Shown piece after piece: positions 1 through 64,000 of a stretch of DNA of 64,000 bases. The notes below the pieces were generated by a model. That model was not told the origin of the DNA. It did no database searches and saw only the letters and a program-made list of their open reading frames with translations. Location of the stretch: the NCBI RefSeq assembly GCF_006345805.1, contig NC_043014.1, positions 49,910,001 to 49,974,000 on the forward strand, given 5' to 3'. The stretch is from Octopus sinensis (taxonomy: Eukaryota). Numbering within the stretch: the first letter of the stretch is position 1; each line of letters begins with the position of its first letter. A program made the translations under genes and the position numbers.

Positions 1-143
1 CTCCAACCAGTCCTTTCGCAAAACCCTTAAAGCCAGGAATTTTTCAGCATCCTTTTGAATGTTTGTGCCTGTGCATATATATGTATACTTCTGTTTTGAT
101 GCTCTTGTATATTCATATGTGTCGTTGTTTTTTCCCTCCTCAG

Positions 144-274
144 ATGGTTGAGAAGTATCTCAGTAATTCTATTCTTGAATAAACAAGATTTATTGGCCGA
201 GAAAGTGAAAGCTGGAAAGTCAAAAATCGAAACATATTTTGCTGATTTTGAACGTTACGTAACACCTGTAGACG
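144..274 (+). CDS. GNAS: G-protein alpha-s subunit, third-last coding exon (gene starts upstream of window)
   Basis: Pyrimidine tract plus cag acceptor (141-143) and gtaagg donor (275). Encodes [43 protein letters not shown], with the G4 NKxD motif in Gs-alpha context. Confidence 0.96.
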
Positions 275-1230
275 GTAAGGAATCTCTCTCTACCTTTCCT
301 TCTTGGAACCATCACGTTACAAAACGAATGTCTTAATCTCCTACCTGTGCTTGAACCTGTCTCTTGTATTTTCTTTCTTATTCTCTTGATCAGGAGGGAC
401 CTTTGCTGTCGTAATGACCTATAGCAGTTACTATAACCCTCACATTATTTATTACCTTTGAACTGGCAATGACCTCTGTGGTCGTTGGCAATGACCTCTA
501 CACTAGTGTCAGTGACCTTTGTTGTGTCCTTGACCTTTATACTATTTTTACCTTTGACCTGACAATGACCCCTACAGTGGCGATGATCTTCACGATGTCT
601 TTGACTTTTGCAATGACCGTGGCCCTTGCAATGTGTATAATCTTTGTAGTGCCCATATCTTTTGAACGACCCTACTTGAGGCAGTGTTCTGCAGTCGGAT
701 GCTTTTCCTGGTTTTCCCTAAACCCTTACTCGCTTTCAAGTATGGTACTCCACATCTTTGCACATCAAACCACCCAGCTGCCAGACTTTTTGTTTACCCA
801 GAAGATTAGCAGTGTTATAGCTACCCAGTTGGTGTCAGTGAAAAAGATACAGTAGCACAAACATACATTTGATGTGCTTCATTACAGTTTTCATCTACCA
901 AACTTTACTGACAAGGTGTTGGTCAATCCAAAGCTATAGACGAAGACATTTGCCCTCCAGTGGGATTGAACCTGGAACCATGTAGTAATGCTTGTATTTA
1001 TTATTACTAGAAGGGGTTTAGTTAGCTATGATACAACTGATATTATTGTCTGTGTTATTATAGACCTCGGTGAGAAAATGCTATCATTTCTACAGGGATT
1101 TCTCTGACAAAATGTTTTTGAGTCATCTCTCTGTCTGACGCTCTCCCAATAAGCCAGATATCTCATGCCTTCGGCTGTCAGATTTTGTTTAACTTCATAC
1201 GACACAGTGCTTATATATTCTGTTACCCCA

Positions 1231-1602
1231 TCTCTCTATATATAAACGGCAGTTTGTCTGTGTGTGTTTCTGTGTGTCTGTTTGGTTGTACCCTCACTCT
1301 GACCACGGCTTTCAACCGATTCTGATGAAACTTGACACACACATAGCCCAATGTCATAATTCAAAACTAACGCAGCGAAAATTTTGAAAAGTTCCCCCAG
1401 TTCTGAAAAAAATCGATAAATTCGACATGGGGTCGATAATCAGAAACACAAACCACAGACTGTCTAGGGGACGCAACTCCACCTTTTTAACTCTCAAAAA
1501 AATTTACCATCATTTTTCCCCCATATTTTGGCTATAACTATCTAAAAATGCTTTATAGTTATTTCCCTTACAAACCCGAGCAACGCCGGGCGATACTGCT
1601 AG
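1231..1602 (+). mobile_element. Non-autonomous Helitron-like element
   Basis: Starts A|TC, ends with hairpin cccgagcaacgccggg followed by CTAG|T, no TSD. The 3' end is shared with 17501-17805 and the 5' end (tatatataaacggca) with 58897-59258. Confidence 0.8.
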
Positions 1603-1698
1603 TCATCAATATAAGTCAAACATCCTTTCTAACACAAACAGTAAAGTGAAATGATAATTTTAGTCCAGTGGTCATTTTATTTTCCTTCTTCTTTCTAG

Positions 1699-1766
1699 CC
1701 CATACTGAACCTGGCGATGACCCAGAAGTTGTCCGAGCAAAATACTTCATTCGTGATGAATTTTTA
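1699..1766 (+). CDS. GNAS: G-protein alpha-s subunit, penultimate coding exon
   Basis: ttctag acceptor and gtaagt donor at 1767. The 68-nt exon is phase-compatible with both neighbours and encodes (A)HTEPGDDPEVVRAKYFIRDEFL, the Gs-specific insert region. Confidence 0.96.
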
Positions 1767-2199
1767 GTAAGTATACCCCAAATATTCTTTCCTCCTTTCT
1801 CTCATTCCCCATCCCCCAACTGCAGGAAAACCTCCAGCTTAAGAATTGTGGATTTTATACAACATATGTCTTCCAAACGACACAACTGGTTTATCTCATA
1901 AGAGGATTATTGTTGAACCAGCATGGAGATACATGGCTCCATGGTTAGACTGTTTGACTCCTGGTCATAACAATTTGGTTTCAATTCCTAGGTTGGGTGA
2001 TGCGTTATGTTCTTTAGCACAACACTTCATTTATTGTTGCTCTAGTCCACTCTGCAGGTAAAAATATGTAACCCCGAGACAGATCAGTGTCCGTCGAGGG
2101 AGGAGGGGAGAAATATATACACCAGAGAAGTTGGAAGAAGGGCCCTATGCTCCTTACAGAATAATGTAGACTAATCAAAATCAAAATCAAATCCAATGA

Positions 2200-2835
2200 C
2201 GGGCATCCGTGCTAGCAGGATGCAAAGAGCACCATACGAGTGTGATCATTGACAGATCAGCTAACCGGCTTCCGTGCCAGTGGCACATAAAAGGCATCAC
2301 TCAAGTGTGATCATTATCAGCATCGCCTTACTGGCACTTGTGCCTGTGCTAGTAGGGTGCCAAGAGCACCATCCGAACGTGATCGTTGCCAGAGCAGCTA
2401 ACTGGCTTCCATGCCGGTGGCACGTAAAAGGCACCATTCAAGCGTGATCGTTACCAGCGTCGCCTTACTGGCAACTGTGCCGGTGGCATGTGTGAAAAAG
2501 ATTCGAGTGAGGTCGTTGCCAGTACCACCTGACTGGCCCCCCGTGCTGGTGGCACGTAAAAAGCACTCACTACACTCTCGGAGTTGTTGGCTTCCATGCC
2601 AGTGGCACATAAAAGGCATCATTCGAGTGTGATCGTTACCAGCGTCGCCTTACTGGCACGTAAAAGCACCCACTACACTCTCGGAATGGTTGGCACTAGG
2701 AAGGGCATCCAGCTGTAGGAACTCTGCCAGATCAAGATTGGAGCCTGGTGCAGCCATTTGGTTCGCCAGACATCAGTCAAATCGTCCAACCCATGCTGGC
2801 ATGGAAAGCGGACGTTAAACAATGATGTAATTATG
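2200..2835 (+). mobile_element. RTE-associated retroposon (family 3) with internal gtgccggtggcacgtaaaaagcac modules and (gat)n tail
   Basis: Ends ggaagggcatccagctgtag...aacccatgctggcatggaaagcggacgttaaac plus tail. Further copies at about 3885-4130(-), 18668-18990(-), 19328-19482(+), 22645-23030(-), 25415-25712(+), 31218-31670(-), 35097-35340(-), 37620-37935(+), 54410-54812(+), 55245-55560(+), 58145-58355(+), 60125-60695(+). Confidence 0.85.
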
Positions 2836-3439
2836 ATGAATCAATCCTGAACCAACAGACCTGGGCTCAAAAACATTGTCACCATGATTATCTTGTCTGT
2901 TATTGAGTCCCAGTGTATCAAGGACTACACTATCCAATGTGCTCTTCTTTGCAATTGTCTATCCTCAGGTTAGCTCAAATTGAACTAATTTATGATGAAA
3001 GACGTCCCAGCCATGACTATCTTGTCTTTTTCTATATGTAGGACAACATTGTCCTCTGTGACCTTCCTTTTACTTCAGGCAGCACGTCGTGTTTTGAGAG
3101 AGAATTAGTTGCTATTTCTTAAGCTGCAAGCGAGCTAGTAAACGCTTCCTTCTTACCTCGTATAGAGAAGGGATTTTACATAGATAATTCAATAATAATC
3201 TTAAATATTCTGATTGCATTTCCTGTCTAAGAAGGCTTCATTTTATTTCGTTCACAATATTTTCAAATTCCTCCTTAAATTTTCCAGAGACAAATTCGAT
3301 TGCAAGGGAGACAATTCTTTATACTTCATAAGTCTTATGTCTGCGTTAACGTTTTATTTATATAAACATACGATGACTACCCGCCTTAATCCCCTTGTTT
3401 GTTCCCTCTATGTTTAGCCCCTTGTGGGCAATAAAGAAA

Positions 3440-3800
3440 TACAAAAAAAATTGTGAAGTGAGTCAGTGGGTTTGCAGTTTGTCATTACAAATCTGCTTGA
3501 TAAAGATCTCAGCTTGTCGTCCCCGCCTAGCTCTTTCTTTTGTAGACTCTCGCAAAAGAGCTTCACAAACAATTTCATCTTTAGCTCTGCAGCAACGCCT
3601 TCTAGATCTGACTCTACGCGCTTTGATGATGTCTGATACTGGATGCAGATTCCCATGCAATGGCTAGCTGGAAAAATTCTCTCTCCAGGTGACATCCAAA
3701 GCCACTTTTAGTATGCAAGAGTAGGCTCCATCCAATCCTCTTTCCTGTTTGAAGTAAGGGCCCACACTGAGCAGCCATACAATAGAGCTGAGGTAACAAT
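3440..3800 (-). mobile_element. Decayed RTE-clade LINE ORF2 C-terminal fragment
   Basis: Minus-strand frames give LDGAYSCILKVALDVTWR and HGNLHPVSDIIKARRVR...AKDEIVCEALL...RRGRQ, which resemble the RTE ORF2 tail. Frameshifted. Confidence 0.6.
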
Positions 3801-3820
3801 TGCTTGAAAGAGGCTCAACC

Positions 3821-4322
3821 CAGTGGTTCTCAACTGGGGTCCACATGGCCCTTGGGTGGAGGGTGACCGAATAAGATTTTGTTCATCATCATCATCATCG
3901 TTTAACGTCCATTTTCCATGCTAGCATGGGTTGGACGCTTTGACTGGGGTTTGGGAAGCCAGGAGGCTGCGCCAGTCTCCAGCCTGATCTGGCAGTGTTT
4001 CTACAGCTGGATACCCTTCCTAACACCAACCACTCCGTGTAGTGGGTGCTTTTTACGTGCCACCGGTACAGGGACCGGAGAGGACTGGCAAATGGCCACA
4101 ATTGGTTGGTGCTTTTTACGTGCCACCAATTTAAATATAATAAACTGGTTGTACTTCAATACACAAAATATTTTAGCAATTTTGTTATACACTGCCTAAT
4201 AATATTTCATTATAAAAATATACCGAAGATTTTTTTAAGCATTGAATAGCTATGAGGGTTCACCCAAGGAAAATGGAAATCAGAGGGGGGGTCTATGGGC
4301 AAGAAATGGCTGGGAACCATTT
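3821..4322. mobile_element. hAT-like MITE remnant with a nested family-3 insertion
   Basis: Left end cagtggttctcaac and right end gctgggaaccatt form an imperfect TIR of the hAT CAGTGGTTC type. Confidence 0.45.
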
Positions 4323-5055
4323 CTCTGGAAGGGCAAATTGTCCAAGCCATGCTAGCATGGAAAACGGACGTTAAACGATGATGATGATGATGATGATGAT
4401 GAAGATGATCTAGTCAGGATCACCAAGCTCTGTCAAAAGAGTTACTGCAATGCATCTATAAGGGGCGGTGTCCATTGTTGTGTAATCAGCTAATGAAAGA
4501 CTCATTATGTCTCTTTAGAATTGGTTCATCATCATCGTTTAACATCCATTATGGTATGGGTTGGACAGTGTGACCTAAGCTGGCGGGGGTGGGGAGGAGC
4601 TGCACCTGACTCCAGTGTGATTTGGCACAGTTTCTATGGCTCAATATCCTTCCTGATGCCAACCACTTCACAGTGTGTCCTGGCTCTTTTTATCTGACAT
4701 CGCACGGGCACTTATACATGGCACCAATTAGACGCTTTTACATAGGTCCACATGAGTGCTTTTATGTGGGTTTGCACAGGTAGTTTTACATGGTACCGCC
4801 TTGAATGCTTTGTACTACTGGAAGGATCAGTGAGAAAATGCACCCAGTGCACTCTGTAGGGTGGCTGGTGATAAGAAAGGCATCCAGCTGTTGAAACTAA
4901 GTCAAATGCTATGCACAAGCACCAGTGTTTGGAAGCAGTGACTCCCAATAAGACATTATTCGGACTGTTCGTCTGACCAACCCATGTTGGTTGGTTTGGA
5001 AAGTGGATGTAAAATGATGATGATGGTGATGATGGATTTTTTTTTTTTTAAATAA

Positions 5056-5256
<201 letters not shown>

Positions 5257-6190
5257 TGTGTGATGATGTCGACGACAATGATGATGATGATGATGATGAA
5301 GACGATGACGACGACGACGATGACAGTGGTTATGGCGGCAGCGGTAGCGACGACGATGACAATGAAGATGGAGATGAGGATGACAATGAGGAGGAGGAGA
5401 ATGATGATGATGATGACAATGATAACAATTATGACGACAATGATGATGATGATGATGAGGAGGAGGATGATGATGATGACGATGATGATGATGATACAAA
5501 CGTCGTCGTCCCATCATGCTCTCTGTTAGACTTGATGTGCGGCAACTTTTTATCTGTTAACAAACAAAACAAAACAAAATGACAAAAAAAAAAACAAAAA
5601 CAAAACGATAATGCGAAGGAAAAAAAAATGAAATACGCCATACACACACACACACAATGTACACACACACACACACACACAAAGATGAAAAGAAAAGAAA
5701 GGAATTTTATTTATTTTTTTTTCCATCAACCTGACAGGTCATATTGGCCTCGTTATTGGTACTCAGTAATTATATTTAATAGGATTTGACAATGACCAGG
5801 AGAGAGAGAGGCAGATACGACATCCCAATGGTGATGGTGGTGATCATCATGATGATGATGATGATTATGATGATGATGATTATGATGACGACGATCATGA
5901 TGATGATCATGATGATGATCATGATGATGATCACGACGACGGTGATGTGATTTTGAGGCAATGCAGTGTGGCGGCGGTGGCAGTGGTGGTGGTGGTGTGG
6001 TGGTGGTGGCAGTGGTGGTCGAGGAGGTGATGATTATGATGGTGGTGGTGGTGGTGGTGGTGGTGGCCGTGGTCGTGGTGGGTGGTGGTGGTGGTGGTGG
6101 TGGTGGTGCTGCTTTTGGTAATTGGTGTTTCTTGGTAGCGCTGGGGCAGAGGTATTTGGGACGATAGGGGTGACGATGATGGTGGTGTGA
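5257..6190. repeat. (GAT/GAC/GAG)n and (GGT)n trinucleotide tracts directly after the GNAS stop
   Basis: Visible simple repeats. They generate the poly-D/M/H/V ORFs in the ORF track. Confidence 0.9.
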
Positions 6191-6402
6191 AGGAGGATGA
6201 TCGTTTCTGAGTAAATTTCATTCTGTGAGCCTTTTCAATTTTTCTAAACCGGTTGAATTTTTTTATATTATTTACTTCATTTTTTTTTTTGTCTGTGGTA
6301 GTACTAATAGTAGTAGTAATAATACTAGTAATAGTAGTAGTAGAATAGTGAATAGGTTATGCTGCCCCTCCCCCCAAACACTTATACACACACTGCTGCT
6401 AT

Positions 6403-6471
<69 letters not shown>

Positions 6472-7320
6472 ATATATACATATACACATATATATATATA
6501 TATCTACTACTGAGCACAGGCTTGGCTGAGTGGTTAAGAAGCTTGCTTTGCAACCACAGAGTCCTGGGTTCAATCCCATTTGCACAACAGTTTGGGCAAG
6601 TTGTTATTTACTGTAGCCATGGGTCGATTTGACTCCTTATGAGTGGAATTTAGATTTTTTTGGGGGGAAATTGTGTGGAAGCCTTTTTCTCTATGTGTGT
6701 GTGTGTGGTTGTATATAAGTGTGTATGTGCTTACTTGTGTAATGCGGTGTAAATCGTTGCGGTATTGATTCCATGAGGGGGAGGTAACTCCCCGAATCGG
6801 TGAACTCGAGCGTTTGTTGAATGGAGATTTGGTTTGGAATGAATGATTTGCCTGTCTAGATACTCACTGCAATGAGTATGGTTATCCTAACACTTTCTCA
6901 AGGGACATCTTTCAATAGGGTACAAACTCAATGGCTGACATCAGTAGCAAAATACATGCAAATAGAAGGCTATGCTGCCACAAATACACACACACATCTC
7001 TGTCTCTCTTTACCTTTCTCTCTCTTTCTCTCTCTCTCTCTCTTTCATGCCATCCTCCCTCATACACACAGACACACACACATACCATTATCTTATTAAA
7101 AAATGCATGCAGCTAGGACACTACCATCCCTCTCTTTCTGTATGGTGTATATGTGTGTGTGTGTGTGTGTGTATACATACATATATATATATGTTTTACT
7201 GTAAATCTCAACTATATATAAATGTGTGTGTGTGTGTATATGTATATATGTATGTGTGTATGTATGTATATGTGTGTATATGTATGTATATATATATATA
7301 TATGTATATGTGTGTATATG

Positions 7321-7369
<49 letters not shown>

Positions 7370-7917
7370 GTATATATATACATATATATATATGTTTTAT
7401 TGTAAATCTCAACTATATATAAATGTGTATGTGTATATGTATGTATGTATATGTGTGTCTATATATATGCATATATATATGTATATATGTGTGTATATAT
7501 GTGTGTGTGTATATATATATATATTATATATATATATATATAAGAACACTAATGATAGTGACTTCAAAGCAGCAGCCAGTTAAGCCATCATCAGACCACC
7601 ACATGATGCCTTAACTGGCCGGAACTTCGAAGTCATTATCAACAATGTCCTTGTTCAAGAATAATGAATTTGTGTTCTACAAAAGCAAAGAGTAACCCAT
7701 CAGATTAACACGAAATTGTTTTTATTACAACTGGACGTAAAAACACATATATGTATATATATACAAAATGAGAAAATGGAGAAATCAATCATCAACCATC
7801 AGATAATACCCAATCAATACTTTATTAAACCATTACACAACAGCAGTTATATTATACATAATATATTACAAATATAACAAGACATAGAAATAGAAATAGA
7901 AAATACATTTATATTAT

Positions 7918-8030
7918 AGCTGACAGCTGTTTCAGCCGTGAAGACAGGTATGTCCCATTTAACCTATTAGCTATATAAAGCAGGTATAAATGAGACATTA
8001 ACAAGAATGTCTCACGGCCTCTTCAGAGAA
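7918..8030 (-). ncRNA. Decayed minimal type I hammerhead ribozyme motif (Penelope pLTR-like)
   Basis: Minus strand reads ct-CTGAAGA-g-gccgtga[long hairpin]tcacggc-t-GAAA-CAGCTG-TC-ag. Helix III is palindromic but helix I is only 2 bp. Confidence 0.6.
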
Positions 8031-8111
8031 TTTAATGTAAGTATGAAAAAAATTTACATACACCAGCATATAGAACACAAAGAGATGTGTATATAGATAT
8101 GTGTGTATGTC

Positions 8112-8143
<32 letters not shown>

Positions 8144-8458
8144 CACACACATATTGGTGAGAGAGTACTTGGTACATGATTTTTTTTTCCTACATTGCTC
8201 TGTTTTTAGCCAGCATGGAGCATGGACTTTAAATGGTGATAATGATGTATATGTGTGTTTATATATATACATATAAAATACATAGGTTTGGTGATAGAGA
8301 CGGGATAATGGGACTCAAAACATGAATGTACAATTATATTTTTGTTTTTATTATCATCAGAAGTTATAGAGTCACTCAAGGACTGATAGGTTCATTCATT
8401 GGCGCTTATCAAGGTGATCCCTTGAGTCACTCTGAAACTTCGGCTGATTAATAATAAC

Positions 8459-8496
<38 letters not shown>

Positions 8497-8511
8497 TAAT
8501 AATAATAATGA

Positions 8512-8875
8512 CAACGTGTCTCTAAAAGAAATGGAGAAACTTTTAAAATACAAAGACCTGGAAATAGAGGTAACCAGAATGTGGAATCTAAAAACAGAAA
8601 CAGTTCCTATCATAGTAGGTGCATTAGGCATGATAAAAAAATATTCAGACAAATACATAACAAAAACACCAGGACTTACAAACACATATAACATACAGAA
8701 AATTGCACTACTGGGCATTGCACACATCCTACGCAGAACACTTTCAATACAGTAACCATCAGAGCATCATAACAAATCACAGCACATACCCAAGGCACAC
8801 AGAGCTGCGCTCAGTAGTGAAGTGAAAGCACGCTATAAAAATAAAACTATTGAATAATAATAATAATAATAATAA
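8512..8875 (+). mobile_element. R4/Dong-like (RLE) non-LTR retrotransposon 3' fragment in a (TAA)n tract
   Basis: Encodes SLKEMEKLLKYKDLEIEVTRMWNLKTETVPIIVGALG..., the typical EK..KY..L....W....VP..GALG restriction-like endonuclease C-terminus. Flanked by (taa)n on both sides. Confidence 0.8.
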
Positions 8876-10004
8876 ATATGATAATCATAATATACATATA
8901 TAGTTTTCCTGATGCAAAGATGAAGATAGAACTGAAAACATGAGTACATTTTGTTTTTGTTTTATTAATATTTTTTTTAACGGAGCCAAAACAAGGCAAG
9001 CTATGAAAAAATTAACGATACAGGTTGATGGTTAGAACTATTACTGGTGTCTCAGTATTTCAGATTTAGGACCCCTTTCTTCAGGAATTTCCTGAAGAAA
9101 TATTGAAACATTGCAATATCAAGTAATAGTACTAACCATCAGCCTGTATTATTAAATTTTTTTTTTTTGTTTTGTATAACTTGCATTGTTTTGGCTTTGT
9201 AAAAAGAATATTTAAAACATATATATATCAGACAGTGCTTCATGAAAACTAGACAACTCTTATTACTCAATAATTAATAACTAGCAGAAAAAACAACCGT
9301 GGAACAGATTAAACAAGCCTAGGTAACCAGCAGGAGGGACACCTAAAAAACCATGAGTAAAAGGGTTAGGTAATATCTGTAACCTTAGCTGGCCTTGTCT
9401 GTGAATGCAGTCAGATTATATGTTGATGGTCACTTCTGATAGGACCCTTTGGAAAGCGGGCATTTCTGAAGATCCTGGCTTGTACCCACATACACAAACA
9501 CAAGCTACACACACACACACAGCTGTACCTTAACCTCCCTTGTTTTTCTAAGCTTTTGCCAGAAATATTGAAGATTAGGGTGTGTGTGTGTTTGTGTATA
9601 TATGTATATAAATTTGTTGGTGTCGTAAATGTAGGGTTGTTTAGCATTTATATAAAATAGAGATGGCATCTGTAGAAAAAGAAAATATCCTTATGTTAAG
9701 AAATTTAATATTTAATATAGGGAAGATTAAAATGCTAATTATATATATCTTTAAAACTTTCTGGTTCAGAGAGCCACATGTCATCATGGCCCCTTTTCCC
9801 CTTCTTTGCTGAGACACACCTAGGTTATTGTTGTCCACACACTACATCACTTAAGCAATCCCTGAGAAATAACCAGCTAATCTCTTTTTATACTCCACAA
9901 ATCCAGTAAATATAGAAAACTCGGGTTACTGATTTGTATCTCATGTTTTAACATTTTATTTAAAATATGTATACACATAATTAGTTATTTCTCTGTTTGA
10001 CTTT

Positions 10005-10288
10005 AATGTTTGTTCCTTCTCGAGCCATGCCTGGCTCATAAGGGCCGGTTTCCTGGTTTCCTGGACGGCACGCTGGTCTGTCGCAGGTGAGCTGCAAGAT
10101 GCAGGAGGAAAGAGTGAAAGAATGTTGTGGCGAAAGAGTCAGCAGAAGTTCGCCATTACCTTCTGCCGGAGCCGCGTGGAGCTTAGGTGTTTTGCTCATA
10201 AACACACACATCGTCCGGTCTGAGATTCGAACCCGCGATCCCTCGACCGCGAGTCCGCTGCTCTAACCACTAGGCCATGTGCCTCCAC
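10005..10288 (-). mobile_element. tRNA-derived SINE (family 4, tRNA-Arg-like head)
   Basis: Minus-strand head gtggaggcacatggcctagtggttagagcagcggactcgcgg...ggttcgaatc with A and B boxes. TSD tctgtttgacttt at 9992-10004 and 10289-10301. Confidence 0.85.
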
Positions 10289-10370
10289 TCTGTTTGACTT
10301 TCTGTCAATGTAGCTCTCTTTTACATTGATTTGGTGATACATAAGATTCTGTTAGTCATAATATTGATAT

Positions 10371-10720
10371 GGCGAGCTGGCAGAAACGTTAGCATGCCGG
10401 GCAAAATGCTTAGTGGTATTTCATCTGCCGTTACATTCTGAGTTCAAATTCTGCCGAGGTCGACTTTGCCTTTCATCCTTTCGGGGTCGATTAAATAAGT
10501 ACCAGTTATGCACTGGGGTCGATGTAATCGACTTAATCCGTTTGTCCTCTCTGTGTTTAGCCCCTTGTGGGTAATAAAGAAATAGGTATTTCATCTGTCT
10601 TTAATTCTGAGTTTAAATTCTGCCAAGGTCGATAGATTAAGTACCAGTTGCATACTGGGGGTCGATCTAATCGGCTGGCTTCCTCCCCAAAAGTTACAGG
10701 CCTTGTGTCTCGATTAGAAA
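10371..10720 (+). mobile_element. SINE family 2 (ggcgagctggcagaaacgttagc...gcctttcatcctttcggggtcgat)
   Basis: Multi-copy element. Other copies at about 14560-14765(-), 19934-20509(+), 30623-30853(+), 34541-35010(+), 36635-37050(+), 42067-42297(-), 46290-46455(-), 57830-58062(-), 62215-62400(+). Confidence 0.85.
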
Positions 10721-11752
10721 AAAAAATATGGAGAGGACAATAATTGGTAGAGTTAGTAGCATGATGGGTAAAATCTTGGTGTTTAGTTAAGACCGTTTAC
10801 ATCTTGAGTTAAAATCTTAGTGGTGTTGATAAATTAATTAGCAGTTAATTACTGATATAGAAGGGACCTAATTTATCTATATTCTTCTGCTAATATTTAT
10901 CATTTATATAATAAATCATTACCGTCATCATTTTTAATTATCATTGCTGTCATTGCAATAAGCACTGGAAGTTGCCAGGTAGTGATATGGTTGCCATGTA
11001 GCCAGGTCATGTGGGCTTGCTTGACAGAACCATTTCAAATCCCACCACCGAGGTGGACGTGGACGTGGTGGTGGTGGTGGGTGTGTTAGCTTTTCCTTTT
11101 CATTTTCCCCGACGTTGAACAAATTTAAATACCAGTCATATATTGAGGAAAGGCTGTTTACACACACACACACACACATCATCCAGAGTGTGGAGCTCTG
11201 TGATGACGTGCGATAACATTGTATTATATTTGAGTTACGCTGAACGATAGTACTGCTGCTGTTGACATGATGATGATGATGATGATAGTAGTGATAACAA
11301 GGATACTAATGATGATGATGGTGGTGGTGGTGGTGTTGAACAATCTAAATCAATGTTAAGTTAATTTTTTGGCTCAAAAAGCAAAAAGCAAGGCCATGTA
11401 GGGGGACATGGAGTTATGTACAGGGTGGTGTTCATACAAAGAGTTCAGGCCATTTGTGGTCAAGGGAGACTTTGAACCGAGCGGTCGTCGGCATCTTCAC
11501 TATCTCGTCCGGCAGCTTATCTATAAACTATATATTGGAACAGTAAATTTTAAAAACATTCAGTAATTAAATTAAAATTTAATTAAATTATTTTTTCTTA
11601 ATTGATTCAGTTAAAATACACCTTGATAGTTCACGTTCTCAGAATGCCCTCTACTCTTGAAAAACTCTTAGCTAAGCATTAGTACCAATGTACATGACTG
11701 CCCCATACACACACTTTCCAAAATTCTAGGCCCTGTACCGATAATTGAAAAA

Positions 11753-11779
<27 letters not shown>

Positions 11780-11797
<18 letters not shown>

Positions 11798-12310
11798 AAG
11801 GGTAGTGAGCTGTCAGAATTGTTAGTATGCTTGACAAAATGGTTCGAGACATTTCATCCACCTTTATGCTCTGAGCTGAAATTCCACCAAGGTGGACTTT
11901 ACCTTTCATCCTTTCACGGTATAGGCGCAGGAGTGACTGTGTGGTAAGTAGCTTGCTTACCAACCACATGGTTCCGGGTTCAATCCCACTACGTGGCACC
12001 TCGGGCAAGTGTCTTCTACTATAGCCTCGGGCTAACCAAAGCCTTGTGAGTGGATTTGGTAGACAGAAACTGAAAGAAGCCCATCGTATATATGTATGTG
12101 TGTGTATATGTTTGTGTGTCTATGTTTGTCCCCACCAACATCGCTTGACAACCGATGCTGGTGTATTTATATCCCTGTAACTTAGTGGTTCAGCAAAAGG
12201 GATTGATATAATAAGTACTAGGCTTACAAAGAATAAGTACTGGGGTCGATGTAATCTATTTACCCCCTCCCCCAAAATTCCAGGCCTTGTGCCTATAGTA
12301 GAAAGGATTG
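11780..12310 (+). mobile_element. Chimeric SINE: family 2 head, family 1 body, family 2 tail
   Basis: Family-2 5' part to about 11917, family-1 from 11923, then a switch back to a family-2-type tail at aagtactggggtcgat (about 12235-12250). Confidence 0.65.
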
Positions 12311-12776
12311 CTATTATTATTAGGGTATCCTTGTCCTTAAAAATTACCGTTTCTACTAATTATGATGGATAGTGCATGACAGCCCTTATCAAAACGATAG
12401 TGCACACCAAACCAAAAACAAACAATTTAATTACTTATTTCAATTAATTCTGACCTCTTTTCTCTTCACCAAAATCTAGAACGTAGTAGAAATATTCCAA
12501 GGGAGATAATATTTTTCTATTTGTGTACTATGACAGAAAATAAATATATATATATATATACACATATATATATGTATGTATAGAATATGGGATGATGGCA
12601 TTAAGCAGTGTGTAAAGGAAATTCGTTACCAGTTCAAATATGCTTGGGGTATATTTGAACCCGTAAGAAAACCATTTACTACTTTTTTATCGTGGGAAAA
12701 AATTCTCTTTGTAGACGGGAGTAAACACACTGAGTCAGTTCTCAGAGTTCCCAAACCAGGCTGTGGTATATATACG

Positions 12777-12828
<52 letters not shown>

Positions 12829-12874
12829 ATATATGTATGTATTTAATGTATGTATATAATATAATATATGTATG

Positions 12875-12928
<54 letters not shown>

Positions 12929-13505
12929 GTAAATATATATATATGTATACATATATATATGTATATGTATATGTATATATATATAAATTAGCTTGTTTCA
13001 GCCATAGGTCTGTGGCCCTGCTATTATATATATGCATGTTGATTGGGACTTTAATTAGCCATTAGATCTGGCTGCTCCACTCTAAATATATAAATTTGAC
13101 TGTACTTGCAGTCAGTATTGAGTACCTCCACATCACTAAATGCTCCGTTTTTTTGTTTTTTTTCTTAAACTTGCTTTGTAATGATAACCTCAACCAAACC
13201 TAGACAGGCATACTTGTGTGTGGTATACATCAGTGTTGTTGGTATGTGTATGCATGTTCGCGTGTGCGTGTAAGCGTGTGCCCCACAGCTACTGCTATTT
13301 CTAATTATAAACAAGCAGCCTACCTTCCAAGCTACCACCTTCTTCACCTTAATAGTTCGCTGTAACCCTTTCATTGTAGGCCAACGTAGAGTAGCGTAGA
13401 CGTAAGCCCCCCTACCCCCTCCCCGGTGATATTCAGGTCAAAACAGACCCAGTTCCTATCCCCAGTCGTAGCTGTTTCACTTCCTATCACATCGCAACAC
13501 TTGAT

Positions 13506-13536
<31 letters not shown>

Positions 13537-13950
13537 CGTATATATATTATTCTGTATATGTTTGAGACAAAAAGAAAACCAAAAAAAAAAAGGAAAAAAA
13601 ACTTTGTCGTCGTCATCATTGTAAAACAAGATCATTTTTCTCTTTTTCCATCTGCTAGAAACCTGAGGCCCTCGTTCTTAACTAGGAAATTATGATTATT
13701 ATTGTTGTCATTGTTATTGTCATTGTTAAGGCATGAAGGACGGTAGAAGTGTTACGGAGCTGAACTTAATGCTTTGTGGCATAGTTACATCCGCTATACA
13801 ATTTTTTCCACTGTCTTTGTTTGCAAAAGGATAGAGGCAGTGGTCAAGAACATCAAATAGTAGCGTTTTATAAATATAATATTAGGGAGTAAATCCAAAC
13901 TTACAGGGAAAAAATTAGATTTAGGATTAAATCTAATTTTACAGTATAAA

Positions 13951-14077
13951 TATATATATATTAAATTAGAGATAAAACCACTATTAGGCAAATCAAACGG
14001 TGAAATTGTATTGGTTTATGTTTTTCACTGTTTGATTTGCCTAATAGTGGTTTTATCTCTAATTTAATATATATATG
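13951..14077. repeat. Near-perfect foldback in a (TA)n tract
   Basis: ttaaattagagataaaaccactattaggcaaatcaaacggtgaaa, a 17-nt loop, then its reverse complement with a single G:T position. Confidence 0.9.
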
Positions 14078-14234
14078 TATATATATATATACATACATAC
14101 ACACATATACGTATGTATATATATATATATGTAATATACTTTGGAGTTGCGCATGAGGTGTGTGTCTGTGTGTGTATATATATATGTTTGTACGGAATTA
14201 TATACATATATATATGTGCATATATGTATATGCA

Positions 14235-14268
<34 letters not shown>

Positions 14269-15498
14269 TGGCAGAATGTCACAACTTGTCGACCGTCTGA
14301 CACAAAGCACTTCATGGAATTTAGCTGCTTTCTCCCTGGAGTTCTGAGTTCAATCTCGACTGAGGCTGATTTTTAACTTCTGATCGTTCCCAGAGTCGAT
14401 GAAATACCAGTCACCACATCCTGGGGCCTGATGCAAAAAAAAAAAAAAAAATTTGACTAAACCCTCTTTCTGTCTGTGGGGAAAAAAGTTGGTGACTTTG
14501 TGCCAATGTTAAATAATAACGATGATAAAAATAATAATAATAATAATAATAATAATAATTCTCTGCTACAGGCAGAAGGCCTAAAGTTTTGGGTGGAGGA
14601 GGTTAGTTGAACGTTGACACCCCCATTCTTCAACTGGTACTTTTATTTGATCGACCCTGGAAGAATGAAATGCTAAGTCGACCTCGGCAATATTTGAACT
14701 CAGAACATGAAACAGCTGCTAAGCATTTTGTCCGGTGTGATAACGATTCTGCCAGCGCGCCACCTTAACGATGATAATAATAATAATAATAATAATAATA
14801 TTAATATTATTATGGTTAATGTTGACAGCCCAATCTAATGAGGAGAGAGCTGTGTTTTAATCCGACTTTCACTGTACCACACCACCACATCATAACTTCC
14901 AGAGGCAAAAATTTCTTAGCGGGATCACATCACGGTCACATCCACTTCCCTCCTCCAACACCTTCCTGCCTCCCCCACTTCTCTCCGCACTCCCGCACTG
15001 CACCGTGCCCATCCCAACCCCCCTAAACACACACACTTCAGACACAAAAAAAAATGTTTAAAAAAAAAAAAAAGAGAGAAAAAAAGACAGAACGTCTTTT
15101 TTTTTTTTTCTAATGGAAAAAGAAGAGAAAAAAAAACCACACACAAATAACAATTTCTGCCTCTTTTTTTTTTTTTTTTTGTAATTTTATTATTTTTTTT
15201 TTCCATTACCCCCCTTCTGACCCCTTTCTCATGTTTTTTTTTTTTTTTAATTTACCCCTCCCCCACTCATATGTATGCTATGGAGACTTTGAAGAGAGAG
15301 AGAGAGAGAAAAAAAAAAGTACAGCAGAACGTCAAAATAAAATGGACTATGTTTTTTTTTCTATGTACACATTGTGAAATGTTTCCTTTCATTATTTTTT
15401 CAACTTGTCTTTTGTAAATGCTAATTCCTTCACTTCTTGTTTTATATAAAAAAGAAACATTTCTTTTGTTACTCATTCTTTAAAAGAAGAAAAATACA

Positions 15499-15548
<50 letters not shown>

Positions 15549-15605
15549 ATAAAAGTATGTGGTTATATATGTGTATTTATATATATATACATGTGAATGT
15601 GTTTG

Positions 15606-15638
<33 letters not shown>

Positions 15639-15644
15639 TCACCC

Positions 15645-15687
<43 letters not shown>

Positions 15688-15763
15688 TAATTCACTGCAG
15701 TGAATTATTTATGCAGTATATATATGTATATATATATATACATATATATATACATATATATAC

Positions 15764-15800
<37 letters not shown>

Positions 15801-15923
15801 ATATATATATAGTTCACTGCAGTGAATTATTTATGTAGTATATATATGTATATATATTATTAGTGTGTGTATGTATGTATACATATTATTAGTGTGTGTA
15901 CGTGTGCATACATACATATAAAT

Positions 15924-15969
<46 letters not shown>

Positions 15970-15997
15970 CACACAAACATGTGTATGATGTATAGAT

Positions 15998-16034
<37 letters not shown>

Positions 16035-16168
16035 GATAATGGCTGTGTCAATTCCTAAACAATGTATTGTTTTTCTATATAACTTAAAATTTTAAAAAAA
16101 TAACTGGTTTTTACACACATACACACACAGAATACACATTCACATGAATATGGAGATATCTGTATTAT

Positions 16169-16199
<31 letters not shown>

Positions 16200-16403
16200 A
16201 TGATATATGTATATGTAAGAATAGCATTCGTGAAACCACTTACAAACTCTTACGATATATATTAATGTATTTGTATGTGTGTGTGTAAACATATACAAAT
16301 AAATATATATACACACATGTACACACACATACACACCTACCCATATATATATATAATGGATAAAAGCATAAATATACATATATGAAATTATACATGCACA
16401 CAT

Positions 16404-16450
<47 letters not shown>

Positions 16451-16510
16451 TATATATATAAATATATATATACACACACGCACACACACATATACATACA
16501 TGCAAACATA

Positions 16511-16564
<54 letters not shown>

Positions 16565-17500
16565 GTATATATATATGTATATATATATATGTATATATAT
16601 ATATATGTATATATATATATTTGTACATGCCTTCTCTCAGCAATGATTTTATTTGTGTTTATATATAAGGTAATTTATAAATGAGTCGAGTTATCATCTG
16701 CAAAAATACATGACTCTGCATCATTAACTACACACCTGTGCTATACCTGGAGGCAAAATTTGTTTCATTGAAGAGGAAAAAAAAATGAAATATCTTTAAT
16801 AAAAATATAATAATGAAATAACAGTATTGAACTTTAAAACATTGTGAATAACCAAAACAAGTGGTGTGTATATATGTATATGTAAATATATACATACACA
16901 CAGTGTTATAGATCCATCAGAGCCGATCTTACCAATCAGTTTTGCACAGGGCATTAAAACCAGGTGTTAGATAATAGCATGGTTAAGTAATACCGTGTAC
17001 TCTTCAGAGATGGCAGGTATGGAAAAAATGTGGCAACTCTCTAACATCTGGTTTTAGTACTGAGTGCAAAGTTGATTGGCAAGATCAGCTGTAATGGCTC
17101 TATAATACTGTATACTGTGATTAATATACCCAATCTATTGACAAATATATAAGAGCATCTTTTTTCTGACTTACGGGTTCTTAGACCACTATGTATATAT
17201 ATATTATATATGAAATGTAGTTTCACAGACATTGGGTTCCACAGAAAACGTCATAAATGGTGCTTGACTATCGGCAAATGTGAGAAACGTGATAAAAAGC
17301 TGAAGGAATAAATTTCAGATACATCGTACAAAGAACATACGTCTATGTTTACCTCGACAGTTCTCTGCTGCAAAGACCATGTTTCACTTCATGATTTGAC
17401 TTCATCACATGGAAAGGTAGTGTCCTGAATGCAAATTATGCATAACAGTTGAGTATAGTAGTGTTATGTGTAGCCAAGACAATCTCCTGAATTGAATTAA

Positions 17501-17805
17501 CTAGCGGTATCGCCCGGCGTTGCTCGGGTTTGTAAGGGAAATAACTATATAAGCATTATTAGAGAGTTACTTCCCTTATATAACCCGAGCAAAAATCAAT
17601 AAAAATGCGGAAAAATGATGGTAAATTTTTTTTTAAATTGTACACTCGTCGTAGACGTGCGCTAATACCCAGAAGGGCTCGATATGAATCATGACTATAA
17701 GATACCTGCTTTTGGTTAAACTGCACCGCAAAATGTGGGAGTAGTTTGGAATCTAAATCGGAGTAGACAGACACACACACATAACTTTAGTTTTATATAT
17801 AAAGA
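17501..17805 (-). mobile_element. Non-autonomous Helitron-like element
   Basis: Minus strand starts A|TC and ends cccgagcaacgccgggcgataccgCTAG|T. Confidence 0.8.
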
Positions 17806-18405
17806 TTGGTCTGGTCCTGTACAGTGTAACGAGATGGAAAAGGAAGAATTTCTAATCCACTTAACTCTGGGTACATTTCAAATGAGTTGGTGTGACTGCG
17901 TGGTAAGATGTTTGCTTCTCAACTACATGGTACTGGTACTTCTATAGTTTGTGGCTGACCAAAACCTTGTGGATCTAATAAATATACATGTGCATGTGTA
18001 TTTATACACATACATTTGTGTATGTGTGTGTGTGTATATATATATATATATAGCAAATAAGAAAATGGAGGAGAACAATAGGTGGTTCATCAACTTTTGG
18101 ACATTAAAATGTTAACTTATTTATTTATTAAACTGATAATTATGATAACATACATATATGTATACATGTGTGTGTGTGTATACTTGATTTAGAAACTTTG
18201 AGAATGTGAAATAATTCTTTTTAGGAACAGTGAATCTCAAAGGAAATATTGGAGTTAAAATCCTTTTGGATACATAAATATATATACCTATATGTATATA
18301 TTTATATCTATATATATATGTGTGTTTGTGTGTGTTTTCTACAATTATTTAGTAAGCAGTGCCGATTTTACAAATCTGTGAATAATAATATTTTATGATC
18401 TTATG

Positions 18406-18569
18406 AGTGATCACCATGCATTGACTAAAGCAGATAGTCTAATATTGGGGCAGATAAGCCCTTGAAGTAAAAATGTAGGGTTTGTGTACAACAAACCCTA
18501 CTTTATAAAATTGAGGGCTTATGTGCCCCAATATTTGACTATCAACGTCAGTCGATGCACAGTGATTAC
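18406..18569. repeat. Imperfect ~165-bp foldback
   Basis: Paired arms include aatattggggca/tgccccaatatt, ataagccct/agggcttat and gtagggtttg/caaaccctac. Confidence 0.75.
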
Positions 18570-19073
18570 TTAGAAGCTTTAAGCTTATGAAATATTATTA
18601 TTTACAAATATATATATATATATATAATATACTTTATATGTGCGTTAACAAGGCTACCATTGGTTTTCATCATCATCATCGTTTGACGTCCGCTTTCCAT
18701 GCTAGCATGGGTTGGACGGTTCGGCTGGAGTCTGGGAAGCCAGGAGGCTGCACCAGGCCCAGTCTGATCTGACAGTGTTTCTACAGCTGGATGTCCTTCC
18801 TAACGCCAAACATTCCATGAGTGTAGTGGGTGCTTTTTATGTGCCAGACGAGGCTGGCAACGGCTACGGTCGGTTAGTGCCTTTTACGTGCCAGTGGCAC
18901 GGAGGCCAGTCGGGGTGGCACTGGCAACGGCCACGTTCGGATGGTTCCTTTACGTGCCACCGGCACTGGTATCACAACTACAATTTACAATTAAAGAGGA
19001 AAATTTCTCAGCAATTATCAAAAGCCTGTCAGTGAGATGTTGGTACTCTTCTTTATCTTGGATGAGAATATGC

Positions 19074-19106
<33 letters not shown>

Positions 19107-19539
19107 TTGTGTTTTGTATTCATTGCTATATGCATGTGAGACCTGGCTTACTTATCAGAGACATACAGAAAGACTGGAGAGGTTTCACTAACAGTGTCTC
19201 TGCTTTATGCTGGGTACCCGATGGCAAATGTCTGTAAGTAATGTTGGTGTCCTCACATTCTGTCAGTCTACCAATATAGAATCCCTTGTACTTTAACACT
19301 GATTATTATAGAATGGTCATGAGATCCCCTCTCGGAGTGGTTGGCGTTAGGAAGGGCATCCAGCTGTAGAAACACTGCCAGATCAAGATTGGAGCCTGGT
19401 GCAGCCATCTGGTTTGCCAGACCTCAGTCAAAATCATCCAATCCATGCTAGCATGGAAAGCAGACGTTAAACGATGATGATGAATTAGAAAAAAATTTTC
19501 CATGTATAGAAGCAAAACCTGGAATCGAAGGGCCTTAAA

Positions 19540-21270
19540 AGTTGATTAGCAAAAACCAAAGTTTTCATAAGCAAAAAAACAAAAACAAAAACAAAACAGA
19601 CAGAACTCTATTCCTTCAGGAAAATGGTCCTGCTTGGTATGCAGGAAAGGTGTAGGCAAGAATTCTGTATGGTGTCTCCAGTGCAAATTTTGGACTCTGA
19701 AGAGGTGCAGCGGAATCACAGGAAGGTTAATGGAGAAAGCAGTATTTGTATGTGGAAGATGTGCAGGAGCAATTAACACAAGCCCACATGGAGAATAGAT
19801 CTTATCAAGTGTGTAGGAGGATCTTTAGAAGAAATAGCTAGTTTCCGTTACCTGGGTGACCTAATTAGCAGTGGAGGTGGTGGTTTTGAAAGTACAGTTG
19901 CTAGAACAGAATTGACAAATAGAATAAGAATAAGGTGGTGAGCTGGAAGAAACGTTAGCACACCTGGCGAAATGCTTTGCGGTATTTCGTCTGCTGTTAT
20001 GTTCTGAGTTCAAATTTCGCCAAAGTCAACTTTGCCTTTCATCCTTTCGGGGTCGATTGAATAAGTACCACTTACGCACTGGGGGTGGGGGTGGGGGTGG
20101 GGGAGTGATGTAATCGACTTAATCCCTTTGTCCTTGTTTGTCCTCTCTGTGTTTAGCCCCTTGTGGGTAGTAAAGAAATAGGTATTTTGTCTGCTGCTAT
20201 GTTCTGAGTTCAAACTCCGCCAAGGTCATCCTTTCGGAGTCGATAAATTAAGTACCAGTTACGCACTGGGGTCGATATAATTGACTTAATCTGTTTGTCC
20301 TCCCTGTGTTTAGCCCCTTGTGGGTAGTAAAGAAATAGGTATTTTGTCTGCTGTTATGTTCTGAGTTCAAATTCCACCAAGGTCATCCTTTCAGGGTCGA
20401 TAAATTAAGTACCAGTTACACACTGGGGGTCGATGTAATCGACTTAATCCCTTTGGCTATCCTTGTTTGTCCCTTCTATGTTTAGCCCCTTGTGGGCAAT
20501 AAAGAAATCAGAATAAGAATTGACCAGAGAAAAATTCAGCCAGCTTTTTTACCTCAATTAATAATGAAAAGTCTCCCTCACACTGAAAAGCAGATTGTGG
20601 ATGGAAGCACTCCGTCGGTTACGACGACGAGGGTTCCGGTTGATCCAATCAACAGAACAGCCTGCTCGTGAAATTAACGTGTAAGTGGCTGAGCACTCCA
20701 CAGACACGTGTACCCTTAACGTAGTTCTCAGGGATATTCAGCGTGACACAGAGAGTGACAAGGCCGGCCCTTTGAAATACAGGTACAACAGAAACAGGAA
20801 GTAAGAGTGAGAGAAAGTTGTGGTGAAAGAGTACAGCAGGGATCACCACCACCCCCTGCCGGAGCCTCGTGGAGCTTTAGGTGTTTACGCTCAATAAACA
20901 CTCACAATGCTCGGTCTGGGAATCGAAACCGCGATCCTACGACCGCGAGTCTGCTGCCCTAACCACTGGGCCATTGCGCCTCCACAAAGCAGATTGTGTG
21001 ATTCTTCTGTATGAACATCAATGCTGCATGGTTGTAAAAGGTGGGCCCAGAATGCAGAAGAGTTGTGAAGACTAGAAAGAAATGAAATAAGCATGTTCTG
21101 TTGGATATGCAGCGTCAGTGGGCATAAGTGATGAAGTACAAATGTGACAAGTGACAAAACTAGGCAGAAGAGGAATCAGAGATGATGTACAAGACAGAAG
21201 AACACTGCAATGTGGACGGAGAGGAGGTCAGCTGTATAAAGAAAGTGATGGTCACTTAATGTGGATTGAG
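19540..21270 (+). mobile_element. Old RTE LINE ORF2 fragment interrupted by two SINE insertions
   Basis: Degenerate GKWSCLVCRKGVGKNSVWCLQCK...CSGI...FVCGRC (Cys-rich finger), FRYLGDLISSGGG (end of RT domain), then MLHG...LERNEISMFCWIC. Split by a family-2 SINE (TSD agaataagaat at 19921 and 20510) and a family-4-like SINE. Confidence 0.7.
20600..20985 (-). mobile_element. tRNA-derived SINE (family 4-related head, different body)
   Basis: Minus-strand head gtggaggcgcaatggcccagtggttagggcagcagactcgcgg...tttcgattccc. 13-bp TSD aaagcagattgtg at 20587-20599 and 20986-20998. Confidence 0.85.
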
Positions 21271-21733
21271 CTTACGGAAGACATTTATTATTTTTTTTAT
21301 TATAGTCTAAATGGTGACGTTGGTCAATTAACAATTAACAGCCAAGCAAGAAGGGGTCAGTTTTGATGATAGCAATAACAACAAACAACTTGTACTCTGC
21401 TGGTTAGGATGAAAAGTGTTCCAGTTGATCCAATCAAATGGCTGAGTACTCCACAGACACACATAGTCATAATATAGTACTCAGGGAGATTCAGCATGAC
21501 ACAGAATGTGACAAGGTTGGCCCTTTGAAATACAGGTACTACTCGCTTTTGCCAGCTGAGTGGACTAATGCAACATGAAATAAAGTGTCTTGTTTAAGGA
21601 CACAATGCACCACCTGGAATCGAACTCAACCTTTTGACAATGAGCCAAATACCCTCTCTACTGAGCCATGCATTTAACAAAACAGATAAAAAAAAAATAG
21701 AGAATGTTGTATGTTAACTACCAACATATTGTA

Positions 21734-22255
21734 GGCGCAGCAGTGGCTGTGTGGTAAGTAGCTTGCTAACCAACCACATGGTTCCGGGTTCAGTCCCACT
21801 GCGTGGCATCTTGGGTAAGTGTCTTCTGCTATAGCCCCGGGCTGACCAATGCCTTGTGAGTGGATTTGGTAGACAGAAACTGAAAGAAGCCTGTCGTATA
21901 TATGTATATATATATATATGTATGTGTGTGTTTGTGTGTCTGTGTTAGTCCCCCTAGCATTGCTTGACAACCGATGCTGGTGTGTTTACGTCCCCGTCAC
22001 TTAGCGGTTCGGCAGAAGAGACCGATAGAATAAGTACTGGGCTTACAAAGAATAAGTTCCGGGGTTGATTTGCTCGACTAAAGGCGGTGCTCTAGCATGG
22101 CCACAGTTAAATGACTGAAACAAGTAAAAGAGACCGATAGAATAGGTACTAGGCTTACAAAGAATAAGTTCCGGGGTTGATTTGCTCAACTAAAGGTGGT
22201 GCTCCAGCATGGCCACAGTCAAATGGCTGAAACAAATAAAAGAGTAAAAGAGTAT
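21734..22255 (+). mobile_element. SINE family 1 (tRNA-like head, internal (TA)/(TG) tract, gtaaaaga tail)
   Basis: ggcgcag.agtggctgtgtggtaagtagcttgc...ggttcagtccc head. Copies at about 23345-23745(+), 24826-25198(-), 32081-32480(+), 40980-41080(+), 41348-41868(-), 43513-43890(-), 51055-51420(-), 51671-52060(+), 61520-61682(+). Confidence 0.88.
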
Positions 22256-23263
22256 ATTCACTCTCATTCCTCACTTTCACTTTCTCCTTTATATATACAT
22301 AAATATATACACATACATAAGCATGTGTATGTTGACTGTGATTCCAATCAGGATGTCTGAGAAAGTGAATGAATGTCAATGTTATTATATAAGTCGCTTA
22401 TATTGCATTTTTTTTTTTTAATATGGAAAAAAATGACGTCTGTTTACATCAGTTTGGCTTCTCTTTCCCTCAATTAAATTAATTGAGGAGTGGTTGTGTT
22501 GTAAGTAGCTTGCTTACCAACCACTTGATCTCGGGTTCAGTCCCACTGTGTGGCACCTTGGGCAAGTGTCTCCTGCTATAGTCTCAGGTCGACCAAAACA
22601 CTTGTGAGTGGATTTGGTAGATGGAAACTGAAAGAAGCCCGTCATCATCATCATCATCATTGTCGTTTAATGTCTGCTTTCCATGATGGTATGGGTTGGA
22701 CAGTTTGACTGAGGACTGTTGAGCTAGAAGGCTGCACCAGGCTCCAATCTGATCTGGCAAAGTTTCTACAGCTGGATGCCCTTCCTAATGCCAACCATTC
22801 CAAGAGTGTAGTGGGTGCTTTTACATGCCACCAGCACAAGGGTCAGTCAGGCGGTTCTAGCATCGCCCACACTCAAAAGGGGTTTTTTATGTACTACTGG
22901 CATGGGAGCCAGTCCGAGGCACTGGCAACGACCATGCTTGAATGTTGTTTTTTACATGCCACCGGCACATGTTCCAGTAAGGCGACGCTGGCAATGATCA
23001 TGCTCGAATGGTGTTTTTTATGTGCCACCAGATAGGGAATATTTATGTTTGTGTGTCTGTATTTGTCCCCGCACCATTTCTTGACAACCAATGTTGGTGT
23101 GTTTATGTCCCTGTAACTTAGCAGTTCGGCAAAAGAGACTGATAGAATAAATACTAGGCTTACAAATAATAAGTCCTGGGGTTGATTTGTTCAACTAAAG
23201 GTGGTGCTCCAGCATGGCTGCAATCAAATGACTGAAACAAATAAAAGAGTAAAAAATTATATG

Positions 23264-23325
23264 CATATTGGTAAGTATCCCCGCCTGTCACCTGGGAGAG
23301 CAGGGTTCGATTTCCTGCCGGGGAG
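23264..23325 (+). pseudogene. tRNA-Asp(GTC)-derived fragment, 5' truncated
   Basis: tggtaagtatccccgcctgtcacctgggagagcagggttcgatttcctgccgggagg matches the 3' two-thirds of eukaryotic tRNA-Asp. The 5' acceptor strand is missing and the anticodon stem is mismatched. Confidence 0.7.
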
Positions 23326-23776
23326 GCTTCCATATATTTTTGGGTGTAGGAGTGGCTGTGTGGTAAGTAGCTTGCTTACAAACCACATGGTTCCAGGTTC
23401 AGTTCCACAGCATGCCACCTTGGGCAAGTGGCTTCTACTATAGCTTCGTGCTGACCAAAGCCTTGTGAGTGGATTTGGAAGACAGAAACTGAAAGAATCC
23501 CGTCGTATATATGTATGTATATATATATATATGTGTGTGTGTTTGTGTGTCTGTATTTATCCCCCCAACATCACTTGACAACCAATGCTGGTGTGTTTAC
23601 ATCCACGTAACTTAGTGGTTTGGCAAAAAAAACCGATAGAATAAGTACTAGGCTTACAAAGAATAAGTCCTGGGGTCGATTGGCTCGACTAAAGGCGGTG
23701 CTTCAGCATGGCCACAGTCAAATGACTGAAACAAGTAAAAGAGTATATATGTATATGCACATACATATGCATATAT

Positions 23777-23812
<36 letters not shown>

Positions 23813-24137
23813 GTGCATATACATGCATTGTGGTGTCTGAAGTTATTTGAATGAACCAGCGCAACATGAAACTTACAAAGTAACTTTTAGTATTTATGAT
23901 ATAAAAAGTGTTTTGATTCACTCGACATTTCATGTGGAGATCTCTGTCAGATAATGGTTTAATCAAAGCATAACCTGTGTAATATAATGTCACAGACATT
24001 AAGCAATAATGCAGTATATATAAATGTGTGTGTGTGTGTATGTTTGTCATTGTTATCTGAAGACTTTGGAATTGAAGCAAGTAAAAAATATGGAAATTTC
24101 TTGTCAACCAAAAAACCTCATTATAAACCATAAAGAA

Positions 24138-24765
<628 letters not shown>

Positions 24766-25211
24766 TTCTGCATTTTCAACAAACAAGTAAACAAATATTC
24801 ATCCACATTGTCATAATAAATGTATACTCTTTTACTTGTTTCAGTCATGTGACTGTGGCCATGCTGGAGCACTGCCTTTAAGTCAAGCAAATCAACCCCA
24901 GGACTTATTCTTTGTAAGCCTCGTACTTATTCTATCGGTCTCTTTTGCCAAACCGCTAAGTTATGGGGACGTAAACACACCAGCATCGGTTGTCAAGCGA
25001 TGTTGGGGTGACAAACACAGACACACAAAGATATATACGACGGGCTTCTTTCAGTTTCCATCTACCAAATCCACTCACAAGGCTTTGGTTGGCTCGAGCT
25101 ATAGTAGAAGACATTTGCCCAAGATGCCACGCAGTGGGACTGAACCCGGAACCATGTGGTTGGTAAGCAAGCTACTTACCACACAGCCATTCCTGCACCT
25201 ATGTATATATA

Positions 25212-26622
25212 TACATACATATGTATATATATAATGATGAAGGAAATTGTTGTATACAGTGCTCAGGTAGACTACAACTAAGAAAAAAAAGGCCATCGTT
25301 AGGTGTACTGTTAGTGGATTTCAGGAAGCATAGGGGTTTTGAGGGATGTAGGGCCTCGACAGCTAACAACTGATGTGGGTCGTTTATTCAATGCTTCAGC
25401 AATTCTGAGCATGAGCTGTGTCGTTTTTGTTTTTTATGTCCGTTGCCAGCCTTGCCTGGCCCTCGTGCCGGTGGCACATAAAAAGCACCATCCGTTCGTG
25501 GCCGTTTGCCAGCTCTGTCTGGCTCCAGTGCGGGTGGCACGTAAAAAGCACCCACTACACTCACGGAGTGGTTGGCGTTAGGAAGGGCATCCAGCCGTAG
25601 AAACACTGCCAGATTTGACTGGGCCTGATGAAGCCTTCTGGCTTCACAGACCCCAGTAGAACCGTCCAACCCATGCTAGCATGGAAAACGGACGCTAAAT
25701 GATGATGATGATGAAGCATGTCCACGAGTGTTTGTCATATGGAATTCAAAAAGGTGCCCAAGGTTGTTGTAGGAAAGATGGTGAACAATCTTGTGGGTGT
25801 CAACCAAATCAGTTGCCAGATGTCTGAGTTCCAAAGTATCCATACCCAGAGAAGCAAGACATTCAGAGTATGGTAGATGTCTGATAGCGGGTATTTGTTT
25901 TGTTGCACGTTTCTAAACAGTTTCCAGGAGATTTATATGCTGAGCAGGATAAGGGTTCCAGACTGGTGATGCAAATTCCAAGTGTGGACATACCGTTGTT
26001 GTATACAATTTTAAATAGATAGCTGGAAAGCAGCTGACAAAGGTCGTACTGAGAGATGCTAAGACATCCCCTCAGCCTTCTTGACAATCTAAGAGATGTA
26101 GTTTGTCCAAAGCAGATCATTGTTTACAATAATGCCCAGATCACATCCGCTAGAAGACTTCTTGAGATTAGTGTTGCTGAGGGAGTATGTAAAGCCTGGA
26201 TTTTTCCTCACAAAATGCATGGTAACACACTTATCCACAGCTAGCTTGAGTTGCCAGTCAGAGATCCATTGCTGCATGGTATCCAGGTTTGATTACAGGA
26301 AAGAGCTATAGCGCATAGGATCTGTTTCTTTTATTTCGAGGTACAGCTTGATGTCATCTGCATATTTCAGTATTGTAACATTCCTCAAATTGGCATTTAT
26401 ATCATTAATATATGCAACAAACAGCAGGGGTCCAAGAACAGATCCCTGTGATACACCAGAGGTCATCTTGTAGGGTGAAGAATCATATCCTAGAAAGGTA
26501 ACTACCTCTTTCCTACCAAGAATGAAGGACTTCAGCCAGTTATAGAGATCATCCTTCTCACCCATTGCAGAGAGTTTTACCATGAGTCGTTCGTGTGGCA
26601 CAGAGCTGAAGGCTTTAGACAA
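25212..26622 (-). mobile_element. CR1-clade LINE, RT domain and 3' end, decayed
   Basis: SKAFSSVPH...SGVSQGSVLGPLLFVAYIND...KYADDIKLY, then WQLKLAVDKC...DLGIIV. The 3' end resembles 63040-63386. Interrupted by a family-3 copy. Confidence 0.88.
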
Positions 26623-26850
26623 ATAGGAAAAATGAGAAGGGTATAAATTAATGAAATGACAACATAGAGGACAGAAGTAAAGGAATAAGGCCCTTGCAAC
26701 AGTCCATGGGTAGTTACAAGAAAGAAAGGAAAAAGAGAGAAAGAAAGACAGAAAGAAAGAGAGAGAGAGAAATAAATAAATAAATAAAGAAAGAAAGAAA
26801 GAATAGTAAAGAGTGTGTATTTATAGCGTGGCTGATCCCAGGAATTAACA

Positions 26851-27064
26851 AATTAGTATGGAGAAGGACATCATGCTCGAAATGGTCAGTGGCAAGAGAG
26901 GAAGAGGCCGACCAAGAACCCGCTGGCTTGACACCATCAAGAGTGATACCAGAATGGACATAGCCAGTCTGAAAGAAGCGGCCCAGGATAGAACTGACTG
27001 GAGGACACTGATCCATCGAGTAACCGAGAGTCGACTTCGACTGAGCGGATAGATAGATAGATAG
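26851..27064 (+). mobile_element. RTE/BovB-like LINE 3' end
   Basis: Encodes EKDIMLEMVSGKRGRGRPRTRWLDTIK...AAQDRTDWRTLIHRVTESRLRL. (gata)n tail and flanking attaaca direct repeat. Confidence 0.85.
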
Positions 27065-27396
27065 ATTAACACAGCTACTTAATATTCTTGTATGAACAAA
27101 ACTAGAAATACAAAAGTGTCGCCAGAAAAAATAATTAAAAACTACGACAATAACTACTAAAATACAATAACCAATATAGTCATAGATACACTATGTCCAA
27201 TAAACTGGTGGTATGGTTACGGTTGGAGTGTCTTATCATCAAACTATTCAATCAAATATGATTTAGATCGAAACAGTGTTATACTGTTATTTAGTCCCAG
27301 ATTAGCCGTGGACCAATAGAATTAGGATCAAAATTAGTCAAGTCGTAACCATCAGATCTTCAGGAACAATGTACATCAGAGTACGTTATCCTATCT

Positions 27397-28004
27397 GGAT
27401 CTCTTCGGTTTGACCGGCAGATTTTAAAAATAATTTCTTTGTAACTAAGCACTTTTAAACTTCGTATACTGGTAGAATGTGTTTATAAAACATGGCAGAC
27501 ATTGTTTTCACCTCAATAGACATTATTGCCAAAAATTAAGAAATTAAAGACCAAATATCTTACAAACTACAGAATTTTCTCAAGAAAGCCAAGAGAAAAA
27601 GAGGATCTTTTCGGTTTGAACGGCAGTTTTTTCTAGCGGTGTCATATGAAATTGTCACCCATAATTATGACCCTAGTATCGATCTATTGCATTTCAATCT
27701 GTTTTAGGGGTGGGGAAAGGTATCTTTTTTTATTCAGAAATGTAAACAAACCCAATCTGTTTCTTAAACGAGGGACATATTCATACAGCACAGAATGTTT
27801 TCACCTCAATAGACGTCATTGATTGGTTGAAATTGCAGAAATTGAAGAAAAAAACAACAAATATCTTACAAACTATAGAATTTTCTCAATAAAGCCAAGA
27901 GAAAAAGATGTTTTATAAACACAGTCTACCAGTATACGAAGTTTAAAATTTTTTAGTTACAAAGAAATTATTTTAAAAATCTGCCGGTCAAACCGAAAAG
28001 ATCC
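27397..28004. mobile_element. Composite MITE with ~95-bp inverted termini
   Basis: ggatctcttcggtttgaccggcag...cttcgtatactggtag at the left, its reverse complement at the right, and an internal second terminus at 27603. Related fragment at about 33638-33710. Confidence 0.75.
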
Positions 28005-28179
28005 AGATCTCATTAGGATTCTAATTTTTAGAATTATCCATTTTTAAGCTGATAGGATGTAGTTTGGCTTCTATTTCTAGCATTTTGTGTTACCCTCTAG
28101 TGGCTTCCGCGATGTGCAGTAAGGGAGGTTACTCTAGAAATAAGTCCTCCCATAACTTCCTGACAACCTTTCGCGAACA

Positions 28180-29135
28180 TTCTCTCTCTCTCTCTCTCTT
28201 TGTGTTTGTCTCTCTCCCCCTCTCACTCTGACTAATCCTTCCCTCTCACTGTACTTTTCTCCTCTTCCTCTTTCACTGCACTTTTCACAATCTCCCCTCT
28301 CTCTTTTACACTATCTTTCTCTCTTACTGCGTCTATCTCTCAGTGTCCCACACTCCCTCTCCCACTCATCCTCATTGTGTGTATTTTTCACTCTCCCTCG
28401 CCTTGTCCATTTCCTTTCGCTCTCCCTCTCTCATTGTATCTATTTCTCAGTGCTCTCTCTCTCTCTCTCTCTCTCTTATTTCCTCCTCTTCCTCTCACTC
28501 TTATATTTATCTTACTCTATCTGTCTACCTATCTCTGGTATTGTAACTGTGTCTTTATCGCTCTCTCTCTCTCATTGTATCTATTTCTCAGTGTATCTCT
28601 CTTTCCTCCTCCTCTGTGTGCATATGTGCTTCTCTTCCTCCTCTCACTCTTATCTCTACCTTACACTACCTGTCTATCTCTCTCTCCTAACGTAACTGTA
28701 TCTATATCGCTCTCTCTCTCTCTCATTGTATCTATTTCTCAGTGCTCTCTCTCTCTCTTTCTTCCTCCTCCTCTGTGTGCATATGCGATTCTCTTGCTCC
28801 TCTCACTTCTATCACTCTACCTCTCTATCTCTCTCTCGTAGCGTAACTGTCTCCCTGTCGCTATCAACCTCTCATTGTATCTATTTCTCAGTGCATCTCT
28901 CTCTCTCTCTCTTTCCTCCTCCTCTGTGTGCATGTGTTTCTCTTCCTCCCCTCACTCCTATCACTCTCTTACTCTATCAGTCTATCTCTCTCTCGTAGCG
29001 TAACTGTCTCCCTATCACTACCCCCTCTCTATTTCTGTCTATCTCTCTCTCCTAACGTAACTGTGTCTCTATCGCTATCACCCTCTCTCTCTCTATTCTT
29101 GTCCATCTCTTTCTCTTTCTCTCTCTTTCTGCCCT
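28180..29135. repeat. ~950-bp CT-rich composite tandem repeat immediately upstream of the RPAP3 ATG
   Basis: Recurring ctctcattgtatctatttctcagtg and cgtaactgt modules in a pyrimidine-rich strand. Confidence 0.85.
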
Positions 29136-29174
29136 AAAACATAATTAACAACATTTTCCCTTCAAAACAAGAAA

Positions 29175-29345
29175 ATGCCGATCTCTGAACATGAACAGAA
29201 ACTGCTTACGCTCCAGAACCAGATTCGTGAGAACCAGGTGGAGATGCAGGATTACCTGAAGGACCTCGATAATTGGCAAAACGAAATCTCCAAGAAAGAG
29301 AAAGCATTAAAAGACAACAAGGAATCCGACAAAACTTCGTCTCGC
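29175..29345 (+). CDS. RPAP3: RNA polymerase II-associated protein 3 (R2TP co-chaperone), coding exon 1
   Basis: MPISEHEQKLLTLQNQIRENQVEMQDYLKDLDNWQNEISKKEKAL resembles the RPAP3 N-terminus (LQ.Q...N..E.QD...DL.NW). Donor gtaagg at 29346. Confidence 0.9.
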
Positions 29346-29497
29346 GTAAGGAGGAGAGGTCTCTTTTGGACTCTTGAATGGTTTGTTGTGAGTGGCATGT
29401 GTTGGATGGAGTCTGTTTGCATAGTAACTGTACATTGTATATATATATATATATATACATGTTAATATGACTGCATGCGTGTATATAGTAATTGCGT

Positions 29498-29529
<32 letters not shown>

Positions 29530-29621
29530 CCGGAGTAAACACATAAATGTGAAACAAGGTGGAAAAAAGAGTACTCAAATTCCAGTGGTAGAGTAATATG
29601 CTTTATAAAGTATATATATAT

Positions 29622-29655
<34 letters not shown>

Positions 29656-29679
29656 AATAATATATATATATATATATAT

Positions 29680-30186
29680 AGGCTATATATTATACAGATT
29701 ATATATATATAGGCTATATATTATACAGATTATATAAAAATAGACTTGTGATTGTCCTCATTTATCGATATATATATATATATACTCACACATGTTCATA
29801 GGTGTGTGTAGTAACATTGTGTAGCGGTTATATATTATGTTGTAAAAACAGTGCCCACTGCCCTATTGTATCGAATATGTGTGTGTGTACTGCATGTGTG
29901 GATGTGATGATGTGTGTATATATAGCAACTATTCATTATATATATATATATATATATATAGGCTATATATTATACAGATTATATAAAAATAGACTTGTGA
30001 TTGTCCTAATTTATCGAAAATATATATATATATTTAAAACAAAGTATATATATGTACTCACATGTTCATAGGTGTGTATAGTAGCATTGTGTAGATGGTT
30101 ATATATTATGTAGTAAAAACAGTGCCCACTGCCCTATTGTATCGAATATATGTGTGTGGAGTGATGTGTGTATATATAGCAACGCC

Positions 30187-30231
<45 letters not shown>

Positions 30232-30470
30232 CAAAGTATATATATATACTCACATGTTCATAGGTGTGTGTAGTAACATTGTGTAGACGGTTATATATAT
30301 ATTATGTTGTAAAAACAGTGCCCACTGCCCTATTGTATCGAATATGTGTGTGTGTACTGCATGTGTGGAGTGATGTGTGTATATATAGCAACTATTCATT
30401 ATATATATAGGCTATATATTATACAGATTATATAAAAATAGACTTGTAATTGTTCTAATTTATCGAAAAT
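29680..30470. repeat. Tandem duplications of a ~200-270 bp unit punctuated by (TA)n
   Basis: aaaacagtgcccactgccctattgtatcgaatat occurs three times and ggctatatattatacagattatata four times. Confidence 0.85.
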
Positions 30471-33292
30471 ATGCATGTGTGGTGATATTGCGTTGTGTGT
30501 TTATTGATATAAGCCGTTAAAAGCGAAATTTGGAGTTCCATTCGAATCAGTGTTGCGAATGAATTTCACTCCACAAAATGTATTGAATCCTACAAGTTGA
30601 TCTTCAATACCAAACAATACAAGGGCGGCGAGCTGGCAGAATCGTTAGCACGTCGGGCGAAATGCTTAGCGGTAATTCGTCTGCCGATACGATCTGAGTT
30701 CAAATTCCGCCGAGGTCGACTTTGCCTTTCATCCTTTCGGAGTCGATTAAATAAGTACCAGTTACGCACTGGGATCGGTGTAATCGACTTAATCCCTTTG
30801 TCTGTCCTTGTTTGTCCCCTCTGTGTTTAGCCCCTTGTGGGCAATAAAGAAATGAATACCAAACAATACATACATGCATGCATACGTACGTACATACATA
30901 CGTTGTAGAGCACCTGAGGACTATAGGTGTGTGTGAAATTTGAATTTAAACGTTCAACTTTGTTTCACTGGGTCATGCTGTTTTTCTACTTTATTTTTCT
31001 GCTTTAGGAGTGTCTGTGAGATACTCAACCATTTACTCATTAATTCAAATAGCAGGTTGTGTTCATTTAATCCAACAACTCTTCTCATCGTTGGAGTTGC
31101 GTATGTATGTATGTATGTATCTATCTTTCTGTCTGTCTGTCTACCTATCTACTATCTATCTATCTATCTACCTGTCTGTCTGTCTATCTATCTATTTATC
31201 TACCTATCCTCACAGTGATCATCATCATCATTTAGCATCTGTTTTCCATGCTAGCATGGGTTGGACGGTTCAACTGGGGTCTGTCAAGCCGGAAGGCTGC
31301 ATCAGGCCCAGTCTGATCTGGCAGTGTTTCTACGGCTGGATGCCCTTCCTAACGCCAACCACTCCGTGAGTGTGGTGGGTGCTTTTTACGTGCCACCCGC
31401 ACAGGTGCCAGATGGAGCTGGCAAACGGCCACGAACGGATGGTGCTTTTACGTGTCAACGGACACGAACGGATAGTGCTTTTACGTGCCACCGGCACGGA
31501 GGCCAGGCGAGGCTGGCAACAGACGCGAGCGGATGGTGCTTTTACGTGCCACCGGCACAGGGGCCAGGCGAGGCTGGCAACGGACTTGAACGGATGGTGC
31601 TTTTACGTGCCACCAGCACGGGGGCCAGGCGAGGCTGGCAGCGGACACGACAATCGGATGGTTCGCTTAACCACAGCTGCAACTTCCACTGATGTTGATC
31701 GGCCTCAATTTTGGTTCTGCTTTCTGATGACTTTCTGATAGTTGTAAATAAGTGTTAATGTTAGCGTTTTACAAGCGGTGTGTTTTCCAGTCTTCCGTGA
31801 AAACATGTCTGGCCAAGGGGAAATATTTCTTGGAAACAGGTGAGGGCTGGTGACAGGAAGGGCATCCAGCTGTGAAAAAACACATTCTGTCTGCCCAGTG
31901 AGGGTTATATGTATATATGGTAAAAATTGGTCACAGAGTTCGGTACAGGTTGCGTTATATAAACAAAAAATGGGTGAAAATGCATGATAACGTTAAGCGA
32001 ATTATTGTAATAATTTTAGACAAATTAAGGAGACAAAAACAAGTGTAATATTTCATTTAAATAGTTCGTTATATATATTTGCGCAGGAGTGGCTGTGTGG
32101 TAAGTAGCTTGTTTACCAACCACATGGTTCCAGGTTCAGTCCCACTGCGTGGCACCTTGGGCAAGTGTCTTCTACTATAGCCTCGGGCCGACCAAAGCCT
32201 TGTGAGTGGATTTGGTAGACGGAAACTGAAAGAAGCCCGTTGTATATATGTATATATATATGTGTGTTTGTGTTTCTGTGTTTGTCCCCTTAGCATTGCT
32301 TGACAACCGATGCTGGTGTGTTTACGTCCCCCGTTACTTAGCAGTTCGGCAAAAGAGACCAATAGAATAAGTACTGGGCTTACAAAGAATAAGTCGCGAG
32401 GTCGATTTGCTCGACTAAAGGCGGTGCACCAGCATGGCCGCAGTCAAATGACTGAAACAAGTAAAAGAGTAAAAGAGTATATATAACCAGTTTCATTCAT
32501 CCATGTATACACGCACACACATATATTTGTATATATGCAAATATATGTGTGTGTGTTTAGTAAATACAAGAATGGCTAGTACAAGTATAGACATGTTTTA
32601 ATACACTCACATATATTATAAATGGGAAGGAATTCTGTTAAGCCTGTGTAACAACCCTTGGGAAAAAAAAACACTGTTGTCTTTTACTCAGAGTATCACG
32701 TTCCCATTTCACAGGAATGTGAAACTCTGAGTAACAGTTTTCGCGATATTTTTGCAGCTTTTTAAAAAAGCATATTTCTCTACCTCTGGTATTCGAGTAC
32801 TATTTTTTCCACCTTGTTTCGCATTTATGCGCTTACTCTGGTATACATACATGCATGCATACATACAGACAGACAGAGTGAGGCAAATTTTGTGGATAAA
32901 CAAATTAGATATATTTAATATATCTAATTTGTTTATCTACCTAATTTGCCTCTATATCCATTCTTTACACTATGGAATCGATCCCCTGTAAAGACATCAG
33001 AGTCTAAGTTTGACTATTTTGAGTATTACTAAGTGTCTTCTATACTGAAAGCCTCTGGATCGCATTTGTGGACTATATATACATATACACACGTTGGTCT
33101 TCTTTCAGTTTCTGTCTACTAAATACAACCAGGAGTTATAGTAGAAGACACTTACCAAGGTGTTACGCAGTGGGATTAAAACTACATGCTGTGCCAGCTG
33201 CGAAATGAAAATGGCTGAATGAAATGAGGAAATATTTAGTGACCTAATTTAATTTTGTTTTAATCATTTAATTTTATAAATTTAATCTACAG

Positions 33293-33427
33293 GTGCTACC
33301 ACCGATTAGAAACAGTTCACGACGGAAAAAGAAACGCAAAGTGAAAAGCACTTCTGAAACGACCCCTGCTCCGAAATCTAACCGTATACGCAGCTATGAT
33401 TATGCTGCTTGGGAGAAATTTGATGCA
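33293..33427 (+). CDS. RPAP3: RPAP3 coding exon 2
   Basis: Encodes VLPPIRNSSRRKKKRK...NRIRSYDYAAWEKFDA (LPPIRN and SYDY..W motifs). ag/gt boundaries, phase 0. Confidence 0.93.
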
Positions 33428-33887
33428 GTAAGCATTTTGTTATTTGGTAAATCAATAATTCCACTTTGGAAATAAACAATGTTGGATGTGTGTTGTTGGC
33501 TGGTGTAGGGGTATAGACATGTTTTTGTGAAGTTTGATTCACAAGGAGCTCGCATGGTGCTTTGAGCAGATATCTTCTGTGTAAGGGCTTCAGCTAGACC
33601 AAAGCTTTATGAGTGATATTTGGTAGATGGAAGCAATGGATCTTTTCAGATTGACTGGCAGTTTTTTCTAGTGGTGTCATATGAAATTGTCACCCATAAT
33701 TATGACCCTCGTTCTTGGTCTAGCCCTAATTCTCCTGCCAGTTGACTTGCCTCAAGAATCCATCTTTTGAGATCTTTTTTTGTGATATTCTAATCAAAGG
33801 TCCATAGCACCAGAGCTGGTGTCCCTCAATACAGAGAAGTACCAGCTCAACCTGGACAGGTTTCTTGTTCTTTGCGCTATGCTCCCT

Positions 33888-34190
33888 GTGGAGGCACATG
33901 GCCTTGTGGTTAGAGCAGCGGACTCGCGGTAGGGGGATCACAGGTTCGAATCTCAGACCGGGTGATGTGTGTGTTTATGAGCGAAACACCTAAGCTCCAC
34001 GCAGCTCTGGCAGAAGGTAATGGCGAACTTCTGCTGACTCTTTCGCCACAACTTTCTCTCACCCTTTCCTCCTGCATCTTGCAGCTCACTGCAATGGACC
34101 AGCGTCTCGTCCAGGTGGGGAACCTATACACCAAGGAAACCAGGAAACCGGCCCTTATGAGCCAGGCGTGACTCAAGAAGGAACAAACAA
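33888..34190 (+). mobile_element. tRNA-derived SINE family 4
   Basis: Homologous to 10005-10288. TSD ctatgctccct at 33877 and 34191. Confidence 0.85.
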
Positions 34191-34324
34191 CTATGCTCCC
34201 TGTACAGTAACATTACTCCAGAGATCCTTTGAAGGGCCTCTTTTATGTGTAACTTCAATAATTCAGCACTAAAACATTTCTTCTTTTACCGTTTATCTCA
34301 TATTTTTTTTTAATGTATTTTCAG

Positions 34325-34438
34325 GACAAAGTCTGTGATGAAATATCTGAAGATAAGTCTTCATCTTCCGAATCTCTTACCGACGAAGAATTGGAGGAAT
34401 TACAACAGAAACAACAGGCTCTTGACGAGAAAGACAAA
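34325..34438 (+). CDS. RPAP3: RPAP3 coding exon 3
   Basis: Encodes DKVCDEISEDKSSSSESLTDEELEELQQKQQALDEKDK. tttcag acceptor and gtgagt donor. Confidence 0.9.
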
Positions 34439-35687
34439 GTGAGTATCAAACCCTGTATGCGAGACAGATTTTGCTTTGGTTTATTGGTAAAATGTCTCAG
34501 CTGTTTATTATTTTTATCATCATTATTATTATTATTAGCATGGCAGCAAGCTGGCAGAATCATTAGCACACTGGACGAAATGCATAGCGGTATTTCACCC
34601 ATCGCTACATTCTGAGTTCAAATCCCACCAAGGTTGACTTTGTCTTTTGTCCTTTTGGGGTTAATAAATTAAGCACCAGTGGAAAAACTGGGGTCGATAT
34701 AATCAACTAGTCCCACCCAATAAATTTCAGGCCTTCTGCCTCCAGTAGAAAGGATCATTATTATTATTATCATCATCATCTTTAACTTTAAGGTGGTGAG
34801 CTGGTAGAATTGTTAGCATGCCAGAGAAAATGTTTAGAAGCGTTTCTTTCACCTTTACGTTCTGAGTTCAAATGCTACTGAGGTTAAGTTTGATTTTTAT
34901 CCTTTCGAAGTCACTAAAATAAAGTACCAGTCAAGTACTGGGGGTTGATGTAAGTGACCGGCCCTCTTCCCCCAAATTTCAAGCCTTGTGCTGATAGTGA
35001 AAAGGGTTATTAGTGCATTTTAAGGTGGAAAGCCGGTAGAATTATTAGAATCTGGGGCAAAATGCTTAGCGACATTTCGTCTGTTTTTATGATGATCATC
35101 ATCATCGTTTAACGTCCGCTTTCCATGCTAGCATGGGTTGGAAGATTTGACTGTGGTCTGGCGAACTAGATGGCTGCACCAGGCTCCAATCTGATCTGGC
35201 GGTTCCTACAGCTGGATGCCCTTCCTAACGCCAACCACTCTGAGAGTGTAGTGGGTGCTTTTACGTGCCACAGGCATGAGGGCCAGTCAGGCGGTACTGG
35301 CAATGACCTCGCTCAAACGGTGCGTTTTATGTGCCACCTTCAGAATTCAAATGCTGCCGAGGTTGACTTTGCCTGTCATCGTTTCAAGGTTGATGAAATA
35401 AGTACCAGTTGTGCAGTGGTTTGCGTCTGGCCATAGAAACCAAGCCAAAACAGACTACAGACCCTGGTGTGTCCCCTGGCCCTGCCAGTTCCTGTCAAGC
35501 CATCCAACCCATGCCAGCATGGAAAACGGATGTTAAATGCTGTGGTGGTGGTAGCAGTGGCAGCAGTGGTGGTAGTGGTGGTGGTAGTGGTGGTGGTAGT
35601 GGTGGTGGTAGTGGTGGTGGTAGTGGTGGTGGTGAGATGAACATAATGTTGATGATGATGATGATGATGATGTTTACTATTTTGCAG

Positions 35688-35815
35688 GGAAATGAATATT
35701 TCAAGAAGGGAGAGTACATGCTGGCCATAGATCACTACAGTCGGGGCCTCCAGTGTGATCCCACAAACCCACTCCTGGCTGCGAACAGGGCCATGGCACT
35801 CCTGAAACAAGACAA
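35688..35815 (+). CDS. RPAP3: RPAP3 coding exon 4 (TPR)
   Basis: Encodes GNEYFKKGEYMLAIDHYSRGLQCDPTNPLLAANRAMALLKQD, a carboxylate-clamp TPR. Ends in phase 2. Confidence 0.94.
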
Positions 35816-35882
35816 GTAAAGAACCCCTTTTGTTTATCTTTTAGATTGGTGTGTATGCATGTGTGTGTTTGTGTGTGTGTAT

Positions 35883-35913
<31 letters not shown>

Positions 35914-36634
35914 CATGTGTGATGTTTAAGTCCAGGTCAGTTTGCTGGTTTTCAATACTATACTGTTTGCACCTCCATCAACATCATCATCATCATCTCT
36001 GTCATCATCATCATCATCATCCCCATCACCACAACCAACATCACCACCAACACCATCATATTCACCATCGCCCTCATTATCACCACCACCATCATCATTG
36101 TGATTATCACCACTATCATCATCACCATCACCATTACCATTCTCCTCTTCCTCCACTTCTAACAGGTTGTTATTTCTAGCATATAGGGTGACCATGTAGA
36201 GGCTTCACTTGCTCATTGGCTGGTGCCTGTAAATAGTTTAAATAAGAGGAAATCACTTTACAACCCAACCACCACCACCACCACCCTCAAAAATGCCAAG
36301 ACTGAAACACACACACACACATGCACACACACAGACACACACATACATGTAATTATCCTCATTTAAAATCTGTCTTCTATGCTGATGTGGGTTGGACAGT
36401 TTGACAAGATGTCATGGGCCCAAGGCCCATATCATGTTCAGTGTCTGCTTCAGCACGATTTCCACAACTGGATGCCCTTCCTAATGTCATCCACTTTACA
36501 GAAGTCGACCGGGTGCTTTTTACATGGCACCAGCCCCTTTGAGGTCACCAAGTAGCTCGCAGGTCAGAGAACCCTTCAACTGAGTTTGGGGTAGCATTGA
36601 GGATTGTAGCTTTGTGCCAGGTAATGAGAGGAAA

Positions 36635-37050
36635 GGCGGCGAGCTGGCAGAAACGTTAGCACGCCGGGCGAAATGCTTAGCGGTATTTCGTCTGCCGTTA
36701 CGTTGTGAGTTCAAATTCCGCCGAGGTCGACTTTGCCTTTCATCCTTTCGGGGTCGATAAATTAAGTACCAGTTATGCACTGGGGTCGATGTAATCGACT
36801 TAATACCTATGTCTGTCCTTGTTTGTCCCCTCTGTGTTTAGCCCCTTGTGGGTAATAAAGAAATAGGTATTTCATCTGCCGTTACGTTCTGAGTTCAAAT
36901 TCCGCCGAAGTCGACTTTGCCTTTCATCCTTTCGGGGTCGATAAATTAAGCACCAGTTATGCACTGGGGTTGATGTAATCGACTTAATACCTATGTCTGT
37001 CCTTGTTTGTCCCCTCTGTGTTTAGCCCCTTGTGGGTAATAAAGAAATAG
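36635..37050 (+). mobile_element. Young SINE family 2 copy with internal tandem duplication
   Basis: 13-bp TSD aggtaatgagagg at 36619-36631 and 37049-37061. The body is repeated twice almost identically. Confidence 0.85.
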
Positions 37051-37265
37051 GTAATGAGAGGTTAGAATATGATTAGGGGGACAGTCCTTTTGCAGGGGTT
37101 AGAAAAACTGAAGGGCCGCTGCAATAAGTGTGTGGATTCTAAGAGGGAAATATGTTGGAAGAGAAAAGAATGAGAGTGTGTCTTTGTGTGTGTGTGTGTG
37201 GGAGAGAGAGAGAGAGAATGAACTTTCACAAATATGAGTCCCTTATTTTAATTTCTGCCTTTCAG

Positions 37266-37458
37266 ATATGCTGCTGCAGAAGAAGACTGTAACACTTGCT
37301 TGAGATTAGACCCGACCTACATCAAAGGATATTTACGAAGGGCCACAGCAAGATGTGGTTTACTAAAGTATAAAGAAGCGCTTGGGGACTACCACAAAGT
37401 CCTCAGGTTAGATCCGAGTAATAAGCTTGCACGAGTGGAAGCAGATAAATTACAAAAG
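37266..37458 (+). CDS. RPAP3: RPAP3 coding exon 5 (TPR)
   Basis: Encodes (K)YAAAEEDCNTCLRLDPTYIKGYLRRATARCGLLKYKEALGDYHKVLRLDPSNKLARVEADKLQK. Phase matches exon 4. Confidence 0.94.
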
Positions 37459-37918
37459 GTATTTGCTATTTTATACTTTACACGAGCAGAGATAATGCGA
37501 GGGCATCGAGAATGCTCCACGACTGATTTGCCACTGAAAAAGAGTGTTTGATTGTCTGGAAACAAGAGGACAGCTGTGGATACTTGCTTCTGTTTCAGTA
37601 TATTTGTGTGTGTGTGTGGGGCACTTGTGCCGGTGGCACGTGAACAAAACATTCGAGCAAGGTCGTTGCCAGTGCCGCTGGACTGACTCCTGTGCAAGTG
37701 GCATGTAAAAAACACCATTTTCGAGCGTGGCCGTTGCCAGTATCGCCAGACTGGCCCTTGTGCCGGTGGCACTTTAAAAGCACCCACTACACTCTCGGAG
37801 TGGTTGGCGTTAGGAAGGGCATTCAGCTGTAGAAACTCTGCCAGATCAAGATTGGAGCCTGGTGCAGCCATCTGGTTTGCCAGTCCTCGGTCAAATCGTC
37901 CAACCCATGCTAACTTGA

Positions 37919-37952
<34 letters not shown>

Positions 37953-37955
37953 GGT

Positions 37956-37986
<31 letters not shown>

Positions 37987-38697
37987 ATGCGTTTGTATTT
38001 CTTCATCTTGGTACTGCATGGTGGTCGTAAAATGATTGTCGCTGTCATACAAGCAGTGTCATTCATTCCCAATATTCTGGTGAAGATGTCTGGCTACCTG
38101 AAGAATATTACCTTGCTTAGAAACAGGTGAGGGTTGGGAGCAGGAAGAGCATCCAGTTGTAGAAAATCTGCCTCAAATAAACTCCATCTGACCCATGTAA
38201 GCACAGGAAAGTGGACATCAAATGATGATGATCTGGTGCAGCCTCCTGGCTTCCCAGACCCCAGTTGAACCATCCAACCCATGCTAGCATGGAAAACGGA
38301 CGTTAAACGATGATGATGTTGATGATTAGGTTTGCTTCAGCTAATTTCAAAAACAAGGCAATATTTAGTAGAGTAACTTTGTAATTACTAAGATGGTATT
38401 TAGGATATAATTTTAAAAAGAAATTTTAATTGACGGTTTTGATGTCAATCCCTTTAAAACAGGAAGTCTGTTTAAGAATCAGGGTCAAATTCAGATTGGT
38501 TGGGGTCACTTTATATCCTGATCCATCAAGTTTGTGATTGAAAGAATTCTATTAACGAACCATTTCGTGTTTTAAATATTTCTTTTTTCATATCAGTCTT
38601 AATAATAATATCTGTGATTAAAAACAATTTAATGCCATTACAGTAATTTTTTGGTTTTTTTTTTTTTTGTTTTTTTTAAACTTTTTCTTGTTTGCAG

Positions 38698-38811
38698 AAA
38701 ATAGAAATTGCAGAGAAATGTGATTCAGAAAAGTCTGTGATAAACGATGATGACACTCCTGAAGAAGCTGTTTTCAAAGACATCTTCAAACCTCCATCAG
38801 AAAGGTCAAAG
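38698..38811 (+). CDS. RPAP3: RPAP3 coding exon 6
   Basis: Strong polypyrimidine tract, tgcag acceptor and gtaagt donor. Encodes KIEIAEK...KDIFKPPSERSK. Confidence 0.88.
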
Positions 38812-38849
38812 GTAAGTTTTTTTTCTTTCTTTTTTTCATTTTATTTGTT

Positions 38850-40155
38850 AGCATCATCATCATCATCATCATCATCTTCTTCTTCTTCTTCTTCTTCTTC
38901 TTCTTCTTCTCTTTCTTCTTCTTCTTTCTTCTTCTTCTTCTTCTTCTTCTTCTTCTTCTTCTTCTTCTTCTTCTTCTTCTTCCTTGTTCTTCTTCCTCCT
39001 CCGCCTCGTCCTCCTCCTCTTCTTTCTTCTTGTCCCTCCTCCTCCCCCTCCTTCTTTTTCTTCTTTCTTCTTCTTGTTCCTCCTCCTTCTGTCCTCTTCT
39101 TCTGCGTAATGATGATGATGCTTTGCTAAGAGGAAGCCGGTTTAAAAGCAAAGTTGGTCTCAGTAGGGTTTGAACTCAGAGAACACAGACTCGGAACATT
39201 TCCTGCATAGGCACAGACTCATCACAACTGCCATGACACACTTTCTCTAACAACTGCAACAACAACTCTGCCATTTCAATTAAAGTGTGGACAACTTGAC
39301 GTCCTCGATTTACCTCCCTTGATTATTTGCTCTCAGTTTCTGTCTGTCCGTCTCTCTCTCTCTCTCTCTTTCACTTTCACTCTCATTCACTTTCTCTTTC
39401 AGTTTCTCTCTCTTTTGCCTTCTCTCGTTTCTCTTCCCCTCCTTCCCCCTCTCTCTCCTCCTTTCAGCTCTATTCAACACATTTGTTAACCCTTTCGTTA
39501 CCAACCCGGCCAAAACCGGCTCTGGCTCTGTAGTACAAATGTCTTGTTTTCATAAGTTTTGCATCAAAATATACCACCAAACTTTGGAGCAATTTATATT
39601 CCTAATACTAGCTTAATGATAACTAAGTTGTTTTACTAAATTCTTTGTTATATTTAAAATAATTGAAAGAAACACAGAGCATCTCAAAATAGATACGGTA
39701 ATGAAAGGGTTAAGCATGTATTCCCTCTCTGACAAATAATCCTTCACTCAAAAATTCCAACTTCTCCTCCTCCTCCTCTTCCTCCTCATTCTCCTCTTCC
39801 TCCTTTCCTCCTCCTCCTCATTCTCCTCTTCCTCCTTTCCTCCTCATCCTCCTTTCCTCCTCCTCCTCATTCTTCTCTTCCTCCTTTCCTCCTCATCCTC
39901 CTTTCCTCCTCCTCCTCATTCTCCTCTTCCTCCTTTCCTCCTCATCCTCCTTTCCTCCTGCTCATTCTCCTCTTCCTCCTTTCCTCCTCATCCTCCTTTC
40001 CTCCTCCTCCTCATTCTCCTCTTCCTCCTTCTCCTCCTCCTCCCCATTCTCCTCTTCTTCTTCCTCTCCTCCTCCTCCCCCCCCATTCTCCTCTTCTTCT
40101 TCCTCCTCCCCTCCCCCTCCTCCTCGTTCTCCTCTTCCCTCCTCGTCCTCCTCCT
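38850..40155. repeat. (CTT)n, (CT)n and (CCT)n pyrimidine tracts in RPAP3 intron 6
   Basis: Directly visible. Confidence 0.9.
39490..39709. mobile_element. piggyBac-type MITE
   Basis: TTAA|ccctttcgttacc ... ggtaatgaaaggg|TTAA: CCC/GGG termini with a TTAA target duplication. Confidence 0.8.
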
Positions 40156-40292
40156 GGCAAAATCCTTTATTCCACTTTGTGACACGTTTTTTTATTTTTT
40201 TAATTTTTTGTCTCATTTACTGATGCAAACCATCAGTGGTTTTGTTGGATGCCACTGTTTCTCTCTGACATATTTGGTGTTTGTTTGTCCAG

Positions 40293-40778
40293 AAACCCCT
40301 GCGCAGAATTGAAATCGAAGAGATTGGAGTGGAAGAAAAACTGACTCATGATCAACTGAGCGCGAAGATGGAACAGTCACGCAGCAAAGCAGAGCAAAAG
40401 CAGATTAACAAAGACCAACTGTCATTTCAACAGTATACAGGGGATAGCAAAAAAACTCCTCCCAAAATAGAGGAAATTCAACCAAAACCTGCTGAAAAAA
40501 CTCAACCAAAACCAACTGAAAAAACTCAACTAAAACAAACTGAAAAAACCCAACCAAAACCTGCTGAAGAAATTTCCATCAATGCTCCAAGACAAAATTC
40601 TCCTGCAGTTACACCAGATGAAACAAAGTCAACAGAAAAATCAAAAATTCCTTGTGATCAAAGTTTGGTTTGTTCTGTTGATGAAGAAAGCCTTGCTTTC
40701 CAGCCAGATCCAAAGAACTTCCAGTATAATTGGCCTCAAGTGAAGAAAGACTCAAACAAAATTAGCCAATACTTAAAG
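40293..40778 (+). CDS. RPAP3: RPAP3 coding exon 7
   Basis: Encodes KPLRRIEIEEIG (post-TPR motif), a low-complexity linker, then FQYNWPQVKKDSNKISQYLK (start of the RPAP3_C domain). 486 nt, phase 0. Confidence 0.9.
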
Positions 40779-41663
40779 GTGAGTAATTAATCTCTTATTT
40801 ATAATTGAGTGGCTGTGTTGTAAGACGTTTGCTTCCCAACCCAGATGGTTCAATTCCACAGTGTGGTACCCTGAGTAAGTTTACTTCTCTAACCTTGGGT
40901 CAACCAAAGCCTTGTGAATGGATTTGGTAGATGGAAACTGAAAGAAGCCCATCACACGCACACACACATATATATAGACACAGGAGTGGCTGTGTGGTAA
41001 GTAGCTTGCTTACCAACCACATGGTTCCAGGTTCAGTCCGACTGTGTGGCACCTTGGTTAAGTGTCCACTACTATGGCCTCAGGCTTTGTGATCATGTTG
41101 ACATTTGAACTGCAGCACACCATGGCCCCTGCACAAGCTATGTCGATTTGTCAGAAGGACTGAGTTAACATACAAACACAAACATTTGATCCCGATAAAC
41201 AAATCGTCTGTGAAGGTTATTCAGCAAAATATTGCTCAGAATCGTCTTTCTTGGACTTGAGACGCTTACCAAGAAGAAAATACCCAACATGATCAGAGTT
41301 AGAATTGAATATACATTCTCTGTGTGTGTGTGTGTGTGTATACTTTCTCTTTTACTTGTTTCAGTCATTTGACTGCGGCCATGCTGGAGCACCGCCTTTA
41401 GTCGAGCAAATCGACCCCGGGACTTATTCTTTGTAATCCCGGGACTTATTCATCGGTCTCTTTTGCCGAACCGCTAAGTGACGGGGACGTAAACACACCA
41501 GCAATGCTAGGAGGACAAACACAGACACACAAACACACACATATACATATATTTTTTTTTTTTAATTTTATTTTATCTAGTTTCAGCTCACGAGCTGTGG
41601 CCATGCTGGGGCATCGCCATTAAAATTATCGTTGTGCATCGGCTGGGAATATATATATATATG

Positions 41664-41706
<43 letters not shown>

Positions 41707-41918
41707 GACAGGCTTCTTTCAGTTTCCGTCTACCAAATCCACTCAGAAGGCATTGGTCGGCCCGGGGCTGTAGCAGAAGACACTTGCCCAAGATGCCACG
41801 CAGTGGGACTGAACCCGGAACCATGTGGTTGGTTAGCAAGCTACTTACCACACAGCCACTCCTGTGCAAGATATTTTGTTGCCAGTTGGGAATTATTGTG
41901 TTTTGTCTCCATTTTCAG

Positions 41919-42016
41919 GTGTTGAACCCTGAATCATATCCTACCCTCGTCAATCAGTTTATAGATGCGGAAATGGTCACCAAACTCTGTGCTAACCTTC
42001 AAAATGCATTCCCCAG
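41919..42016 (+). CDS. RPAP3: RPAP3 coding exon 8
   Basis: Encodes VLNPESYPTLVNQFIDAEMVTKLCANLQNAFP. ttttcag acceptor and gtaaga donor. Confidence 0.9.
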
Positions 42017-42801
42017 GTAAGATGCCTTATGACTCCTAATATCTAATGTATATATATATATATATGTTTCTTTATTGCTCTCAGGGGGCTAAACATAGAG
42101 GGAACAAACAAGGACAGACAAAGGGATTAAGTCAATTATATCGACCCCAGTGCGAAACTGGTACTTTATTTATCGACTCCGAAAGGATGAAAGGCAAAGT
42201 CGACCTTTGGCAGAATTTGAACTCAGAATGTAACAACAGACGAAATACCGCTAAGCATTTTACCCAGCGTGCTAACGTTTCTGCCAGCTCGCCACCTTAT
42301 CTAATATATATATATATATATATACACACATAAACACACACACACACATGTGAATTTTAACCAAAAAAGGTGAAACAAACCAGAATAAACTGGTAGAAGA
42401 GCAGTGGGGGTTAGATTCTGGTTGTAGAAAATCTCCCTAAATAAACTCCATCTGACCCATGCAAGCATGGAAAAGTAGATGTTAAAACGATGATGATATA
42501 TGTACATATAAATGATAGGGAGGTGGTTTATTAGTTGAAGGTCGGTGATTTGGTTGTCAGTTTTAGCAGATTAAGTAACCATGTAGAGGCCTCTCTCATT
42601 AGCTTCTAAATGGTACTTTAATTCATTAATTATTATTGATAGCTGCAGAAAACAACCATCAACCAAATCACATAAAAAATTCCTTTCTTTTCTACACCAT
42701 CTCTATAAACATAAGTCTCTGAATATATTTACTACTACTACTACTGCTACTACTACTACTATTACTATTACTACTACTACTGCTGTTGCCACCACCACTA
42801 C

Positions 42802-43184
42802 CACTACTTACTTGTACTTGCTGCGACATTCACCCTGGGCGGGTTGAGTCGGCTTCTTCTACTCACGGAAGAAGTTTCGTGGGAATATATAGATTTTCAC
42901 AAGTGGTCCCCAACAATCCCACATGTAGAGACATCCTGTTTGCCGCAGATTGTCCGCAGACACAGGGACAGAACGACCGAGGAGCCGCCGGATGCCGAAG
43001 CAGACACTCCAAGGATTTTCACCAGAGCCCCGTCTGCCGGGTTGTGGCCCTTAATACCACTCGGTGTCAGACCAATCCACCTTGGGTGGCCCTACCAGGA
43101 ACCGAAGTTCCCGACGGCATAGCTCTGACACTACCCGTTGCCAGCGTCCCCACCACGGTGAGGGGGGGATGGACTTCGGGGACG
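42802..43184 (-). mobile_element. GC-rich short non-autonomous RTE derivative (5' UTR joined to 3' tail)
   Basis: Minus strand has agagctatgccgtcggg...cctggtagggccaccc (RTE 5'-UTR-like, from memory) and a caagta-type tail. TSD caccaccactac at 42790 and 43185. Confidence 0.6.
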
Positions 43185-43258
43185 CACCACCACTACTACT
43201 GCTACTGCTACTGGATTTCTATGTAAACCACCAAATTTTTTTTTATCTTTATTTCCAG

Positions 43259-43353
43259 TGATGCTGAATTGATCGTCAAACACCTGTCTCACCTCTGTAA
43301 AGTGAAAAGGTTCCAGATGGCCATAATGTTTCTCAGTTCTTCAGAAAAACAAG
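43259..43353 (+). CDS. RPAP3: RPAP3 coding exon 9
   Basis: Encodes DAELIVKHLSHLCKVKRFQMAIMFLSSSEKQ, containing the KRF.MA.MF RPAP3_C signature. Confidence 0.93.
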
Positions 43354-44135
43354 GTAATTATTTCTCCAGACATTTACCAATATTTCAACTTTGCCCATTT
43401 TGGCATCCAACCCATTAATCATCCTTGAACACACTGCTTCTTAAGTGGTGGCCACCACATGTAGCAGTGTAAAGTTATTGGATATTCCAATTTACATATA
43501 TAATTACTTACTTTTACTTTTTACTTGTTTCAGTCATTAGACTGCGGCCATGCTGGAGCACCGCCTTTAGTCGAGCAAATCGACCCCAGTACTTATTCTA
43601 TCGGTCTCTTTTGCCGAACCGCTAAGTGACGGGGACATAAACACACCAGCATCGGTTGTCAAGCAATGCTAGGGGGACAAACACAGACACACAAACATAT
43701 ACACACACATACACATATATACATATATACGACGGGCTTCTTTCAGTTTCCGTCTACCAAATCCACTCACAAGGCTTTGGTCGGCCCGAGGCTATAGTAG
43801 AAGACACTTGCCCAAGGTGCCGTGCAGTGGGACTGAACCCGGAACCATGTGGTTGGTTAGCAAGCTACTTACCACACAGCCACTCCTGCACCTATGTATG
43901 TATTTTTGTAATAGTACACTTAATCTCTGTTACCAACTTCAACGTAACGACCTGGCCCTCTGGTAACTTTAGTTGGGTCCACTCTGTGGTAAGTATTAGG
44001 ACTAGGGGTCTAGTTTGAGAAATATTACCTCCTTTCTTCCCACCAAACTCAGATGCCCTGAAAACGGCCATTGGCACTACCATTCCTTCTCAGACAAAAC
44101 TGTATTTAATTATTTCTTTTTTTCCCTATTTTCAG

Positions 44136-44227
44136 TGATCAAAGACTTATTCGATTACTTAAAACAACAACCAAATTGTGAAGTCACAGAACTCCAGAGA
44201 ATCAGTAAATTGTTTGGTGTTGGGTGA
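44136..44227 (+). CDS. RPAP3: RPAP3 last coding exon
   Basis: Encodes (V)IKDLFDYLKQQPNCEVTELQRISKLFGVG then TGA. The ten exons sum to 1626 nt (541 aa plus stop). Confidence 0.9.
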
Positions 44228-44360
44228 TAGTAAATAACAAACCAAAGTTTTGATTATATTTTAAATATCATTAAAGGAATGAACTGATACCATTTTTGGA
44301 CAAATGTTTAACTTTGGCATTTTATTTCCTCAAACTGTAACCTGTTCATTTTATTTGTTC

Positions 44361-44366
44361 AATAAA
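44361..44366 (+). terminator. Probable RPAP3 polyadenylation signal
   Basis: AATAAA about 135 nt after the stop, followed by T-rich sequence. Confidence 0.6.
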
Positions 44367-44726
44367 AAATATATTTTCTATATTTTATGAATATTTTTAC
44401 TACTTTATTTAACCCTGACTTATCTGAGATCACCTTTGGTTCTATGACCCAAACTTTCTGATGAAGTCCCTGTAACAAGAGCCCTTATCGAGATTCAGAC
44501 CCTAAATTCTTGATTCACTGCCCATAAATCTGCTGCTTTCACCATTTTGTGTTTTAAACTTTAATAAGAAGCATCGGATGTGGTGTGCAAGAGAGACGAT
44601 TGCACTGAGTCTCGGCTCATACAGCAAATTACTCATATAATGGGGCTCTCATACTGCAAGGTTCTACTTTACAAACTATTGAAGAGAATACAGTTCTGTA
44701 TTTAAGAGATGAGGAATTATGTACAT

Positions 44727-45344
44727 TATTTACATTTGACGGATATTTGTCCTCATCTTGTTTGTTGTTTACATATTTTGGCTGATATACTCTCCAGCCT
44801 TCATCAGGTGTCTTGGGGAAATTTCGAACCTGGGTTCTCATTCCTAAGGTTATTTTTTGATGTTATTATTATTGAACTCGGAATCTTGGGGTTAGTAGCC
44901 TGCGCTCTTAACCACTACACCATATCCCCGTGGGCAATTATGGAGCGAATTTTAGGGTTTATATCCTTCGTTAATATCGGTTCCATATGCTACTCGGAAA
45001 AATTGGCAAGTCTTATAAGTGATGGTAGCTACAGCATATGGGAACCAGTATTAAGGAAGGATAGGAAAATATTAGATTTTTAGCCCTAAAATTCCTTCCA
45101 TAATTGCCTATGGGCATATGGCGTAGTGGTTAAGAGAGCAGGCTACTAACTCCAAGATTCCAAGTTCGATTCCAGGCAGTGACCTGAATAATAATAATGA
45201 TAATAGCATTGAAAAATACCTTAGGAATGAGAACCCAGATTCAAAATTTCCCCAAGACACCTGAAGAAGGCTGAAAGGTATATCAGCCGAAACGTTGTGT
45301 TATCAACAAACAAGATGAGGACAAATATCCGTCAAATGTAAATA
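44727..45344. mobile_element. ~620-bp inverted-repeat element, each arm with a tRNA-like head and hammerhead-type tail
   Basis: Arms at about 44727-44990 and 45033-45344 are reverse complements. Head gggcatatggcgtagtggttaagag...agttcgattcc at 45112-45185. Confidence 0.8.
45256..45301 (+). ncRNA. Minimal type I hammerhead ribozyme motif
   Basis: gacac-CTGAAGA-a-ggctga[aaggtata]tcagcc-GAAA-CG-TT-gtgtt: helix I, core, 6-bp helix II, palindromic ACGT helix III and a GUU site. Confidence 0.7.
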
Positions 45345-45498
45345 TTAAAGAGAAGCTTATAACAACATCAACCAGTTATACTATGCTGCCAACACACACA
45401 CATTTCTATCCCTTCTCAGAGACTGCTATCACCAACATATATGTTCAGGATTTTGAAATTATCAATATTGGGGGCAACTTTACCCCTATATATATATA

Positions 45499-45533
<35 letters not shown>

Positions 45534-45716
45534 TTATATGTATGTATGTATATATATATATATATATATATCATGCTAGCATGGAAAGCGGACGTTAAAT
45601 GATGATGATGATGATGATGATGATTTATAAATAAGGATAATATCGATATTTAAATATCGATATTATCAAGTGGCCAGCATGGGAAAAATACCATACAATG
45701 GTAATAATTTTTTACC

Positions 45717-45886
45717 ACTAAAAATAAGGGTATCTGAGAGACACCACCATGCCGAAATAGCAGTCAAAACCCTGACTCTAAAAACCACGTTAAATGTTCA
45801 TATCGTACCATAACGTGGTTTTTAGAGTCAGGGTTTTGACTGCTATTTCGGCATGGTGGTGTCTCTCAGACACCCTTATTTTTAGT
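45717..45886. repeat. Near-perfect foldback, 76-bp arms, 18-nt loop
   Basis: 45717-45792 and 45811-45886 are reverse complements with one mismatch. Confidence 0.92.
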
Positions 45887-46508
45887 TATATATATTATAT
45901 ATATATATATGTGCACACACACACACACAATATTTCTATATGGATGTGTGAGTGTGTGTATTTGTTTCTCTTAGTCTTGAGATCACATGATAGTAGCAAA
46001 TGGGTTTCACTGTCATACAGGCAGCGTCATTCATTCCCAATATCCTGTGAAACATATCTTGCTGAGAGGGAAAATATTCCCTAGCTTGGAAAAGGTGAAG
46101 GTTGGTGACAGTGAGAGCATCCAGCTGTAGAAATTCTACCTCAATAGATTTCATCCAGCCCATATGAACATGAAAAAGGGGATGATTAAACAATGATGAG
46201 GATGACAATAATAATAATAATAATAATAATAATGATTATTATTATTATTATTATTATTAATAATAATAATAATTAATAATAATAATCCTTTCTACTATAG
46301 GCACAAAGCCTGAAATTTGATGGGAGGGGGACTAGTACTTAATTTATCAACCCTGGAAGGATGAAAAGCAAAGCTGACCTTGAAGGAATTTGAACTCAGA
46401 ACCTAGCGGTAGACGAAATACCGCTAAGCAATGCTAATGATTCTGCCAGCTGGCTGTCTTTATATTATTATTATTATTATTATTATGATTATTATTATAA
46501 TTATTATT

Positions 46509-46544
<36 letters not shown>

Positions 46545-47409
46545 ATAATAATTATCATCATCATCATCATCATGACGATGACGGTGACGGTGATGGTGAT
46601 GGTGACGATGACGATGATGGCGACGACGACGACAACAACAACAACAACATACTTGTTTTTGTTATTGAACTGTGGCTGTTCTAGAGCCCTGCCTTGAAAG
46701 GTTTAGTTGAACAAACAAATCGACCTCAGGACTATTTCTTTAAGTCTGGCATTTATTTTATTGGTCTTTGGAGACAATGGAGTCTGGTGCAGTTCCTGGC
46801 CTAGACAACTCTTGTCGAACCGTCCAACTCATGCCAGCATGGAAAACAGACGTTAAATGATGATGATGACGGGTATAGCCTGTATTTTGCTCAGTATAGA
46901 AGCACCCACCACCACAATCCCTGCCACAAATTTTTGGACAGGGCCCAGTTATCCCTGGTATTAAAACGATTCCTTATATATGTTTTGTGTAGTCGCTCTA
47001 TCTGCTAGAAATAGCAGTGAAACATCCCTCAAACACATACTGCTGTCTTAAATAAAGAGGAAGGCAATGGACAGTGCAATCAGCGATATACAAAAAGACA
47101 CGGATGGTTACAGTTGGTTCGTGTTTGATCATAAGTCTGCTCAAAAAGGACTGACCCAGGGCTAAACAACAACAGCAGTTAGATCACAAATTCCGAAGTC
47201 TATGGATATCATCTGAAAAGTACAAAAATCTCACAGCCCGACACATCGCTAAATACAAACATTAACATAACGGATGTTCCAAGACGAACATAAAATACTT
47301 GATTTTTACCAATTACGAAGAGAAATAAAATTCATGCAAATTCCTCCTTACGTCTCTGACGTTATTCTAATTTCCAAATTCAAAATAATCCGACTTAAAA
47401 ATTATTGTT

Positions 47410-47491
47410 TGGCAGCGATGGGATTCGAACCCACGCCTCCGAAGAGACTGGTGCCTAAAACCAGCGCCTTAGACCACTCGGCCACGCTACC
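47410..47491 (-). tRNA. tRNA-Leu(TAG)
   Basis: GGTAGCGTGGCCGAGTGGTCTAAGGCGCTGGTTTTAGGCACCAGTCTCTTCGGAGGCGTGGGTTCGAATCCCATCGCTGCCA. 82-nt class II cloverleaf with intact stems, A and B boxes, and a T5 Pol III terminator at 47397-47401. Confidence 0.95.
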
Positions 47492-47875
47492 TCACAACAA
47501 AATTTGCTTTAAAAAATAGTCTAATAGTAAATACATCCTTTTTCAAAGCTCCGCTAATTGTATAAACACAAAACATTCGGGAAAGTGCGCGTGTGTATAT
47601 AAATACGTATATATACGTTTAACGGTTGAAATTAGCCTTATTAAATGCATTGGATGGTCACATTTGGAACGGCTGAATCGAAACCATAAATATTATTTGT
47701 ATTATCGAGGATCCAAGGTCCAATCGAGTCACAGGCAATCTTTCGATTCTCCGCTGCCAAATATATATACCATATATATATATATTAGAAATTTACTATA
47801 TATATTTATTGTATGTGTATTTATATCCATCTTTCTCCTCCGCTCTCTTTCTCTCTGTGAGTGTATGTATATGAG

Positions 47876-47909
<34 letters not shown>

Positions 47910-47974
47910 CCTACCTACCTACCTACATACCTATCTATCTACCTATCTATCTACCTACCTATCTATCTATCTAC

Positions 47975-48005
<31 letters not shown>

Positions 48006-48014
48006 CCTACCTAC

Positions 48015-48069
<55 letters not shown>

Positions 48070-48131
48070 CTTACCTACCTATCTATCTATCTACCTATCT
48101 ATCTATCTATCTATCTATCTACCTACCAATC

Positions 48132-48171
<40 letters not shown>

Positions 48172-48184
48172 CCTACCTACCTAC

Positions 48185-48247
<63 letters not shown>

Positions 48248-48306
48248 CCTACCTACCTACCTACCTATCTATCTACCTACCTATCTATCTATCTATCTAT
48301 CTATCT

Positions 48307-48361
<55 letters not shown>
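47876..48361. repeat. (TCTA/CCTA)n followed by (TA)n
   Basis: Directly visible. Confidence 0.97.
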
Positions 48362-48363
<2 letters not shown>

Positions 48364-48665
48364 GTATGTATATATATGTATGTATTACGTATGTATGTAC
48401 CAAGCCTACGACCAAGCCTCTGAACAATTACCCGTTCTGCTAGAAACGGCAGCCAAATACTTCTTAACGTTTTTATGAAGCACGCAGCACGTGCGCACAC
48501 ACAAATACACAGACACACACACACACATTCGATAACCTACCAAGTCTTGGATATACAAAAAAAAGTACAGGTTGTTCAAGGTTGGAACGGTTTTGTTTAA
48601 TTCTTCGAGTGACGCAAAGGAAAATATGACCCGTCCAACCCATGCCGGCATGGTGACGGTGACGG

Positions 48666-48703
<38 letters not shown>

Positions 48704-48718
48704 GTGGTGTGATGATGG

Positions 48719-48756
<38 letters not shown>

Positions 48757-48943
48757 GATGATGATGATGATGACGACGACGACGTCAACGTTGACAAATA
48801 ACAGATCCCTCCAAGGCAAGATGAATAAAAAAACCCATACAGGGAGTCCTCTATGTGGTCAACAAAATTGCAAGAAATGGCAGTCAAATCGTCCTCATAG
48901 CACATCTTTACAGTACTTAAGGTGATGAGGATGTTGATGGCAG

Positions 48944-49447
48944 CAGTAGTAGTAGTAGTAATAGTAGTAGTAATGATAGTAGTAATAATAGTAATAGTAG
49001 TAGTAGTATTAGTAGTAGTAGTAATAGTACTAATAATAGTAGTAGTAATGGTAGTAGTAATAGTAGTAGTAATAATAGTAGTAATAATAGTACTAATAAT
49101 AGTAGTAGTAATAGTAGTAGTAGTAGTAGTAGTAGTAATAGTAGTAATAATAGTAGTAGTAATAGCAATAGTAATAGTAGTAATAGTAGTAGTAATAGTA
49201 GTAGTAATAATAGTAGTAATAATAGTAGTAATAATAGTAGTAATAATAGTAGTAATAATAGTAGTAGTAATAATAGTAGTAATAATAGTAGTAATAATAG
49301 TAGTAGTAATAGCAATAGTAATAGTAGTAGTAATAGTAGTAGTAATAATAGTAGTAATAATAGTAGTAATAATAGTAGTAATAATAGTAGTAGTAATAGT
49401 AGTAGTAATAATAGTAGTAGTAATAGCAGTAGTAATAGTAGTAGTAG
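48944..49447. repeat. (AGT/AAT)n microsatellite, ~500 bp
   Basis: Directly visible. Confidence 0.97.
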
Positions 49448-49564
49448 AAGCAACAGCAACAATATATTGTTGTTGGTGATGACAAGAGTTATCGAACTTG
49501 AAAACAGGAATACAAAAGAGTTCCTATGCTTAAAAAAAAATAAATAAATAATAAATAATAGATC

Positions 49565-49730
49565 CTCCCCCAAACGGAAGCGGAAATAGAGTCGTCGTCG
49601 GCGCAGAAGGGAACAAGAAGAAGACGGCTACTTCCTGTGTGAAGGTGTGTCCCTCCTCTTCTCCTGAATTTGTTTGGAAACCTTCAGCAATTATCCGAGA
49701 GAAGGTTTGTCAGGTTCGTATTGGTATGAC
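49565..49730 (+). promoter_or_regulatory. Probable EXOC2 promoter and non-coding first exon
   Basis: Local CpG enrichment, tandem ETS-like cggaagcggaa and acttcctg, candidate donors (cag|gttcgt, ttg|gtatga), and a DRE-like TATCGATA at 49781. The EXOC2 ATG exon begins with an acceptor at 53655, so an upstream exon is expected. Confidence 0.45.
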
Positions 49731-50134
49731 CACTTATTCCTGAGAGCCTTTATTAATTATTACGATTGTTATTATAATTATATCGATATTTAATTGTCTC
49801 CGAACCAGCTTCTAATTATGTACTGTCGTCATTAGACCCGTTTCTTAATTAATGAAGACCAATTAATATTTGTTATTGTTGTTGTCCAGCGACTTCATAG
49901 AGACAAGAGGCGCCTCTTGTCCTTTGGTTGCTTGGCCCCTCTGTCACTGTACAGCTGAATACCAGACCTATGCATGAATAGTATAAGCAAAAGATGTTCC
50001 GGCCGTGGCCGTCCAGTCTTTTATTTTTATTTTCTCAGAGCTTTATTCAATTTGTCCATGTTTTACGTTTTTATTAACGGCTGCAGGATGTCCATTGAAA
50101 AATGTGTGGCTGTTATTACTAACAGGTCCAACTA

Positions 50135-50406
50135 TGGTACTACTAGCGAACAGTGGTCCCGGTGCGCGCACTCGCTAGTCGTAAGTAGTCGATCATACAA
50201 CGACTTGCGCTTATGTGTCAAAGAGAATTAAATATTTTTCGAACAAAGTAAATAAAACGCAAAGTAAATAATTTTTTAAACTAAGTAAAATAAATTATTT
50301 TTATAAACAAACTACGGTTAGGGTTAAAAAATCGTTGTAGGATCGACTACTTACGACTAGCTAGCGCGAGTGCACGCACCGGGACCACTGTTCGCTAGTA
50401 GTACCC
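50135..50406. mobile_element. MITE with ~65-bp TIRs and 7-bp TSD
   Basis: ggtactactagcgaacagtggtcccggtgcg... and its reverse complement. Flanking direct repeat ccaacta at 50128-50134 and 50407-50413. Confidence 0.85.
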
Positions 50407-52617
50407 CCAACTACCATGTAGAGGTTGACTCATAATAGCAAGTGTGTGTGTATTTGTTTGTTAAGGTGTGATGTTCTTTAAGTTCGTTTCGTAATCATGT
50501 AGTTTCGGGTTCAATCTCATTGCAAACCAGCTTGGACAATTTTTTTTCTTCCTATAGCCTCGCGTTAACCAAAACTCTGTGTTGATATTCAGAAGGCAGA
50601 AACGGTTGGTCGTGGTTGGAGAGCAGAAAGAGAGAGAGTATTTCTTTATTCACCATAAGGTTGAGAAAAAGAGGGGACAATACGGGGACAGACAAAACAA
50701 ACCTTGGGGTCAGGGTATCGAATGAGACGAAACGTATGAATAAACAAACAATTAAAATATATACAAATAAATGAGAAAAGTGGGGAGAGAGAGAGCTGTT
50801 CGTATTGAGAATGGTACACTTCAATTGTCATCCTTATTTAACCCCACCCAGCTGACCCTTGGGTATTTTTAACAGGTTCCATTCAGTTCTAAAAATTCAG
50901 ACCAGGGCTGTACCCTGAGGATACTCCCACCCCACCTTTTCTCTACCATTCTCAGAGATTCTACAGAATTGTCAAAGGCGTTGCCTTTCTGCTTCCATGC
51001 CAGTGAAAAATACCACAGACCCAACATCACTTCGTCTGCTTCATTTTATGTTATCTTTTACTTGATTCGGTCATTGGACTGCGGCCATGCTGGGGCACCG
51101 ATTTGAAGCGTTTTAGTCGAATGAGCGGACCCCAGTTCTTATTCTTTTAAAGACTAGTACTTATTCTATGGGCTAAGTTATGGTGATGTAAACAAACAAA
51201 CACCGGTTGTCAAGCAGTGGCCGGGGGGACAAACACAAAGACTCACACGCACATATATACACACACACGACGGTCTTCTTTCAGTTTCTGTCTTACAAAT
51301 TCACAAGCAAGGATCTGGCCATCCTATGTCTTCAGTAGAAGACTCTTGCCCAAGATGCCACACTGTAGGATTGAACTAGGAACCATGTGGTTGGAAAGCA
51401 AACTTCTTACCACACAGCTACGTCCACATTTTTAAACACCCATTTTACCTGACAGGTTAGATAAACCTTTAAGGTTTGGTTCCCATATCTCAGCTAGTTT
51501 AATCCGAAAACTATTCAAGACTTATTAAATGTGCGAAATTTTATTATTTGTCTCCCAGTGGTTTCATGATTGCTTTGTTTGGTTACGAAAATCCCAAAAC
51601 AAAACCATTGAATAAAATTAAAATTCCTCAAAGCACTTCCCAGAATGTTTGTTAAATTATAATTATTATAGGCGCAGGAGTGGCTGTGTGGTAAGTAGCT
51701 TGCTTACCAACCACATGGTTCCGGGTTCAGTCCCACTGCATGGCACCTTGGGCAAGTGTCTTCTACTATAGCCTCGGGCCAACCAAAGCCTTGTGAGTGG
51801 ATTTGGTAGACGGAAACTGAAAGAAGCCTGTCGTATATATATAAGTGTGTGTGTATATGTTTGTGCGTCTGTGTTTGTCCCTCCAACATTGCTTGACAAC
51901 CGATGCTGGTGTGTTTACATCCCCATCACTTAGTGGTTCGGCAAAAGAGACCGATAGAATAAGTACTATGCTTACAAAGAATAAATCCTGGGGTCGATTT
52001 GCTTGACTAAAGGCAGTGCTCCAGCATGGCCGCAGTCAAATGACTGAAACAAGTAAAAGAATAGCCAAATAGTTGTCAACAATTACTTACATAAAACATT
52101 CTTTATCATGCCTGTGGGTGTTCCTGCCATTTCATCATATTGAACTGTTAATCCCTTCATGTCTTTTTTCTCTCTTCATTTTCTTTCGTTGTCTCTGTTT
52201 TTTTTTTTCTTCCCTCTCGATCCTTTCTGTCAAAGAGTGTAGGCTCGAAACATCAAAGACTTAACCATTCTTCCCGAGCCTTAAACTAATACACCTGCTT
52301 CTTGTTCCTTCATCTGTCTTTGTCTTTTCTTTTCTGTAAATTTGAACACTCTCTCTCTGTATGTATATATATATATGGCCAAAGTTTAGAACATTTAAAA
52401 AAAAATTAAAATCGTTATGCCCAAGTACAATTCGATTCACATATAACTTTGGGCATTTAATATTAATATAAAAATTTTAATTTTCAGACCTATACTCCAA
52501 ACTTTTTCCACAACTGTATATATATATATATATATATATATTACGGAGATGTACTCGCATAGCAAGTAATTTGATCTGAGATCGTGTGCTGAAACAAAAA
52601 CAATTGCAGCACGGATT

Positions 52618-52668
52618 TTTGTCAGTGAACAGGTCGCGGTCTTAAAGCGACGAAAATATTTTGACAAA
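52618..52668 (+). ncRNA. Type I hammerhead-like fold with G3-C8 swapped core
   Basis: tttgtca-GTGAACA-g-gtcgc[ggtcttaaa]gcgac-GAA-AATATT-T-tgacaaa: perfect 7-bp helix I, 5-bp helix II and palindromic helix III. Confidence 0.6.
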
Positions 52669-52745
52669 TTAAACTTAAATGTTGAAGTGAATCGAACGGC
52701 TTTTGCGTGTTTCTTAAATGGCTTATAAACACCTTCCACGCTGCA

Positions 52746-52787
<42 letters not shown>

Positions 52788-53675
52788 AAATAATAAGGGT
52801 GAAAAATTGAATATTAGTTTGATTAATATCCATTTAAAACCAGTGGTCTAGTATATAGAAAAATCTGAAGATTCTGAAAAATTATATTACATACAGAAAA
52901 CTCTTCTAGCATAATGGATGTCCACTTAGTGGTCATCCCTCTTATATGTATGTAATATATATATATAGATAGATAGATATAAAATACACACACACACTCG
53001 AAAAATCTATTTTTGCAATCATTTGAATCCTTTATTCTTTAGGTTTCGTAAGCAAAAATTAAAAAGTCTGAATCAATGATTATTGAATGTATTAAATATG
53101 TGAATTATTAAATGTATTGCAGATGATGTTGGAATTTAAATTGTTTCAGAACTATTTTCCTCTTCGTCTCAAATGATGAAATTCTATTTTAAATATAAAT
53201 TTTCGCTTTAACCAGTTTGTATTTGCAATTCATTTAATCTCAAGAATGGTGGATTTGATCTTAATCCATCGTGTGCGTCGTGGCCATCCATACTTTCAGG
53301 CATGTCCTTTATGGCCATGCCCTCCTCACCTGTTTCCAAGCAAGATGACATTTCATCATAACCATACATGTTTCTGGAAGAATATTGGAAGTGAACGACA
53401 CTACTTGTATGACAGTGACACTCATTACAAAACAATCAAAGGTATTAGAGAACAGCTGTTCTCTGATCCATCCCTCACAATCTAACTTGGAAAAGAAATC
53501 TTATGTCAGTCAATCAGAACCAGCTGAACTAGAACTCACAACCTGTAGGTTCATTACTTATTTAGGTAAAACATCACCCTCTACACCATATAAATTTCAT
53601 TTCTGATTTCATGAAAACATTATTTAATGTTTATTTCTTTCCTTGTTTATTTCAGGTTTTTAAGCAATTCCGGCC

Positions 53676-53787
53676 ATGCCCATCCCTCCACCATTGGTGA
53701 CTGGTGTGTCCCCTAAGGAGGGTCCTCCTGGAACAAGGATCACAATCAGAGGTGAAAACCTGGGACATGATGCTAAAGACCTTGTTG
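53676..53787 (+). CDS. EXOC2: Exocyst complex component 2 (Sec5), first coding exon (IPT/TIG Ral-binding domain)
   Basis: MPIPPPLVTGVSPKEGPPGTRITIRGENLGHDAKDLV matches the Sec5 PP.VTG.SP.EG...T..TIRGENLG motif. Kozak-like gccATG and donor gtaagc. Confidence 0.95.
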
Positions 53788-55646
53788 GTAAGCTTGTTTT
53801 TAATTTTAATTGTTGTTTTTCTTACCTTGGTAATCATTCTAGAACGTTCTGGAAAGTGGGATGGTCCAGAGACTGGAAGGTTCCAGGGAAGCGTTTTGGT
53901 GAATGGAATCTTCCTGTCCCAGGGAACATTCATGTTTTAGGAACACTTCATTCCTGTTTCAGAGACCATTTTGGAAATGGAATATTCTAGGAATACTCCA
54001 GTTCCTGGAACACTTCCTTCCTTGGAAAATGGAATGCTCCAAGGAAATAGGTATTCTGGAAAGAATAGAATGTCCTGTGGAGCTGAGGTAACCCATAGAA
54101 CTAAGGGAATGGAATGTTCTGAGGAACCCAAATGTTCTGCTAAAAGAATGTCCTGGAGAATGGAGTGTTTGATGAAGAGGGATATGGAAAGTTCCAGGGA
54201 ATGGAATGTTCTGACACTCTTATAATTCTGCCAATCCACTTCCCTAGCATGGTGTATTATTTATAGACCCTGAAAGGATGAACGACAAAGTTGACCTCGG
54301 CAGGATTTGAACTCATATCACAGAATTAAAATAAAATACATAAAGTATTCTATATTCCTTGGACATCTATATATATATATATGCATCTCTCCCCCCCCCC
54401 CACCTTGATTGGCTCTCATGCCGGGTGGCATGTGAAACGCACCATTCGAGCATGTTCGTTGCCAGCGTCCCCTTACTGGCACATGTGCTGGTGGTACATG
54501 AAAAGCAACATTCGAGCATGGTCAATGCCAGTGCCGTTGGACTGGCTCCTGTGCAGGTAGCACATAAAAAACACCTTTTGAGCATGGTCATTGCCAGAAC
54601 TGCCTGACTGACCCTCGTGTTGGTGGCATGTAAAAGCACCCACTACACTCTTGGAGTAGTTGGCATTAGGAAGGGCATCCAGCTGTAGAAACTTTACCAT
54701 ATCAGATTGGAGCCTGGTGCAGCCTTCTGGTTCGCCAGTCCTCAGTCAAACCGTCCAACCCATGCCAGCATGGAAAGTGGACGTTAAACGATGATGATGT
54801 TGATGATGATGATATACTCCTGTCATACAGCGCTTTATTTCCTTTAATATATATCCCTGTCATACACCCGCCTCATTATCTTTAACCTTGATCCCCATCA
54901 CCTCTTTACTACCTCTGTCCCTTTATCATTTAAATTGGCCATATAATCTACCATATAAGCTGGCCAAATAATCTGTTTTTTGTTCCAATTGGCTATGTCC
55001 AGCCTCTCACACCTAACCTACATTGTCATTCTAAAGCAAAGTATATCACATCATTGAAATCTCAAAGCTACAAGATAATGCATGATGAATTCAAAACCAA
55101 TGTGAATAGATAAGCATTACATTTGACAGAAATCTGAATGCTGCAAGGTTAATATACATACACCCCAGTCACAGACCTTTTCCACTACCTTTCATATATA
55201 CCCCAACATCAAAATGAAAATCAAATGGAAATTGTAGTTAAGATACTTGTGCCGGTGACACGTTAAAAGCACCGTCCGAACATGGCAGATGCCAGCGCCA
55301 CCTGACTGGTGTCCGTGTCAGTGACATGTAAAAGCACCAACCGATCGTGGCCGTTTGCCAGCCTTCTCTGGCCCCTGTGCCGGTGGCACATAAAAAGCAC
55401 CCTCTACACTCATGGAGTGTTTGGCGTTAGGAAGGGCATCCAGCTGTAGAAACACTGCCAGATCAGACTGGAGCCTGGTGCAACCTCCTGGCTTTCCAGA
55501 CCCTAGTTGAACCGTCCAACCCATGCTAGCATGGAAAACGGACGTTAAGTGATGATGATGAGGATGTACCCCCTATTGCACACCTCTTCACTAATTCTCC
55601 AAGGCTCCCGAGTTAATTTCTAACTGCTGTTGTTTTATATTTTCAG

Positions 55647-55817
55647 GTTTAAAGATTTGTGGTGTCGACTGCCTGTTGTCTGCAGAATGGAAGACTTCGA
55701 GTAAAATTGTGGCCCGTACCGGCCCTGGTAAAGGAAAGGGAGAAATCATCGTAAGCACAAGAACTGGTGGTGTTGGAAGTTGTACCGTTGGCTTCCGTGG
55801 CTATTTCATTCAAATAG
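55647..55817 (+). CDS. EXOC2: EXOC2 coding exon 2
   Basis: Encodes GLKICGVDCLLSAEWKTSSKIVARTGPGKGKGEIIVSTRTGGVGSCTVGFRGYFIQI. Phase 1 to phase 1. Confidence 0.95.
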
Positions 55818-56861
55818 GTAACGTGTCTCTCTTGTCTTAGACTCACAGGAACTTTGTAGGAATATGGCTGTCTTTTATGTTGGAGACGTTGTTACACTTT
55901 TTTTTCTATGTGTTGTTGTTGTTTTGCCCCTGGGTCAATCATGATTCAGCAGGACTATGATCAAAGACATTCCAGCTTGGACTATGTTATTCATCCTGTG
56001 GGGTGGCATTATTTGAAAGCCACAGCAATATGAAGTGCATTGTGACCAGACATGTAGAACAACATCCAGTAGTCTGGTTGATATAATGAGATATATATAT
56101 CTAATATAATAAATGCGAAAACTAATTTCTGTGTGTCACACTTCGACCCCCCCTCTCTCACTATTTATTGACACTTCTATTATCGCTCATGCTGGGGTGA
56201 GAGTAATAATAGGCATAGAGACGGTGAGGGCAGTGGTGAAGACAGACAGAGAGGGAGAAAACGAGACAGAAATTTAGGGAGAGTTGATGATATTTTAATT
56301 AAAAGTAGTTGTGTTGATGGTGGCAGTGGGAGTAATAATAAGTGAGAGAGAAAGAGGGACTGAATGCTGAACCAACATACTGAACACAATTCTTTTACAC
56401 ACACATTTAATCTTTTTGTATGGTAATGGAGTAATAATAATAGTATGAGTTGTAGTTGTGATAGAGGCAGTGGTGGTGGTGGTAGCTGAGGCAGTCAGGG
56501 ATGACGATGAGAGTAAGTGATGCAAAAGACAGTGGTGATGGTGGTGGAGAGGAAGGCAGCAAAGTCAAATGTATTGATGGTGGTGGCATCAGAAGTCTGA
56601 ACGGTGTGTGTATGGCAGATGTGGTGGCAATGGTGGTGGTACTGTTGTTTATCATTCAGCTTTGCAATAAGTTCCAAGTCAACAACTTATATCATTGTTT
56701 TGATGAAAATTGTTCATTGCTTGAAAAATATTGGTCAGGTTTAATAAAATTTAATATGTAATCAATGCACGATGTGTCATTGTTGGGCCCAAGGCCTAAT
56801 GAAGAGCTTTCAACAGGAGCTAGCTTAAAAGCCACCTGATAGGGTAGCTTTTAAGCTATTA

Positions 56862-56897
<36 letters not shown>

Positions 56898-57297
56898 AAG
56901 GGTATTCTCCATAGAAACCTTGCCAAATCAGACTGTAACATGGTGCAGCCACCCAACTTACCAGTTTTCAGTCAAACCATCCAACCCATGCTAGCATGGA
57001 AAGTGGATGTTAAATGATGATGATATATATATGCCTGGCTTCCAACTGCCAAATTTCTTCACAAGACTTTGGTCAACCTAGCGTTATAATAAAAGACACC
57101 TGCCCAGAGTGCTGCTCATTAGTATGTCATGCACACTCATTAGTGAAATGTGATGTGTTTTCTTTCCTTTTTTTCTTTTTTTGCAATGTCTTCAATTAAA
57201 TTTTTTCTGCAAAGTTCAAATTTTCATGATTTAATATAGTTTTTGACAAAACCTCCATTATTCTTGGTGCACAATTCTATTTTCGCTACTCCTTCAG

Positions 57298-57433
57298 GCC
57301 CACTTCAAGAATCTGCAATCTGGATTGATGAATCTCAAACAGTTTTGTCAAATCTTGGTCGTGGTCGAGCGTCTTCTCCAATGTTAATCAAAGACAATGA
57401 AGATCCTCTCGGTCTTTCGGATGAAGGAACACA
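57298..57433 (+). CDS. EXOC2: EXOC2 coding exon 3
   Basis: Encodes GPLQESAIWIDESQ...NEDPLGLSDEGT (SA.W.DE and PLG motifs). Donor gtaagt. Confidence 0.93.
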
Positions 57434-58588
57434 GTAAGTTAAACTCAAATATCAGAATTCTTCAGTCTTTTACACTTGGTGATCTAGATTCCTTCCTTCT
57501 CGGAATCTCAAGAGCATCTCTAGTATGATTTGAACTTGTGAATTCATGTTAGATCAATAAATCCAGCCAATGTAGTTTCTTGTTTTGTCATGCATGTCAT
57601 AGTCAGAGGCAGAAGGGAAGCAATTTTTTTTACCATTCTTAGGATCTCCAAGACTGGCAGAAGGTAGAGATGAAATTTTTTTGAGGCCAAAGTTCTGACT
57701 GGAATACTGGTAACAGAGTGAATTCTTCTAGAAGCACCCGAGGCTTAGCTGCTGGGTAATGGGTAATGGATTAAGTTTACCAATCAACCAACTTGAATGG
57801 TTCCTTTGACAGGCATTCACACAGTTTCCTTATTTCTTAATTGCCCCCAAGGGGCTAAACAGAGGGAACGAACAAGGACAGACGAAGGGATTAAGTCGAT
57901 TACATTGACCTAAGTGCATAACTGGTACTTAATTTATTGACCCTAAAAGGATGAAAGGCAAAGTCGACCTCAGCGGAATTTGAATTCAGAACATAATGGC
58001 AGACGAAATACCGCTAAGCATTTTGCCCAGCATGCTAACATTTCTGCCAGCTCGCTGCCTTTCCATCTACCTAGTTCCATCCACAAGATTTTAGTTAACA
58101 ATAGAAGACTTTTCCAAGTGTAAATTATCAATTAGAATATAAACCGCCTGACTGGCCCCTGTACCGGTGGCACGTAAAAGCACCCACTACACTCTCAAAG
58201 TGGTTGGCGTTAGGAAGGTCATCCAGCTGTAGAAACTCTGCCAGATCAAGATTGTGGCCTGGTGCTGCCATCTGGTTCGCCAGTACTCAGTCAAATCGTC
58301 CAACCCATGCTAGCATGGAAAGCGGACGTTAAACGACGATGATGATGATGATGATAATAATTATTCTGTAATGTTGTAGATGTTATTGCTGTTGTTTCTG
58401 GCTGAGACTGTCATCTTTGCTTTTGATGTAAGGTGTCTTGGACTACTTTATCCAGTTTTACATGTTTTGCTCTCTCCCTTTCTTTCTCCCCTTCTTCCCT
58501 TTCTTATTCTCTTCTTTGTAGTTCTCATCCTTTCCTTTCTTTCTTCCATGATTCATAAATTTCCTGTTTTTCTAAATAATTTTTCCAG

Positions 58589-58632
58589 ACCAAAATTTAA
58601 AGAAGACGAATTGCTTGAGATGTTTCCAGAAG
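58589..58632 (+). CDS. EXOC2: EXOC2 coding exon 4 (44 nt)
   Basis: Encodes PKFKEDELLEMFPE. ttccag acceptor and gtgagt donor; phases fit both neighbours. Confidence 0.88.
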
Positions 58633-58896
58633 GTGAGTTGATAGATTTTATTTTTTCAAATTTTTCTTTTCAAAAGGATAGTAATGAATGCTGTGAGTGT
58701 ACAAAAGGGGGAGAGTTATTCTGTGTAGGGGGGAGTTACTGGATGTAGAGGTGCATTTACTGCATGTGGGGTGAGTTAGTGCATCTAGGGACAAGTTATT
58801 GTGTGGAGAAGGAGTTACTGCATGTAGGGATAAAATATTTAATCTAATTATCATTAAATGTAATACCATACTGCCATACGCACACACACACACATA

Positions 58897-59258
58897 TCTA
58901 TATATATAAACGGCAAAATGTGTGTGTGTGTATCCTTTATACAAATCCACAATTTTTCAGTTAGAGGGCTCGCACTTTCTATGGTCATTGAAAACCGTCC
59001 AAGGGTGGTCGTGCACATCTTTACATTTCCCCAGTCACCCTGCAAAGCCATTAAAAAATCAATAGAAGTGACTTTTTTGTGAATTTTCTATCCAAAACCC
59101 AATCAAAATGCCCGAAACTTGATATGCCAATTGAATGCCAGCTACCTGTATGTGATCGGTCGGAGATTTGGACAGTACTTGCGTGTATGTGCGCACGCAT
59201 GCAGCTGTATATGCGTGCACTAGCACTATGACCCTGCGTTGCCGGGTCATAGTGCTAG
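58897..59258 (+). mobile_element. Non-autonomous Helitron-like element with extended terminal palindrome
   Basis: Starts A|TCtatatatataaacggca and ends CTAG|T within a 16-bp inverted repeat. Confidence 0.75.
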
Positions 59259-59683
59259 TATATTTATATATGTTTACTCTTATTTTGTTACTTGCAGTAA
59301 TAAGCTGGTGGATTCCCATGCAGCTTTTATATTTTTAACACTGTGGACCCTGCCCAATGGTATCTGTCCAAGTGTCGAAACCATAGTCATATCTGTTTGA
59401 GCAGCTGATGATGGGAATACATTTGTTATGCATCAATTGTGAATTTCTCATATCTTAGTCTCATTGTTCTGGGTTGTCCTTTATTCTTGTAAAGTGGAAA
59501 GTGTTTGTGGAATCATAGTTTGTGGGGATCCCTTACTTTGGCATCATTTGTTTTTTTTTCATAAGTAACCTAGATAGGCTTAGATATTGGTGTCCAGTTT
59601 TGTGAGGTTCTGTAGCATATATATATATAATATAAATAATATACATATATATACATACATACATGTACATGCCTACATATATA

Positions 59684-59719
<36 letters not shown>

Positions 59720-59720
<1 letters not shown>

Positions 59721-60695
59721 CCATGCTACATGGCAGCGAAACATGGGCCGTGACTGCTGAGGACATGCGTAAGCTCGTGAGGAATGAAGCCAGTATGCTC
59801 CGATGGATGTGTAATGTCAGTGTACATACTCGACAGAGCGTTAGCACCTTGAGAGAAATGTTGTACCTAAGAAGCATCAGTTGTGGTGTACAAGGGAGAC
59901 GATTGCGCTGGTATGGTCATGTGGCGAGAATGGATGAAGATAGGTGTGTGAGAAAGTGCCAATCCCTGGCAGTTGAGGGAACCCGTGGAAGAGGTAGACC
60001 CAGGAAAACCTGGGACGAGGTGGTGAAGCACGACCTTCGAACTTTAGGCCTCACTGAGGAAATGACCAGAGACCGAGATCTTTGGAAATATTCTGTACGT
60101 GAGAAGACCAGGCAGGACAAGTGAGCCCAGCCCACTTATGAATGCCTTTCCTCCCTTGGACACAAAGACCGGTTGAGGCAAGCGAAGTCGATATAGAACC
60201 TCATCCGACGACAGACACCCATGCCAACCCCCCATGCTTGCGAAGACATGTTGGGGCAAGCGAAATCGAAATCGAATTGAACCAGCCAGGATCCCTGGTC
60301 TGGTGGTACGTAAAAAGCACTATCCGACTCGTGGCCGTGGCACGTAAAATACTCCAATGCGACCGTACGACAGGCACCCATGCCAACCCCCTTTGCTTGT
60401 GAGGACATGTTGATGCCAGCACCGCCTCGACTGGCTTCCGTGCCGGTGGCACATAAAATACACCAATCTGACCGTGGCCGTTGCCAGCCCCGCCTGGCAC
60501 CTGTGCAGGTGGCACATAAAAAGCACCCACTACACTCACGGAGTGGTTGGCGTTAGGAAGGGCATCCAGCTGTAGAAACATTGCCAGATTAGACTGGAGC
60601 CTGGTGCAGCCTTCTGGCTTCCCAGAACCCCGGTCGAACCGTCCAACCCATGCTAGCATGGAGAACGGACGTTAAACGACGATGATGATGATGTT
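59720..60695 (+). mobile_element. RTE LINE 3' fragment (ORF2 end, 3' UTR, (gat)n tail)
   Basis: Open frame MLHGSETW...RRLRWYGHVARM...GTRGRGRPRKTW...DRDLW runs directly into family-3 sequence. Confidence 0.9.
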
Positions 60696-60751
60696 GATAT
60701 ATATATATATGAAAGAATGGAGTTGAACGACGAATTAACAAAATTCCTTTA

Positions 60752-60834
60752 TTTTCGACATATGTTTCGAAGGCTGCATATTCCTAATTGCAAAGGAATA
60801 AGGAGTATATTATGCCACTTTCTCATCAGGAAAA
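60752..60834 (-). ncRNA. Minimal type I hammerhead ribozyme motif
   Basis: Minus strand reads ttttc-CTGATGA-gaa[long helix II]ttc-GAAA-CATATG-TC-gaaaa. Canonical core, GUC site and palindromic helix III. AATAAA overlaps the 3' strand of helix I. Confidence 0.75.
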
Positions 60835-60919
60835 GCAAGGAACATATGTCAACATCAAGATGCACAAAAAACTTTTAGATGACTGCTCACACGGAGCCCA
60901 TAGCGATAATGAATGTCTC

Positions 60920-60959
<40 letters not shown>

Positions 60960-61409
60960 GCATATATGGGTACAGGATGTAAAAAAAACATGAACAAAAT
61001 GAGAAACGAGAACATAAAAAACAAAAGCATGGAAAACAAACTTTTTTTTAACAATGAAAGAAACAAATAGAGAAATGAGACAGGCAACATAAAGAACATT
61101 CCCTTCATCAGTTGTCCCCTCTTTTATCTACTCCACATTTCGAGGGTAGGGACAAGACACGATTTCATTAAAACAGTCCTTCCCGCAAAGCAAATTGAAT
61201 AAAATTTTGGATTTTTTTGTGGAGGATTAAAGTGGTAACAAAAACAGGACAGTGAGAACAAAACAGTAAAAACAAACAGTAAGGGCTGTTGAGCCATAAC
61301 GAGGTGAAGTGGTGAATGCTGGAAAAACGAGCATACATATGTATATGTGTATTTGTCTTGTCTTTGTTTTGTTATGGACTTCATCTTGTCTTTCCAACAT
61401 TTCTTCTAG

Positions 61410-61479
61410 CTTCTGGTAAAATGTCTTTGGAGAATTTTTCACCAGCTTGGTATCTCTTGGAGAACCATCACTCTACAAG
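61410..61479 (+). CDS. EXOC2: EXOC2 coding exon 5
   Basis: Encodes ASGKMSLENFSPAWYLLENHHST, matching the ENFS.AWYL.ENH motif. Confidence 0.94.
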
Positions 61480-61864
61480 GTATGAGAAATTCTTTAATTT
61501 TTAACATTGCATTTCGGTGTGTCCCCCTCCCCCCCAACATTGCTTGACACCCAATGCTGGTGTGTTTACGTCCCCGTCACTTAGCAGTTTGGCAAAAGAG
61601 ACCGATGGAATAAGTCCTGGGGTCGATTTACTTGACTAAAGGTGGTGCTCCAGCATGGCCGCATTCAAATGACTGAAACAAAAGAATATGTGTGTGTGTG
61701 TGTGTGTGTGGCGATGAATTCTTCTCTCCAACTCCCTTCCTCTTTTTCTCTATGTGTACGTGTGTGCATATATATATATATATAAAACGGGAAGCTTTAT
61801 GAAAATAAACAGAAGACGAAGGCAGGTGGAGTACAAACAAACAATTGTATTAGTATGGCGCTCA

Positions 61865-61902
<38 letters not shown>

Positions 61903-61952
61903 ATGCACACACACACATACATACTTGCACAGAATCTGTTTGTTCTCTTCAG

Positions 61953-62077
61953 TTTTGATGACCTGAAAGCTGGTCTTGGTTACATGAAGCGCAAAGCAGC
62001 CCAGAGGTCTGAAGGACCAATTGCATTTATGAAGTCAAATTTATCCTCAACTATCGATTGCTTGTCAAGTTTATCAG
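61953..62077 (+). CDS. EXOC2: EXOC2 coding exon 6
   Basis: Encodes SFDDLKAGLGYMKRKAAQRSEGPIAFMKSNLSSTIDCLSSLS. Confidence 0.93.
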
Positions 62078-63039
62078 GTATGACTTTAATTTATTGATGC
62101 ACTCACCAGAACATTCGACAAAACCCCTTGCAATATTCAGCTAAGACCCTTTACTTCAAATGCTCCCCGTGCCAATGTTACCTTTCATATTCCTTGGGTC
62201 AAGGAATGGCAGTAAGCTGGCAGAATCATTAACACACTGATAAAAATGCTTATGGTATTTCATCTATCTTTATGTTCCGAGTTCAAATTCCACCTAGGTT
62301 GACTTTCATCCCTTCAGGGTCAATAAAATAAGTACCAGTTGAGCACTTATCTCCTCCCCTAAACTTGCTGGCCTTGTGCCAAAATTTGAAACCAATATTT
62401 AGTTACGACCTTTAGCTTTAAATCCTGTCAGGATCAATGTTACCTTTCATATTTCTTGGGTTAAAGAACGGCGGTGAACTGGCAGAACTGTTTGTACTCC
62501 AGGCAAAATGCTCCCCTCAATAGTAAATTTTTTTATCAATTACTGTCTTCCATTCATTAAAAATTTGAAGATGATTTTTTTTCCCTATGTATATACTGGA
62601 GTTGAAAAATCGATGTAACCCTAATATTGTGTTGATCTGAAGAGCTAGCCTTCTATACCTGCATTAGTTTGTAAGATGTACAATAGTACTACGCAATTTA
62701 TAGCATACTCACTTGAGAAGGCATTTAAAATAATTTATTATACACCAAAATAAATTATTTTTGTATAATGTTGTATGTGAACTGGCCACCATTCTATGGA
62801 TGTCAAGTGGTGAAATAAATATATTCATCTCATACCCACTGACTTTCTTTATATTCTGTATACGCCTCATGGAATTTGATTGGATTCACTGGATTCCAAC
62901 TACATAGGGACACTACATTACACTCCTACATGTTGGTTTACTATTTGGTTTGTGGTGTGGTCTACTAAAGGAACTTCTTTGTGATTACCACTGGATTATT
63001 TAGAGCTATGTGTTGTGAATTACACACAACATACACATG

Positions 63040-63386
63040 TACATACACGTCACCCGTGGACATGTTTACAAAGCCAGAAAACAGCACAGCTCCCATGACT
63101 TTAGGAAACATTTTTTCACGCTGAGAGTTGCTGAAGCATGGAACAAACTGCTGGCATCAGTTGCTAGTTGTCGGAGCACTGCATCCTTTAAAATTTCCAT
63201 GCTTTCTGAGATTCGCCAACATTACACCTGATCTTTCTCCCCTCCATACACACACAAGCATGTATCTGACTCATACATTGTTCACTTCCCAGACATTTGT
63301 ACATTACTGCATATGCTTTATACGCACTTTCTGACAGGTTGTGGTGCACCTGAGCACTGCACACAATAATTTCATTATTATTATTA
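63040..63386 (+). mobile_element. CR1 LINE 3' end
   Basis: Encodes TRGHVYKARKQH...RKHFFTLRVAEAWNKL...ASFK, the CR1 ORF2 C-terminus. (att)n tail. Confidence 0.85.
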
Positions 63387-63414
63387 TAAATGGTTTAATT
63401 TCTATTGTTTTCAG

Positions 63415-63486
63415 CTATGAACAGAATGTTTGCTACTGATGATATTCGTGGTGACTGTATGAATTCATATGCTGTTCTCTTGATGC
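63415..63486 (+). CDS. EXOC2: EXOC2 coding exon 7 (gene continues beyond window)
   Basis: tttcag acceptor and gtaagt donor, phase-compatible. Encodes AMNRMFATDDIRGDCMNSYAVLLM, a less conserved region. Confidence 0.8.
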
Positions 63487-63793
63487 GTAAGTACCATTTC
63501 CATTTCACCAACAATATCTTAGTCTTTTAAGGCAGCGAGCTGGCAGAAACATTAGCATGCTTGGCGAGATGGTCTGCTGTATTTCGTCTGTCTTTACTTA
63601 AACATAACCTCTGTCTAGTCTTGTGGTCTGTGGGAGAGAAAGTATTTATCTTCTGATATATGTAATAATAGAAACAGCATCCTCCTGGTCTGAGAGTGTC
63701 TGTAGTAGAGTCCATATTCTGGTAAGCATTTTGGTTAAATCACACCCCTTCACCCGGTTTGCTTTCTAATAATGTTGTTCTTGCAATTGCTGG

Positions 63794-64000
63794 CCTACAG
63801 ATGTTCAAGTGAACTTTGGTTGTATCTGTGTTGCCTGTGTGGGACACATGGACCTACAGATGTTCAGGTGAACTTTGGTTGTATCTGTGTTGCCCGTGTG
63901 GGACACATGGACCTACAGATGTTCAGGTGAACTTTGGTTGTATCTGTGTTGCCTGTGTGGGACACATGGACCTACAGATGTTCAGGTGAACTTTGGTTGT
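63794..64000. repeat. 59-bp minisatellite, at least 3.5 copies, truncated by the window end
   Basis: Unit cctacagatgttcaggtgaactttggttgtatctgtgttgcctgtgtgggacacatgga starts at 63794, 63853, 63912 and 63971. Confidence 0.95.

What the first reader, a model, noticed from the sequence alone, without database searches (positions are those of the whole stretch)
52600..52750. Natural hammerhead fold with compensatory C3G/G8C core swap, sense to EXOC2
Seen: exact type I geometry, with helix I tttgtca/tgacaaa, core GTGAACA, helix II gtcgc/gcgac, GAA, palindromic helix III AATATT and a UUU site (cut predicted after 52661). ATTAAA follows, and the unit is bounded by inverted acaattgcagc repeats next to (TA)n. 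Established: C3 and G8 of CUGANGA form a tertiary Watson-Crick pair, and swapped pairs partly rescue activity. Here both positions are exchanged together, which random decay is unlikely to do. Standard CUGANGA searches would miss it. Inference: a hidden variant ribozyme family, in the inferred first EXOC2 intron.
Basis: partly seen in the sequence, partly recalled or inferred. Interest (0 to 1): 0.75.

Follow-up and report, generated by a model that had tools for sequence, protein, structure and literature searches.

The report
Swapped-core hammerhead in octopus retrotransposon
This is one of thousands of short end-pieces of a Penelope-type jumping gene, likely in an octopus, and it carries a hammerhead-shaped RNA whose core C-G pair is naturally reversed to G-C; it is predicted, not shown, to cut itself slowly, and its place beside the EXOC2 gene is likely incidental.

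Summary
It is not a locus-specific ribozyme. It lies in the terminal repeat (pLTR) of a Penelope-like retroelement with RT and GIY-YIG domains, whose full copies I recovered. G3-C8 is the family majority: 5,708 exact core matches. Among copies picked by a downstream anchor, 75 of 75 have G3 and 75 of 78 have C8. Sister families in the same genome keep C3-G8, and metagenome relatives show C3-G8 or U3-A8, so the swap is real covariation and probably derived. Cleavage is untested and probably slow. Only 2 of 100 copies start at the predicted cut, and an unpaired G3·G8 sub-lineage also spread. I found natural U3-A8 and engineered G3-C8 in print, but no natural G3-C8; the largest survey of these hammerheads was not held. 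The 'inverted repeats' are a fold-back by-product. The scan has noted this family before on other DNA. Verdict: new variant of a known kind, moderate interest.

The parts
52517..52541 (.). (TA)n microsatellite, left side of the insertion target
52541..52612 (-). Inverted copy of the element's 3' end with its ~60-nt 'tail'; joins the sense piece through shared TGCAGC letters
   Evidence: reverse complement printed equals the 3' end of other copies; the same layout recurs in about 20 of the 30 loci
52605..52750 (+). 5'-truncated pseudo-LTR end of a Penelope-like element (from just after a 3'-splice-site-like AG to the short 3' end)
52618..52668 (+). Type I hammerhead motif: helix I 52618-24/52662-68, helix II 52633-37/52647-51, GAA 52652-54
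52625..52631 (+). Core GUGAACA: G3 (52625) and C8 (52630) in place of C3 and G8
52632..52632 (+).
52655..52661 (+). Palindromic helix III AAUAUU and U17; predicted cut after 52661 (UUU triplet)
   Evidence: self-duplex only -0.2 kcal/mol
52718..52750 (+). First 11 codons of the element's RT/GIY-YIG ORF, which in full copies runs on through the tail
   Evidence: L137/L365 translations
52750..52784 (.). (TA)n microsatellite, right side of the insertion target
53656..53789 (+). Host context, not part of the element: EXOC2/Sec5 first coding exon (ATG 53676), about 1 kb downstream

Best explanation
This is a truncated terminal-repeat fragment of a Penelope-like retroelement inserted in a (TA)n tract, carrying the element's hammerhead motif with a family-wide G3-C8 core pair, which likely self-cleaves slowly and only with help (the element's protein or a second copy). 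Shown: the full element is pLTR - RT/Zn-linker/GIY-YIG ORF - microsatellite-rich 3' region - pLTR; the hammerhead lies in the pLTR 56 nt before the ORF start and upstream of both 3' ends; G3-C8 is the majority state through several loop-II subfamilies; relatives have C3-G8 or U3-A8. Inferred: the swap arose once in this family's source lineage from C3-G8 and was kept because position 3-8 needs a Watson-Crick pair more than particular bases. Inferred: activity is attenuated (swap, extra G at 9a, UUU site, G3·U17 wobble, weak helix III). A slow ribozyme would suit the element, because cutting the 3' pLTR would separate the ORF from the ends where reverse transcription starts, while an occasional cut would trim read-through or tandem transcripts just before the start codon. 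The single copy near EXOC2 likely has no partner and no host role.
For: Element: 793-aa open frame about 1 kb upstream of the motif in L125; tandem pLTR-ORF-pLTR with period 4,361 nt in L365; inverted partial copies, two 3' ends and (TA)n targets match the PLE layout in PMC8557442 and the tail described in PMC11167929. Core: 5,708 exact matches, control 0; 75/75 G3 and 75/78 C8 in anchor-picked copies; 94 of 100 listed in an older loop subfamily; no variant of 3% or more at 52625-32 in contigs of 4 runs with 4 organism labels. Covariation: protein sister family (55% identity, SH-aLRT 100 in a quick tree) has C3-G8 in 25 of 30 loci, the other 5 giving no hit; a third family with almost the same helix I and core reads CTGAAGA-G, 92 of 100 listed C3-G8, none G3-C8; metagenome relatives L194 U3-A8 and L197 C3-G8 by scan, L195 U3-A8 and L193 C3-G8 by eye. 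Chemistry: the C3G/G8C double mutant partly restores cleavage in a PLE hammerhead that needs the element's protein (PMC11167929); PLE hammerheads are slow and dimeric (PMC4209133).
Against: No cleavage was measured or seen. Only 2 of 100 copies have a 5' end within -4..+2 of the predicted cut and 75 span the whole core, so copies come mostly from uncut RNA. An unpaired G3·G8 form spread: 145 G8 matches, 28 of 30 examined G3·G8, and 15 of 15 fetched copies of one loop type (11 on one chromosome) are G3·G8 with unrelated downstream flanks. The sister family's young copies carry A9C, so cores in this clade tolerate damage. G at the inserted position was strongly detrimental in a viroid hammerhead (PMC3705267), and the published PLE consensus has H, not G, there. 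G3·U17 pairs with probability about 0.65 and the AAUAUU duplex is -0.2 kcal/mol. Within-family constraint on core and stems is only suggestive (Fisher p 0.02-0.09 by how sites are counted, post hoc). Ribozyme mutants did not block insertion in vitro in the Anolis element.
Confidence: 0.62

Rival explanations
1. The motif is a catalytically dead or near-dead descendant of the pLTR hammerhead. Its fold is kept as a protein-binding or template-switch structure, or merely inherited, and the core reached G3-C8 by drift through an unpaired G3·G8 stage in a source element.
For: G3·G8 sub-lineage propagated; A9C fixed in young sister copies; 5' ends cluster at the splice-site-like AG (40 of 100) and at the start of helix I (28 of 100), not at the cut; several features each predicted to slow cleavage; ribozyme dispensable for insertion in vitro.
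Against: Majority states at 3-8 across the clade were always Watson-Crick (C-G, U-A, G-C); U4 G5 A6, GAA and both helices are kept while helix sequences change in compensating ways between families (GTCGC/GCGAC vs GTCAC/GTGAC); G3-C8 persisted across copies 82-99% identical to this one.
Confidence: 0.33
2. This copy acts as a host regulatory ribozyme in the EXOC2 5' intron, cutting the pre-mRNA.
For: Sense orientation, about 1 kb upstream of the first coding exon, motif intact.
Against: One of thousands of copies in both orientations at equal frequency; it is typical of the family, with no sign of special conservation; it has no second sense copy in the 64-kb window to pair with; intron position unverified.
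Confidence: 0.04
3. The resemblance to a hammerhead is accidental, for example a MITE with terminal inverted repeats.
For: No Rfam hammerhead match at E up to 10.
Against: Rfam also missed canonical-core PLE hammerheads used as controls; 0 hits in 40 shuffles; same position in the pLTR as canonical hammerheads of sister elements; the inverted arm is the element's own tail.
Confidence: 0.01

Closest known systems
Minimal/dimeric type I hammerheads in pLTRs of metazoan Penelope-like elements (Cervera and de la Pena 2014, PMC4209133)
   Same: Location in the pLTR, type I layout, extra nucleotide between 9 and 10.1, G10.1-C11.1 pair, short palindromic helix III, mostly single truncated copies, natural 3-8 covariation (U3-A8, about 1,300 hits in Schistosoma mansoni).
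   Different: Core pair is G3-C8, not reported in the parts I read; the extra nucleotide is G where their consensus has H; U17 in a UUU triplet.
PAc (Poseidon, Anolis) hammerhead and its engineered C3G/G8C double mutant (Frangieh et al. 2024, PMC11167929)
   Same: Same swap partly rescues cleavage in a PLE hammerhead; two 3' ends giving a tail; uncut RNA is the main template.
   Different: There the swap is a laboratory mutant; here it is the wild-type majority. PAc's ORF starts inside the ribozyme; here 56 nt after the cut. Tail here is about 60 nt.
Natural hammerhead core variants (Perreault et al. 2011, PMC3088659)
   Same: C3-G8 covaries in nature (to U3-A8).
   Different: G3-C8 is not named in the passages I read; those examples are not a multi-thousand-copy retroelement family.
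C-terminal EN+ PLEs of the Neptune/Nematis type (Craig et al. 2021, PMC8557442)
   Same: RT, then a CX2-5CxxC linker, then a C-terminal GIY-YIG-type domain; inverted 5'-truncated copies; microsatellite targets; hammerhead in the pLTR.
   Different: DKS in place of DKG; Neptune versus Nematis not resolved here (no named reference sequences in my tree).

Membership tests
Penelope-like elements (EN+, C-terminal GIY-YIG) | Single ORF with RT and C-terminal GIY-YIG endonuclease | tested here: met
   793-aa frame with DK-S, YVDD, VYQIKC..YIGET and C-C-H-H residues read from the translation; homologues are labelled RT-domain proteins, a few with PF00078 or PF01541. Pfam itself gave no hit for this protein; motif names are from PMC8557442 and recall.
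Penelope-like elements (EN+, C-terminal GIY-YIG) | pLTRs from tandem or inverted partial copies, optional tail, no poly(A) | tested here: met
   L365 tandem, L125 inverted, short and tailed ends
Penelope-like elements (EN+, C-terminal GIY-YIG) | Intron in the pLTR upstream of the ORF | tested here: inconclusive
   Branch-point and pyrimidine-AG-like sequence directly before the unit in 633 matches; donor and splicing not shown
Neptune/Nematis clades | CX2-5CxxC linker between RT and EN | tested here: met
   CQSNCAVC before the EN domain
Neptune/Nematis clades | Placement in an RT phylogeny with named references | not tested
   Tree held no named Neptune or Nematis sequence
Hammerhead ribozyme, type I | Three-way junction with helices I-III around the core | tested here: met
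   Helices I and II form with p 0.9-0.99; helix III does not form in the monomer and is a 6-nt palindrome
Hammerhead ribozyme, type I | Core sequence CUGANGA, GAAA, UH | tested here: not met
   C3 and G8 are exchanged; U4 G5 A6 A9, G12 A13 A14, A15.1-U16.1 and H17 are present
Hammerhead ribozyme, type I | Watson-Crick 3-8 tertiary pair | tested here: met
   G3-C8 complementary; covaries with C-G and U-A in relatives. Formation in 3D not tested.
Hammerhead ribozyme, type I | Loop I-loop II tertiary contact | not tested
   No recognisable contact was looked for; PLE minimal hammerheads often lack one
Hammerhead ribozyme, type I | Site-specific self-cleavage after position 17 | not testable with these tools
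   Only assembled contigs were available; genomic 5' ends do not cluster at the site
Non-LTR retrozymes | Short head-to-tail tandem units each with a hammerhead, no ORF | tested here: not met
   Copies are single or head-to-head and derive from an ORF-bearing element
MITE / TIR element | Terminal inverted repeats as fixed element ends | tested here: not met
   The inverted arm varies in length from copy to copy and is the element's own 3' end

The most novel reading that the evidence does not exclude
A wild-type, catalytically active G3-C8 hammerhead that evolved from C3-G8 within one retroelement clade that also uses U3-A8, tuned to be slow (U17 avoiding a G3-C17 trap, G at 9a) and switched on by the element's own protein. 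It would be the first natural G3-C8 ribozyme family and would imply a hidden set of hammerheads in PLEs now scored as lacking one.
Probability: 0.35. Interest if true: 0.62.

Novelty: new variant of a known kind. Interest (0 to 1): 0.42.

Why it matters
The C3-G8 pair was established with engineered swaps, and only the U3-A8 natural variant turned up in my reading. A family with thousands of G3-C8 copies beside near-identical C3-G8 sisters is natural phylogenetic support for that tertiary pair. It also offers a ready comparison set (G3-C8, C3-G8, G3·G8, A9C, U3-A8) for the open question of what PLE hammerheads do and whether cleavage matters for transposition. It shows that CUGANGA descriptors undercount hammerheads. 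It does not define a new ribozyme class or a new kind of gene regulation.

Tried and rejected
Rfam: no hammerhead hit for the motif, but none for canonical-core controls either, so uninformative. Pfam on the 793-aa protein: 0 families. Sequencing runs: no RNA holder listed and only contigs held, so neither expression nor cleavage ends could be read; contig depth was not used. EXOC2 exon 1 not found in 49700-54000 among the rows shown (many rows not shown). Naiad hypothesis (hidden hammerhead in a clade said to lack one): rejected, the endonuclease is C-terminal. G8 copies as a C3-G8 ancestral subfamily: rejected, 0 of 30 have C3. G3·G8 copies on one chromosome as segmental duplicates: not supported, one shared 212-nt match at different offsets among 15 downstream flanks. 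U17 as a specific co-adaptation to G3: not established, since U17 also occurs in C3-G8 and U3-A8 relatives. The careful tree did not finish; the quick tree was used. Literature searches for natural G3-C8 and for octopus hammerheads found none; four key papers were not held.

Full report
Observation. The described parts are present at the stated places: helix I 52618-24/52662-68, GTGAACA 52625-31, helix II 52633-37/52647-51, GAA 52652-54, palindrome AATATT 52655-60 and T 52661. A descriptor with positions 3, 7 and 8 free found 2 hits in the window and 0 in 40 block-wise dinucleotide shuffles. Helices I and II are predicted with probability 0.9-0.99, helix III not at all in the monomer, and G3 pairs with U17 at about 0.65; z-score -2.45.

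It is a repeat. The stretch 52545-52750 gave 57 matches among 40 scored of 287 candidates in the window's 2.72-Gb genome. The exact 19-mer over the core occurs 5,708 times (2,911 forward, 2,797 reverse; control 0). The same pattern with a non-G at position 3 occurs 228 times, and none of the 100 listed reads C3 with G8. To avoid picking on the core, I took the first 100 of 8,985 matches to a downstream anchor: 75 of the 75 copies reaching position 3 have G, and 75 of 78 reaching position 8 have C, 3 have G. These 100 are all on one chromosome and include head-to-head pairs. Contigs of 4 runs with 4 organism labels show no variant of 3% or more at 52625-32. The genome encodes sequences 98-99% identical to a protein named from Octopus vulgaris, hence 'likely an octopus'.

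The parent element. Some copies continue upstream through a branch-point and AG-like sequence (633 matches) into a microsatellite-rich kilobase and then a 793-aa frame (L125). [quoted passage not shown] L137/L365 show motif, ORF, motif in tandem with a 4,361-nt period, and the ORF starts inside the repeat at the ATG equivalent to 52718. Copies end at a short end (52750) or about 60 nt further on, often in (TA)n, and many carry an inverted partial copy at the 5' side. These are the PLE features described in PMC8557442 and PMC11167929.

Is the swap real covariation? Yes. The protein sister family in the same genome (55% identity; joined with SH-aLRT 100 in a quick 29-row tree) has a hammerhead at the same place with C3-G8, the same extra G and a compensated helix II, in 25 of 30 loci; 5 gave no hit. 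A third family reads TGTCR CTGAAGA G GTCAC, so its core differs from ours at positions 3 and 8 only in its commonest form: 202 matches, 92 of 100 listed C3-G8, none G3-C8; a few copies lie downstream of related ORF remnants. Among 72 metagenome loci, the close relatives L194 (U3-A8) and L197 (C3-G8) passed the scan, and L193 (C3-G8) and L195 (U3-A8) were read by eye. 33 of the 54 distant loci L211-L264, many redundant, gave sense-strand hits, all C3-G8. G3-C8 is thus nested among C3-G8 and U3-A8 and is probably derived; the tree is a quick one with long branches elsewhere.

Results against a working ribozyme. Only 2 of 100 copies begin within -4..+2 of the predicted cut; 40 begin at the AG-like site, 28 at helix I, 14 inside the core, 9 downstream, 6 upstream, 1 in between. 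G8 occurs in 145 matches; of 30 examined, 28 are G3·G8 and none C3. One loop type is 94 of 100 G3-C8, but 15 of 15 copies that I fetched because they had G8 are G3·G8 and have unrelated downstream flanks, so an unpaired form was propagated. Common variants avoid the core and stems only weakly (p 0.02-0.09, post hoc). G at the inserted position was strongly detrimental in a viroid hammerhead (PMC3705267). The palindrome's duplex is -0.2 kcal/mol against -3.5 to -7.5 for the palindromes of several other PLE hammerheads, although the sister families' helix III is as weak.

Mechanism. Most likely a slow, assisted ribozyme (0.62). The engineered C3G/G8C double mutant partly rescues a PLE hammerhead that cleaves only with the element's protein, and uncut RNA is the main template there. 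Metazoan PLE hammerheads cleave weakly and as dimers. By inference, low activity suits an element whose reverse transcription starts downstream of the motif. PMC3884650 notes that G3-C8 is more active without C17, which fits U17 here, but U17 also occurs in relatives. The main rival is a dead or structural relic (0.33). A host role at EXOC2 is unlikely (0.04): the exon at 53656-53789 is EXOC2 and has an upstream exon in 3 of 4 runs, but exon 1 was not located, orientation is random genome-wide and the window holds no second copy.

What is known. Natural U3-A8 is reported (PMC3088659; PMC4209133). Searches for G3-C8 wording and for octopus hammerheads found only engineered cases. The family's sequence was not in the supplements I could search (one file of PMC4209133 could not be searched). 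What I saw: PMC4209133 parts 1-2 of 4 plus supplement passages; bioRxiv 10.64898/2026.07.22.740005 part 1 of 5; passages only of PMC11167929, PMC3884650, PMC6765202, PMC3088659, PMC8557442 (plus one supplement search), PMC6155905, PMC1636495 and PMC3705267. Lunse et al. (the large survey of PLE hammerhead variants), Martick and Scott 2006, Hammann et al. 2012 and Przybilski and Hammann 2007 were not held, so the novelty claim is provisional. Rfam missed this motif and canonical controls alike. Six earlier notes of this scan describe the same family on other DNA; I read them after forming this view and they are not independent support.

Verdict. A real, family-wide natural G3-C8 variant of the known PLE pLTR hammerhead; new variant of a known kind; activity untested; interest 0.42.

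Noticed in passing
window 45256-45300 +: A second, canonical-core PLE-type hammerhead (GACAC CTGAAGA A GGCTGA/TCAGCC GAA ACGT T GTGTT) in the same window; not matched by Rfam.
   Followed up: partly
L163-L191 (G000 sister family, P0002-like): The sister family's hammerhead has A9 changed to C in its young copies (CTGATGC), while some other copies keep CTGATGA. Another natural core variant in thousands of matches.
   Followed up: partly
L513-L527 (G000:C20, also C7, C9, C15, C18): A G3·G8 sub-lineage with one loop-II type; 11 copies examined on one chromosome, most keeping the upstream intron-like region, with unrelated downstream flanks. Why it is concentrated on one chromosome is unexplained.
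   Followed up: partly
family copies, window 52603-52609 equivalent: 40 of 100 copies begin within a few bases of a 3'-splice-site-like AG, and 28 at the start of helix I. A splicing product as template, or template switching at short homologies, could explain this; not resolved.
   Followed up: partly
L189 (two copies, positions about 4264 and 4628): An unrelated element in G000 with a U3-A8 hammerhead (CTACA TTGACAA GGGG/CCCC GAA ACGCGT C TGTAG), repeated at 364-nt spacing.
   Followed up: no
L193, L194, L195 (metagenome contigs): Relatives show further core variants: U15.1-A16.1 in L193 (by eye), U3-A8 with C9 in L194, U3-A8 with a 3-bp helix II in L195 (by eye).
   Followed up: partly
L087, L088: Two of 100 listed non-G3 copies read A3-U8, the fourth Watson-Crick combination; two transitions by chance would explain this.
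   Followed up: no
window 50134-50407: A 274-nt element with long inverted arms (MITE-like), also present in other places according to contig cover.
   Followed up: no
window 40269-42020 +: Exon-like frames of an upstream gene on the same strand; they recall the C-terminus of RPAP3/SPAG1 (from memory), but Pfam gave no confident hit.
   Followed up: no
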